Source: a virus (Duplodnaviria; Heunggongvirae; Uroviricota; Caudoviricetes). Taken from it: a stretch of 33,460 nucleotides of DNA. The stretch is taken from positions 1 through 33,460 of the IMG/VR virus record IMGVR_UViG_3300027852_000034. The stretch is one strand, 5' to 3'. Of this stretch, positions 1 to 33,460 are shown piece after piece (position 1 is the first letter of the stretch; every line of letters begins with the position of its first letter). The translations under genes were made by a program, and so were the position numbers. The notes below the pieces were generated by a model, which was not told the origin of the DNA, did not search any database, and saw only the letters and a program-made list of their open reading frames with translations.

Positions 1-260
1 CTAGCATCTATTGGGTTGCGTTCTATTTCTGCTAACCAACCATCTACTACCTTCTTTATATAATAGAACCAAAATACAGAACCGTTATGGGGTAATTCAT
101 AGATCTTACGTTGAAATATTAACCATTCAGTAACGTCTGAAACAAAATCCTCTAATTCTTCCTCTTTTAATGACAACCTTGCATATGCATGAACAATTGA
201 CCAAGTTCTAATATAAAACCTCTCTATATCAACAGGTGTTCCATGCGTCAGATTAGTCAT
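1..260 (-). CDS. N-terminal part of a protein running off the window; weak resemblance to sigma70/ECF region 2
   Basis: Open frame from ATG at 260 to the window edge (MTNLTHGTPVDIERFYIRTWSIVHAYARLSLKEEELEDFVSDVTEWL...), overlapping the stop of 253..636; not in the ORF track. Confidence 0.6.
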   Translation of the reverse strand, partial: MTNLTHGTPVDIERFYIRTWSIVHAYARLSLKEEELEDFVSDVTEWLIFQRKIYELPHNGSVFWFYYIKKVVDGWLAEIERNPIDA

Positions 261-636
261 CTCCTCCATTGTCAAAAGTATTCGGAAGTTGAGGGAAGTC
301 GTCCACTCCTTGTGAAAGCGCGGGACCCGTAAATTTTTGTACTCCATCAAGTAACCCCACCACACTGCGAATGTTCATAAATAAATCGCTGAAACTTACA
401 AGATTACGAATTGTTGAGTTTGATGTCCGCGTTAACAACTCAGCCAAAGCTATCTGTTGGGAGGCATCCATATCTGCGATACGTTCAGGATCCAATAGAG
501 TTTGCTCTAACATACCCATAGCGTGATTTACACGCTCTAATCTAGTTACTTCAGTATGTGCTTGATTAAATAATGCACTGTAGGTACGTTCAAAAGCACT
601 GACAGCTTGACCAGCAAACTTATCTTGAGAGGACAT
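253..636 (-). CDS. hypothetical protein, 127 aa, helical
   Basis: ORF with upstream AAGGTG RBS and TATAAT element. Confidence 0.7.
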   Translation of the reverse strand: MSSQDKFAGQAVSAFERTYSALFNQAHTEVTRLERVNHAMGMLEQTLLDPERIADMDASQQIALAELLTRTSNSTIRNLVSFSDLFMNIRSVVGLLDGVQKFTGPALSQGVDDFPQLPNTFDNGGDD

Positions 637-661
637 AAATACTTCACCTTTTTCAATCTTT

Positions 662-684
662 ATTATATGAAATATATATCCAAA
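662..684 (-). promoter_or_regulatory. sigma70-type promoter, motif TATATATTT-NN-TATAAT
   Basis: Minus strand TTTGGATATATATTTCATATAAT; same core as 19040-19061. Confidence 0.5.
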
Positions 685-737
685 GCAGTAAAACTACAAG
701 GAGGACTTGCAGTACTACAGAAAGAGAGTGAAAGAGA

Positions 738-1358
738 TCATCCGCAACTACTATAACCACAATTAATACAGGTTTTACAACCTTCCTTGCGTATAAATGT
801 AGGAGAATTACACGCAGGACAAATCTCACCTTTCTCTTTTGGTGTATGAGGAACGTCAATGTGGGCAACAGTCTCAATTTTAGTATCTAAAAAATTCAGA
901 CCTTGTAAATGACTTTCTAAAACGTCCCCTATTTCAGCAACAACGGAATTCCTATATTTACCTTGACCTCCAGGTACAAAGTACCCTCCATCAGGATCAA
1001 AGATAGACTTCAATTCATCTATCAAAAATGTAATTTCACCACCTTTACGAAATACTGCTGAAATGATCCTGGTTAGAGCAACTATCCATTGAAAACTGTC
1101 CATATTCTTTGAATTGATAAAAAGTTCAAAAGGACGGAGGTGCTCAAACTCTGTACCTTCATTAAGCACGATGTCATTAATGGTAATATATAAAGCATTA
1201 TCCACTTTAGGTGATTTAATCTTGTAAGTAGCACCTATAAGTTTATACGGCCTAGAAATACCTTCATGCATGTGGATACGTTCAAGTTTTATAGGAGAAA
1301 CTTCTTTAGACCTAGCTAATGCTACACCTACAATTTTGCCACCGATCTTAACTGTCAT
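738..1358 (-). CDS. nrdJb: class II ribonucleotide reductase C-terminal subunit (NrdJb, TSCPD domain plus Zn ribbon)
   Basis: TSCPD-like LYITINDIV..PFELFINSK..ALTRIISAVFR and C-terminal CPACNSPTFIRKEGCKTCINCGYSSCG; start re-set to ATG 1358, directly after the nrdJa stop. Confidence 0.85.
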   Translation of the reverse strand: MTVKIGGKIVGVALARSKEVSPIKLERIHMHEGISRPYKLIGATYKIKSPKVDNALYITINDIVLNEGTEFEHLRPFELFINSKNMDSFQWIVALTRIISAVFRKGGEITFLIDELKSIFDPDGGYFVPGGQGKYRNSVVAEIGDVLESHLQGLNFLDTKIETVAHIDVPHTPKEKGEICPACNSPTFIRKEGCKTCINCGYSSCG

Positions 1359-1359
1359 A

Positions 1360-3456
1360 TTAATACCCTTGTGTGTATCTACCTTCTTTGATTGCATCGA
1401 AAAGCATGGCAGCATTATGTACTTCGCCTTCGTACTCGATATCTTCAGAACCTTTTACTTCTACCTCAGATCCATCCTCTAATGTGAACTTGTATAAAGT
1501 ATTCTCAAGTTCTTCATTCTTTACAAGTATACCTTGCAAAGTTTCTGGATTGTACCTAAACACAGTTGCCCCTTTCAAATGCTGTTCAGCACCATAACGA
1601 TACACAGATTTAAAATTTTCAAACTCTATATCTGTGGGTAAATTGATTGTCTTTGAAATAGATGAATCTACCCATTTTTGTGCAGCAGCCTGCATGTCAA
1701 CATGTTTGGAAGGTTCAATGTTATCAGCCTCTATAAAGTAATGCGGTAAGTCAGCTTTCTCAGGATCAGCTTTATTATCAATCAAACTTTTATAAGCTAG
1801 TAGTTCATAGCTATTGACTTCCATTTGCTGTCTTGTCTTTTTGCCCTCTACTGTCAAATTACGGTTATATTTCTGAGAGAAAGAAGGCTCAATACCATTA
1901 CTTACATTGTTACATAAGGCTAAGGAGATAGTACCAGTAGGAGCAATAGATGTGTGGTGTGTAAATCTACATCCATGCTTACTCAGTTCTTTAATTAATC
2001 CAGGCAAATATTTAGCTATCCTTTGAATATAATTACTGTGTATAAATAATTCTTTACCAGATACTTTATTACCTACTTTATGCCCCGCATTTGCGAAAGA
2101 TCCATTCTTAAACATTTCATCTGTAACATCAAAGGATTCATCCATGATAGGTGCAGAACCTTTTTCCTTAGCTAGTTCAACACCTTCTTCCCAACCTGAT
2201 ATTGCTAGACTAGCCATTATGTTATCAGTCCATAAAATTGCTTCCTCACTACCATAAACTACTTGCAACATAGTTAATGCAGAACCTAAACCTGTGATGC
2301 CCATACCATGCCTACGTTTACGAAGAATTTCCTGTTGCTGTTCTTCTAAAGGAAGACCATTCTTTTCAACCACATTGTCAAGCATTCTAGTAAATACTTT
2401 TACAGTTTTCTTAAAAAGAGCATAATCAAAAAGAGCATCTTTCGTAAACGGTTTTCTTACAAATTTAGTTAGGTTAATAGAACCTAGTAAACAAGCCCCG
2501 TACGGAGGCAATGGCTGTTCACCACAAGGATTTGTAGCCCTAATTTCTTCACACCACCAAGTGTTGTTCCAATAATTAATTTCATCTATTAACAAAATAC
2601 CAGGCTCAGAATAATCATAAGCTGATTTCATTATTACATCCCAAACATCCCTTGCAGGCAAAGTTTTGTAAATCTTACAAAGACATTCACCTTCTTCATT
2701 ATAGGTATGTTTAGAACTTTTATCGTGCCAATCAATCCAAACTAATTTAGCATTATCAGTTACAGCCGCTTCTTTTTCATGCACAGGAAATAAGAAATGC
2801 CAGTCATCATCATTTTTCAAAGCTAATAAAAAAGCATCAGTAACTAGTACAGACACATTGAATTGACGAAAACGTCCATCCTCTCTTTTCGCTTTAATAA
2901 AATCCAATATATCTGGATGGCCTATATCAAATGTCGCCATCTGCGCGCCTCTACGCCCTCCTGCTGAGGAAATAGTACTACATAGCTTGTCATACACATC
3001 CATGAAAGGAAGAGGGCCTGAGGTTGTTGCTCCTACGCCTTTTACTAGTGCTCCTTTGGGTCGCAAAGTACTAAATTCGTAACCTATACCACATCCAGCT
3101 TTTAATGTAAGCCCTGCTTCATAAATACGTTCAAGAATACTTTCCATAGAATCTTCTATTGTACCTGAAACAGTACAATTGATTGTAGAAGCTTCAGGTT
3201 TATATTCCTCTGCACCTAAATTAGAAATAATGCGTCCTGCAGGAATAGCACCATTTACCATAGCCTCATAAAATTTCTGCTGCCACATTTCTTGATTTTT
3301 AATTTCTACAGAAGCTAATGCTTTAGAAACACGGCGAAAAGTGGCAGCTACATTAACATCAATAAGATCATTATCTTTATTTCGTAGCTGGTATTTTTTT
3401 TCGTAAACTTCTTGGGATACAGGTTGGAGTGGTAAATCTATTGTGGTATCAGACAT
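1360..3456 (-). CDS. nrdJa: adenosylcobalamin-dependent (class II) ribonucleotide reductase, NrdJa
   Basis: PAGRI, STINC, active-site TNPCGEQPL..YGACLLGSINL, TSIAPTGTIS, VDSSISKTINLP; start re-set to ATG 3456 (GAGG RBS). Confidence 0.93.
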   Translation of the reverse strand: MSDTTIDLPLQPVSQEVYEKKYQLRNKDNDLIDVNVAATFRRVSKALASVEIKNQEMWQQKFYEAMVNGAIPAGRIISNLGAEEYKPEASTINCTVSGTIEDSMESILERIYEAGLTLKAGCGIGYEFSTLRPKGALVKGVGATTSGPLPFMDVYDKLCSTISSAGGRRGAQMATFDIGHPDILDFIKAKREDGRFRQFNVSVLVTDAFLLALKNDDDWHFLFPVHEKEAAVTDNAKLVWIDWHDKSSKHTYNEEGECLCKIYKTLPARDVWDVIMKSAYDYSEPGILLIDEINYWNNTWWCEEIRATNPCGEQPLPPYGACLLGSINLTKFVRKPFTKDALFDYALFKKTVKVFTRMLDNVVEKNGLPLEEQQQEILRKRRHGMGITGLGSALTMLQVVYGSEEAILWTDNIMASLAISGWEEGVELAKEKGSAPIMDESFDVTDEMFKNGSFANAGHKVGNKVSGKELFIHSNYIQRIAKYLPGLIKELSKHGCRFTHHTSIAPTGTISLALCNNVSNGIEPSFSQKYNRNLTVEGKKTRQQMEVNSYELLAYKSLIDNKADPEKADLPHYFIEADNIEPSKHVDMQAAAQKWVDSSISKTINLPTDIEFENFKSVYRYGAEQHLKGATVFRYNPETLQGILVKNEELENTLYKFTLEDGSEVEVKGSEDIEYEGEVHNAAMLFDAIKEGRYTQGY

Positions 3457-3464
3457 TGTGTTCC

Positions 3465-4100
3465 TCAAAATATTGTAGCTAGATGATCCATTAATTCAGA
3501 ATGTACTTCTGGTATAGACTTTTCAGCATTTATTATATGGTGAGTTTGTAGAGCGTTAGCACGATCTAAATATGTGTTTCTTACACGGGTGTAAAATTCA
3601 ATATCTTCTTTTTCAAATCTATCATGCTCAACTCCTAGTCTGCCCAATCCTACATGTACAGGAGCATCTAACACTAATACCATATTTGGATTAAATTGAG
3701 CTTGTACGAAGTGTTCTAAAAATCGTATGAATTCTCTATTTACTCCACAACCACCACCTTGGTATGCATACGAAGCATCTGTAAACCTATCAGACACTAC
3801 CCAAGTACCTTTTAATAATGCAGGATAAATAACAGACTCTAAATGTTGTACCCTTGCAGCAAACATTAAGAGTAATTCAGCCTCAGCAACTATCGGTACT
3901 GTAGAGTGTAATAGCATGTCACGCAATTGTTCTCCTAACTGAGTACCTCCAGGTTCTCTTGTATGGACAACATCAAGACCTTTATTTTTAAGAGTTTCTA
4001 CAACAAATTCAGCAGCGGTGGTTTTGCCTAGCCCGTCTATGCCTTCAAGAACAATAAATTTACCAAGTTCTTTTTCTTTAGGTTCCGCACCGTTAAGCAT
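3465..4100 (-). CDS. tmk: thymidylate (dTMP) kinase
   Basis: [15 protein letters not shown]-loop, [30 protein letters not shown]. Confidence 0.95.
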
Positions 4101-4563
4101 TACTACTTATCCCTGTACTGCCCATCCCATCTTCTCCTCGTACTGATTTTGTAAACTCTTCAACCTCTTCAAAATTTACTTGTACTACAGGAAGGAACAT
4201 CATTTGAGCTATTCTGTCACCTGGAGAAACAGTAAACGGAGGACTACTACCGCCAGTACTTCTATTCCAACAAGAGATAAAAACTTCACCTTGATAGTCT
4301 GAATCAATAAGACCTACAAGATTACCTAACACGATACCATATTTATGACCTAAGCCTGATCTAGGAAGAAGTGTAGCAGCAAGACTATTATCTTCCATAT
4401 GAATAGCAATACCAGTAGGTATCAATTGACACTCGCCAGGATAAAGTGTTACTGGTTTCTCTATACACGCTCTCAAATCAAGACCTGCTGATCCTGATGT
4501 AGCATATTCAGGAAATCCAAATTCTCTAACCTTCTCATTCACTACTTTTATTTGTACAGTCAT
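4093..4563 (-). CDS. dut: trimeric dUTPase
   Basis: Conserved motifs [37 protein letters not shown]. Confidence 0.95.
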
Positions 4564-4567
4564 ATCA

Positions 4568-4753
4568 TCACTCTTTTAACCTATTCCATTGATCTTCAGT
4601 AAACCATGTTCTTGCTCCGCAGTTTTCACATAAAACATGCATTAATGGTTCACTAGACATTTGACTATTTTTTTTAAATTCTGGATGCCCGCCTAAACCG
4701 CTATTAGATATCCAAATGTGATTGCAATTTTCATTCAAATTTTGCGCATTCAA
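4568..4753 (-). CDS. small hypothetical protein, possible Zn-binding (CNH..H..CENC)
   Basis: ORF packed in the operon. Confidence 0.65.
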
Positions 4754-4767
4754 TTCTTGTCCCCTAT

Positions 4768-5103
4768 TTAAATACGTTTTCCACCATGTTGGTATTTACG
4801 AACCTTATTTATAATCATTTTAGTATGTACTGCATCTCCTAAATCTATCCCTAAGCCGTGTGCTAAACCAACCACTCTTATTACAATATCTGCCATCTCT
4901 TCTTCAAAATTCTCTTTATCATTCTTACGAAATGCTTCCATGGCTTCTGATACTTCAGTAACAATCAACATCAACACCGCAGGAATTTGATGGGTATCTT
5001 CCCAATCCTTTTGACCAGTAACTTCCCATCCGTGAGCAAGCTTGTTCTCTAAAATTTTATCTCCGACATCATCTAGTGCTTTTGATAAAGCTGACTTAGT
5101 CAT
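4768..5103 (-). CDS. MazG-like nucleotide pyrophosphohydrolase
   Basis: LIVTEVSEAMEA..EEMADIVIR acidic helix pattern; start re-set to ATG 5103 (GGGG RBS). Confidence 0.8.
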   Translation of the reverse strand: MTKSALSKALDDVGDKILENKLAHGWEVTGQKDWEDTHQIPAVLMLIVTEVSEAMEAFRKNDKENFEEEMADIVIRVVGLAHGLGIDLGDAVHTKMIINKVRKYQHGGKRI

Positions 5104-5113
5104 CTTTGTCCCC

Positions 5114-5392
5114 TTAGTCAAATGGAAACCAACTAACAGTTGGTGGTATGTTATCTAAATCAAAAAAATAAAAGTCTGTAGCTTTTCTAGGCATCTTACT
5201 CCATTTATGAGTTACAGGTTTATGCGAAGAACAATAATACTCCCATGCCCATATTTCTTCTCTGTCTGTATCATCTCTGAAGATATACCTAGTACCATCT
5301 ATTACTAAGGTACCTGTTTTAATCCACTTCAAGTGTTTCAAATTTGCTGCCTGAAGAATCTTTAGTAACGCAGTATGCACCTTCAAAGCCAC
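5114..5392 (-). CDS. hypothetical protein, start uncertain
   Basis: Fills the gap between the SbcC-like and MazG genes; the GTG start overlaps the SbcC 3' end by 74 nt. Confidence 0.55.
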   Translation of the reverse strand: MALKVHTALLKILQAANLKHLKWIKTGTLVIDGTRYIFRDDTDREEIWAWEYYCSSHKPVTHKWSKMPRKATDFYFFDLDNIPPTVSWFPFD

Positions 5393-7181
5393 CGTACTCT
5401 AAACTACGATGATCAATAATCCAAATTTGCTTATGCAACTCTCTAGCACGGTTATCTAAGGTCTCAAGTAAATCAACTATACCTTTTGCGCTTAACCAAG
5501 TACTAGGCTCATCAAATACTTCAAAGTACGATTCTACTCCATTCCTAGCAAGTATCAAGTTAGATAGTCCTAATGTTCCAGCTAAACGTAAACGTTGGGA
5601 TTCTCCTCCTGACCAACTTTCCCATGCTACAGGATCTTCATTATACGGTGAATAAATAAGAACAGTAAAACCCTTTCTTATGGTTCCTGATTTAGTTTCC
5701 TTATCAACTGCAAATTCTATTTTCCAATCTCTCAAGCCCAATTGATATAGGCAATTATTCACTTCTAACTCTAATTGGCCTAATACTTCTGAAATAAGGA
5801 AGAGCCTTACCTCTTTAAAACCTTTTACCCAGTACTTGACCTTTTCAATTTTAGATTCAGACGAAAGAACCTCTTCCTTTTGTTCCTTTACCTGCTTTTT
5901 CAGCATTTCTACCGTTTCTTTTGTTTTTGCTTGTTCTAAAACATATGGATTCTCTTCAGCCTCTAATTCACTATAGTCAAGCCGTGCATCTCTTACCAGT
6001 ATAAGAAGTCCTTTGCTATCACGCTTCACAAGATCCATTCTATGTTTCAAATTACTAGCGTCTGTTTGCAGTTGTCGATAATAAGACGTTTCCTCAGCTA
6101 GTGCTGTCTTTGCACGGCTCTTATCATGCTCTAGATCATTTAAATCCTCTGAAAACACTGAATGTTGCTTTTTTAGGGCTTTTTTCTCTATATTTAGCTG
6201 TTTTTGGTGCTTTTTTACATGATTTTCATCTATTTCTTGACCACACTCGTTGCAAATACCCTTTAAACCATCAAATTTTGCTAAATTCCGCTCTAAATAG
6301 GTGATTTTTGCGTCAATTTTGCCCTTTTCCGACATTATTTCACGCCATTCCACATCAATTTCACTTAAAATTTCATCAATATCACCCGCAATATCCTTAG
6401 ATTCCTGTAATTTAGGAGTAGAATCTTCAGTATCTTGAAGCAACTCTTTTCCTTTTGTTTCCAATTCCTTAAGACTTTTCTTAGCATCCAGAATTGCAGC
6501 AGTAAAACCCTCTAATCTAGACACTCTCTTCTCTTCCCAAGCATCTATTTGAGTAACATAATCTAAATCTTCAAGTACTGTAATCTTACCTTTTAATTCA
6601 GCAAGGTACTCTTTTGAGTCATGATACCAACCTTCAAGGTCATTTAACCGCATTTTTGCTTTATGACTATATGCATCCCACTCAGAAAGGTTTAAAATTG
6701 TTGTAAATAAGGTAGCTTTTTCAGCAGGCTTCAAATCAAAGAACATATCTCTGAATTGAGAGAACAATACTGCATACTGGAATGCTTCAAAATCCAATCC
6801 TATAAGATCGTCTACATTAGATTGTTCTATATCTTCAAAATCAGATTCCATTGCAGCTAATTTTAATGAATTAGGCTTCCAAGTCCGTTTAATAAAATAC
6901 GGAGTACCTTCATATTCGAAAGATAACTCTACTCTACATTTATGTTTACCGCCCCATGTACCTACATCACTAGCTTTCAAATTTCTGGAGGTTTTACCAT
7001 AAAGACACCAAACCATAGCATCCCACATACTGGTCTTTCCAGAACCGTTAGCTTCTAACTCTGGTTCATTGACATTTTTACCAGTAAGAAAATAAAAACC
7101 TTCTTTCTCAGGAAAGTCAAAACTCTGTTCAATAGTAAAACTTTTGAAACCTTGTATTGATAACGAAATTGGTTTAAACAT
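5319..7181 (-). CDS. SbcC/Rad50/T4 gp46-like recombination ATPase
   Basis: Walker A NGSGKTS, coiled coils with CNEC zinc hook, signature WSGGESQR, Walker B FDEP, H-loop IIDH; start re-set to ATG 7181. Confidence 0.92.
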   Translation of the reverse strand: MFKPISLSIQGFKSFTIEQSFDFPEKEGFYFLTGKNVNEPELEANGSGKTSMWDAMVWCLYGKTSRNLKASDVGTWGGKHKCRVELSFEYEGTPYFIKRTWKPNSLKLAAMESDFEDIEQSNVDDLIGLDFEAFQYAVLFSQFRDMFFDLKPAEKATLFTTILNLSEWDAYSHKAKMRLNDLEGWYHDSKEYLAELKGKITVLEDLDYVTQIDAWEEKRVSRLEGFTAAILDAKKSLKELETKGKELLQDTEDSTPKLQESKDIAGDIDEILSEIDVEWREIMSEKGKIDAKITYLERNLAKFDGLKGICNECGQEIDENHVKKHQKQLNIEKKALKKQHSVFSEDLNDLEHDKSRAKTALAEETSYYRQLQTDASNLKHRMDLVKRDSKGLLILVRDARLDYSELEAEENPYVLEQAKTKETVEMLKKQVKEQKEEVLSSESKIEKVKYWVKGFKEVRLFLISEVLGQLELEVNNCLYQLGLRDWKIEFAVDKETKSGTIRKGFTVLIYSPYNEDPVAWESWSGGESQRLRLAGTLGLSNLILARNGVESYFEVFDEPSTWLSAKGIVDLLETLDNRARELHKQIWIIDHRSLEYGGFEGAYCVTKDSSGSKFETLEVD

Positions 7182-7353
7182 CAATCCCTTCCCAATCATA
7201 AACTTTATTAACGGTTACTATTTTTGTAGTAAGATTATCTGCCACAGGGTGCTTCTCAAGGTACTGCTCTGCATCATAGTCAGAATAAAAATTTCCATCT
7301 ATGACGTACAGTACTCCTTCAAGATAATTTCCAACTACTATCATGCACTCCAT
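7174..7353 (-). CDS. hypothetical protein, 59 aa
   Basis: MECMIVVGNYLEG...WEGIDV with AAGGAG RBS; not in the ORF track. Confidence 0.65.
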   Translation of the reverse strand: MECMIVVGNYLEGVLYVIDGNFYSDYDAEQYLEKHPVADNLTTKIVTVNKVYDWEGIDV

Positions 7354-7356
7354 AAG

Positions 7357-8013
7357 TTACTCCTTTTCACCTTCTAATAATTTCGGCATATCTTTAGTCA
7401 TATCTGTTAAGGCTTGCAATCCTGCTTCTCTTATACGGTGCTCTATATAAGCCTCTACTTCAGATTTTGCAGATAGAACAGTTTTGGACAGTTGCTTAGC
7501 AAACTGTTCGTATACAAAAGGCATGTCACTTTTTAAAGAAACCTCTATACGATTGACCATATTTTGAAGTTCTCTTAATTCAGATTTTTTAGCTCTAGGG
7601 GCTTCAGCTACCTCTTTAGCTTTTATAACCAGATTAGAAAGACGTTCAACAATCTCTTGTATATCCTCTCTGAATTCCTTTTTAAAAGTTTCTACCTTAG
7701 GTTCAAAATCATCAGATTCAATTACACCTTCTTCCCTAGTATATTTAAGAGTGCAAGGTACAGGAGAAGTATTAGGAGAGGATACAAATTCTGCGAATTG
7801 AACTGGTGACAAATAAACCTCTACGATGTGTCTCTTTTCATGTACCCAATCACTAGCTAAATCTCTTGCAAAAATAGCAGAGCTAATTTTTAAACTGATA
7901 AAATTGTTATGTCGAACATCGGAACCAAATAACGTTATGTTTCCTCCAGTGCATCTACTCCAACTAATTACACCATAAGAAGGATGCTCTTTTTCATTGT
8001 CAAAGAGTGCCAT
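7357..8013 (-). CDS. phage hypothetical protein, 218 aa
   Basis: HPSYGVISWSR..LFGSD..RDLASDW..QFAEFVSS..PCTL; I recall this pattern from other phage hypotheticals, function unknown. Confidence 0.75.
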   Translation of the reverse strand: MALFDNEKEHPSYGVISWSRCTGGNITLFGSDVRHNNFISLKISSAIFARDLASDWVHEKRHIVEVYLSPVQFAEFVSSPNTSPVPCTLKYTREEGVIESDDFEPKVETFKKEFREDIQEIVERLSNLVIKAKEVAEAPRAKKSELRELQNMVNRIEVSLKSDMPFVYEQFAKQLSKTVLSAKSEVEAYIEHRIREAGLQALTDMTKDMPKLLEGEKE

Positions 8014-8128
8014 ATTAAATTCCTTTATATATAAGGGTAGTAAATATCATGCCAATAATAAATCCTAAAATAAAAAAAAGGAATTTATCTGTTTGAAACA
8101 TTTAGATTACCTATTATGTAGTTATTAA

Positions 8129-9163
8129 TTATACCAGTGAATCTATTAATTTATAAATTGCTTTAGGAGGCATCTCACCCGGATCTTCATATTCTTCAGG
8201 TACTTGCCCTGGTATAACTTCATTTGTAACAAAGGCCAATGCAGAAGCCATTTTTAAAGCAGTATCTACTTCCGCAGCATCAAGCAATAGAACAACCTTT
8301 TTAAAATTCATAGATAATTCTTCAATTAAGATTGCTTGAGGTTCACGCAAATTTTTACTGAACAAACATGTAGCACGGGCTCCTATCTCTTGACCATAAA
8401 AATCTACTTTTAAAGCATCGAAAGGTCCTTCTGTAACGAATAAGATCTCACCGTTTGCGTCCATTAGATTGTCAAAGTTATAGATGGTATCTTTAATTGA
8501 CATCAAAGCACCGTGCCTTGGACTAAAGGTGTTATAACGTAATTTAGACTCTTTTTGTATAGATCTACCTGTCCATGTAACTAATCTAAAATCTTGATGT
8601 ATAGGTAAGATAATTCTATTTTCCCATTTACCTGATAAGCAGCACCGCACATCATATTGATCTATGAAATCATAAATATGGTTTTTATGAAAACCTCTTT
8701 CATAGATCAAGTAATTAATAAAACGTTTCGATGAACTATATTTACCTACAGGTGCAAATTCTTCAGGTAAATCTAGACCTTTTGCATTCTGTTCTGCTTC
8801 CAGGTATTCTTGTTCTGTAGAAAAGATTTTAGAGGGATCTTTCGCTAGAGCATCAAATGATCCTTCTTGGATCCAATCTACCTGCTCACCTAAAATCTGA
8901 CAAGCCTCTGCATAAGATATACGCAGGAGCTTCATTAAAAGTCTGTGCAACTTTCTACCGTGATGGCGTCTATTACGCCAACACGACCAAAACCCAGTAT
9001 TGGGATCTATTCCTAAGTGATGGCTAGGATCAGGATTACCTTCACTATTACAGAATGGGCAAGATAGATTTAACTCACCAGCCTTAACATTAACGCCATT
9101 CGTAATGTAATGGATACCACGTTTAGACAGGAAGTTCTCTACATTGAATTTGAAAACTGGCAC
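8129..9163 (-). CDS. DNA primase (DnaG/T4 gp61-like, Zn-binding plus TOPRIM)
   Basis: CPFC..HHLG..CW Zn domain, RIILPI..WTGR, TOPRIM FVTEGPFDAL, LLLD, EDPGE. Confidence 0.88.
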   Translation of the reverse strand: MPVFKFNVENFLSKRGIHYITNGVNVKAGELNLSCPFCNSEGNPDPSHHLGIDPNTGFWSCWRNRRHHGRKLHRLLMKLLRISYAEACQILGEQVDWIQEGSFDALAKDPSKIFSTEQEYLEAEQNAKGLDLPEEFAPVGKYSSSKRFINYLIYERGFHKNHIYDFIDQYDVRCCLSGKWENRIILPIHQDFRLVTWTGRSIQKESKLRYNTFSPRHGALMSIKDTIYNFDNLMDANGEILFVTEGPFDALKVDFYGQEIGARATCLFSKNLREPQAILIEELSMNFKKVVLLLDAAEVDTALKMASALAFVTNEVIPGQVPEEYEDPGEMPPKAIYKLIDSLV

Positions 9164-9168
9164 TATAA

Positions 9169-9360
9169 TTAATCACCGATATCTACTATCCATACTCCGC
9201 ACGGACATACCCGCCCATGTTTTTCCCAAGTCCAATTTTCATGATTACAAGGTACATCTTCTGACTCGCCCTCTTTTGGTTTGTGGCCTGATCGCTTCCA
9301 TTTCTTATAGTCTGGAGAAGCCTGATATTGTTCAAACGTGTCATACCCTCCATATAGCAT
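9169..9360 (-). CDS. small hypothetical protein
   Basis: GAGGAGG RBS, ATG 9360. Confidence 0.65.
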   Translation of the reverse strand: MLYGGYDTFEQYQASPDYKKWKRSGHKPKEGESEDVPCNHENWTWEKHGRVCPCGVWIVDIGD

Positions 9361-9384
9361 CCTATACCTCCTCAAATATTTAAG

Positions 9385-9532
9385 AGTAAAGGACTATCCG
9401 GTAATGGCTGTTCTAAGACTGTTTTAGGTACGGATATTAAGTCTTATATCTGACAACCAGATACTTACAACACACCGGTTTGATGGACCTTGCCATACGG
9501 AAACGTTACTACCGCCCGAATAGTCCTTTACT
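9385..9532. ncRNA. candidate structured RNA (148 nt) closed by a 17-bp terminal stem
   Basis: AGTAAAGGACTAT/ATAGTCCTTTACT perfect 13-bp inverted repeat extending to 17 bp on the minus strand; internal stems TATCTG/CAGATA, TAAGACT/AGTCTTA, ATGG/CCAT; fills the intergenic gap. Confidence 0.6.
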
Positions 9533-9533
9533 A

Positions 9534-9752
9534 TTAAAACCTAATCGTTTCACCTTGCTTGTTTTTCCAAAGATCACACACCGCATTAGGATTAACACCG
9601 AATTCATTAATGCTGCACCTCATCTGATAAGTTGTTCCTTTTGCTTTAATTCCATGTTCATAAAATATACAACTTTTACACACTGGCGGCTGATCTTCAT
9701 AATTAACGGCAACACGTTTTTTCTTTACTTGGTGTTTTTTCTGCCTGTTCAC
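9534..9752 (-). CDS. small 4-Cys protein (CxxCxFY..C..V..CxxW)
   Basis: CKSCIFY...RCSINEFGVNPNAVCDLW. Confidence 0.7.
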   Translation of the reverse strand: MNRQKKHQVKKKRVAVNYEDQPPVCKSCIFYEHGIKAKGTTYQMRCSINEFGVNPNAVCDLWKNKQGETIRF

Positions 9753-10012
9753 AATCTTTCATCAGGTGTATTTGGATCAATAATACTAATCCGATCTAAT
9801 AATATATTAAACATGTTTTTATGATGACCTAACTTACCTCCGGTAATCTCATCAATCAATGCATCTCCACATGAATACGTATTCTGTAAATGCCGAACCT
9901 TGTAATAATGCTTTAAAGCTCTACGCCTTAAAAAGAATGTACGAAACCATGTACCTAATGACATTACAGCCCTTCCTACATTTTTAAAGCCCTCAACGCT
10001 ACGATTCATCAT
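9749..10012 (-). CDS. hypothetical protein
   Basis: ORF overlapping its neighbours (ATGA overlap at 9749-9752). Confidence 0.65.
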   Translation of the reverse strand: MMNRSVEGFKNVGRAVMSLGTWFRTFFLRRRALKHYYKVRHLQNTYSCGDALIDEITGGKLGHHKNMFNILLDRISIIDPNTPDERL

Positions 10013-10244
10013 TAGACCTAGAAATAAAATCTATTACGAAACCATGTACTCGCAAAGCTTTCATTATCTTAGCCCATTGATCAACTGGTGAATCTTCACG
10101 ATAATCAATATAAGTATCACCAATAATCTCAGCCATCAAATCACCTGCTAGTTGATCCTGACTACTGGTTATAAAATCTGTGAAATGCTTATCCCCTTTT
10201 AGTGGAGATACTTTTCCATGCATCCTAACATTTAAATTAGACAC
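9999..10244 (-). CDS. hypothetical protein
   Basis: ORF with AGGAG RBS. Confidence 0.65.
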   Translation of the reverse strand: MSNLNVRMHGKVSPLKGDKHFTDFITSSQDQLAGDLMAEIIGDTYIDYREDSPVDQWAKIMKALRVHGFVIDFISRSNDES

Positions 10245-10264
10245 TAAATCATCTCCTAATAGCC

Positions 10265-10534
10265 TTACTTAATCGTATCCATAATATCTATCTCACATTT
10301 GATAATATTCACAGTACTAGGGTGAGCAAAAAGATTACCCGAAGCAATATAAAACGGACGAATTTGTTTATAACCAAAACGTTTGGCCCACTTCTTTTGC
10401 ACTCTCTTAAAATAAGAATCACTCATCCAGGACTTCCGTTTTAATTTTTTGACTGGTACATCTTGAAATTCATCCAATACAGGACTACTTATAATCTTCA
10501 ACCCTAAAAATGTAGGATGATTAGATTCAAACAT
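10265..10534 (-). CDS. hypothetical protein
   Basis: Coupled ORF. Confidence 0.65.
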   Translation of the reverse strand: MFESNHPTFLGLKIISSPVLDEFQDVPVKKLKRKSWMSDSYFKRVQKKWAKRFGYKQIRPFYIASGNLFAHPSTVNIIKCEIDIMDTIK

Positions 10535-10839
10535 CAGCTACCAAACCCCGAAGGCATCCATTTTTCGTTGAAACGATCAAGTGCCCTTCTAGTCTCATCC
10601 CCGTTTACAAGTGTTACACCAACACCGATACCATGATAATGCTCCATCACCTGATCTAACACATCCATTAATTGTAGTTCTTTATTGTGTTCAATTCTCA
10701 ATGTCAGATTTAATGTTACTTTCTCAACCATGCTTTCATCCTCAGCAATTAAATGATCTTCATTCCAAAACTTACCACATTCTATACAATCACCGTAATG
10801 ATCTTCATTTTCACAACCGCATTCGAAACACTTCCACAT
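10534..10839 (-). CDS. hypothetical protein with N-terminal Zn ribbon (WKCFECG..CIECG)
   Basis: Two CxxC pairs; GAGG RBS. Confidence 0.7.
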   Translation of the reverse strand: MWKCFECGCENEDHYGDCIECGKFWNEDHLIAEDESMVEKVTLNLTLRIEHNKELQLMDVLDQVMEHYHGIGVGVTLVNGDETRRALDRFNEKWMPSGFGS

Positions 10840-10860
10840 TAACTAATACCTCGAATGTAA

Positions 10861-11040
10861 TTAAGCGTTTTGCTGTGCAATAGGTTCAATAGGTTCCGGA
10901 CCTCCAACTACCTCAGCCCTAAAAATAGGATTCCCTGAATATTGATACCCAGAAAACAAAGCTTGCCAATCATACGCTTCTACAATCTCTACTGTAGCTA
11001 TGCCACTTGCACCAACTCTGTAAATCTTAAATTTAGTCAT
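10861..11040 (-). CDS. hypothetical protein
   Basis: ATG 11040 after GGGG RBS. Confidence 0.6.
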   Translation of the reverse strand: MTKFKIYRVGASGIATVEIVEAYDWQALFSGYQYSGNPIFRAEVVGGPEPIEPIAQQNA

Positions 11041-11050
11041 TATAATGCCC

Positions 11051-11227
11051 CTAAAAATCACTAAAACAATGTAACGCAGTTGTTAACCCAGCAAGAAATA
11101 TTTCTAACATCAACCATCCTGGACCGAAGTTTTCATAATCTAAATCTTTTAATATAACTAAAATATCTGCACCTATAGCACCACCGAACACAAGCATTGT
11201 TACCCCATAAAGTATTTTAGAATGCAT
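11051..11227 (-). CDS. small two-TM membrane protein
   Basis: Two hydrophobic segments; GGAG RBS before ATG 11227. Confidence 0.65.
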   Translation of the reverse strand: MHSKILYGVTMLVFGGAIGADILVILKDLDYENFGPGWLMLEIFLAGLTTALHCFSDF

Positions 11228-11246
11228 TTTAATCTCCAATATTAGT

Positions 11247-11340
11247 GGTGGGCCTTTCACCCACCTGCGTAGTTTATTTCTTTGAAGGTGTTAACTGTTC
11301 ACCTGCATCCGGTAGTTACGGGATGGCAGACTACCGGCAG
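11247..11340 (-). other. intergenic multi-hairpin RNA element
   Basis: Stems CCGGTAGT/ACTACCGG (flanked by CTGC/GCAG), AGGTG/CACCT and GGTGGG-TGAAAGG-CCCACC in a ~135-nt gap. Confidence 0.45.
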
Positions 11341-11365
11341 CTTCTGCTCTTTCACCCGATGCTCG

Positions 11366-11554
11366 TTACCCGCCTATCTCTTCCCATGCTATAGTAGCCT
11401 CTCTGAGTGCATGAGCATTTTCCTCAGATGGAAAAATAGTCCAGGCTTTTGCAGCATCAGCAAGCACCAATAAAATATCCTCTGGCTTGTCGTTCTTATC
11501 AATTTCAGTAACACCACAAGCTTGGTCTACTAAGGTGTCAATTGGACTTGCCAT
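11366..11554 (-). CDS. hypothetical protein
   Basis: GGAGG RBS, ATG 11554. Confidence 0.7.
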   Translation of the reverse strand: MASPIDTLVDQACGVTEIDKNDKPEDILLVLADAAKAWTIFPSEENAHALREATIAWEEIGG

Positions 11555-11570
11555 ACCAACCTCCAATAAT

Positions 11571-11733
11571 TTCAGTGAAAAGGGCTCTTGTCGTTTGGTA
11601 CTGTTATGCTAGTTTTCTAAGGGGTTTCCGCCCTATAACAGCCCGTCTCACAAGAACAGGACTTACTTTAAAGGTGCCTGCATCGGCGCGTGAAGCACCT
11701 CCGATACCACTTGGCTAAGCCCTTTTCACTGAA
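11571..11733 (-). ncRNA. candidate structured ncRNA (163 nt), possibly raiA-motif-like
   Basis: Perfect 16-bp terminal stem TTCAGTGAAAAGGGCT/AGCCCTTTTCACTGAA; internal helices UGGUA/UACCA, AGGUGCUU/AGGCACCU, CUGUUAU/AUAACAG and a GAAA-capped stem; G-U pairs favour the minus strand. Confidence 0.65.
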
Positions 11734-11742
11734 TACTGTTCA

Positions 11743-11961
11743 TTAAATATCAGTTACCGAAATAGTACATAGGCTGTTTCGACACGGCATATTATCACCG
11801 GCTATCCACTGCGTACTTTTTCCAGTAACCGGTTCCTCCTGAGCTAACGCTATCGGATAAAATTCTTCATTGTCAGTGTCAAAACCCCTAGTAGCAATTC
11901 CTTTCCAATTACCAGATCTTTGATGCTTTACATTTAAAAGCTGACCTTTCTTTATTTGCAT
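11743..11961 (-). CDS. hypothetical protein
   Basis: ORF with GGGA RBS. Confidence 0.7.
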   Translation of the reverse strand: MQIKKGQLLNVKHQRSGNWKGIATRGFDTDNEEFYPIALAQEEPVTGKSTQWIAGDNMPCRNSLCTISVTDI

Positions 11962-11974
11962 TGTGTAATCCCCA

Positions 11975-12139
11975 TTATGCAGCTCCTAAAAATCTCCAAA
12001 ATTTTCTTTCTAACGGCACTTTTGTTTTAGGTAAATCAATAAACTTTCTAGCTCTACCCGAAGGGTCTCTTACTGCTATAAAACAAATCCTATGTTTTAA
12101 CTCAGGAGTATGGTACTCATGATAAGTAATCTTATACAT
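11975..12139 (-). CDS. hypothetical protein
   Basis: ATG 12139 avoids overlap with the upstream gene. Confidence 0.55.
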   Translation of the reverse strand: MYKITYHEYHTPELKHRICFIAVRDPSGRARKFIDLPKTKVPLERKFWRFLGAA

Positions 12140-12146
12140 AGAATTC

Positions 12147-12371
12147 TCAATCAGTATACCAATCAAGTAGCTCACTCAATGCCATGCCTCCAGCAATATC
12201 TGCACCAAGACGTAGAGCGGCCTTCTCTCGTAATTCGCCCTCAGTCAAGCCGTCTATTACCTCAGCACCATCCCTAATTGGCTGAGTGACTATATCAACA
12301 GTTGTTCCAATTGGATCATCTACAAAATCAGAAACCATGTCAGTTGCTTTATCAAATAGCTTGTTAAACAT
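12147..12371 (-). CDS. hypothetical acidic protein
   Basis: GGAG RBS, ATG 12371. Confidence 0.7.
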   Translation of the reverse strand: MFNKLFDKATDMVSDFVDDPIGTTVDIVTQPIRDGAEVIDGLTEGELREKAALRLGADIAGGMALSELLDWYTD

Positions 12372-12375
12372 ACCT

Positions 12376-12567
12376 TTACTCCTTTTTCTTTCGATAAATC
12401 TTACCATTAAAACAAAAAGTAGGTACTGCGGCTTCTATCTTCATTCCACAATCAATGCACTGATATTTATTCTTAACAAGTTGCATAGTCATCAAATCAA
12501 TAAAATCGGTCCATCTATGTTGTGCTGGATCAATAACCATTGATTCACGTCCACTTACACTAATCAT
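12376..12567 (-). CDS. hypothetical protein (CIDC)
   Basis: TAATG-coupled ORF. Confidence 0.6.
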   Translation of the reverse strand: MISVSGRESMVIDPAQHRWTDFIDLMTMQLVKNKYQCIDCGMKIEAAVPTFCFNGKIYRKKKE

Positions 12568-12884
12568 TAGGAACCTACAGTTTCATTTGTTCCTTCCCAA
12601 ACAAATTCATCAAGTGGAAAATGTGTGCAACACCCACAACAAAATGTCCCATTATAAAATTTTGGATCACGAGCATATGTTTCAGCAATTGATGATGCCA
12701 TAATTGTCACTATTCCACATTTTTTATGAACATATTTTTCACGATATGGTCGAACATAACCCTTTGCTCGCTCCTCTGGACATAAGACAACATAACCTTT
12801 CTGTTGACCATTCTCTTTAATATCACGATGATCATTAGTAACCGCATCACCAGTAGTTAAACATATTTTTGGTTTATCACTCAT
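12567..12884 (-). CDS. Cys/His-rich phage hypothetical protein
   Basis: YVVLCPEERAKGYVRP..H..CG..AETYARDPKFY..FCCGC..H; probable Zn-binding. Confidence 0.75.
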   Translation of the reverse strand: MSDKPKICLTTGDAVTNDHRDIKENGQQKGYVVLCPEERAKGYVRPYREKYVHKKCGIVTIMASSIAETYARDPKFYNGTFCCGCCTHFPLDEFVWEGTNETVGS

Positions 12885-13096
12885 TGCTTCTTATTAACCT
12901 CGAAATGGAACACCTTATTTTCATCTATACGGAAAGAAAATATATCACCACCTGTATCATCAAGTTCCATTACTGGTATCGACACCTTCCTTCCCAGTCT
13001 TTTAAGAAACACGATCAATAGCTGATCTTTTAAATCGTCCAGCACCGCAGCATGTTCAGGATTCACATCCCTAATAGCGTCTATACCTCTACCCAT
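12881..13096 (-). CDS. hypothetical protein
   Basis: GAGG RBS, ATGA overlap. Confidence 0.7.
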   Translation of the reverse strand: MGRGIDAIRDVNPEHAAVLDDLKDQLLIVFLKRLGRKVSIPVMELDDTGGDIFSFRIDENKVFHFEVNKKQ

Positions 13097-13110
13097 ATCT
13101 TTATCCTCAA

Positions 13111-13389
13111 TTAGCTATATCCAGCATATTTGTATCCTGGATGATCAACTTGTATGCTGGAAACTGCCTCATTAAATGCCTGCAAATAATCATCTGCTTC
13201 TATTTCAAAATAAATCTCAGCAACAACTCTTACCTCAATCTTTCGTGATTTTGGATCAATCGACGGTTCTTCTCTACAACAGTAACACCTACACCCATCA
13301 AAATGCTTTGTCCCACATATTCTACAAGGCCACTTTCCATGTTTTTCACAAATTACTGCACCCCGAAAAGTATCTGTTCCTTTACCCAT
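13111..13389 (-). CDS. Cys-rich hypothetical protein
   Basis: CEKH..CRIC..CRCYCC. Confidence 0.65.
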   Translation of the reverse strand: MGKGTDTFRGAVICEKHGKWPCRICGTKHFDGCRCYCCREEPSIDPKSRKIEVRVVAEIYFEIEADDYLQAFNEAVSSIQVDHPGYKYAGYS

Positions 13390-13570
13390 CTCTGCTTACC
13401 TCTTTCAGTTCTTGCAGGTCAGCCATTAATTTAGGATTATTAGCTATACACTCGGCTGCAAATCGGTAACGAGTCCAACGCATAGGAGCATCATAATCAA
13501 TGATCTGACATAGCGTATATGCAGCACGATCTATTGTGCTGGCAGTTTCTTTATCGTAAGGGTAATACAT
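13382..13570 (-). CDS. hypothetical protein
   Basis: Coupled ORF. Confidence 0.65.
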   Translation of the reverse strand: MYYPYDKETASTIDRAAYTLCQIIDYDAPMRWTRYRFAAECIANNPKLMADLQELKEVSRDG

Positions 13571-13572
13571 AT

Positions 13573-13779
13573 CTATCTATATCTCTTAGGCAGGGATGAA
13601 TTTGCGTCACTTGTACATTCTGGACACATGTCCTTATAATCTATATAACCGGTTGCACCACAATTATGTATTTCTATAACAGTCCACCCTGGTGGTAATT
13701 TGTAAGAAAAAGCCTGCTGAATTTCTCGTTTTGGGCAATAGTCACATTTAGTTTCCCATGTTTTAAGTTCACGTTTCAT
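13573..13779 (-). CDS. small Zn-binding protein (CDYC..CPEC)
   Basis: Start re-set to ATG 13779 (TAATG coupling). Confidence 0.65.
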   Translation of the reverse strand: MKRELKTWETKCDYCPKREIQQAFSYKLPPGWTVIEIHNCGATGYIDYKDMCPECTSDANSSLPKRYR

Positions 13780-13925
13780 TATTGAAAACCATCCATGCAA
13801 CCGTGACGGCGAGGGTCCTCGAAGAAAGGCGACAACAAAATCATCACCAGAACTACCACTCCTAAAATAAATATAATAAAAGGTACAAATTGCGCTATTA
13901 AAATGTACTTTAACCATTTAGGCAT
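13779..13925 (-). CDS. 48-aa single-pass membrane protein
   Basis: MPKWLKYILIAQFVPFIIFILGVVVLVMILLSPFF...; GAGG RBS; not in the ORF track. Confidence 0.6.
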   Translation of the reverse strand: MPKWLKYILIAQFVPFIIFILGVVVLVMILLSPFFEDPRRHGCMDGFQ

Positions 13926-13940
13926 AATTAATAAACCTCG

Positions 13941-14261
13941 TTATATTTGCACTGTATCACCAATGGTAAACTTATCAGCAGCACCTTTGCTACTAAACAT
14001 TTGCTCGGTTTCACTCTCTCTACCATAAGCAGAGACCTTAGCTTTCACGAACCATTTACCGAATTTATATTCAGGAGCACTCAAAATTTCAACCACTTTT
14101 GCGTCTACTAAGTTCACATCAATCTCCTTTTTCACCCATATTGTGTAACGCTTGCAAACGGGACATTTTATCTGTCTATGTGTTCTAGTCATTTTATCTG
14201 CCCAAGTATGCCACTCTAAATAACCTTTAGGACAGGGAGTATGTTTGCATTGCTTACTCAT
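13941..14261 (-). CDS. hypothetical protein (CKH..CP..CPVC)
   Basis: ATGA-coupled ORF. Confidence 0.65.
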   Translation of the reverse strand: MSKQCKHTPCPKGYLEWHTWADKMTRTHRQIKCPVCKRYTIWVKKEIDVNLVDAKVVEILSAPEYKFGKWFVKAKVSAYGRESETEQMFSSKGAADKFTIGDTVQI

Positions 14262-14491
14262 TCTGGGTCCTCAAGTCGCATTGCAGGGATAGGACCAATG
14301 TATCCATAGATATGCGCTCTAAACTTCTCAGCACTTCCTGGATAGCTCCATGTTCTATCAACAAACATAAGAAGTTTTTTATCCGCAAAAGGCAACCCTG
14401 GAATATCTGAATTAATATAAGCAACATACAACCCGTTCTCAATAGGGTCTCCGTCATGGATAACAAAATAATCAGATTTTACCTCTATCAT
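14258..14491 (-). CDS. hypothetical protein
   Basis: Coupled ORF. Confidence 0.65.
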   Translation of the reverse strand: MIEVKSDYFVIHDGDPIENGLYVAYINSDIPGLPFADKKLLMFVDRTWSYPGSAEKFRAHIYGYIGPIPAMRLEDPE

Positions 14492-14493
14492 AA

Positions 14494-14730
14494 TTAATTA
14501 CGTTTATTGTAACTTGCCCAATCACAGGACATCCCTGTACCAGCTGTACTGAAATGGTCATGTATAGCACACGTCAACCCATTGGAAAGAGTTACTAATA
14601 CTATAGATTCATGTGCATCCTTTTCTATTCGTTGTTTATGTGACCACTTCCTAGCTTCTGGTTCGTATTTTGAATTATCACAGGCAACAATAAATAAACA
14701 CATAATGGTTACATAAAGAAGTATTTTCAT
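14494..14730 (-). CDS. putative lipoprotein
   Basis: MK plus hydrophobic stretch plus IVAC lipobox. Confidence 0.65.
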   Translation of the reverse strand: MKILLYVTIMCLFIVACDNSKYEPEARKWSHKQRIEKDAHESIVLVTLSNGLTCAIHDHFSTAGTGMSCDWASYNKRN

Positions 14731-15005
14731 AAGGAATCCCTAAATAACCAATGAGGAGAATCATCAATCCACACAGATGGATAATATCCCTGTCCGTGTA
14801 CAAACGAATGCTTAGCTTTTCGGCCAGTGAATATAATTTCCTCAACTTTTTCCGCTAAAGCTTCAATGACCTCAGCACCTTCATGTTCATAACGCATAGT
14901 GGCACATATGATGCTATGCCCCCTAAGTTTTGCAGCGTCGATTACTAGATCCCAAAACTCAGGATCTAGCGTATAAGTTTCATCAAAATCCAATACTAAC
15001 AACAT
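14727..15005 (-). CDS. minimal HAD-superfamily hydrolase-like protein
   Basis: LVLDFDETYT (DxD motif I), T at motif II, K, WIDD motif IV. Confidence 0.7.
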   Translation of the reverse strand: MLLVLDFDETYTLDPEFWDLVIDAAKLRGHSIICATMRYEHEGAEVIEALAEKVEEIIFTGRKAKHSFVHGQGYYPSVWIDDSPHWLFRDSL

Positions 15006-15008
15006 CTC

Positions 15009-15404
15009 TCAGGCTGCTCTTTGAAAGTCTTTAAGCTTCTCACATACTTGAGCATCTAAGTCACTCCACTCTTCCTCTGTTAGATTTATCTGATGCCTTT
15101 GATCTGCTGCCATTTCTTGCAATCTAGTCTGAGAAAATAATCCAAATTGTGTTGCCCTCATTATCATCAACATTTTACGAACATCTTTATTGCACTTATC
15201 GTTATACAATACATAGATGTCAGAACCATAGATTTCCCAAGTATCGAGAATTAATATTGCACCCATGCCTCCCATAACCGCTTGAGGATCTATAGAATTG
15301 TGGTGTTTTAAAATTTCTGTCATAGCTACAACTGCACCAGGAATGCCTTCTGCCATTTTGATTAGAGCATCCATTCCTGAATCTGTTAATTCTATTCTAC
15401 TCAT
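15009..15404 (-). CDS. phage hypothetical protein, 131 aa
   Basis: KMAEGIPGA..LILDTWEIYGSDIYVLYNDKC; ATGA overlap. Confidence 0.75.
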   Translation of the reverse strand: MSRIELTDSGMDALIKMAEGIPGAVVAMTEILKHHNSIDPQAVMGGMGAILILDTWEIYGSDIYVLYNDKCNKDVRKMLMIMRATQFGLFSQTRLQEMAADQRHQINLTEEEWSDLDAQVCEKLKDFQRAA

Positions 15405-15706
15405 TGTGATTCTCCTTCTTTCAATAAAAGAAAAGCCTCATCTAAAATCCTTTTGATATGCGGTCTCCTACCCTTCTTAACATTATGTCTTGACATGGCA
15501 GTTTCTTTTATATTCTCTAATCGCCATTCAGGAGTAACTCCTAAATCTTTTAAAACCTCCTCCATTGGATCAAGTGGTTTACCAAGCCGTAGTCTTTCAA
15601 TTTCACCAGAAAGCGCACCAAACTGTGCTTTAGTTAAAGTCACTGTATGACCATCTTGTTTTTGACCTTCCAGTAAAGTGTCAATTAAAAAATCTGAATC
15701 TGTCAT
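15401..15706 (-). CDS. hypothetical protein
   Basis: GAGG RBS. Confidence 0.65.
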   Translation of the reverse strand: MTDSDFLIDTLLEGQKQDGHTVTLTKAQFGALSGEIERLRLGKPLDPMEEVLKDLGVTPEWRLENIKETAMSRHNVKKGRRPHIKRILDEAFLLLKEGESQ

Positions 15707-15732
15707 TTCTCATTACCTCAGTTAATATTTTC

Positions 15733-15801
15733 TCACAACCAATACCAAAATGCGGCTAGTACTCCACATAGTAGCAAGCTCCAAATAGTTTCAATTTCCA
15801 T
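15733..15801 (-). CDS. 22-aa hydrophobic micro-peptide
   Basis: GAGGTAAA-ATG; MEIETIWSLLLCGVLAAFWYWL fills the gap. Confidence 0.45.
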   Translation of the reverse strand: MEIETIWSLLLCGVLAAFWYWL

Positions 15802-15814
15802 TTTACCTCAATTA

Positions 15815-16075
15815 TTAAATACCGCTCCACTTATGGGAACAGTGCCTACATTTCCACTCTGCATCATGTACCCAATCAACCAACTGCACTTGCTTGGTTC
15901 CGCACTTTGGGCACGGTTTTGCCTTCTTACAGAATGCCTCCCGCTTCTCAGTAAGGGCGATCGCAGAATTTAACAAAGCTTTAAAATCAGATGACCTTCG
16001 AGGCGCAATTTTTGAACACGACGATTCATGCGTAAATAGTAATCCACATTCATCACACCACCCAAAATACATCAC
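15815..16075 (-). CDS. Zn-ribbon protein (CDEC..CPKC..CRHC)
   Basis: Three CxxC motifs. Confidence 0.65.
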   Translation of the reverse strand: MMYFGWCDECGLLFTHESSCSKIAPRRSSDFKALLNSAIALTEKREAFCKKAKPCPKCGTKQVQLVDWVHDAEWKCRHCSHKWSGI

Positions 16076-16083
16076 TGCTTACC

Positions 16084-16257
16084 TCAATCCTCGCTAATTT
16101 GACGAGAGATATCCTTAACCTCTTTACCTGTGTCAATCAATATTTGCTTAACACCTCCCGCCTGGTTAATTTTATTAACAACAACCAGTCCTAATACAGC
16201 ACCACCTAATAGAATCACAACAATGATACTGATTATTAATTTTTCAATTTTTGTCAT
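16084..16257 (-). CDS. membrane-anchored small protein
   Basis: Start re-set to ATG 16257; N-terminal TM helix. Confidence 0.65.
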   Translation of the reverse strand: MTKIEKLIISIIVVILLGGAVLGLVVVNKINQAGGVKQILIDTGKEVKDISRQISED

Positions 16258-16261
16258 CCTT

Positions 16262-16468
16262 TCAATCCTCTTTCTTTGTAATATGATTAACGATAACCAA
16301 TATTTCACGAACACTCTTTAAATCCTTTTCATATTGTTCACAGTGTTCTGTGTAATGCTCAGTTACAGATAGCAAAGTGTCCTCTTCCGAAGTCACGTAA
16401 AGATGTTCTGTGATAATTTCTTTACTGTCACTAGCACAATAGTCTGTTTTTACCTCAAATACTTTCAT
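16262..16468 (-). CDS. hypothetical protein
   Basis: ATGA-coupled ORF. Confidence 0.65.
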   Translation of the reverse strand: MKVFEVKTDYCASDSKEIITEHLYVTSEEDTLLSVTEHYTEHCEQYEKDLKSVREILVIVNHITKKED

Positions 16469-16647
16469 GGTTTTAAAACCCTGTAGTCTAGAATCTCAAA
16501 ATCATCGTTATGAATGTTTAACCCGTCACAATTCATTTCAGCTTCTTCAAAAATTGCAACATCAAGATTCAAATTTGAATCATCATCAATTTCTACTTCT
16601 AGAGTTTTGGTAATTTGAACATCCACTCTATAGGTTGTGGTTGACAT
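16465..16647 (-). CDS. small acidic hypothetical protein
   Basis: Coupled ORF, GAGG RBS. Confidence 0.65.
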   Translation of the reverse strand: MSTTTYRVDVQITKTLEVEIDDDSNLNLDVAIFEEAEMNCDGLNIHNDDFEILDYRVLKP

Positions 16648-16648
16648 A

Positions 16649-17233
16649 CTATGTATCCTCTAATGCTTTTTTCATGTTCATCTCTGTGATGTGCGCTGGT
16701 TTATTTACTAGGTCAAATATTGCAGCTTCCAATCCCTTTTTATACCGATTGCATCGTACTTGAAGAGGAAAAGGTTTTGCATGTTTCCACCTACAAACAC
16801 TTCCTTGCCCCCTCCAGGGACTCGTAGCATCTTTATCGTAACTACCAAATTGAACACCTATGGCATTCTCTTCATTAAGATCCCATACCAACATCCATTC
16901 ACCTTTCTTAGGCATCCAGTCAGGAACTGCTCTTATAGAAAGACATTTCATGCAAATCTCTCCATTTGTAACCACTTCATTATTTGCACTTACCCAAGTA
17001 TGGTCACATTCCATCTGCGCTTTTTGTTCTCTAGATAAAACCTTATCTTCTAATCGTTTTAACCTTTTATCGAAGTTACCTTCTAGCTCCTGTAAAGCGC
17101 ACCCGATAGCATAAAACATATTATGAAAATCATCACCAGTTGAATTAGCATCAATGCTATTGACATCCTTCCAAAAATCTACACTACCGCCACCGCTAAA
17201 TACGAAAACTTCCTCTTTTTCTGGTCCCATCAC
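16649..17233 (-). CDS. hypothetical protein, 194 aa
   Basis: Coupled ORF; CDH..CMKC motif. Confidence 0.7.
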   Translation of the reverse strand: MMGPEKEEVFVFSGGGSVDFWKDVNSIDANSTGDDFHNMFYAIGCALQELEGNFDKRLKRLEDKVLSREQKAQMECDHTWVSANNEVVTNGEICMKCLSIRAVPDWMPKKGEWMLVWDLNEENAIGVQFGSYDKDATSPWRGQGSVCRWKHAKPFPLQVRCNRYKKGLEAAIFDLVNKPAHITEMNMKKALEDT

Positions 17234-17472
17234 TCATCCTCCGAAGGTTTTACTAAATAATCTATTACATAGCATCTGTGCTTTTCTGGTTTTCCGCGCA
17301 TAGGATCTACATGGTTATCATACTCTGGTGCTCGCGTTATTTTAATATCAACCAGTTGAGGACCGTAACCAGCTTCCCGTGCAGCCCTGTAAGATGCATA
17401 CCTTGCCTTAGCAGCATCAGTATTAAACATGATGCCTTTTATGCCTTCCCATTCTGAAAGAAACGCAAGCAT
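17230..17472 (-). CDS. hypothetical protein
   Basis: GGAGG RBS, coupled. Confidence 0.65.
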   Translation of the reverse strand: MLAFLSEWEGIKGIMFNTDAAKARYASYRAAREAGYGPQLVDIKITRAPEYDNHVDPMRGKPEKHRCYVIDYLVKPSEDE

Positions 17473-17672
17473 TAGTACACCTCCTTATCCGATATCACAC
17501 ATTTTCTAGCATCCCAATGTTTGTTAAGTAAAATGCTATCATGACAATTAAGATGACCTTTAATTTCAGCCAAGTATAAGTAGCTTTTAGCCACAATAAG
17601 CTGCTCTGTAGATTTACAACTATCGATTATAGCCAGTGTTTTAACGAATACTCTCATGCCTCCTCCAATCAA
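17472..17672 (-). CDS. hypothetical protein
   Basis: Coupled ORF. Confidence 0.6.
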   Translation of the reverse strand: MIGGGMRVFVKTLAIIDSCKSTEQLIVAKSYLYLAEIKGHLNCHDSILLNKHWDARKCVISDKEVY

Positions 17673-18163
17673 TCCTCCGTAAACCTACTGGCATTTAAAA
17701 TCATAGGCATCAAATTATTTTGTAGATAACCAGGAAACTTCTTATCAATAATACCTGGTAAGTAAGAAAAATTATTTAGAACCGTTTGCGGAGATAAAGG
17801 AATAGGACCTTCTTCGACCCATTCAACAACTACATCTATGGCTAAAGCATAAACTCTACGTTTATCTATACGACTTAAATCACCAAAGGCCTGTTCAATC
17901 CAGTCGTTCACCAAATACACAACTTCCTGTAATCGTGCGTACTTCTTTTTATCTTTTGCATAAAATTCTAAAGGTTGGATTTTGGAGTGCAATTTAAATT
18001 CTAGTACTTCTGATAAAGTACCATAGAAAAGCTGTTCTTCTGTAGCAATATGTTCTTGACCTTTTTGAATACGATTCTTAAAAGCCATGTGTTCTATCTG
18101 CCTGAGATCATCTACAGATAAAGATGGTAACCACTGTTTAATTTGGGCTACTTTATCAGTCAT
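17669..18163 (-). CDS. hypothetical protein, 164 aa
   Basis: ATGA-coupled ORF. Confidence 0.75.
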   Translation of the reverse strand: MTDKVAQIKQWLPSLSVDDLRQIEHMAFKNRIQKGQEHIATEEQLFYGTLSEVLEFKLHSKIQPLEFYAKDKKKYARLQEVVYLVNDWIEQAFGDLSRIDKRRVYALAIDVVVEWVEEGPIPLSPQTVLNNFSYLPGIIDKKFPGYLQNNLMPMILNASRFTED

Positions 18164-18312
18164 TCAAAATCCAACTCATCTAAACTTTCCTCCTCTTCTC
18201 TACTTCCTAAAACCTCAAGTTCAGCACATGCAACACACATCAAATCATCTTGAAATCTGACCATATCAGTATCATTCACCTCTTGATCACAATACGGACA
18301 AAAAATTCTCAT
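18160..18312 (-). CDS. 50-aa Zn-finger protein with acidic tail
   Basis: MRIFCPYCDQEV..MCVACAELE..EEEESLDELDFE; not in the ORF track. Confidence 0.65.
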   Translation of the reverse strand: MRIFCPYCDQEVNDTDMVRFQDDLMCVACAELEVLGSREEEESLDELDFE

Positions 18313-18333
18313 TTCCTTTACCTCAACATTAAC

Positions 18334-18582
18334 CTAAATGTGCTTGTCACCTTTCTTATCACGAATACGCACAACTTCTATATGGTCACACCGAACACAT
18401 TCAAACACGCCTGCACTTCCTTGTCTTTCAACAAAATGAAATTTATGACCACGTACTTCACCTGTTCTAACAGGATGTGATTCTTTGCACTTATTATGAT
18501 TGCGGATCTTATTTTGAAAGTAATTTTCTTTGTGCCGAGCAACTTTGGTACGGCAAGGCTTTGTAGCAAGCTTCTTTTTCAT
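18334..18582 (-). CDS. basic hypothetical protein (CVRC)
   Basis: GGAG RBS. Confidence 0.65.
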   Translation of the reverse strand: MKKKLATKPCRTKVARHKENYFQNKIRNHNKCKESHPVRTGEVRGHKFHFVERQGSAGVFECVRCDHIEVVRIRDKKGDKHI

Positions 18583-18606
18583 TGTATTCTCCAGTACTAA
18601 AAATCA

Positions 18607-18638
18607 TGCCTAACTTTTAAACATATACCTGTTAGGCA
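18607..18638. promoter_or_regulatory. 8-bp inverted repeat (operator or hairpin) just downstream of the HTH gene
   Basis: TGCCTAAC-N16-GTTAGGCA. Confidence 0.4.
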
Positions 18639-18649
18639 AGGTAGTTATT

Positions 18650-18979
18650 TTAATGCTCTATGTAATCGTCGTGATAGATAACGATGCCGTGAGATTCAGC
18701 CCACTGGAGAATTAAACCTTCATCGTAACGTACCGGAGGCTTCTGACCACCGCCTAAATGATAGTAAGGTAAGTCTCTACCCTGTCGCCAGTTGTACACT
18801 GTCATAGGGGTAACATCAAACATGTAACTAACCTGATTAGTTGTCAGTTCCACGCTATTCTTACGCTTCTTATCTTTCTTGTAAAACTTTCCAGCTGTAG
18901 TGGACTGTAGTTGAGCCCTGCGTCCTTTTACAGCCTGATTTACCTTGTTTAAAGAGACTCGCTCTCTTACTAATCCCAT
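18650..18979 (-). CDS. MerR/Xis-like winged helix-turn-helix DNA-binding protein
   Basis: LTTNQVSYMFDVTPMTVYNWRQGRDLPYY..PVRYDE..LQW matches the excisionase/HTH_17 pattern. Confidence 0.8.
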   Translation of the reverse strand: MGLVRERVSLNKVNQAVKGRRAQLQSTTAGKFYKKDKKRKNSVELTTNQVSYMFDVTPMTVYNWRQGRDLPYYHLGGGQKPPVRYDEGLILQWAESHGIVIYHDDYIEH

Positions 18980-19030
18980 TTTAAACTCCTTTCTTTAAAG
19001 ACTTAAATACACATAAATTTTGATGTATTA

Positions 19031-19061
19031 TTGCTATACATTATAGCAAATATATAACAAA
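19031..19061 (-). promoter_or_regulatory. sigma70-type extended -10 promoter overlapped by a dyad
   Basis: Minus strand TTTGTTATATATTTGCTATAAT (TGn-TATAAT); palindrome TTGCTATA-CAT-TATAGCAA at 19031-19049. Confidence 0.55.
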
Positions 19062-19096
19062 TAATAAAATTTTTTCCTGCTGTTAATACCATGCAT

Positions 19097-19822
19097 TTAC
19101 TCTACATTTACGATTTTATGGAGCTGTAAACACAGACGATAACCGAACTTCTGAGACACCTCTACCACTGCTTCAATGTTCTTTTTATTTTTCTCTACAT
19201 CATGTGCATCACACGGCATAACATATACCTCAGCACCTATTACAGGTCTTGCTACCTTTGCCACTAAATCTTGATCAGAAGAAAAATAAGGAAGTCCATC
19301 AGCACTGCAAATAAAGCCTTCTTGCAGTACATACTTATAGGCATTGATATATGGAATAATTCTTTTATTCAAATGTTTGGTTTTAGGACTACATACAATG
19401 GTAACAGCAGAACCGTAAAATCTAACGTTCAGACGATTTTCTAATTCGATAGGAAACACTGTTCCTGCTGTCTCTATCTGTACCCTGTAACCCTCATCAA
19501 CAAGCCCTTTCACTAACCTTGCAATGTCAGCTTGCAATAAAGGTTCACCGCCCGTAATGACTACTAGAGGGGAAACACAAGTTTGGTGTGCAATAGAAGA
19601 TTTCTTTACTTCCCCTAATAACTCTTCAAGATCATAAGGAACTCCTGAACTAAACTCAGTATCACAAAAAGAACATTGTAAGTTACATCCTTGCAAACGA
19701 ATGAATAACGCTGGAACACCTGCAAAAGGTCCTTCCCCTTGAATAGTGTAGAATATCGAGTTTACATTTAAATACCCAACATACACTTTTGTAGGTTTTG
19801 TTATTTCATTTTTACCAAACAT
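19097..19822 (-). CDS. queE: 7-carboxy-7-deazaguanine synthase (radical SAM)
   Basis: IFYTIQGEG, FIRLQGCNLQCSFCDT (CxxxCxxC), ITGGEPLLQ, SPK, LQLHK. Confidence 0.92.
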   Translation of the reverse strand: MFGKNEITKPTKVYVGYLNVNSIFYTIQGEGPFAGVPALFIRLQGCNLQCSFCDTEFSSGVPYDLEELLGEVKKSSIAHQTCVSPLVVITGGEPLLQADIARLVKGLVDEGYRVQIETAGTVFPIELENRLNVRFYGSAVTIVCSPKTKHLNKRIIPYINAYKYVLQEGFICSADGLPYFSSDQDLVAKVARPVIGAEVYVMPCDAHDVEKNKKNIEAVVEVSQKFGYRLCLQLHKIVNVE

Positions 19823-20424
19823 TAAGGAGCCTCAAATACAGCAGATGTTTTAGGAGTTTCATTGAATTCTACAGATTTTATCCAACCTGAAAATTTACCG
19901 TTCATTCTAACTTCTATCACAGTGTAAAGGAAAGCGGCGATGTTTTCTGAAGTAGGAATAAAATTGACTAACACCATACCTTCTAGGATTTCTTTTTCTA
20001 ATGGTGTTTTGTTTAGGTCTAAACTATGCTGCGGGAAGTATTTGAGAGTGTAAGTATCGAGATTACTACCGTGAATAGGTAGGGGTTCAAAGTATGCAGT
20101 TGCCCAGGGTGATAGTGTATTTGTTTGATCAGGCCAAACACTGTAACCCATTAAAAAATTAGGTAAGAAAGGATCGTTTTCATCAAAGATCATTTTGTGA
20201 TCTAAGTAGTCATCTAAGAATTCTTTAAACCATGCAAGGTGATGAAAGTCTGTCACCATACCATCTTTTAGTTTGTGGGTCATTAACTTGACAGTTACTT
20301 TACCTTGGTGACCATGTAGATGGCGACATTTACAAGGTGCGTTACAAGAGAGCGCAGGATCTAAGGTCTGTGACCAAACTCTGTGTCCGTAACAGAAATC
20401 AAAACTTTTGGTTATACTATGCAT
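19822..20424 (-). CDS. queD: 6-carboxy-5,6,7,8-tetrahydropterin synthase, long form with insertion
   Basis: F-D-F-CYGHR, CRHLHGH, GMVTDF, LDHK, PTSENIA, ETPKTSA. Confidence 0.9.
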   Translation of the reverse strand: MHSITKSFDFCYGHRVWSQTLDPALSCNAPCKCRHLHGHQGKVTVKLMTHKLKDGMVTDFHHLAWFKEFLDDYLDHKMIFDENDPFLPNFLMGYSVWPDQTNTLSPWATAYFEPLPIHGSNLDTYTLKYFPQHSLDLNKTPLEKEILEGMVLVNFIPTSENIAAFLYTVIEVRMNGKFSGWIKSVEFNETPKTSAVFEAP

Positions 20425-20675
20425 TACTTAAAGTTCTCCATGTCTTGTAGATGTGCTTGGTTACGTCTTATTGATAAATCGGCTAAATATCTATCTTTTT
20501 CACAGTTGCACATATGCTTCATTATGCTCTTATCCATATTTAAGCTAGGATGAAATTCATTTTTCTTGGTGTGCAATTCATGACATATTTGCCTATGCCA
20601 CCATAGTCTAATCTTTACCCACATTGGTGTTCGTTTATTCCAAATACTCATGTAGTGATTACCTTTCTCATTCAC
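20424..20675 (-). CDS. hypothetical protein
   Basis: TAATG-coupled to queD. Confidence 0.6.
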   Translation of the reverse strand: MNEKGNHYMSIWNKRTPMWVKIRLWWHRQICHELHTKKNEFHPSLNMDKSIMKHMCNCEKDRYLADLSIRRNQAHLQDMENFK

Positions 20676-20883
20676 TATTTAACTTGTCAAGAGCGTTTAA
20701 AGTCGAGGCTAGAATAAAATCAAGTACCACATCAGGTATATCTGACGTATTCGTGCGAAGATGCCGATACGAATATCTAATCCACTTTCGAGCCTCTATA
20801 TTTGTTACACCGGGCAATGAAGCAGTTGATTTATTCATCTTTGGCTCTGGTAATCCATCTCTTTGATATAAATCAGTCATCAT
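20668..20883 (-). CDS. hypothetical protein
   Basis: Coupled ORF. Confidence 0.65.
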   Translation of the reverse strand: MMTDLYQRDGLPEPKMNKSTASLPGVTNIEARKWIRYSYRHLRTNTSDIPDVVLDFILASTLNALDKLNSE

Positions 20884-20896
20884 TTATTCCAAATTC

Positions 20897-21154
20897 TCAT
20901 GTAGTAATTTTTCTCTGTTTAATCTTTTTAGGTTTTAATTGCCTACGTTTTTTCAGTTTCTTTACATGATCTTCTATAGATTGCGAAGAACAACATGCTT
21001 TTAAAATTTTACGCTTAGTAGCTGTACCGTCGGTTCGTTTATATTCTATTAACCAACGGCTTCTAAAATCTTCAAGCACTAAACCCTCAAAGGGAGGATC
21101 AGGCTCGTTGAAGTCTTTGAACTTCTGGTATACTAATATCTTTTTGTTTATCAT
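20897..21154 (-). CDS. basic hypothetical protein
   Basis: AAGG RBS. Confidence 0.6.
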   Translation of the reverse strand: MINKKILVYQKFKDFNEPDPPFEGLVLEDFRSRWLIEYKRTDGTATKRKILKACCSSQSIEDHVKKLKKRRQLKPKKIKQRKITT

Positions 21155-21473
21155 GGCGCCTTATAATAATGGGAGTGTGAGATTGTATACGGAGTTTTGC
21201 AGACTTGCTTTTTGAGGCGTGATGTTGCTGTATGTCGATAATCCAATTACCAGGTATTCCTTTTCCTTTTACTATTTGCCCGACTGCGAACATCCAACAG
21301 CTTTCATTTCTTAGTACCCAAATCTTTACCTGCGTCCCCAAGTAATATGTATCTACATGACCTTCTTTAGCACTATCTGGAATAGTCAGTTCTGTAAAGG
21401 TTTGGTAGTTAGGTGTAGTTATCTCTAACTCTACAGCATTGTTGGATTTACCATAAAAGCAGTATGTATACAT
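21099..21473 (-). CDS. hypothetical protein, first gene of the leftward operon
   Basis: ATG 14 nt after a TATAAT element; 56-nt overlap with the next gene. Confidence 0.55.
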   Translation of the reverse strand: MYTYCFYGKSNNAVELEITTPNYQTFTELTIPDSAKEGHVDTYYLGTQVKIWVLRNESCWMFAVGQIVKGKGIPGNWIIDIQQHHASKSKSAKLRIQSHTPIIIRRHDKQKDISIPEVQRLQRA

Positions 21474-21486
21474 ATCTCTTACATTT

Positions 21487-21497
21487 AATTATACCTG
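21487..21497 (-). promoter_or_regulatory. leftward -10 element CAGGTATAATT
   Basis: Identical 11-mer to the rightward copy at 21735-21745. Confidence 0.55.
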
Positions 21498-21558
21498 AAG
21501 TATATAAAAGATATAACACGCGCCTGCAAATTACAAGAGCAAAGATTAGTTAGGAAGG

Positions 21559-21590
21559 AAAAAAAGGCCCCGTCTGGAGTAGTGGGGCCT
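21559..21590 (-). terminator. intrinsic terminator
   Basis: AGGCCCC-N12-GGGGCCT followed by a T run on the minus strand. Confidence 0.65.
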
Positions 21591-21734
21591 AATGGGTTCA
21601 AGCACTGGAGAATCAACACTAAATTCAAACAATACTATTTAATGCAGCTTCAGTATAAAATAAATCATATGAGCATTGCAAGCAATAAATATAGGAACTC
21701 CTATTTTTGTACATGTGCAAAGATTATAAAAGTA

Positions 21735-21745
21735 CAGGTATAATT
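21735..21745 (+). promoter_or_regulatory. rightward -10 element CAGGTATAATT
   Basis: Upstream of the plus-strand island; twin of 21487-21497. Confidence 0.55.
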
Positions 21746-21781
21746 TATACAACTTATAAAGAAAGCGATAGGTCTTGTAAC

Positions 21782-22072
21782 ATGGCTGAGTTAAAATTAC
21801 CTGTAAATTATAATAATCTGAAATCTGCTGAACGGGCAAGAGTACGAGAAAAATATATAAAGCGGCAAAATGGCTGCTGCTGGTATTGCAAGGAACCTTT
21901 GACAGGTCCACCTGCTGAAGATGTAAGAAGATTAAATGTAACAAGGTATTTATTTCCTCCTGGTTTTTTTAGATGGCCAATACATCTACATCATGATCAC
22001 AATACTGGTATGACCATAGGTGCAGTACATGCTTACTGCAATGCTGTACTGTGGCAATACCATAATGAATAA
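21782..22072 (+). CDS. endonuclease VII-like (His-Me finger) protein
   Basis: CWYC..HLHHDHNTG..GAVHAYCN; start re-set to ATG 21782. Confidence 0.75.
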   Translation: MAELKLPVNYNNLKSAERARVREKYIKRQNGCCWYCKEPLTGPPAEDVRRLNVTRYLFPPGFFRWPIHLHHDHNTGMTIGAVHAYCNAVLWQYHNE

Positions 22073-22090
22073 TTTATACGGAGTTGAAAC

Positions 22091-22276
22091 ATGATAATCA
22101 ATTATTGGGATTGTGAATATCATGATTACGATGAGATCTGGGATGGTGAAGAAGAACTTCGTATCTATGGTTGTACCCATCCTTGTAATAAAGATCGTTA
22201 TTGTTACCTTGATAACAAATGGGGTAATGATACTGAACAATGTGGTTTATTAGATTTGGATGTTAAAAGTGATTAA
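22091..22276 (+). CDS. small Cys-rich acidic protein
   Basis: C..C.H.C..C..C; GGAG RBS. Confidence 0.6.
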   Translation: MIINYWDCEYHDYDEIWDGEEELRIYGCTHPCNKDRYCYLDNKWGNDTEQCGLLDLDVKSD

Positions 22277-22499
22277 GTATAAGATTATTATTATTTTATT
22301 GTGTTTACCTATTTTCGCTTGTGGTAAACCTGGGGAAAGTGGGTACGGTTGGAAAACAATAAAATGTTATAACGAAGGTGTCCTTGTGCATAAAGACAAA
22401 TGGAATCATTGTCCTCAGTTTGCTGGACAAGGTTATTCAGAACTTGTATCTGGAAAGATCATTAAAGCTGTATGCAGATGCACAACTGGAGATTTTTAG
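22260..22499 (+). CDS. putative lipoprotein
   Basis: Hydrophobic N-terminus with IFAC lipobox. Confidence 0.6.
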   Translation: MLKVIKYKIIIILLCLPIFACGKPGESGYGWKTIKCYNEGVLVHKDKWNHCPQFAGQGYSELVSGKIIKAVCRCTTGDF

Positions 22500-22509
22500 G
22501 AGGATAGGT

Positions 22510-22761
22510 ATGGGATATTTTACTAAACGTTCAGTAGATAAATACAAAGGGCAAATTGATAAAAAAGGTGTCCATATAAAATGTGGTACTGTTATGCGAT
22601 TTGTAGGGACTGGACGTTCGATATGGAACCCAATGTTCACTTGTGCCGGATCAGGTGAAGTACGCCAAGTTGCAGAACTTTATTGTCCTAAATGTGATGG
22701 CGATAAAGAACCACCAACTTATGGTTCACCAATTTATGAAAATGAAGTTGTAGAATTATAA
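22510..22761 (+). CDS. hypothetical protein (CPKC)
   Basis: GGAGG RBS, ATG 22510. Confidence 0.65.
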   Translation: MGYFTKRSVDKYKGQIDKKGVHIKCGTVMRFVGTGRSIWNPMFTCAGSGEVRQVAELYCPKCDGDKEPPTYGSPIYENEVVEL

Positions 22762-23012
22762 TGGAAGATGAAGAACTGATTGATGTCCTTGCTCTTGCAT
22801 TAGAAGATTGTGTTGTGGAGATGCATGAGTTACAGAAACAGATTCTGATCTTAAGACAATCAGTGTTTAAAGAGATCAAGTATCAGGAAGAGAACTATTC
22901 TGAACCTGCTGCTCCGTGGTTAACACATGCATTAGATCGAACTCACAAATACAAAGAATTTCCGTGGTGGAAGTACCATGTATATTCTAAACATTTACTA
23001 GAACTAAAATAG
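22761..23012 (+). CDS. hypothetical protein
   Basis: TAATG coupling. Confidence 0.65.
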   Translation: MEDEELIDVLALALEDCVVEMHELQKQILILRQSVFKEIKYQEENYSEPAAPWLTHALDRTHKYKEFPWWKYHVYSKHLLELK

Positions 23013-23024
23013 GGGTAATAGATT

Positions 23025-23327
23025 ATGGAAGAGATGATTCAGGCTATACAAGATATTAAGGCTGATTATACTAGATTGTTCGAAGAGAACGAAATGTCTA
23101 AGATCAAGCTAAGAGATTTAGAAACAGCGAATATCTTTCTACAGGGGTTGATAGATGCTGAAAAGGTTAAAGCAGATCGAAGTGTAGAACTAGAAGCTGA
23201 GATCAAAAGATTGAATACAGAGATTGTTTTTCTACGAGTAGATGTAAGTGCAGAGAATGATAGATTGAAAAAGAAGATCTCTGAATTAAGAGTTACTATA
23301 GATCAGTTAAATCCTCTAGAATCATAG
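23025..23327 (+). CDS. coiled-coil protein
   Basis: Heptad pattern throughout; GGGG RBS. Confidence 0.7.
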   Translation: MEEMIQAIQDIKADYTRLFEENEMSKIKLRDLETANIFLQGLIDAEKVKADRSVELEAEIKRLNTEIVFLRVDVSAENDRLKKKISELRVTIDQLNPLES

Positions 23328-23383
23328 ATTTCAAAATCATACGAAATTTATCTGGAAAAAATTTTACAATCTTCATATTCCCA

Positions 23384-23677
23384 GATCCCTGTAGAGGCTG
23401 GCAACCTTATATAGATCGAACACAGATCAAAGGCACACCCATCCATGCATCATGGTACGACCGGTACACCTCTATTTTAGATCATCTTCAGATCATCAGA
23501 TATAATACAGATCATACTTAGATCATTAATAGGTATAACACAGGTATGATTCGCAGATCTTCTTAGATGTAGATATACAAGTGTAGTAAGGTTCAAAGTT
23601 TGAAAGGTTGTGTCCATACCTATGGATATACCTATGGATGCCTATACCTTGTGAACATCAGTAGATCAGGATAGATC
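23384..23677. repeat. non-coding YAGATC-rich tract
   Basis: 10 GATC sites, all in a YAGATC context, several 10-11 bp apart. Confidence 0.7.
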
Positions 23678-23864
23678 AATAGGTATGTGGGTAAAAGGTG
23701 TGTAGGTATGCGGTATGTGGCTGGGAGGGGATAGGTATATGGTAATCTGGATACCAGATGCGGGTATGCGAGTATAGAGTTTGTAAATATAGATCTGATT
23801 ATTAGGTATATAGTAAGAGTAGGGTACGCAATATGTATAATATATAAGTCCCAGTTGAGGGCCA

Positions 23865-24120
23865 TTTGCTAGATGTCGAGCATTTGAGTATGCTCCCTCG
23901 TAAAAAAAGTGCGCCGTGAATTAGAATATACTAATATACTATATTAGAAGATACTATTATAGATATTATTTATTGACAATTTTGGTCACTTTCTGACAAT
24001 TTTTGGTATCGGTAACTAATTGATTTTATTGAAGTTTTTTAGAATGTGACAATTTTGGTCACATTTTGGTGTTTTGCTAGATGTCAAGCACTTTTAACTC
24101 GTTGATTTTATTGACAATTT
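23865..24120. promoter_or_regulatory. cluster of protein-binding sites: two TGCTAGATGTCRAGCA dyads, TGACAATTTTGGTCA dyads, two IHF consensus sites
   Basis: Dyad A at 23867-23882 and 24075-24090; dyad B at 23974-23988 and 24046-24062 with partial copies at 23994 and 24112; WATCAANNNNTTR at 24013-24025 and 24095-24107 (minus strand). Confidence 0.7.
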
Positions 24121-24124
24121 TTTT

Positions 24125-24140
24125 TGGCACGGAATCTGCT
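24125..24140 (+). promoter_or_regulatory. sigma54 (RpoN)-like -24/-12 promoter
   Basis: TGGCACG-GAAT-CTGCT versus consensus TGGCACG-N4-TTGCW, with GG/GC spacing intact. Confidence 0.55.
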
Positions 24141-24221
24141 ACTATATAGATAGGCAAAGGAAATGCCGCCACTCAATAATGGACTGCTAATATAACGACA
24201 CACTAATATAAGGAAACACTA

Positions 24222-24722
24222 ATGAACACCGATCTCAAAATCAGACTAGCAAACATCAATTTATACGCCGATAAGATTGGCTATGCTGGTGTCAAAAAGT
24301 GGCCTAATGGCATGATGTCTACTGCTTCATTACTTGGTAGCGCACTCAAGCGGCCAGCCCATGTTAATGCTGAAAATGCCAAGAATATTCTTGACATCTT
24401 GAAAAGTGGCATATCCATCCCTGAACCAATGGCACAACAGATAAAAAAGGTTTTCAATTGTGCCGTTACTGATTGGAATACTGCCGCTATCTTAGCATTC
24501 CGGCATCCCAGAAAAATCAGTCAAACCCTGCCAAGGGTAGGAAAGGCGGCAACTGCTCTATATGCAGAACTTGCACACCATGTAGACATGACACACCATA
24601 GAACAGCCAAGACAGAACTTGAGCGCCCTGTTCACTTTGCCGACTTGCTTGCCAAGCGTTTGGAGCGTGACAAGAAACCAGCTCCAACAACCAAGAAACG
24701 GCCAGCTAAGAAAACAGCATAA
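24222..24722 (+). CDS. 166-aa basic protein, paralog of 25877..26410, K/P/A-rich tail
   Basis: Shared blocks LKIRLAN, WPNG, LLGSALKRPAH, LAFRHPRKISQTLPRVGK; AAGGA RBS. Confidence 0.85.
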   Translation: MNTDLKIRLANINLYADKIGYAGVKKWPNGMMSTASLLGSALKRPAHVNAENAKNILDILKSGISIPEPMAQQIKKVFNCAVTDWNTAAILAFRHPRKISQTLPRVGKAATALYAELAHHVDMTHHRTAKTELERPVHFADLLAKRLERDKKPAPTTKKRPAKKTA

Positions 24723-24735
24723 CCCACAACCACAC

Positions 24736-24753
24736 TGACACAGGGACGTGTCA
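24736..24753 (+). promoter_or_regulatory. CsrA/RsmA-type ANGGAN hexaloop hairpin
   Basis: TGACAC-AGGGAC-GTGTCA. Confidence 0.5.
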
Positions 24754-24772
24754 CCACACAGGACAAGCCAAC

Positions 24773-25000
24773 ATGAAAAACTTACTCACCAGCAACAAAC
24801 CATCCATTGACGTATTAGTTCAATATGTAGATAGAGATTTTAAAGGCCAGCAAGTTATGTTTCTTTCTAATCAAGTGGATTCTATCCGCAATGCATACCA
24901 TGAACTCAAGCGAGAATTAGCAGAACAAGGTGGATTTATCACCCGTTCAGAACTCCGCTATAATGGTAAACTTTACTATGTTGGAATCATCGGCCACTAG
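24773..25000 (+). CDS. hypothetical protein, 75 aa
   Basis: CAGGA RBS; followed by a terminator. Confidence 0.7.
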   Translation: MKNLLTSNKPSIDVLVQYVDRDFKGQQVMFLSNQVDSIRNAYHELKRELAEQGGFITRSELRYNGKLYYVGIIGH

Positions 25001-25021
25001 TCACCACATAAGCCACTATAT

Positions 25022-25049
25022 AGCCCATGCCACTTGGTATGGGTTTTTT
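25022..25049 (+). terminator. intrinsic terminator
   Basis: AGCCCATGCC-ACTT-GGTATGGGTT-TTTT. Confidence 0.75.
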
Positions 25050-25051
25050 AT

Positions 25052-25067
25052 TGCTTGATGTCTAGCA
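25052..25067. promoter_or_regulatory. third copy of dyad A
   Basis: TGCTTGATGTCTAGCA, immediately after the terminator. Confidence 0.55.
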
Positions 25068-25280
25068 CTGTGTCATGTGCTGTATATATCTTATATAACA
25101 CTGTGTAGTGCTGTGTAAGCTGCGCTCTATCACTGTGCTATGTACTAGTATCACTACACTATGATCTAAGCACACAACGCACTACAACACGTCTGGTCTG
25201 CTTAGTCTCTGCTGTATGCTGTGTACTGTGTGCTCTCTGCTATGTGCTGCATACCCTGCTCTGTGCTGCTCTCTGCTGTG
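25066..25280. repeat. polar CTG/GCTG-rich low-complexity tract
   Basis: About 19 CTG and no CAG on the plus strand by manual count. Confidence 0.6.
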
Positions 25281-25611
25281 TACTCTCATGCTATAACGCT
25301 ATATAGCAACCCCGTATATACGCCCCTTATATAGACCCTTATATAGACCCTGCTCTGTGGCAGTTACTACAGTAACCCGTATTCCTTACAAATCGAAATA
25401 GAGTCCCCTTGATCTCAGTTACCCTTATATATGGACCCTTTAAAATCTACCTTGGATAGGAGTTACTATTAAGACCTTGATTCCTTACAGATCAAATAAC
25501 CCATATCCAAGATCAGAAAGCGCCTCCTCCGGAGTCTGAAACCTGAGGAGTTACCTGTCAAGCCAAGATCCCATACAGATTGGATTTAACCTTACCTAAT
25601 CCATGGATCCC

Positions 25612-25798
25612 TGATCTAGGTCACGTAACCTTGGATATCCATGGCTAGATTGGAATACAATGATCTAGGTCATAGGAATCGTGGTTATCGGGAATTAGAT
25701 CGAGATGCAATGATCTGCCTCATAAAAACCTAAATATAAGGTTTAGATTAGGATGCAATGATCTAGGTCATTAGATTAGTTATTATCCATGATTAGAT
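25612..25798. repeat. four ~49-bp degenerate tandem units, each starting with the near-dyad TGATCTAGGTCA
   Basis: Unit starts 25612, 25661, 25711, 25759 (49/50/48 bp); shared TAGAT-N4-ATRCAA-TGATCT. Confidence 0.75.
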
Positions 25799-25841
25799 TC
25801 CTCCCTTTTAGTTTCCATGGATATACAGAGCCCTTAAAGAA

Positions 25842-25859
25842 CAGCACGTCCATGTGCTG
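25842..25859 (-). promoter_or_regulatory. CsrA/RsmA-type hexaloop hairpin, possibly also a terminator
   Basis: Minus strand CAGCAC-ATGGAC-GTGCTG-TTCTTT directly after the stop of the 177-aa gene. Confidence 0.5.
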
Positions 25860-25876
25860 ATCTTATTGCGTCTCCT

Positions 25877-26410
25877 TTACGCAGACTTTGCAGCTACCTT
25901 CGCTACAGTCTTAGCAGCCTTCTTAGGCGGCCGTGCTGTACGTGGGGCCTTTGGCTTGAGAGATGCCGCATACTTAGCCACGTATGCTGCGGGATCTTCA
26001 ACCACGTTAAGCTGCTTGTTCATTGTGCCCTTACGATGGGCTTCGAACTTGAGAGCTGTGCAGATCTTCGCATACAGATCAGTAGCCTTCTTTCCACGAC
26101 GGGGAAGGGTCTGAGTGATCTTGTTCGGTACACGAAATGCAAGGACTGCTGAGAGATTCGTAATGGAAGGCTTCACCTTGAAAACCTCCTGAAACTCTGC
26201 TGCCAACTCCTTGTTGACCGCTACAGTGTTCTTTGCAAGACGCTTCAGAATCTCGTCTGCGTTCACACCGTTTGGATGTGCTGGACGACACAATGCAGAA
26301 CCAAGCAATGCGGATACTGAGGACAAGCCGCGAGGCCAGGACTTAACATCTACCTTCCACTTGGATGCTGCGAGGTCCAGATTAGCTAAACGTACTTTTA
26401 GTGTTGCCAT
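25877..26410 (-). CDS. 177-aa basic protein, paralog of 24222..24722, histone-H1-like tail
   Basis: LKVRLAN, WPRG, LLGSALCRPAH, LAFRVPNKITQTLPRRGK; tail KPKAPRTARPPKKAAKTVAKVAAKSA; start re-set to ATG 26410 (AGGAG RBS). Confidence 0.85.
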   Translation of the reverse strand: MATLKVRLANLDLAASKWKVDVKSWPRGLSSVSALLGSALCRPAHPNGVNADEILKRLAKNTVAVNKELAAEFQEVFKVKPSITNLSAVLAFRVPNKITQTLPRRGKKATDLYAKICTALKFEAHRKGTMNKQLNVVEDPAAYVAKYAASLKPKAPRTARPPKKAAKTVAKVAAKSA

Positions 26411-26450
26411 AATCATCGTCTCCTGTGACGTTGGTATCTGTAGCAAATTT

Positions 26451-26517
26451 GCTACTATATATAGTATATAACAACCATCCTGAAATACAAGCTAATCTTG
26501 GTGCTATTATGCAAATT
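26451..26517 (-). promoter_or_regulatory. bipartite early-type promoter motif, copy 1
   Basis: AATTTGCATAATAGCACC-N23-GGTTGTTATATACTATATATAGTAGC. Confidence 0.7.
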
Positions 26518-26687
26518 CCTACCGTATCCTGATCTAGGTCAATACTCTAAATCTATACCATGGATTGCCCATGATTAGGTATTTGGGCATAGGTTGGATA
26601 CACCTATCCATGGAAAGAGGGGAAAGGTAAAAAAGGACTGTCACTACAACAATCCTGATTAATTATGATTTAAACCTTAGATTCGTT

Positions 26688-26819
26688 CTATACCGGTGCT
26701 GCAACTGAGAGTAAAGCTAAGAGTGTGAAACATGCAACAGCTACGACTACAAGGTCAACGAATGCTTTAAGAATATCAAACGCACTTATACCTATACTAC
26801 GACTTTTCAAATTTACCAT
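26688..26819 (-). CDS. 43-aa membrane peptide
   Basis: AGGAG RBS; C-terminal TM; not in the ORF track. Confidence 0.6.
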   Translation of the reverse strand: MVNLKSRSIGISAFDILKAFVDLVVVAVACFTLLALLSVAAPV

Positions 26820-26881
26820 GCTTTTTCTCCTGTGATCGAACATGCCTTAATTGTAGTACCTTAAAACAAGTCGGTTATAAA

Positions 26882-27055
26882 CTATACATCCATGATCTCA
26901 TCTTCTGAAATACCATACTCCTTACACATCTTTCGTACAGTATAATCATTATATTCTTTGTTTACCTCTCGTACCTCTATCAGCTCTCCATTTTTCCATA
27001 TCTTGTATTTCCAGATACGTGGTGGCTTCTGCTTTGATCTGTATATGATTATCAC
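26882..27055 (-). CDS. 57-aa hypothetical protein
   Basis: AGGAG RBS, GTG start, downstream of promoter copy 2; not in the ORF track. Confidence 0.6.
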   Translation of the reverse strand: MIIIYRSKQKPPRIWKYKIWKNGELIEVREVNKEYNDYTVRKMCKEYGISEDEIMDV

Positions 27056-27077
27056 CTTAATCTCCTGTATCGTGTAC

Positions 27078-27139
27078 TGTTATATATAGTATATAACAAC
27101 CGACATTGATATGCTGCTTTCCATGGTACTAATACAAAA
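27078..27139 (-). promoter_or_regulatory. bipartite promoter motif, copy 2
   Basis: TTTTGTATTAGTACC-N23-GGTTGTTATATACTATATATAACA. Confidence 0.7.
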
Positions 27140-27165
27140 GGTTTATCCATGACTTCTTTAGAGGT

Positions 27166-27194
27166 AAAAAAGACTCTGCCACTAGGACAGAGTC
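27166..27194 (-). terminator. intrinsic terminator
   Basis: GACTCTGTC-CTAGT-GGCAGAGTC-TTTTT. Confidence 0.75.
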
Positions 27195-27213
27195 AACGAC
27201 ACACTCACCAACA

Positions 27214-27333
27214 CTAAATCAATCTAAGGGAGTAGATATGGGCAAGCCATCCTGCCACAAATCCTATAATAAAATATATAACCGACAACGTTAACAACTC
27301 TCGATGCGTACAAGGATCTTTGTGATCACTCAT
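27214..27333 (-). CDS. 39-aa membrane peptide
   Basis: ATGA overlap with the upstream gene; LLTLSVIYFIIGFVAGWLAHIY TM; not in the ORF track. Confidence 0.55.
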   Translation of the reverse strand: MSDHKDPCTHRELLTLSVIYFIIGFVAGWLAHIYSLRLI

Positions 27334-27560
27334 TTTACCAGCTCCTTTAATTCTTTCTTAATACGCCTTGCATCTTCCCCACGCCAGCTACCTGCATTGC
27401 TGAGGAAGTACAACACAATACTCTTCCCACTGTCATAACCATAGTTGTCAGTGATTTTAGTCAGACTGCCCATAGCTTCTAGATATGTTTCAGCAGCATA
27501 GTTAACCTTAGACCATGTACCTCTGATCTCTGTTGCTATCGTGTGTATTGGTCGTGCCAC
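27330..27560 (-). CDS. phage hypothetical protein, 76 aa
   Basis: RPIHTIA.EI...W..YL.AM..YG.DSGKSIVLYFLSNA..WRGE.ARRIK.EL; I recall this as a widespread phage hypothetical. Confidence 0.8.
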   Translation of the reverse strand: MARPIHTIATEIRGTWSKVNYAAETYLEAMGSLTKITDNYGYDSGKSIVLYFLSNAGSWRGEDARRIKKELKELVK

Positions 27561-27570
27561 GTTATTCTCC

Positions 27571-27888
27571 TTATAATGTTTTCACATACTCTTGAAAAGC
27601 TGCAATCTCATCATCTAACATAACCTCATCTATCGAAATGAACGCTAGCGTCTTGACAAATGGAGCGATGTCAATCTTACAAATATGCGCCATTGAAACA
27701 ATCTCAGAAATTCTCATTCCACCAAAGTCACTTGGACCAGTGTAGTATCCTATAAAGATCTGCTTTCTCATATCAGCGTTATGACCTTTAAAGAACTCTT
27801 CAAGTTTAGAATGATGCCAACGTGAAAAACCATGCTTACCGGATACCGTTATGTCATCCAAACCATTGATAATCTTTTCTGCAATCAT
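27571..27888 (-). CDS. hypothetical protein
   Basis: GAGG RBS downstream of a promoter motif. Confidence 0.7.
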   Translation of the reverse strand: MIAEKIINGLDDITVSGKHGFSRWHHSKLEEFFKGHNADMRKQIFIGYYTGPSDFGGMRISEIVSMAHICKIDIAPFVKTLAFISIDEVMLDDEIAAFQEYVKTL

Positions 27889-27911
27889 TTTAGTTATCCT
27901 CGTGTGTCGTT

Positions 27912-27942
27912 ACTGCTATATAAAGCATAGCAACACCAATTT
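27912..27942 (-). promoter_or_regulatory. second promoter subtype, copy A
   Basis: AAATTGGTGTTGCTATGCTTTATATAGCAGT; 27/31 identical to 30330-30360. Confidence 0.65.
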
Positions 27943-27961
27943 AACCAAACAACTTAATCTT

Positions 27962-28183
27962 TTACACGTGGTACCAGGTATCAGGTAGTATACCTGCATG
28001 AGATGTAACCTCTATTATACCATCTACCTTATACTCTACACCTTCCTGCTTTACGAAATACTGTGATGGTTCAGGATCCTCTTTCCAAGTATCTATATCA
28101 ACAAGTGCTTCCTTCGTATAGGTATACGTTCTATCCTCATTGGCTGGATAGGTAGCAGTGAGTTTTACATAGGTCTGGGGCAT
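27962..28183 (-). CDS. hypothetical protein
   Basis: Packed ORF. Confidence 0.65.
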   Translation of the reverse strand: MPQTYVKLTATYPANEDRTYTYTKEALVDIDTWKEDPEPSQYFVKQEGVEYKVDGIIEVTSHAGILPDTWYHV

Positions 28184-28184
28184 G

Positions 28185-28427
28185 TTATTTTTTCACCTCA
28201 ACAAAGTAATCATCTTTCCAGAAGAACGCTGATATATGACCACCTGGCATGGACAGCTTACTATCCTCAATGACAGTGTACTTACGGCTGGTATGCTCTT
28301 CACCTCTATAACGAACAGTGCCCCATGTACCAGGTATATCCAGTAATATTTGCCGGAAGGCTTTATCACTGAATTTCATCTTCAGAGTAGCGTCCTTAGT
28401 TCTTAATTCATATTTAAAATCAGCCAT
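28185..28427 (-). CDS. hypothetical protein
   Basis: AGGAG RBS. Confidence 0.7.
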   Translation of the reverse strand: MADFKYELRTKDATLKMKFSDKAFRQILLDIPGTWGTVRYRGEEHTSRKYTVIEDSKLSMPGGHISAFFWKDDYFVEVKK

Positions 28428-28437
28428 GCTGTTCTCC

Positions 28438-28680
28438 TTAAACTAAAACCTGACGTTCGATCTTTCCTTCGATATAATCTTCACCTTCATAAGCAAAGTT
28501 ACCTTCATCATCGAAGTACAGCAACGTGTACGTCACACCTATATCTACCTCTTTACCTGAGGGCATGACTAGGACACCGTGATCTATTCCACTGATGCAA
28601 CGACTCCACCAACGGCCTTTGTGAAAGACTTTGTGATACTTTATTATATCACTGTGACAGATTGGACAGGTGATACACAT
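28438..28680 (-). CDS. hypothetical protein (CPICH)
   Basis: GGAG RBS. Confidence 0.65.
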   Translation of the reverse strand: MCITCPICHSDIIKYHKVFHKGRWWSRCISGIDHGVLVMPSGKEVDIGVTYTLLYFDDEGNFAYEGEDYIEGKIERQVLV

Positions 28681-28689
28681 TTCGATCTC

Positions 28690-28881
28690 CTAATAGTAGA
28701 TGTTATCTACGGTATGGCCGCATTTAGTGCAGAGTAGAAACTCGCGTCCACTGTCTGGACCTGCATAAGATCCATCATCCATATAAGTATGATCACAGAC
28801 TGCCATCTCTGCGTCTGTCAACCACTGATACCACTTATCATTTAAAAGATCCCAGGATGCTTTGTGTACTTGTGAGAGCAT
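28690..28881 (-). CDS. small Zn-binding protein (CDH..CTKCG)
   Basis: Start re-set to ATG 28881 (AAGGA RBS, below promoter copy 3). Confidence 0.65.
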   Translation of the reverse strand: MLSQVHKASWDLLNDKWYQWLTDAEMAVCDHTYMDDGSYAGPDSGREFLLCTKCGHTVDNIYY

Positions 28882-28908
28882 GTCATTTATCCTTATGTGT
28901 CGTGTATT

Positions 28909-28972
28909 ACTATATAAAGTATATAACAACCGATATGTGCTGTGTAAGGTCAAAGGTGTTAATATGCAAATT
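28909..28972 (-). promoter_or_regulatory. bipartite promoter motif, copy 3
   Basis: AATTTGCATATTAACACC-N23-GGTTGTTATATACTTTATATAGT. Confidence 0.7.
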
Positions 28973-28978
28973 AGTACC

Positions 28979-29188
28979 TCAATAAGATCGAAGGAGATCT
29001 ATTATGTCAGACTTAAAACGAAAGATCATGGAGCTGGTTGAATCATACTTCAGGTGTAGACTAAAGAACCAAGGTATACGTACCTGCCTTATCCAGGTAG
29101 CCAAGGGTCTATTGACTAAGTCATAATCCATGGGCATATGATTGGCGCAATACTTTATGCAGTAGGCCCTATCCAATCTATTAAACAA
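28979..29188 (-). CDS. possible hypothetical protein
   Basis: TTG-start ORF with no clear RBS. Confidence 0.35.
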   Translation of the reverse strand: MFNRLDRAYCIKYCANHMPMDYDLVNRPLATWIRQVRIPWFFSLHLKYDSTSSMIFRFKSDIIDLLRSY

Positions 29189-29244
29189 CTAGACTAGACT
29201 ACACCAATACCTATTGGTGTAGATTAGTTACTGCCTTGGACACA

Positions 29245-29410
29245 GATTCCTTACAGATCATGATTAGGTGTACTCAGTACCTGCCCATGGACATTGAGTA
29301 TACCTATCCGTGATCTTGGACATAGATCAACCCAACCCAATGATCTTGGACGTTGACTATACCTAATCACAGCCATGGCACAAGATCATGATCAGGATTA
29401 TCCATGATCC
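29245..29410. repeat. GATC/CCATG-rich tract with TGATCTTGGAC repeats
   Basis: 7 GATC; TGATCTTGGAC at 29311 and 29341; GATTCCTTACAGATCA identical to 25479-25494. Confidence 0.65.
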
Positions 29411-29855
29411 CTGTGGTTGGGTCATACACGGTGTCAATCCATATAGTGGGCCCAATTCTGTGTTTTTCTATGGTTTTCTGTGTTTTTGGGCCCTATACAG
29501 TCATATTTACCTATATATGGACAATCTTTGCTATAATCTGGGGAATCTAACGAAATGATCTGATATAGACTACATTATGATCTTATTCTTATACCTTATA
29601 ATCTTACAACATATACCTATACAACTAAACCCTATACTCCTTGATCTTATATACAGTCTCACATACTCTACTACAACGAATATAAATAAGAGAGTATGAT
29701 CTATATAGAATCTACTACCCTTATACTCTCATTACTCATACTACTAATACTCTAGAATTACCGTTCTTACTCTTCTTTACTTGTGGAATCATTAAATCTT
29801 TTAATCTTGTGATTGTTCCCATTCAGGATAGATATCAGAATCTATAATCGGTAAC

Positions 29856-30086
29856 TCATAATCTTTTCTTCTGGAGTTGAATAATCTTATAATCCCATAA
29901 CCCTATATCATCTAACTCTTGCCAACCCTCTGCATCAGAATAAGTACCACCTACAGGTTCAATCAAACCATCCATAAACTCAGCAATCATTAGACAACCA
30001 TATATCTCCGTATCTATAGCACCAGCAACATGCAGCATATTTCCATTAACAGTATTCTCATAATACTTACCTACTTGAAATCTCAT
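29856..30086 (-). CDS. hypothetical protein, tandem paralog 1
   Basis: MRFQVGKYY..GNMLH..IYG..AEFMDG.IEPVG. Confidence 0.75.
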   Translation of the reverse strand: MRFQVGKYYENTVNGNMLHVAGAIDTEIYGCLMIAEFMDGLIEPVGGTYSDAEGWQELDDIGLWDYKIIQLQKKRL

Positions 30087-30092
30087 ACTCTC

Positions 30093-30305
30093 TTACCTCT
30101 GATGCAGTATGTTGATCTTATCGTACCATTCCTGTAGATCATCTATCTCCTCCCAATACTCTGCACTCATACCTACAGGTTCAATAGTACCATCCATAAA
30201 CTCAGCAAGCATGGTATGACCATAAATATCTGTACCAATAGTGCATAGAATATGCATCATGTTTCCATCCTTACATTTATAATGCCTTCCAACATGAAAT
30301 CTCAT
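30093..30305 (-). CDS. hypothetical protein, tandem paralog 2
   Basis: MRFHVGRHY..GNMMH..IYG..AEFMDG.IEPVG; AGGAG RBS. Confidence 0.75.
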   Translation of the reverse strand: MRFHVGRHYKCKDGNMMHILCTIGTDIYGHTMLAEFMDGTIEPVGMSAEYWEEIDDLQEWYDKINILHQR

Positions 30306-30329
30306 ACCTATTCTCCTTATACATTTGTC

Positions 30330-30360
30330 ACTGCTATATAAAACATAACGTCACCAATTT
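30330..30360 (-). promoter_or_regulatory. second promoter subtype, copy B
   Basis: AAATTGGTGACGTTATGTTTTATATAGCAGT. Confidence 0.65.
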
Positions 30361-30387
30361 ATATTAGCAACACTATGCTGGTAGCAA

Positions 30388-30594
30388 TTACAATAACTCA
30401 TACCTTACCAATGCATAATCGATCTCAGCAGTCACCTTACAAAGAGCATATATAATATCCGGATTATCAGACTGTGTCCAATCATATTCAGTCTCATACA
30501 GATCTAAATCTTCTACATACTTAATCAACTTCTTTTTCTTCTTAGAAATCTTTAAACATCCACCTTCTACATCCTCTAATAACCATACCTTCAT
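30388..30594 (-). CDS. hypothetical protein, weak paralog of 30893..31099
   Basis: MKVWLL..SKKKKKL..YALVRYELL. Confidence 0.65.
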   Translation of the reverse strand: MKVWLLEDVEGGCLKISKKKKKLIKYVEDLDLYETEYDWTQSDNPDIIYALCKVTAEIDYALVRYELL

Positions 30595-30896
30595 TTCATT
30601 CTTCCTCTGTGTTGATCTAGTGTGTTCTGAAACAAGTTGAAATCTATTTCAGCAGATATGTTTACGGTACTTAATACATAATCTATAAAGTAGATCATTG
30701 CAGCATGATTTTCCTTAGGTAAGTATGACCATAACAATTGCTGTACAGTCATATACAGATTTGGTGGATCATCTACTTGATACGGATCGAATGGTAATAC
30801 CTTTATTACATTATATTTCAACTCTGTATCAAAGCCTATTCCTTTAAACTTCATGTAAATCTTTCTCATAGATTCATAAACTTGATCTTCCATCAT
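30591..30896 (-). CDS. hypothetical protein
   Basis: ATGA-coupled. Confidence 0.7.
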   Translation of the reverse strand: MMEDQVYESMRKIYMKFKGIGFDTELKYNVIKVLPFDPYQVDDPPNLYMTVQQLLWSYLPKENHAAMIYFIDYVLSTVNISAEIDFNLFQNTLDQHRGRMK

Positions 30897-31099
30897 AATA
30901 CCTTAAATCTAAGCAGCTCATACTCTACAATACCTGTATCCTTATGAACTACATAACACAGATCTGCATTAACTGAACTCTTTATAATCTTATAATCCTT
31001 TCTCTTTACGAAATCAGAGAACACAAGATCTTCTAAAGTCTTTCTTCTAGTAGATGTAGCCAATATCATACTAGCCCTCTGTAAGATCCAAATCTTCAT
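30893..31099 (-). CDS. hypothetical protein
   Basis: MKIWIL..STRRKTL..YELLRFKVL; coupled. Confidence 0.65.
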   Translation of the reverse strand: MKIWILQRASMILATSTRRKTLEDLVFSDFVKRKDYKIIKSSVNADLCYVVHKDTGIVEYELLRFKVL

Positions 31100-31401
31100 T
31101 TTTGATCTCCTGTAATCATATGCTCTATAATTCCATACAGATTATCAACAACCACATCTTCCATAATTCTGAATATCTTAATATCTATAGTAACAACACC
31201 TTCTACAAAATCTTGTGAGTACGAAGCATAATCTATATACCAAAGTACATCCGTTCTTTTCTTATAGTTCTCTATTGCAGCCTCTAATACCTTTACTGAA
31301 GGTGCATCGTCTATCTTCCACTCTGTTGTTACCTCTATTTCTAATCTGTTACCCCAAAAATTAGTATTCATTACCGTAGCTATAAACTTTGGAGAACTCA
31401 T
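31096..31401 (-). CDS. hypothetical protein
   Basis: Coupled ORF. Confidence 0.7.
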   Translation of the reverse strand: MSSPKFIATVMNTNFWGNRLEIEVTTEWKIDDAPSVKVLEAAIENYKKRTDVLWYIDYASYSQDFVEGVVTIDIKIFRIMEDVVVDNLYGIIEHMITGDQK

Positions 31402-31565
31402 TATGGGTTACCCTGAATGATGACCTTCCAGCCTCTCCACTCCAGCCATTTAACTTCTGATTTTGAAACACTATCTCCTACATGAGGCCAGAAAGCAGGA
31501 TAATCTACAGACAATACCTTGTAACAACTGCCTAAATCTTGTAACAGTACATTACGTTCTTTCAT
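31401..31565 (-). CDS. hypothetical protein
   Basis: Start re-set to ATG 31565 (TAATG). Confidence 0.6.
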   Translation of the reverse strand: MKERNVLLQDLGSCYKVLSVDYPAFWPHVGDSVSKSEVKWLEWRGWKVIIQGNP

Positions 31566-31936
31566 TATAATTTCTCCGCAAAGTAATCTCGTTCTACTGT
31601 CCATTTCTTAGAACAATCTAAATGATTGATCACCCAATGCTTAGCAACGAACATTAGATCCTCTGGAGGCTGTTCAAAGTCTATACAGAAATGAATCTCT
31701 TCTCGATCTGTACTTCCATTTATCTCAATAGCTGTAAAACAGAATCTATGTTCCAATCTCCCTAAACAATCTTTACAAGTTACCTTCTTTAGATCATCCG
31801 TAATCCTTTCATCAAACATAATCTGATGGCAGAGAGTCCAGTTACTATTCTTGATAGCATTATAGATATGAGGAGAATCGAAATACTCGTACCTCTCAGT
31901 TTTTCTATCTCTCAAATGTACCTTAGGTTCATACAT
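31565..31936 (-). CDS. hypothetical protein (VTCKDC motif)
   Basis: H..LC..VTCKDCL, possible Zn site. Confidence 0.7.
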   Translation of the reverse strand: MYEPKVHLRDRKTERYEYFDSPHIYNAIKNSNWTLCHQIMFDERITDDLKKVTCKDCLGRLEHRFCFTAIEINGSTDREEIHFCIDFEQPPEDLMFVAKHWVINHLDCSKKWTVERDYFAEKL

Positions 31937-31945
31937 ACCTTTATC

Positions 31946-32251
31946 CTAAAAACGAAACAATGGATGATTATCTAAGATGGGATTGATGTCTATCTTAGAT
32001 TTAATGTACTCAGCTATCCTACCTTTCTCATTGGATAGAACTACAGTAAAATGTGTAGGTCCAGGACGACCTTTATTATTAGAACAAGCAATACCTAATT
32101 GAGTGAATGCTTTCATCCCAAACCAAAAATTAGCACATGCATCCTCAAGTTCAATTCGACCTTCTGCTTCTTCACAAGTCTTAAACCATCTACTTATACA
32201 ATGTGCTGCAAAAGGTTCTAAATTCTCAGAAAAGAATAGCTGTTTCTTCAT
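31946..32251 (-). CDS. hypothetical protein
   Basis: AGGA RBS. Confidence 0.65.
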   Translation of the reverse strand: MKKQLFFSENLEPFAAHCISRWFKTCEEAEGRIELEDACANFWFGMKAFTQLGIACSNNKGRPGPTHFTVVLSNEKGRIAEYIKSKIDINPILDNHPLFRF

Positions 32252-32268
32252 TTTTATTGTCCTTTATA

Positions 32269-32652
32269 TTATTGATCAACCCTCAGACTTATTACTTCAC
32301 CTTCTTGCTCATGCATTCTTTCTATAATGTTCTCTTCTTCCATCAAACCGCCTTCCTCTTCACCGTCATAATAGGTTTGAAGGCCTCCTTTGTTCTGTAA
32401 ATTCATAGCATACTCTCTCAGACGTTTTACCTCATCAGCATAAGAAGGTAATCCAAAACTGCGATCATATACCTCAACAGATTTTACTGCTTCGAGAACA
32501 CAGACCCAACTACCATTTTCAGCACCGTATAAAGCATTATACTGAAATCGCAAAAACTTTGGTTTAACAATACGGAGCAAAGCATCTATATCCTCACCGA
32601 AAGTTAGTTTATCTTTACCTGGTGTTTCAGAAGCATGTATTAATACCAACAT
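32269..32652 (-). CDS. hypothetical protein
   Basis: GAGG RBS. Confidence 0.7.
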   Translation of the reverse strand: MLVLIHASETPGKDKLTFGEDIDALLRIVKPKFLRFQYNALYGAENGSWVCVLEAVKSVEVYDRSFGLPSYADEVKRLREYAMNLQNKGGLQTYYDGEEEGGLMEEENIIERMHEQEGEVISLRVDQ

Positions 32653-32663
32653 AATCTTAACCT

Positions 32664-32870
32664 CTATCTATCAAAAGTTGTAAGATTGTGAAATGCGGAA
32701 TGGAAGCTTTTGATCTTAGTATTCAAAAGATCAATTACGAACTGTTGCTCATTCCATGCTGCTCTACAAAACTGTATAAGTAATAGATCATTATCATCAA
32801 GTTCTGAACAATGATCTGGATCTATATTCATAGACCTCATAAAATTATCGAATCTAAGATCACTCATCAT
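32664..32870 (-). CDS. hypothetical protein
   Basis: GGAGG RBS. Confidence 0.65.
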   Translation of the reverse strand: MMSDLRFDNFMRSMNIDPDHCSELDDNDLLLIQFCRAAWNEQQFVIDLLNTKIKSFHSAFHNLTTFDR

Positions 32871-32952
32871 CCACCTCCATTATACCTACATTAGCAATAC
32901 TGTATCTCCCATCCTTGTAACTATCAGGTACTGCAATCACACATAAACATAA

Positions 32953-33156
32953 TTAATTATACCTGCAGAGCATCTTTTCGATCTCTTCATAAGCATCAAA
33001 AGCACCACGATGATAAGATTCCATACATTGCCTATGTGATAGATAGTCGCTTGGGCTATTCCCTTCCTTTGCGATGTAATCTGTGATGTTCTCAGCATAC
33101 ATCTCCATTCTTGTTTTATGAGCATTTTTCAACTCTCGTAACTTAGCCATATCCAT
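32953..33156 (-). CDS. hypothetical protein
   Basis: GGGAG RBS. Confidence 0.65.
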   Translation of the reverse strand: MDMAKLRELKNAHKTRMEMYAENITDYIAKEGNSPSDYLSHRQCMESYHRGAFDAYEEIEKMLCRYN

Positions 33157-33170
33157 ATCTTTCTCCCGTT

Positions 33171-33211
33171 AAAAGCAAAAAGGGTACTGCCGTATAAATG
33201 ACAGTACCCTT
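33171..33211 (-). terminator. intrinsic terminator
   Basis: AAGGGTACTG/CAGTACCCTT stem with a T run on the minus strand. Confidence 0.75.
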
Positions 33212-33228
33212 ATATCTCAAGGAATACC

Positions 33229-33460
33229 TTAAGATACCTTCTTTTCTGCTACTTTTTCAGTGGCCGCAGCCTTCTTTTTCGGTACCTTTGGAGTAGTAAC
33301 TTTCTTCTCCGCTGGTTTCGCAGCAGCATCCTTCTTTGATTTGACATGGTTCTTATAGAACTCACCTTCAGTCAGTGCTTTTGCAAGTACCTTCTGAATG
33401 CGCCCCTGCTCCTGATTCAGAGCAGTAGCAGTGAGACCGATACGGGAACCTTCTTTGATG
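33229..33460 (-). CDS. C-terminal part of a protein with a histone-H1-like K/A/P tail
   Basis: Open frame from the window edge ...KKDAAAKPAEKKVTTPKVPKKKAAATEKVAEKKVS*; not in the ORF track. Confidence 0.75.
   Translation of the reverse strand, partial: IKEGSRIGLTATALNQEQGRIQKVLAKALTEGEFYKNHVKSKKDAAAKPAEKKVTTPKVPKKKAAATEKVAEKKVS

Follow-up and report, generated by a model that had tools for sequence, protein, structure and literature searches.

A probable inverted-repeat-bounded intergenic insert with a predicted stem in the operon transcript of a single phage lineage

The 148-nt non-coding element at positions 9385-9532 is best seen as a new case, confined to a single lineage, of a known sort of sequence: an intergenic insert that is bounded by inverted repeats and is predicted to form a stem in the operon transcript of a phage. 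The window analyzed here, that is, the whole stretch of 33,460 nucleotides, makes up the opening 33.5 kb of an IMG/VR virus record of 97.5 kb, which is estimated to be 74% complete. Table 1 lists the features discussed below.

Gene string around the element

The genes surrounding the element are all encoded on the minus strand, and nearly the entire 173-nt gap between the p72 and p63 genes is occupied by it. The initial annotation had placed the element 1 nt past a stop codon and ahead of a strong GAGGAGG ribosome-binding site (RBS), and this position was borne out by the p72 stop codon and the p63 RBS (Table 1). The same annotation had described the operon as otherwise gap-free, which was overstated: further gaps occur in the same gene string at 8014-8128, 11261-11365, and 11567-11742, and the remaining junctions are overlapping or about 20 nt long. 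A consensus scan reported zero terminator-like sites in 8000-13000 and zero promoter-like sites inside the element. Because the genes on either side lie on the same strand and the scan reported neither a terminator nor a promoter, the element would be transcribed within a minus-strand polycistronic mRNA and read through.

Table 1. Coordinates of the element, its parts, its neighboring genes, and the second stem-closed gap (positions in the window).
Feature	Position	Strand	Remarks
Non-coding element, 148 nt, inverted-repeat-bounded	9385-9532	-	GC 0.42; one copy in the 97-kb record
Closing helix, 5' arm, mRNA strand	9516-9532	-	AGUAAAGGACUAUUCGG
Closing helix, 3' arm, mRNA strand	9385-9401	-	CCGGAUAGUCCUUUACU; ends 11 nt before the p63 RBS
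Interior loop, 114 nt, small hairpins	9402-9515	-	GC 0.41
Flanking TTAA, mRNA-upstream side	9534-9537		Includes the p72 stop UAA (9536-9534)
Flanking TTAA, mRNA-downstream side	9380-9383		Partner of 9534-9537
p72 (upstream gene, 72 aa, Cys-rich)	9534-9752	-	Stop UAA 9536-9534
p63 (downstream gene, 63 aa)	9169-9360	-	ATG 9360; RBS GAGGAGG 9373-9367
Primase gene	8129-9163	-	Directly after p63, abutting
Second stem-closed element, 163 nt, perfect 16-bp closing stem	11571-11733	-	Between stop codon and RBS; GC 0.49

Both flanking proteins lack near relatives in our searches, and p72 is an ORFan, with no homologue among 5.8 billion proteins. The C-terminal motif of p63 (CNHE...GRVCPCG) is kept across a small family, of which a profile search returned distant members only. 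This motif is about 30 aa long (CNHE...GRVCPCG..W..D.GD) and was found in about 60 small proteins (P0123-P0182) of a library of 1.8 billion representatives, with 10 matched stretches in P0124 (1463 aa); it matched no Pfam or PHROG family. Relatives of p87 and p101 were absent from IMG/VR. The minus strand of the gap that separates the primase gene from the gene for a 218-aa protein can form a perfect 11-bp long-range stem at 8016-8087 (UAAAUUCCUUU / AAAGGAAUUUA), the 3' arm of which overlaps an AAGGA ribosome-binding site just ahead of the ATG at 8013. Taken alone, an 11-bp repeat of this kind is within chance (12 expected, 22 seen).

Closing stem and interior

The closing stem is real and exceeds what chance would produce. 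The ends of the element are complementary over 13 perfect base pairs (AGTAAAGGACTAT/ATAGTCCTTTACT), and on the minus strand, which corresponds to the mRNA, these are followed by a U.G pair and three further base pairs to give a 17-bp helix. Pairing of the ends over 17 bp, as claimed in the initial annotation, therefore holds on the minus strand, with one U.G included. On the plus strand, the U.G becomes a C.A mismatch, and the arms match at 16 of 17 positions as DNA. The strand had been called ambiguous; we do not retain this view, since all of the flanking genes are minus-strand genes and the stem reaches 17 bp on that strand only. Beyond one mismatch outside the helix, UUAA pairs with UUAA, which extends the stem to a rod of 22 positions, and folding of the sense strand predicted 17 bp, a 1x1 mismatch, and 4 bp. 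With its flanks included, the outer inverted repeat is 23 nt long and 91% complementary. The predicted rod approximates the roughly 20 bp (about two turns) of near-continuous dsRNA that would be expected for an RNase III processing site.

When the 173-nt gap was shuffled 20,000 times, no perfect stem joining the two ends reached 13 bp, and the probability of at least 10 bp was 5.5e-4. Genome-wide, we found seven perfect inverted repeats of at least 13 bp with a spacing of 30-400 nt, against 1.07 expected, and only two of the seven, 9385-9532 and 11571-11733, fill intergenic gaps. As for the other five, three were checked and proved to be inside ORFs, a fourth overlaps a gene in part, and the fifth falls within the primase coordinates. 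Perfect inverted repeats of 17 and 14 bp, with spans of 201 and 74 nt, were seen at G000 73406-73606 and 74602-74675; the ORFs that contain them (292 and 127 aa) belong to the structural-gene half of the phage.

The interior of the element is not detectably structured, and the excess stability comes entirely from the closing stem. Folding of the whole element gave z scores of -4.1 (minus strand) and -3.15 (plus strand), whereas the interior without the closing stem (101-122 nt) scored +0.1 and -0.9, respectively, against dinucleotide shuffles. The inner hairpins and the plus-strand ACG-GAAA-CGT tetraloop that the initial annotation had pointed out are literally present in the sequence. However, because neither strand of the interior outdoes its dinucleotide shuffles in folding (z between +0.1 and -0.9), we regard these hairpins and the tetraloop, as well as the AGGU/ACCU pseudoknot that had been proposed, as features at chance level. 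The GC content of the element is about 1 SD above the genome mean (0.369 ± 0.044). Its sole ORF on the sense strand, read directly from the sequence, has 19 codons and no RBS. A CGGUAGU helix common to the element and the 11261-11365 gap was considered and rejected, as by our own estimate a 7-mer would be shared about once by chance.

We also considered a switch in which the stem masks the RBS. The predicted probability that GAGGAGG is unpaired changed little with or without the 5' arm, and this idea was dropped because the predicted accessibility of the RBS was not clearly dependent on the stem.

The second stem-closed gap (11571-11733) lies in the same gene string and has the same placement, with a stop codon followed by the stem, about 10 nt, and an RBS. 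Its interior was likewise judged to be at chance level, and it belongs to no family and is absent from relatives. Conversely, its sequence is unrelated to that of the element (about 45% identity in a forced alignment), its GC content is higher (0.49 vs 0.42), and it is not flanked by TA/TTAA. Copy searches with this gap among phages and plasmids and by end-pair scans gave unrelated matches only. An apparent similarity between the two closing stems (an AGT-AAAGG-CT core) was discarded, as AGTRAAAGG with one mismatch was seen 30 times against 20 expected, which is not significant. For 150-nt stretches of the phage, the gaps at 11261-11365 and 11571-11733 rank in the top 1-2% by GC content (0.51 and 0.49; mean, 0.37), and they may be foreign or structured.

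Copies, relatives, and signs of insertion

The element has no second copy in the 97-kb record. It is present in two other public assemblies, which are 100% identical over everything compared and hence represent the same phage; because these two copies are identical, covariation has no variation to work on. Neither GenBank phages nor PLSDB plasmids contained a match by blastn. In addition, IMG/VR, 185,579 GTDB species genomes, and JGI metagenomes were scanned with exact end-pair patterns of 13+13, 10+10, and 11+11 bases. These scans returned unrelated matches only, namely a repeat in a Nitrospirae MAG, one conserved low-GC locus, and perfect palindromes, with no similarity in the interior. The initial annotation had named conserved or covarying homologs as the test of a structured RNA family, and none were found; on present data, that reading fails the test. 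The repeat in the Nitrospirae MAG nDJH13bin3 is a genuine dispersed family of seven copies (L009, L012, L013, L015, L018, L020, and L021), about 134-144 bp long, with the ends AGTAAAGGAC...GTCCTTTACT and conserved flanks; its interior is unrelated to that of the phage element.

The nearest relative was the contig L005, the only close one among the primase relatives fetched, with a primase 85% identical to that of the present phage. In L005, p63 has a homologue whose upstream junction is gap-free; p72, the element, and stem-closed gaps are all missing. A synteny map against L005 indicated that a stretch of small orphan genes, about 7 kb long (roughly 9.4-16.4 kb), is lineage-specific, and the element lies at the downstream edge of this stretch, where it meets the conserved p63-primase block. 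The region at about 9400-16400 is a hypervariable accessory region. It separates the conserved queD-queE-HTH block from p63-primase, and its counterpart in L005 is about 2.5 kb long and holds other genes.

With respect to insertion, the sequence TTAA is found 1 nt outside each perfect arm (Table 1), which places TA at 9381-9382 and 9535-9536. The statement in the initial annotation that no target-site duplication is visible was thus not right, although the repeated TTAA is indistinguishable from a stem extension: it is palindromic and fits a target-site duplication and a 4-bp extension of the stem equally well. When the element and one TTAA are removed in silico, an ordinary junction results (UAA-7 nt-GAGGAGG-6 nt-AUG). 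This predicted empty-site sequence was absent from IMG/VR. The stretch was located in one DNA sequencing run, probably its source, and in no RNA run; the contigs of that DNA run included a single identical one and neither a variant nor a joint.

Prokaryotic MITEs are 50-800 bp long, with inverted ends of at least 10-15 bp and duplications of 2-10 bp, and they are rare in phages (PMC11602168). The element has terminal inverted repeats in this range (13 bp perfect), and it is small (148 bp) and non-coding. Related copies or other evidence of mobility were found neither in the record nor in phages, plasmids, IMG/VR, GTDB, or JGI data. No transposase of the two families DDE_3 and DDE_Tnp_1 was detected in the 97-kb phage record. 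The element therefore appears MITE-like in form, and form is what suggests mobility. A match to a known MITE, which the initial annotation had named as a possible refutation, was likewise not obtained: the form is that of a MITE, but no known or multi-copy family includes it. MITE-type elements are reported in only about 0.01% of viral sequences, and less often in aquatic ones (PMC11602168). Those described in viral contigs by Nadal-Molero et al. (2024, PMC11602168) resemble the element in their formal description, in a possible duplication of 2-4 bp, and in an intergenic location; they were called from repeated copies or from at least 95% identity to cellular MITEs, however, and the element has neither.

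Explanations and known systems

Our leading explanation, to which we give about an even chance, is a lineage-specific, MITE-like insert that is bounded by inverted repeats and co-transcribed with its neighbors, and of which the only active part is the dsRNA rod, a likely target of RNase III or barrier to exonucleases. The insert would have entered at TA/TTAA, as a miniature inverted-repeat element would, and the pairing of its two ends may have allowed it to be tolerated. Through the helix, the rod would bring the p72 stop and the p63 RBS and start codon within about 12-25 nt of each other. This spacing is similar to that of uninterrupted junctions, which may explain why the insert was tolerated. 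The rod could then act as a substrate for host RNase III, a gene for this enzyme being absent from the phage record, or it could block 3'-5' exonucleases. Either a cut or a block would split the transcript or differentially stabilize its p72-side and primase-side halves. In this reading, the interior (114 nt) is a passive loop and not the core of a ribozyme, riboswitch, or sRNA. We infer that a cis-acting mRNA stem cuttable by RNase III is the most plausible function. This keeps one part of the initial annotation, which had offered three options (an sRNA excised by RNase III, a ribozyme, and a cis regulator); the ribozyme is unsupported.

Several observations favor the insert with an active rod. 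The 17-bp stem depends on a U.G that is present only in the coding-sense strand, the junction in L005 is gap-free, and the element sits at the edge of the lineage-specific region. Additionally, the unrelated gap at 11571-11733 is also closed by a stem and has the same stop-stem-RBS layout. On the other hand, no second copy or empty site was found, the palindromic TTAA may be a stem extension instead of a duplication, and the accessibility of the RBS is predicted to be barely altered by the stem. Moreover, marine viral contigs very seldom contain MITEs, yet two unrelated candidates would occur here, 2 kb apart.

Comparable elements are known in bacteria and phages. Correia elements are about 100-160 bp long and insert at TA. 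The element is like the Correia/NEMIS elements of Neisseria in belonging to the size class of about 100-160 bp, in being non-coding with terminal inverted repeats, and in lying at TA beside genes, and its ends would likewise form a long hairpin in a co-transcribed mRNA. The inverted ends of Correia elements are transcribed and cut by RNase III (PMC10969869). Correia/NEMIS elements differ in that their ends measure 26-27 bp and over 100 of them occur per genome, with further copies in Neisseria phages, whereas the element has ends of 13-17 bp, is single-copy, and has no sequence in common with any family found; in its case, RNase III cleavage is only predicted.

REP stems act as exonuclease barriers. 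The ERIC/IRU and REP/BIME sequences of Proteobacteria are imperfect palindromes that lie in operons, are transcribed, and form stems, and in these respects the element would be like them. ERIC repeats alter the stability of flanking mRNA via RNase E exposure (PMC10969869). Unlike the element, these sequences are multi-copy, conserved chromosomal families; a copy of the element was absent from 185,579 species genomes. A direct resemblance to ERIC was considered and dropped, as the ERIC-like string is internal in ERIC, and so was a resemblance to integron attC sites, because the R''/R' boxes (AAC...GTT) are absent.

Early and late mRNAs of phage T7 carry RNase III processing sites between genes, and precursors of 16S and 23S rRNA are closed by long-range flanking stems. 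The predicted rod is similar to the T7 sites in being a double-stranded stalk of roughly 20 bp between cistrons of a polycistronic phage transcript, and rRNA stalks are similar to it in pairing sequences more than 100 nt apart and enclosing a part, which in their case is excised. Conversely, each T7 site is a compact hairpin (about 50-60 nt) that has a characteristic internal loop and is shared by related phages, whereas the 114 nt inside the stem of the element are unstructured and the nearest relative lacks this stem.

If the insert with an active rod is the true reading, it adds a further small inverted-repeat insert that is tolerated in a tightly packed phage operon, with its ends folding back. 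It would also carry a lesson for annotation, in that a good folding score alone should not make such gaps RNA genes, and would provide a small data point on the formation of mosaic boundaries in large marine phages. Its importance would be greater only if the stem were a programmed processing site common to several gaps, or a Rep-binding site, of both of which there are only hints.

The foremost alternative, which we consider possible although rather unlikely, is a neutral relic. Here, the arms would be what remains of the termini of a dead mini-element, or of a joint formed by recombination between gene cassettes, tolerated without any role between a stop codon and an RBS. This accommodates nearly all of the data: copies are 100% identical and restricted to a single lineage, the nearest relative lacks the element, the location is a boundary of lineage-specific and conserved blocks, the interior looks random, and the RBS is neither clearly masked nor unmasked by the stem. 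What speaks against it is the state of the arms, which are still perfect over 13 bp, and the sole deviation in 17 positions is a transition that preserves pairing in the sense-strand RNA. Furthermore, a second, unrelated gap has a better stem of 16 bp in the same position, which hints at selection for pairing or at a very recent arrival.

A stand-alone structured ncRNA with a functional multi-helix interior, such as an excised sRNA, a self-cleaving ribozyme, or a riboswitch-like cis regulator, is improbable. The overall folding z of -4.1 and the small hairpins agree with such an RNA, and the phage does carry small RNAs elsewhere (tRNAs and eleven Y RNAs). However, the interior z is about 0, and the GC content of 0.42 is just about 1 SD over the genome mean, the Y RNAs of the phage having 0.35-0.48. 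The Rfam scan that the initial annotation had recommended matched no family, with riboswitches, small ribozymes, sRNAs, HEARO, and tmRNA among those covered: there was no match inside 9385-9532 at E<=10 and none in the whole window at the gathering score. ARAGORN found no tRNA. Given an interior at chance level, the lack of an Rfam match at E<=10 or of any homologue, and a nearest relative without the element, the proposal of a novel structured RNA or ribozyme is unsupported.

We regard it as similarly improbable that the two stem-closed gaps are an undescribed phage device. Such a device might consist of cassette-boundary elements with long-range stems as RNase III substrates, the cut liberating RNAs of about 115-130 nt and uncoupling adjacent cassettes; alternatively, the arm of the element at 9385-9532 might double as an outlying site for the plasmid-type Rep_3 initiator and link origin control to the primase operon.

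A site acting at the DNA level is doubtful in a like degree. The phage has a plasmid-type origin, with a Rep_3 gene at G000 54668-55636 and 3.6 tandem 22-bp iterons at 55788-55867 (L035 2789-2868), and the left end of the element on the plus strand (9386-9406) could be an outlying, iteron-like site for the Rep_3 initiator beside the primase gene, with a role in the control or priming of replication. Outside the array, this arm is the best match to the iterons (17/21 positions), and it contains the 8-mers CATTACCG and TCCTTTAC exactly and with the same 5-nt spacing (CATTACCG-N5-TCCTTTAC). Nevertheless, about 0.85 matches of 17/21 quality are expected by chance in the genome, and this one was found post hoc. 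In addition, GTAAAGGA resembles an RBS and is a common word (about 20 copies), the order of the halves is that of the junction between iteron units and not of one unit, and the other arm has the common half only.

A chance palindrome in ordinary spacer DNA is very improbable: a sequence of 97 kb should contain about one perfect 13-bp inverted repeat at 30-400 nt spacing, but the arms lie exactly at the ends of the gap and extend to 17 (22) positions, which was unmatched in 20,000 shuffles, and a second case lies 2 kb away.

Least probable of all is a diverged Y-RNA-like ligand of the Ro60 protein encoded by the phage, although Ro60 and eleven Y RNAs occur in the same phage and the element shares the layout of Y RNAs (about 70-140 nt, with an end-paired stem), its ends being paired and its interior variable. 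The eleven Y-RNA-like genes have the invariant motifs CCGAA...GGUUAUC...ACUUG and a GC content of 0.35-0.48. We built a covariance model (R1) from these eleven RNAs and scanned 8000-12500 with filters off. The genuine copies scored 49-89 bits, and 8000-12500 gave only noise (at most 7 bits); the sole match touching the element (9381-9446, plus strand) scored 3.5 bits at E 8.5. The Ro60-binding motifs CCGAA...GGUUAUC...ACUUG are absent from the element, and there was no Rfam Y_RNA or YrlA match. The element is not a Y RNA. The Y-RNA-like genes themselves are located at L036 2534-6256 (G000 about 92.0-95.8 kb), upstream of the Ro60 ORF, where they are interspersed with at least four tRNA genes. 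Rfam recognizes one of the eleven (YrlA, 40 bits, below the gathering score), and several have tRNA-like interiors.

Follow-up and report, generated by a model that had tools for sequence, protein, structure and literature searches.

In bacteria, the kinase PilS senses pilin and has PilR as its response regulator, and accounts of the timing of phage gene expression usually invoke sigma-70 promoters, phage sigma factors, phage RNA polymerases and phage repressors. Previous studies have shown that PilR works with sigma-54 at pilA (PMC6058289), and the PilS-PilR/RpoN control of pilA in Pseudomonas aeruginosa, Myxococcus xanthus and Geobacter sulfurreducens (PMC6058289, PMC6211767) has its -24/-12 promoter in common with the phage locus described here. 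In the available text of PMC8035640, the published consensus for PilR is quoted as TGT-N11-ACA and does not take the form of a GTGACAA-N3-TTGTCAC palindrome. RpoN, IHF and the PilR-like activator Npa have been reported, in the available part of PMC6528607, to act at pilE in commensal Neisseria, and the three-part logic of activator site, IHF site and sigma-54 promoter is alike in both cases. This likeness refers to the logic of control, and pilE is a bacterial chromosomal pilin gene, unlike the phage operon. A phage promoter read by host sigma-54 has also been described in Pseudomonas phage YuA (P015; Ceyssens et al. 2008, cited in bioRxiv 10.1101/2023.10.13.562163), where a sigma-54-like promoter lies at a mapped transcription start, in agreement with an earlier promoter-trap assay. 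The available text of that report names no activator or enhancer for YuA, whereas here a candidate enhancer type (PilR-type) can be named and IHF sites are present. In the literature, we found no phage operon tied to a host two-component system through sigma-54 with a named activator.

Here, we examined an uncultured marine phage of 158 kb, represented by a contig of 97,460 bp (~74% complete), of which the window, the whole stretch of DNA presented, covers 33 kb. Our comparisons suggest, with a probability of about 0.72, that the phage carries a sigma-54 (RpoN) promoter which depends on an enhancer and has the layout of a bacterial pilA promoter. The likeness to PilS-PilR/RpoN control extends beyond the -24/-12 promoter to a box of 17 bp, GTGACAA-N3-TTGTCAC, that precedes pilin genes in at least 63 genomes, and to a phased distance between box and promoter. 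However, the phage promoter drives two orphan genes that do not code for pilins, and no gene for its activator lies close to it. It is preceded by two to three boxes together with two exact IHF sites, and a phage-only dyad, dyad A, is wedged between a box and an IHF site.

The two-gene operon proposed in the preliminary description was borne out. Gene 1 (24222..24722, plus strand) is a 166-aa ORF preceded by the ribosome-binding site AAGGA at 24210-14, gene 2 (24773..25000, plus strand) is a 75-aa ORF, and both are followed by an intrinsic terminator (25022..25051, plus strand) with a 10-pair stem (25022-25045) and a T run; the 75-aa gene and the terminator occupy equivalent places in L003, a related phage lineage. 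Neither protein matched a Pfam or PHROG family. The 166-aa protein is all-helical with a basic C-terminal tail, and it is related only to P0002 (69% identity) and to a paralog lineage; the two paralogous basic-tailed proteins flank a repeat platform. A profile search of 1.84 billion proteins confined the family to two phage lineages, apart from two unusual long proteins that matched in part, in a repeat-like manner. The IMG/VR protein search returned no close relative of the 166-aa protein, and isolated phages held neither a protein relative of it nor a close DNA relative of the region. Its predicted structure was modest (pLDDT 71), and the model gave nothing significant with Foldseek against the PDB (E >= 0.2), no fold match in the wide VIA-align search (best Z 3.6), and in the Atlas nothing by features and only TM <= 0.36 by structure. 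An Rfam scan of 23000-27700 returned a single sub-threshold snoRNA-like match, judged to be chance. GATC clusters and the IHF sites had prompted a reading of the region as a replication origin, which was set aside with only 2 weak DnaA-box-like matches nearby; an iteron origin is annotated at another place in the same phage genome.

The sigma-54-like -24/-12 motif that had been noted upstream of the 166-aa gene, TGGCACGGAATCTGCT, is present at 24125..24140 on the plus strand, with its GG at 24126-27 and its GC at 24138-39. It is intergenic, the gene it points at begins 82 nt downstream, and transcription is predicted to start at about 24149-24152; promoter-relative positions are counted here from a start at 24151. 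The element has one mismatch to the consensus TGGCAC-N5-TTGC, at the weakly conserved -15 position, and it fits TGGCACG-N4-TTGC, the consensus of 63 bacterial pilin promoters among the matches listed in our genome scans. TGGCACG-N4-YTGCW occurs only once in the 97,460-bp contig, as this element, and with one mismatch allowed the 33-kb window held 1 sigma-54 match against 0.13 expected from shuffles; all the motifs listed in the preliminary description proved rarer than chance predicts. Its counterpart in L003, TGGCATGGCATCTGCA, carries 3 changes, all at degenerate consensus positions, with the GG-GC spacing unchanged. This conservation of GG and GC is weakly specific, with an estimated p of ~0.1 that all three changes spare critical bases, because the ~110 bp around the promoter are already about 85% identical to L003 overall and two phage lineages were comparable. 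The caveat that GGCAC could be a decayed copy of the TGAC dyad was weakened, since dyad halves and promoter diverge in L003, where the half-sites read TTGTCAC, the promoter reads TGGCAT and the TTGACA at the left is lost.

The same stretch could instead be read as a weak sigma-70 promoter of the extended -10 type (TG-n-TACTAT, 24137-24145), in which case the -24/-12 match would be incidental and helix-turn-helix proteins of the phage or its host would use dyads A and B as operators or activator sites. The extended -10-like sequence TGCTACTAT overlaps the -12 region and fits TGnTAnnnT, the phage's own sigma-70-type promoters likewise end in a TATATAG start region, and phage regions under sigma-70 control often contain IHF sites and operators. 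However, no -35 hexamer was found at 16-18 bp at the phage promoter, in contrast to the other promoters of the phage, which are clear TTGTnn-16/17-TATAMT types. In addition, L003 loses the register, with TG-n followed by ATATAT, which has no A at the second position of the -10 hexamer (TATAAT). We therefore consider a sigma-70 promoter unlikely, a judgement to which the spacing of the boxes described below also contributes. The promoter core combined with TATATAG had no match in viral contigs and matched one unrelated bacterial locus.

Upstream of the candidate sigma-54 promoter, the repeated TGAC-N7-GTCA dyad is present where it had been reported, and this dyad B (TGACAATTTTGGTCA) forms the core of the 17-bp box GTGACAA-N3-TTGTCAC. 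Box B2 (GTGACAATTTTGGTCAC, 24046..24062, dyad core 24047-61), centred at about -97, matches the scanned pattern exactly, and box B1 (TTGACAATTTTGGTCAC, 23973..23989, dyad core 23974-88), centred at about -170, has one mismatch. A degenerate box, B1' (23993..24009, dyad core 23994-24008), lies 20 bp after B1 at about -150 and has its left half, TGACAAT, intact. The boxes at -97, -150 and -170 all lie within the ~80-200 bp from the start that was taken as the range of an upstream activator site. With up to 1 mismatch, GTGACAA-N3-T-N-GTCAC gave 3 strand-hits, which fall at 2 sites, whereas shuffles gave 0.03. L003, the sole related phage lineage, has a perfect counterpart of B1 (GTGACAAAATTTGTCAC) and a conserved left half of B1', and in both phages the gap from B2 to TGGCAC is 62 nt and the B1-B2 spacing is 73 bp (7 helical turns). 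These spacings are kept despite the fact that the whole intergenic region is only 58% identical between the two. The phage also carries 7-deazaguanine DNA-modification genes, and recognition of GG/GC and of the boxes could be weakened by modified G in the major groove.

The box was then compared with bacterial promoters by searching 185,579 bacterial and archaeal genomes for copies located 50-80 nt upstream of TGGCAY-N5-YTGC. At least 120 loci in bacterial genomes were obtained, against a chance expectation of about 2 matches (estimated from base counts), and an equally stringent pattern used as negative control, dyad A followed 20-50 nt later by the sigma-54 motif, gave 0 matches in 596 Gb of bacterial genomes. 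A prepilin (GFTLIEL-type) gene begins within 500 nt downstream in 63/120 of the matches listed, and TIGR02532 was above cut-off in all four of the downstream proteins tested; about half of the loci listed are without a downstream pilin. In some loci, including L105 and L132, an NtrC-family sigma-54 response-regulator gene is located directly upstream, which resembles the pilS-pilR-pilA arrangement. Among the 63 pilin loci listed, the gaps between box and promoter fell into four helically phased classes of 50-52 nt (5 loci), 59-64 nt (10), 70-75 nt (43) and 79-80 nt (5), with the intermediate bins empty. In the wider set of box loci, one class of gaps, 56-57 nt, is out of phase and may reflect a related activator that is not the same one. 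Additional box-like copies 21-23 bp from the main box were observed in 5 of the 63 pilin loci.

The 62-nt gap of the phage falls in the 59-64 nt class of the pilin promoters. Since the boxes are those of bacterial pilin promoters and the phased gap is shared, the original proposal of a sigma-54 promoter that works with IHF and an enhancer located upstream is supported by the comparisons of box, phasing and gap, and can be sharpened to an enhancer of PilR type. A sigma-70 promoter would leave unexplained why the distance between box and GG equals a populated pilin phase class and is kept at exactly 62 nt. The likeness of the bacterial and phage IHF sites and boxes also suggests capture from a host promoter, and the region could then be a non-functional remnant of host DNA, or else the motifs could co-occur by chance. 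Both ideas appear very improbable to us, because elements and spacings are kept across lineages with 69% protein and 58% intergenic identity, and because a box (0.03 expected) and a promoter (0.13, in the window) are very unlikely to fall jointly at a phased distance by chance.

Two further scans were made with variants of the pattern. An exact TTGATT between box and promoter was found at 2 loci and gave no host clue. An 18-bp version of the box, one base longer, was found only in fliK-fliL intergenic regions of bacteria of the Spongiibacteraceae clade, and the idea that this clade is the host was dropped because the 17-bp box proved widespread. Other near-perfect 18-bp boxes in genomes of this clade were rejected as regulator sites of this kind, being without a nearby sigma-54 motif; they sit in a leader that precedes a long ORF, which probably codes for a transporter.

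The two perfect IHF consensus sites reported previously are indeed present, both on the minus strand and both exact matches to WATCAANNNNTTR. Site 2 (AATCAACGAGTTA, 24095..24107, -56 to -44) lies between the boxes and the promoter, and site 1 (AATCAATTAGTTA, 24013..24025, -138 to -126) between B1' and B2. Counting both strands, the 97 kb contain 12 matches to the consensus, of which two fall within 95 bp at this promoter. In L003, every consensus position of both sites is kept and the free N4 is changed. Sites 1 and 2 share a 28-nt direct repeat (family D9). The putative IHF site between enhancer and promoter is located where a sigma-54 architecture would be expected to have it.

Dyad A (TGCTAGATGTCRAGCA) was found in the three copies previously listed, including the one past the terminator. 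Copy A1 (TGCTAGATGTCGAGCA, 23867..23882, -284 to -269) is conserved in L003, copy A2 (TGCTAGATGTCAAGCA, 24075..24090, -76 to -61) lies between B2 and IHF site 2 and has a core, GCTAGATGTCAAGC, that is identical in L003, and copy A3 (TGCTTGATGTCTAGCA, 25052..25067) directly follows the operon terminator, with an equivalent TTGCTTGATATCTAGCA after the terminator of L003. No other copy exists in the 97 kb, except for one 3-mismatch match inside the 166-aa gene. The combination of box and dyad A had no match in metagenome contigs, and the 8 single matches of the dyad A 17-mer in viral contigs were judged to be chance. The two types of dyad had been treated alike in the preliminary description, which holds for dyad B as a type with bacterial counterparts but not for dyad A, for which a search ahead of a sigma-54 motif in 596 Gb of bacterial genomes gave none. 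Judging from its sequence distribution, dyad A is probably a phage-specific operator.

As for the source of the activator, a phage enhancer-binding protein (bEBP) had been considered alongside a host one, but our search of the 97 kb found none. No bEBP, RpoN, Fis-type helix-turn-helix protein or IHF is encoded in this part of the genome (a contig ~74% complete); the only PF00158 match, at 14 bits, is in the clamp loader protein, and PF04552, PF02954 and PF00216 had no match in the 97-kb contig. Therefore, the signal would come from the host and, given that the promoter bears boxes found before bacterial type IV pilin genes, host PilR probably decides when the operon is switched on. We infer binding by RpoN, PilR and IHF, as well as the start site and the biological purpose, and presume that rpoN, pilSR and ihf are present in the host. 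Under such a model, host sigma-54 holoenzyme would wait as a closed complex on TGGCAC-N5-CTGC (24125-24139) while a host PilR-type enhancer-binding protein occupies the 17-bp boxes B1, B1' and B2 (-170, -150 and -97). Bending of the DNA by IHF at -50 (and -132) would bring the activator oligomer into contact with the holoenzyme, and ATP hydrolysis by the activator would open the promoter. The predicted transcript would start near 24150, cover the 166-aa and 75-aa genes and stop at the terminator (25022-25051), and a phage protein on dyad A (-276, -68 and after the terminator) would probably override or insulate the host input.

The boxes could also act mainly as a sink. As the phage DNA replicates, their many copies would bind up host PilR and reduce the production of pilin, with transcription of the operon secondary or absent. 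Exclusion of pilus-dependent superinfection would be a possible purpose, and the available text of PMC10714779 reports that phages interfere with type IV pili and PilS signalling. Each phage genome offers two full boxes and a half box, against one box in 55 of the 63 pilin loci listed. However, a sink has no need for a conserved -24/-12 element, IHF sites or exact promoter phasing, and we regard it as a rather improbable main function.

A wider reading, in which the phage senses the state of its host's pili, can be put forward only tentatively, and we hold it more doubtful than otherwise. PilS-PilR reports pilin depletion in the membrane, a state that accompanies active piliation or contact with a surface. 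The phage would read the pilus status of its host through PilS-PilR and switch on one of two paralogous proteins, choosing between two programmes, and this choice would follow the state of its likely receptor. Through its extra PilR boxes the phage could also sequester PilR and stop the synthesis of pilin, and a phage protein bound to dyad A would hold a veto over the host signal.

Examination of this promoter provides a clean box for PilR-type activators, GTGACAA-N3-TTGTCAC, placed in phasing steps of ~10 bp from the -24 element. It also hints at the host of this uncultured marine phage of 158 kb, in that RpoN, IHF and PilSR should be present there. If the proposed control is true, a direct line would lead from a bacterial surface-sensing pathway into the programme of a phage.

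The operon formed by the 166-aa gene (24222-24722, +), the 75-aa gene (24773-25000, +) and a good intrinsic terminator (25022-25051, +) is preceded by a motif match to the sigma-54 -24/-12 element, TGGCACGGAATCTGCT (24125-24140, +), and by two exact IHF consensus sites (24095-24107 and 24013-24025, both on the - strand), at about -50 and -132 relative to the predicted start at 24151. The same region carries dyad A, TGCTAGATGTCRAGCA, at 23867, 24075 and 25052, with the last copy directly after the terminator, and dyad B, TGACAATTTTGGTCA, at 23974 and 24047 and, in degenerate form, at 23994. Boxes, the 17-bp form of dyad B, lie at -170, -150 and -97. All of the elements listed in the preliminary description were found where it had placed them. 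The strict sigma-54 pattern occurs once in 97 kb and, with one mismatch allowed, has 1 match in the window vs 0.13 expected. The 17-bp form of dyad B (at most one mismatch) gave three strand-hits at two sites, with 0.03 in shuffles, and dyad A has just one other match in the contig, with three mismatches and within the 166-aa gene.

The identity of the boxes was approached by scanning one genome per species from 185,579 prokaryotic species for a box with TGGCAY-N5-YTGC 50-80 nt downstream. The 17-bp pattern GTGACAA-N3-T-N-GTCAC returned at least 120 loci, while about two chance matches were expected from the count of fixed bases. A dyad A pattern of equal stringency had no match in the same scan, showing that the scan does not generate such lists by itself. 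Pseudomonadota, Thermodesulfobacteriota, Myxococcota, Acidobacteriota and other phyla are represented among the matches listed; of these 120, 63 are followed within 500 nt by the start of a protein bearing the prepilin motif G-F-T-L-I-E-L. Four of these proteins exceed the cut-off of the prepilin N-terminal domain model TIGR02532. At several loci the gene of an NtrC-family sigma-54 response regulator ends just upstream of the box, the same order as in the pilS-pilR-pilA genes of Myxococcus and Geobacter, and in Oceanicoccus a sigma-54 motif and a pilin gene follow a perfect box at a distance of 119 nt.

In the 63 pilin loci among the matches listed, distances from box to TGGCA cluster at 50-52 nt (5 loci), 59-64 nt (10), 70-75 nt (43) and 79-80 nt (5), and none of the 63 lies between these four classes. 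Steps of about 10 bp imply that the box has to lie on a fixed side of the helix relative to the promoter, as would be expected of an enhancer-binding protein contacting the holoenzyme. The degenerate third box of the window is 20 bp from the first, and in 5 pilin loci among the matches listed the main box has box-like extra copies at a distance of 21-23 bp.

The remaining half or so of the box loci among the matches listed have no pilin behind them. In more than 25 of those listed, from Steroidobacteraceae and other Gammaproteobacteria (L053, L054, L058, L063, L069, L073, L078, L110, L116, L134 and L135 included), the 17-bp box precedes the sigma-54 motif by 56-57 nt, and what follows is either a DnaJ-like gene or a small acidic ORF (MTEEVIAxLMPD...). 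These gaps do not share the phasing of the pilin class, and the loci may represent the regulon of a related activator. For both reasons, "PilR-type" is a safer name for the boxes than "PilR".

A longer, 18-bp form of the box, GTGACAA-N4-TTGTCAC, was found by the genome scan at seven loci (L019-L025), all belonging to one marine gammaproteobacterial clade (HTCC2143, Oceanicoccus, Spongiibacteraceae). It lies between fliK and fliL, at a constant 57-58 nt upstream of the fliLMNOPQR sigma-54 promoter, and is followed 17 nt later by an IHF-like site. Bases flanking this box vary among species yet remain complementary, and it may also be a hairpin, for example the fliK terminator. Near-perfect 18-bp boxes also occur in a conserved leader (L029:845-862 and L030:1501-1518); a long, open-ended ORF (450 aa) with a signal-peptide-like start begins about 150 nt farther on, and no sigma-54 motif passed the filter at these two loci. 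On a bacterial metagenome contig (L172:2200-2460), TGGCATGGTATCTGCACATATATAG, with two AACCAGAAATCTGGTT palindromes upstream, precedes a 24-aa ORF resembling the PQQ precursor peptide PqqA, and may be another enhancer-type sigma-54 promoter, unrelated to the phage.

One other lineage of the 166-aa protein is known (P0002; 69% identity), carried by the JGI contigs L003 and L004. A profile search of 1.84 billion proteins added, beyond both lineages and a paralog, two long proteins with partial repeat-like matches. The upstream regions of the two phages (~900 bp) are 58% identical, rising to ~85% between the second box and the start region. L003 keeps the boxes, all three copies of dyad A and every consensus position of both IHF sites, whose free N4 positions differ. 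In each phage the gap from box B2, the one at -97, to the promoter is 62 nt, a distance within the 59-64 nt class of the pilin loci, and 73 bp (seven turns) separate the two full boxes. The L003 promoter, TGGCATGGCATCTGCA, differs by three changes, at the moderately conserved -21, at a free position and at the W after GC. The preliminary description had cautioned that GGCAC could be a decayed box, but in L003 the box arms are TTGTCAC while the promoter keeps TGGCAT and has lost the left-hand TTGACA, which argues that the -24 element is held independently of the boxes. This conservation across two lineages is suggestive, not decisive.

Ordinary promoters of this phage are of the sigma-70 type TTGTnn-16/17-TATAMT, often with TATATAG near the start, and the promoter of the paralog is one of them. 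The operon promoter has the same TATATAG, but a -24/-12 element in place of the -35 and -10 of the others. No -35 lies at a usable distance. An extended -10-like sequence, TGCTACTAT, overlaps the -12 element; we rank a sigma-70 reading low because L003 breaks this register, though a weak overlapping promoter could be located there. A hairpin, weak in the window but strong in L003 (z = -4.2), starts four bases past TATATAG in both phages; its position fits a 5' end near 24150 and does not discriminate between sigma factors.

The paralog of the 166-aa gene (25877-26413, -; 47% identity over 124 aa) is convergent and lies 1.2 kb downstream. Its promoter region (26440-26500) is canonical, TTGTAT-16-TATACT, and its start is surrounded by a perfect 16-bp palindrome, GTAGCAAATTTGCTAC (26440-26455), whose arms persist in L003 (GTAGC-N6-GCTAC); control of the two paralogs would thus differ. 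The promoter-like motif GGTTGNTATATACTWTATATAG is repeated upstream of small genes, at 26456-26476, 27081-27101 and 28911-28931 (-) and, outside the window (G000), at 44105, 45702 and 51392 (+), and a second class, TTGTTT-N7-AGGTATACTT-TATAAT, is found at G000 34817, 37522, 39223 and 59815. Both resemble sigma-70-type promoter families belonging to the phage itself. Iteron-like (CC/AA)TGATCTAGGTCA occurs four times (25610-25770 and 26528-26541) in the gene-free stretch between the paralogs, with similar repeats at the equivalent place in L003. In the noncoding DNA flanking the operon, GATC density reaches 16/kb (23000-24000) and 13/kb (25000-26000) vs 4.2/kb over the contig. The ~530 bp upstream of the first dyad A copy (23328-23860) hold no convincing ORF and are rich in short repeats (AGATC-rich, ATAGGTAT), with patchy conservation in L003.

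The three copies of dyad A, conserved in both phages, bracket the operon, one of them between box B2 and the promoter-proximal IHF site, where a bound protein could block looping. The genome scan gave no bacterial counterpart of dyad A beside sigma-54 promoters, and we take it to be the candidate operator of a phage protein. Family and structure searches gave no family or fold match for the 166-aa and 75-aa proteins.

The contig (97.5 kb, 37% GC, estimated completeness ~74%), of which the window is the initial 33.5 kb, is identified as phage by PHROG matches to ribonucleotide reductase, SbcC-like nuclease, primase, DNA polymerase, clamp, clamp loader, UvsX-like recombinase, helicases, ligase, a DpdA-like transglycosylase and QueD- and QueE-like proteins; a 158-kb contig on record carries an identical 166-aa protein. 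The phage carries 7-deazaguanine modification genes, and guanine modification could alter recognition of GG/GC and of the boxes. The sole sequencing run containing contig DNA is a marine metagenome. The closest isolated phages, from Vibrio and Edwardsiella, are distant (34-36% amino-acid identity in polymerase and SbcC), and a gammaproteobacterial host is only suggested, by these relatives and by strong Shine-Dalgarno sites. A domain search of the 97 kb found no RpoN, Fis-type HTH or IHF/HU domain and a Sigma54_activat signal limited to the clamp loader, so the phage supplies none of the required proteins there.

Bacterial PilR activates the sigma-54 holoenzyme from sites upstream of pilA, and PilS tunes PilR phosphorylation to the inner-membrane pilin pool, so that a pilA mutant has hyperactive PilR (PMC6058289). 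At pilE of commensal Neisseria, RpoN, IHF and a PilR-like activator are described as acting jointly (PMC6528607), and PilA is undetectable in Geobacter without IHF subunits, an effect tied in part to a repressor by the authors (PMC7962754). Use of sigma-54 by a phage has a precedent in what is described for YuA (bioRxiv 10.1101/2023.10.13.562163), and no phage promoter linked with PilR, or with any other named enhancer-binding protein, emerged from full-text literature searches. Boxes, IHF sites and -24/-12 element stand in the phage in the order and at the distances of bacterial pilin control, and for this reason we read the promoter of the two-gene operon as dependent on a host PilR-type activator and RpoN. 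A host PilR-type protein at the boxes at -170, -150 and -97 would activate the sigma-54 holoenzyme at -24/-12, with IHF sites at -132 and -50.

Follow-up and report, generated by a model that had tools for sequence, protein, structure and literature searches.

What do two strongly basic proteins, encoded face to face in the genome of an uncultured marine phage, have to do with the repeat-packed DNA that separates them? An earlier note, made from the sequence alone, had described the pair as diverged paralogs and suggested that they bind DNA or RNA at the intervening repeats. We followed up these claims in a window of 33,460 nucleotides, the whole stretch of DNA that was analysed, and in the 97,460-bp record to which it belongs. 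The answer that we favour, with a probability of roughly 0.3, is that the paralogs (A and B) could be early DNA-binding proteins acting on the repeats of the spacer, hereafter the platform.

Two convergent basic paralogs

Paralog A (24222–24722, plus strand) encodes a 166 aa protein with a pI of 10.2 and paralog B (25877–26410, minus strand) a 177 aa protein with a pI of 10.4, the two genes being convergent as first described. The start codon of B is the ATG at 26410, with AGGAG upstream, which makes a TTG at 26446 unnecessary. The homology of the two proteins was confirmed by BLASTP (47% identity over 124 aa, E 3e-33), and the motifs quoted for them previously (LKxRLAN, WPxG and others) are all invariant in a four-sequence alignment. 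The record holds these two copies of the family only. Orthologs in a related metagenomic phage, L003, are about 70% identical to A and B, which is to be compared with the 47% between the paralogs; the duplication is therefore older than the split of the two phages.

In both paralogs the pI is about 10 (10.2–10.4 for the whole proteins) in the core and in the tail alike, with net charges of +8 to +12 (core) and +8 to +11 (tail), and the invariant alignment columns are 22% basic and 2% acidic. From this composition, nucleic-acid binding by A and B is plausible. Paralog A is modelled as a helical core (residues 1–125) followed by a C-terminal helix and a basic K/P/A tail. The last 16–28 residues of both proteins are rich in K, P and A, and the four-sequence alignment reveals a conserved tail motif common to them, K-x-x-A-P-x-T-x-K/R. 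Of the H1-like character once ascribed to these tails, the K/P/A-rich composition stood, while a linker-histone (H1 or Hc1) domain was rejected since Pfam, searched up to E 1, gave no family. Histone H1-like K/A/P tails are carried by bacterial proteins such as Hc1, AlgP and mycobacterial HupB. A and B resemble these in bearing a K-, A- and P-rich C-terminal extension on a basic protein; they differ in that the extension is short, with one conserved motif and no repeat array, and in that the core is unrelated to HU or the linker-histone fold as judged by Pfam.

All sequence and fold searches came back blank, in keeping with the original impression that the family is not a recognised one. No family was found for A or B in Pfam (E up to 1), PHROGs or NCBIfam, and their profile matched nothing among PDB sequences at E up to 10. 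When 5.8 billion proteins were searched by word index, P0002 was the sole match. Among 1.84 billion representatives, all searched with an HMM, only the two L003 orthologs were genuine matches, two long low-complexity proteins being spurious by hhalign (probability 11%) and Pfam. Peptide-pattern scans and three conserved DNA patterns gave no match in viral and metagenome contigs, nor did tblastn and megablast in 50,697 phage records. The two AlphaFold models, built on four sequences only, are all-helical with a pLDDT of about 70; the proposed Foldseek comparison of each protein singly (against PDB, BFVD and AFDB clusters) produced nothing above noise, and neither did shape and feature searches of the ESM Atlas. 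The best wide VIA-align scores were Z 4.7 for A, with ribosomal protein bL20 (rmsd 2.9 Å over 56 residues), and Z 3.5 for B; both this bL20 score and that obtained with model B (Z 2.8) lie below the tool's noise level for helical proteins.

Among individual candidates, a helix-hairpin-helix was suggested by the segment TLPRxGKxAxxLYA, but its glycine is absent from the L003 ortholog of B, the Pfam models of this motif did not match and the RAD51C N-domain reached Z 4.0 at most. ParB/SopB membership was rejected, as Pfam found neither ParB_N nor HTH_ParB, and so was membership among Rep_3 or iteron initiators, as Pfam and NCBIfam gave no WH1-WH2 match and the models are all-helical. No helix-turn-helix family was detected in the same two collections. 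Judged by its sequences, the family is an ORFan in the databases searched.

A conserved platform of repeats

Some 800 bp of conserved non-coding DNA, densely packed with repeats, separate A from B, and the CTG tract, 12-bp repeats and 49-bp array of the earlier note were all located there. The CTG tract is polar; the other elements are TATATAGA repeats, two-box repeats of the type AGTTAC-N19-TACAGAT and an array of dyads spaced by 49 bp, the following features being given on the plus strand. The CTG/GCT-rich tract (25090–25300) holds 17 CTG vs 0 CAG, the top CTG count of the genome for a stretch of that size. TATATA boxes (25292–25351) include 3.3 tandem copies of CCCTTATATAGA (25311–25351). 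Three two-box repeats of the form AGTTAC-N19-TACA(G/A)AT are found at 25362–25393, 25461–25492 and 25549–25580, with a degenerate copy near 25419. The longest conserved non-coding block (25519–25592; 74 nt, 82% identical to L003) contains the last of these three repeats as well as a CTCCTC/GAGGAG hairpin. The four units of the dyad array (25609–25772) follow one another with periods of 49, 50 and 48 bp, and every unit has the near-dyad (A)TGATCT(A/G)(G/C)(G/C)TCA(T). This dyad, ATGAYCTAGRTCAT, has the shape of a dimeric DNA binder's site, and its 49-bp array is regular in both phages. The sequence CCTCCTCCGGAGTCTG is a block in the conserved module, TATATAG promoter-like cores also occur within the platform, and a canonical parS is absent. 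To the left lies an ORF of 75 aa (24773–25000, plus strand), co-oriented with A and poorly conserved (32% identity to its L003 counterpart). One DNA run, from the probable source sample, showed no variants or joints of interest across the region.

L003 keeps the layout in full: its A ortholog is followed by small ORF(s), then by non-coding DNA of about 800 bp and finally by a convergent B ortholog. Whether homologs in other phages also flank repeats had been put forward as a check, and they do so in L003, the single relative found. A further record, L004, is the same sequence (99.98%), which leaves only two independent genomes, and with the module in so few of them its co-conservation is a weak sign that the parts are functionally linked. 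Between the source phage and L003 synonymous sites have reached saturation or come close to it, and both genes are under purifying selection (pN 0.20–0.21 vs pS 0.53–0.80). The platform is 55% identical overall, with several blocks of 22–74 nt at 78–83%; L003 has the same classes of repeats in the same order, with a 19-nt gap in its two-box repeats and four units in its dyad array. By this alignment the non-coding blocks of the platform are under purifying selection, a constraint on non-coding DNA that is unusually strong for a phage. A deletion in L003 removes the AT-rich stretch on the right-hand side of the array, which leaves the platform without a conserved unwinding element.

A GC island (0.40–0.50, flanks 0.33–0.38) has its edges exactly at the start of A and the start of B. 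GC3 is 0.42 in A and 0.50 in B, against a genome mean of 0.27 (sd 0.06); no other genes reach the GC3 of this pair, and B has the top value. In L003 the arrangement of A and B is syntenic while the surrounding small genes are rearranged. Altogether, the layout kept in L003, the GC island and the selection on genes and non-coding blocks support the stretch from A to B being one conserved unit.

Hairpins and control regions

The same type of A-N-GGAC hairpin had been noticed 3' of each paralog, and both examples are indeed present. The hairpin after A (24736–24753, plus strand), TGACAC-AGGGAC-GTGTCA, has a 6-bp stem, the loop AGGGAC and no U-run in the source phage; the hairpin/terminator after B (25842–25859, minus strand), CAGCAC-ATGGAC-GTGCTG, has a 6-bp stem, the loop ATGGAC and a U-rich tail. 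Nowhere else in the 97 kb does a perfect 6-bp stem carry an A-N-GGA-N hexaloop. Their 12-nt core, CACA-K-GGACGTG, is common to both paralogs and kept in L003, where the A hairpin shows a compensatory T-A to G-C change in the stem with the loop conserved, and the B hairpin is identical over 18 nt and followed by a full U-run. The plus-strand unit ends in an intrinsic terminator (25022–25045, plus strand; 10-bp stem, then a T-run). The conserved GGA-loop hairpin, inherited with the gene duplication, points to post-transcriptional control. Both hairpins display the pattern of a candidate CsrA/RsmA site (GGA in the loop of a short stem, CA-N-GGA-N-G context). The short stem, the GGA hexaloop and the CA-N-GGA-N-G context are shared with the CsrA-binding hairpins of CsrB/RsmZ-type RNAs and target mRNAs; unlike these, however, the A and B hairpins stand 13–17 nt past stop codons and belong neither to a ribosome-binding site nor to a sponge RNA, and both are also intrinsic terminators in L003.

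These observations bear on the possibility, in our view quite unlikely, that the module acts at the RNA level, with the two-box repeats as promoters of one or more plus-strand ncRNAs made of the 49-nt hairpin units, and with A and B binding these RNAs or their own 3' hairpins; or else with the hairpins as sites for host CsrA/RsmA. The hairpin core is kept by both paralogs despite 47% protein identity, with one compensatory stem change, and CsrA is reported to recognise GGA in hairpin loops (PMC13443453). The stretch 25585–25870 folds better than shuffles (plus strand z −3.35, minus strand z −2.2), as does its L003 counterpart (z −5.1), and some platform stems rely on G-U pairs that are possible on the plus strand only, which would also suit a plus-strand RNA; this folding signal is nevertheless expected anyway because of GATC palindromes. 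No Rfam family reached threshold: matches at E up to 1 were sub-threshold and at chance level, the A hairpin giving a weak RsmV-like match (15 bits, E 0.4). No verifiable promoter class corresponds to the two-box motif, and the resemblance to bL20, below noise with model A, is weaker still with model B. Plus-strand GGA density in the platform exceeds the genome mean by only about 2 sd, a further argument against the RNA-level reading, and on this count the platform was rejected as a CsrA sponge; the minus-strand GGA excess is due to GGATCC and CCATGG palindromes.

The two genes had also been assigned promoters of different types, sigma-54-like for A. Their upstream regions do differ, with the early motif for B and, for A, a sigma-54-like element with one mismatch. 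The regulatory region upstream of A (23866–24090, plus strand) carries dyads and palindromes of which all copies are conserved in L003, namely the dyad TTGCTAGATGTC(G/A)AGCA (23866–23882 and 24074–24090) and the palindrome TGACAATTTTGGTCAC (23974–23989 and 24047–24062). A third copy of the TTGCTWGATGTCWAGCA dyad, likewise conserved, lies just past the A operon (25051–25067, plus strand). The sigma-54-like −24/−12 element TGGCACGGAATCTGCT (24125–24140, plus strand; GG-N10-GC) was scored against TGGCAC-N5-TTGC, with GG and GC 10 nt apart; it is the window's only match with 1 mismatch, 2.8 matches with up to 2 mismatches being expected by chance per window, and its GG and GC doublets are conserved in L003. 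After it, TACTAT behind TGC is readable as an extended −10. The promoter of B (26439–26491, minus strand) consists of a TTGT-like −35, a 17-nt spacer, TATACT and then TATATAG, with its core conserved in L003; it belongs to a genome-wide early motif common to many small genes and is followed in the B leader by the palindrome GTAGCAAATTTGCTAC (minus strand). It is plausible from these elements that A and B have working promoters of different classes. An isolated exact dyad, TGATCTAGGTCA (26530–26541, plus strand), is found upstream of the B promoter, about 80 bp from the likely start site; it was rejected as an activator site of B since it is not conserved at that place in L003.

A and B might be imagined as transcription regulators, with the surrounding non-coding DNA as their control region and the dyads and palindromes as operators timing an early-to-middle switch, a proposal that we regard as rather improbable. 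One 17-bp dyad, conserved in each of its three copies, brackets the A operon, a second palindrome in two conserved copies and the sigma-54-like element lie upstream of A, and the TATATAG cores of the platform and the dyad near the start site of B would fit as well. Four regularly spaced dyads and three or four two-box repeats between two terminators, however, are many more sites than a control region would require; L003 does not keep the dyad that precedes B, and the proteins lack a detectable helix-turn-helix family.

A candidate binding site and its likeness to known systems

The same repeat vocabulary is used by a second non-coding patch (29190–29480, plus strand) with no paralog adjoining. 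It comprises one two-box repeat (29226–29258), TGATCTTGGAC twice and CCATGG words, and is conserved block by block in L003 (1080–1400). Together with the dyad at 26530, outside the pair, it indicates that these sites are not necessarily those of A and B; the claim that the paralogs flank the repeats holds insofar as A and B bracket the platform, and fails as a strict rule.

This recurrence of the repeats away from the paralogs would also suit a different role for A and B, as general early host-takeover or chromatin-type proteins that coat DNA non-specifically, compact it or bind host nucleoid proteins, the platform being independent and merely placed where transcription units converge. We consider this possible but doubtful. 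The paralogs are surrounded by many small early ORFs of unassigned function, B has the common early promoter class, the proteins are basic throughout and high GC3 fits high expression. A precedent exists in T4 MotB, which is reported to be an early non-specific DNA binder (PMC6070864, PMC7827196) and is likewise small, basic and early, amid small dispensable-looking genes. Unlike MotB, to which no sequence or fold relation is detectable, A and B are two paralogs with distinct control regions that bracket conserved repeats. Such a role is also at odds with the GC island, which spans genes and spacer as a single unit, and with synteny in L003 despite rearranged small genes nearby; moreover, the long retention of two diverged paralogs under different control regions suggests distinct specific roles. 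If A and B were merely general early DNA coaters, the locus would hold an ordinary ORFan pair beside a separate, interesting cis-element cluster.

In the reading that we prefer, that of early proteins acting on the platform, two anciently duplicated, early-expressed, basic helical proteins would bracket a cis-acting repeat cluster. A and B would be nucleic-acid binders, most likely of DNA, with the helical core providing binding specificity and the K-x-x-A-P-x-T-x-K/R tail making extra backbone or groove contacts. The repeated sites on which they load would be the dyad array or the two-box repeats, if not the two together, and the resulting nucleoprotein complex would mark the platform DNA for a DNA-level transaction. 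An accessory site for replication or priming, or else a site with a centromere-like or organising role, is favoured over a packaging site. A fuller version, which we deem unlikely, would make A and B a new family and fold of nucleic-acid binders, a diverged pair on its own platform with a satellite site 3.7 kb away, serving as a phage organiser for replication priming, segregation or chromosome organisation and with each gene tied to a GGA-loop hairpin. Should binding to the platform be true, a new protein family, perhaps a new fold, would join the few phage origin, centromere or organiser systems, and the model would be compact, comprising two proteins and some 800 bp of DNA.

The age of the duplication, the purifying selection on both genes, the conserved platform blocks, the shape and regular array of the dyad, the early promoter class of B, the GC island, the extreme basicity and the L003 layout were counted for the preferred reading; the existing Rep_3 initiator, the orphan ParB, the 29.2-kb patch, the dyad outside the pair, the deleted AT-rich stretch, the small number of sequences and genomes and the lack of a recognised DNA/RNA-binding fold or family were counted against it.

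Initiator-plus-iteron origins are known from lambda (O/ori), P4 (alpha with ori and crr) and Rep_3 plasmids. As in these, the gene of a putative binder adjoins repeated sites; two related site clusters about 3.7 kb apart in the source phage recall P4 ori and crr, and the one-stranded CTG/GCT tract could serve primase recognition. Unlike these systems, A and B have no winged-helix Rep domain and there is no conserved AT-rich unwinding element; a Rep_3 initiator gene (Rep3_N, Rep3_C) lies elsewhere, at contig positions 54668–55612, and a Rep_3 iteron origin is already present elsewhere in the genome.

Tandem-repeat centromeres with dispersed copies are found in the F plasmid (sopC/SopB) and phage N15. 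The source phage differs from both in that ParB domains are absent from A and B, a canonical parS is likewise missing and the array has only four units. It resembles them in a tandem array of 43–49-bp units with a short dyad each, in single dyads nearby and in encoding a ParB-family protein. The gene for this protein, distinct from A and B, is located at contig positions 64390–65226; no ParA was found beside it, again unlike sopC/SopB and N15, and this orphan ParB could equally bind the dyad.

A convergent pair of basic proteins from a new family

Paralog A (24222–24722, + strand, 166 aa) and paralog B (25877–26410, − strand, 177 aa) face each other and are 47% identical over 124 residues (E 3e-33), which bears out the homologous pair proposed in the earlier note; they are the only copies of the family in the contig. 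Both proteins are very basic (pI 10.2–10.4), the core contributing a net charge of +8 to +12 and the final 40–50 residues +8 to +11, and 22% of the invariant alignment columns are basic while 2% are acidic. The two tails share a K-x-x-A-P-x-T-x-K/R motif and thus exceed mere compositional bias. Among all genome ORFs of at least 150 aa, B ranks first in both GC and GC3 (0.50), the GC3 of A being 0.42 and the genome mean 0.27 (sd 0.06). In a 300-bp profile, an island of GC 0.40–0.50 extends from the start of A to the start of B, spacer included, with flanks at 0.33–0.38.

The earlier note had recognised no family for these proteins, and we found no match to either in Pfam, PHROGs or NCBIfam, nor among PDB sequences. 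When 1.84 billion cluster representatives were searched exhaustively with a profile, the only true matches were two proteins, both encoded by L003, a related metagenomic phage contig; two long low-complexity proteins from the same search were spurious. Scanning viral and metagenome contigs for sequence patterns yielded no further members. AlphaFold models built from the four-sequence alignment have a mean pLDDT of 71 (A) and 70.5 (core of B); they predict an all-helical core of ~125 residues, one more helix and a disordered tail, and gave no convincing fold match in any structure library searched. The best hit, the C-terminal domain of ribosomal protein bL20, had Z 4.7, under the noise level of the tool, and Z 2.8 with the B model. 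The family is new to all databases searched and confined to two metagenomic phages.

The viral record comes from a marine metagenome, measures 97,460 bp and is rated 74% complete, the window being its first 33,460 bases. The window encodes a ribonucleotide reductase, a thymidylate kinase, an SbcC-like protein, a primase and QueE/QueD-like proteins. Outside it, the contig carries a family-A DNA polymerase, a DnaB-like helicase, SSB, a UvsX-like recombinase, ligase, clamp and clamp loader, together with a DpdA-like transglycosylase, Ro60, a Rep_3 initiator and a ParB-family protein. The nearest cultured phages, infecting Edwardsiella and Vibrio, have DNA polymerases just 34–36% identical, and no DNA-level match to the region was found among 50,697 phage records. 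A 76-aa protein of phrog_13953, function unknown (27330–27560, − strand), is 60–69% identical to Mycobacterium and Gordonia phage proteins, which is striking for a marine phage without other close cultured relatives. Two leftward gene blocks, 1 to ~21.6 kb and 25.9 to ~33 kb, enclose a short rightward island (21.7–25.0 kb) that meets the second of them, so that the pair and the repeat-packed non-coding DNA between its members (the platform) lie at the convergence of two units.

Distinct upstream regions and a repeat-rich spacer

B is preceded by a TTGT-like −35, a 17-nt spacer, TATACT and then TATATAG, with a CACAGGAG-type ribosome-binding site 25–35 nt past the motif; this is the element that the earlier note had called bipartite. 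The motif precedes many genes on both contig strands (window 26455, 27080 and 28910, −; contig 39230, 44113, 45710 and 51400, +), in most cases followed by a short hairpin in the leader and a CACAGGAG-type site, and we read it as the probable early promoter class of this phage for host sigma-70 polymerase. A and B may instead coat DNA generally as early proteins, with no relation to the platform; we place this possible reading second. The region upstream of A (23866–24140) is unlike that of B and shows 83% column identity to L003. It holds two conserved palindrome classes, namely two copies of (G)TGACAATTTTGGTCAC and two of a 17-bp dyad, TTGCTAGATGTC(A/G)AGCA, as well as a sigma-54-like −24/−12 element. 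A third copy of the dyad stands just past the operon terminator at 25051, so copies of one site enclose the A operon. The sigma-54-like stretch, TGGCACGGAATCTGCT, departs from the consensus at one position, and no other site in the window comes as close. Since sites with up to two mismatches should arise by chance, its support comes only from conservation; an alternative reading is an extended −10, TGC-TACTAT. Control of A thus likely differs from that of B, as the earlier note had proposed, with sigma-54 as a candidate for A. It is unlikely, in our view, that A and B are transcription regulators with an elaborate control region.

All the spacer features listed in the earlier note are present. 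The polar CTG tract (25090–25300) contains 17 CTG and 0 CAG, the genome maximum of CTG for windows of that size; CCCTTATATAGA occurs in 3.3 tandem copies; and the dyad array comprises four units, at periods of 49, 50 and 48 bp, that all carry the near-dyad ATGATCTAGGTCAT or a variant. A fourth repeat class adds to these, a two-box repeat (AGTTAC, 19 nt, TACA(G/A)AT) with three good copies and one degenerate, all on the + strand. GATC and CCATGG are enriched in the spacer and in neighbouring non-coding patches: GATC reaches 8–10 per 500 bp at 23384–23700, 25500–26000 and 29000–29500 (genome mean 2.1, sd 1.9), and half of the contig's CCATGG sites fall in these three bins. At 25083–25125 (−), GTTATATAAGATATATA with CTTAC upstream resembles the early promoter core, which is kept in L003; directed leftward from the platform edge towards the terminator and a 75-aa ORF, it could be the source of an antisense transcript.

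Each paralog is followed by the same kind of hairpin, as first noted, with a perfect 6-bp stem and the loop AGGGAC 13 nt past the stop of A, or ATGGAC 17 nt past that of B. The whole 97 kb holds nine A-N-GGA-N loops on stems of at least 5 bp, compared with about six in shuffles, and the stem is a perfect 6 bp in these two only. They share a 12-nt core, CACA-K-GGACGTG, despite the 47% identity of the proteins. It seems improbable to us that the module acts at the RNA level, with the two-box repeats driving a structured plus-strand RNA and the GGA hairpins binding A, B or host CsrA.

Conservation in a second phage and beyond the spacer

The only database relative of B, P0002 (70% identity), is on two JGI contigs, L003 and the shorter L004, which are one sequence, L004 matching part of L003 at 99.98% identity. 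The layout of the window recurs in L003, where ~800 bp of non-coding DNA and then two small ORFs separate a B ortholog from a convergent A ortholog (70% identical to A). The orthologs being closer than the paralogs, the A/B duplication is older than the split of the two phages. Values of pN are 0.20–0.21 for both genes, against pS of 0.80 (saturated) for A and 0.53 (nearly saturated) for B; A and B are therefore real genes under purifying selection. The platform aligns at 55% identity overall and several non-coding blocks reach 78–83%. Conserved blocks include the terminator tail with its 17-bp dyad, the TATATA core, 74 nt around the CTCCTC/GAGGAG hairpin and the third two-box repeat, the dyad units, and the B hairpin (18 nt identical). 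The A hairpin shows a compensatory change in its outermost stem pair and the loop AGGGAA in L003, where U-runs follow both hairpins, while in the window a U-rich tail follows that of B only.

A second non-coding patch at 29190–29480 (L003 1080–1400), within the leftward early gene block, is also conserved block by block. It holds one two-box repeat with a 20-nt gap (AGTTAC-N20-TACAGAT), two TGATCTTGGAC dyad variants and CCATGG words, and has no paralog beside it. An additional exact dyad stands outside the pair at 26530 and is not kept in L003. The repeat vocabulary thus spans a region of ~6 kb, not the spacer alone; the claim that the pair flanks the repeats holds as a layout shared with L003 and is weakened by their recurrence in this satellite patch. 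L004 (L003 1475–6629) starts at the satellite patch edge and stops at the platform's far edge, so that both assembly breaks are at repeat-rich patches.

Putative function of the module

A, B and the dense cis elements form a conserved unit under selection; the module is real and unusually well defined, and its function is putative. In the reading that we favour, with a probability of roughly 30%, A and B would be DNA-binding proteins assembling on the platform repeats, perhaps on the satellite patch too, for a DNA-level process. Small basic binders lying next to repeated sites are familiar as a general kind; the protein family itself is new. An accessory origin or priming site is compatible with the CTG/GCT tract on one strand, the TATATA boxes, the regular dyads and the two related repeat clusters 3.7 kb apart. 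Primase recognises the triplets CTG and GCT in E. coli and T4, and an array with dispersed dyads is reminiscent of the F sopC and N15 centromeres. Three points weigh against this interpretation: a Rep_3 initiator is encoded elsewhere in the genome, the sole AT-rich stretch beside the dyad array is missing in L003, and the dyads could be bound, instead of by A and B, by the orphan ParB (contig 64390–65226, +; L006 10930–11766; ParB_N and HTH_ParB, E ~1e-29). No ParA was found beside the ParB gene and no canonical parS in the contig; its neighbours are GTP cyclohydrolase I and deazaguanine genes.
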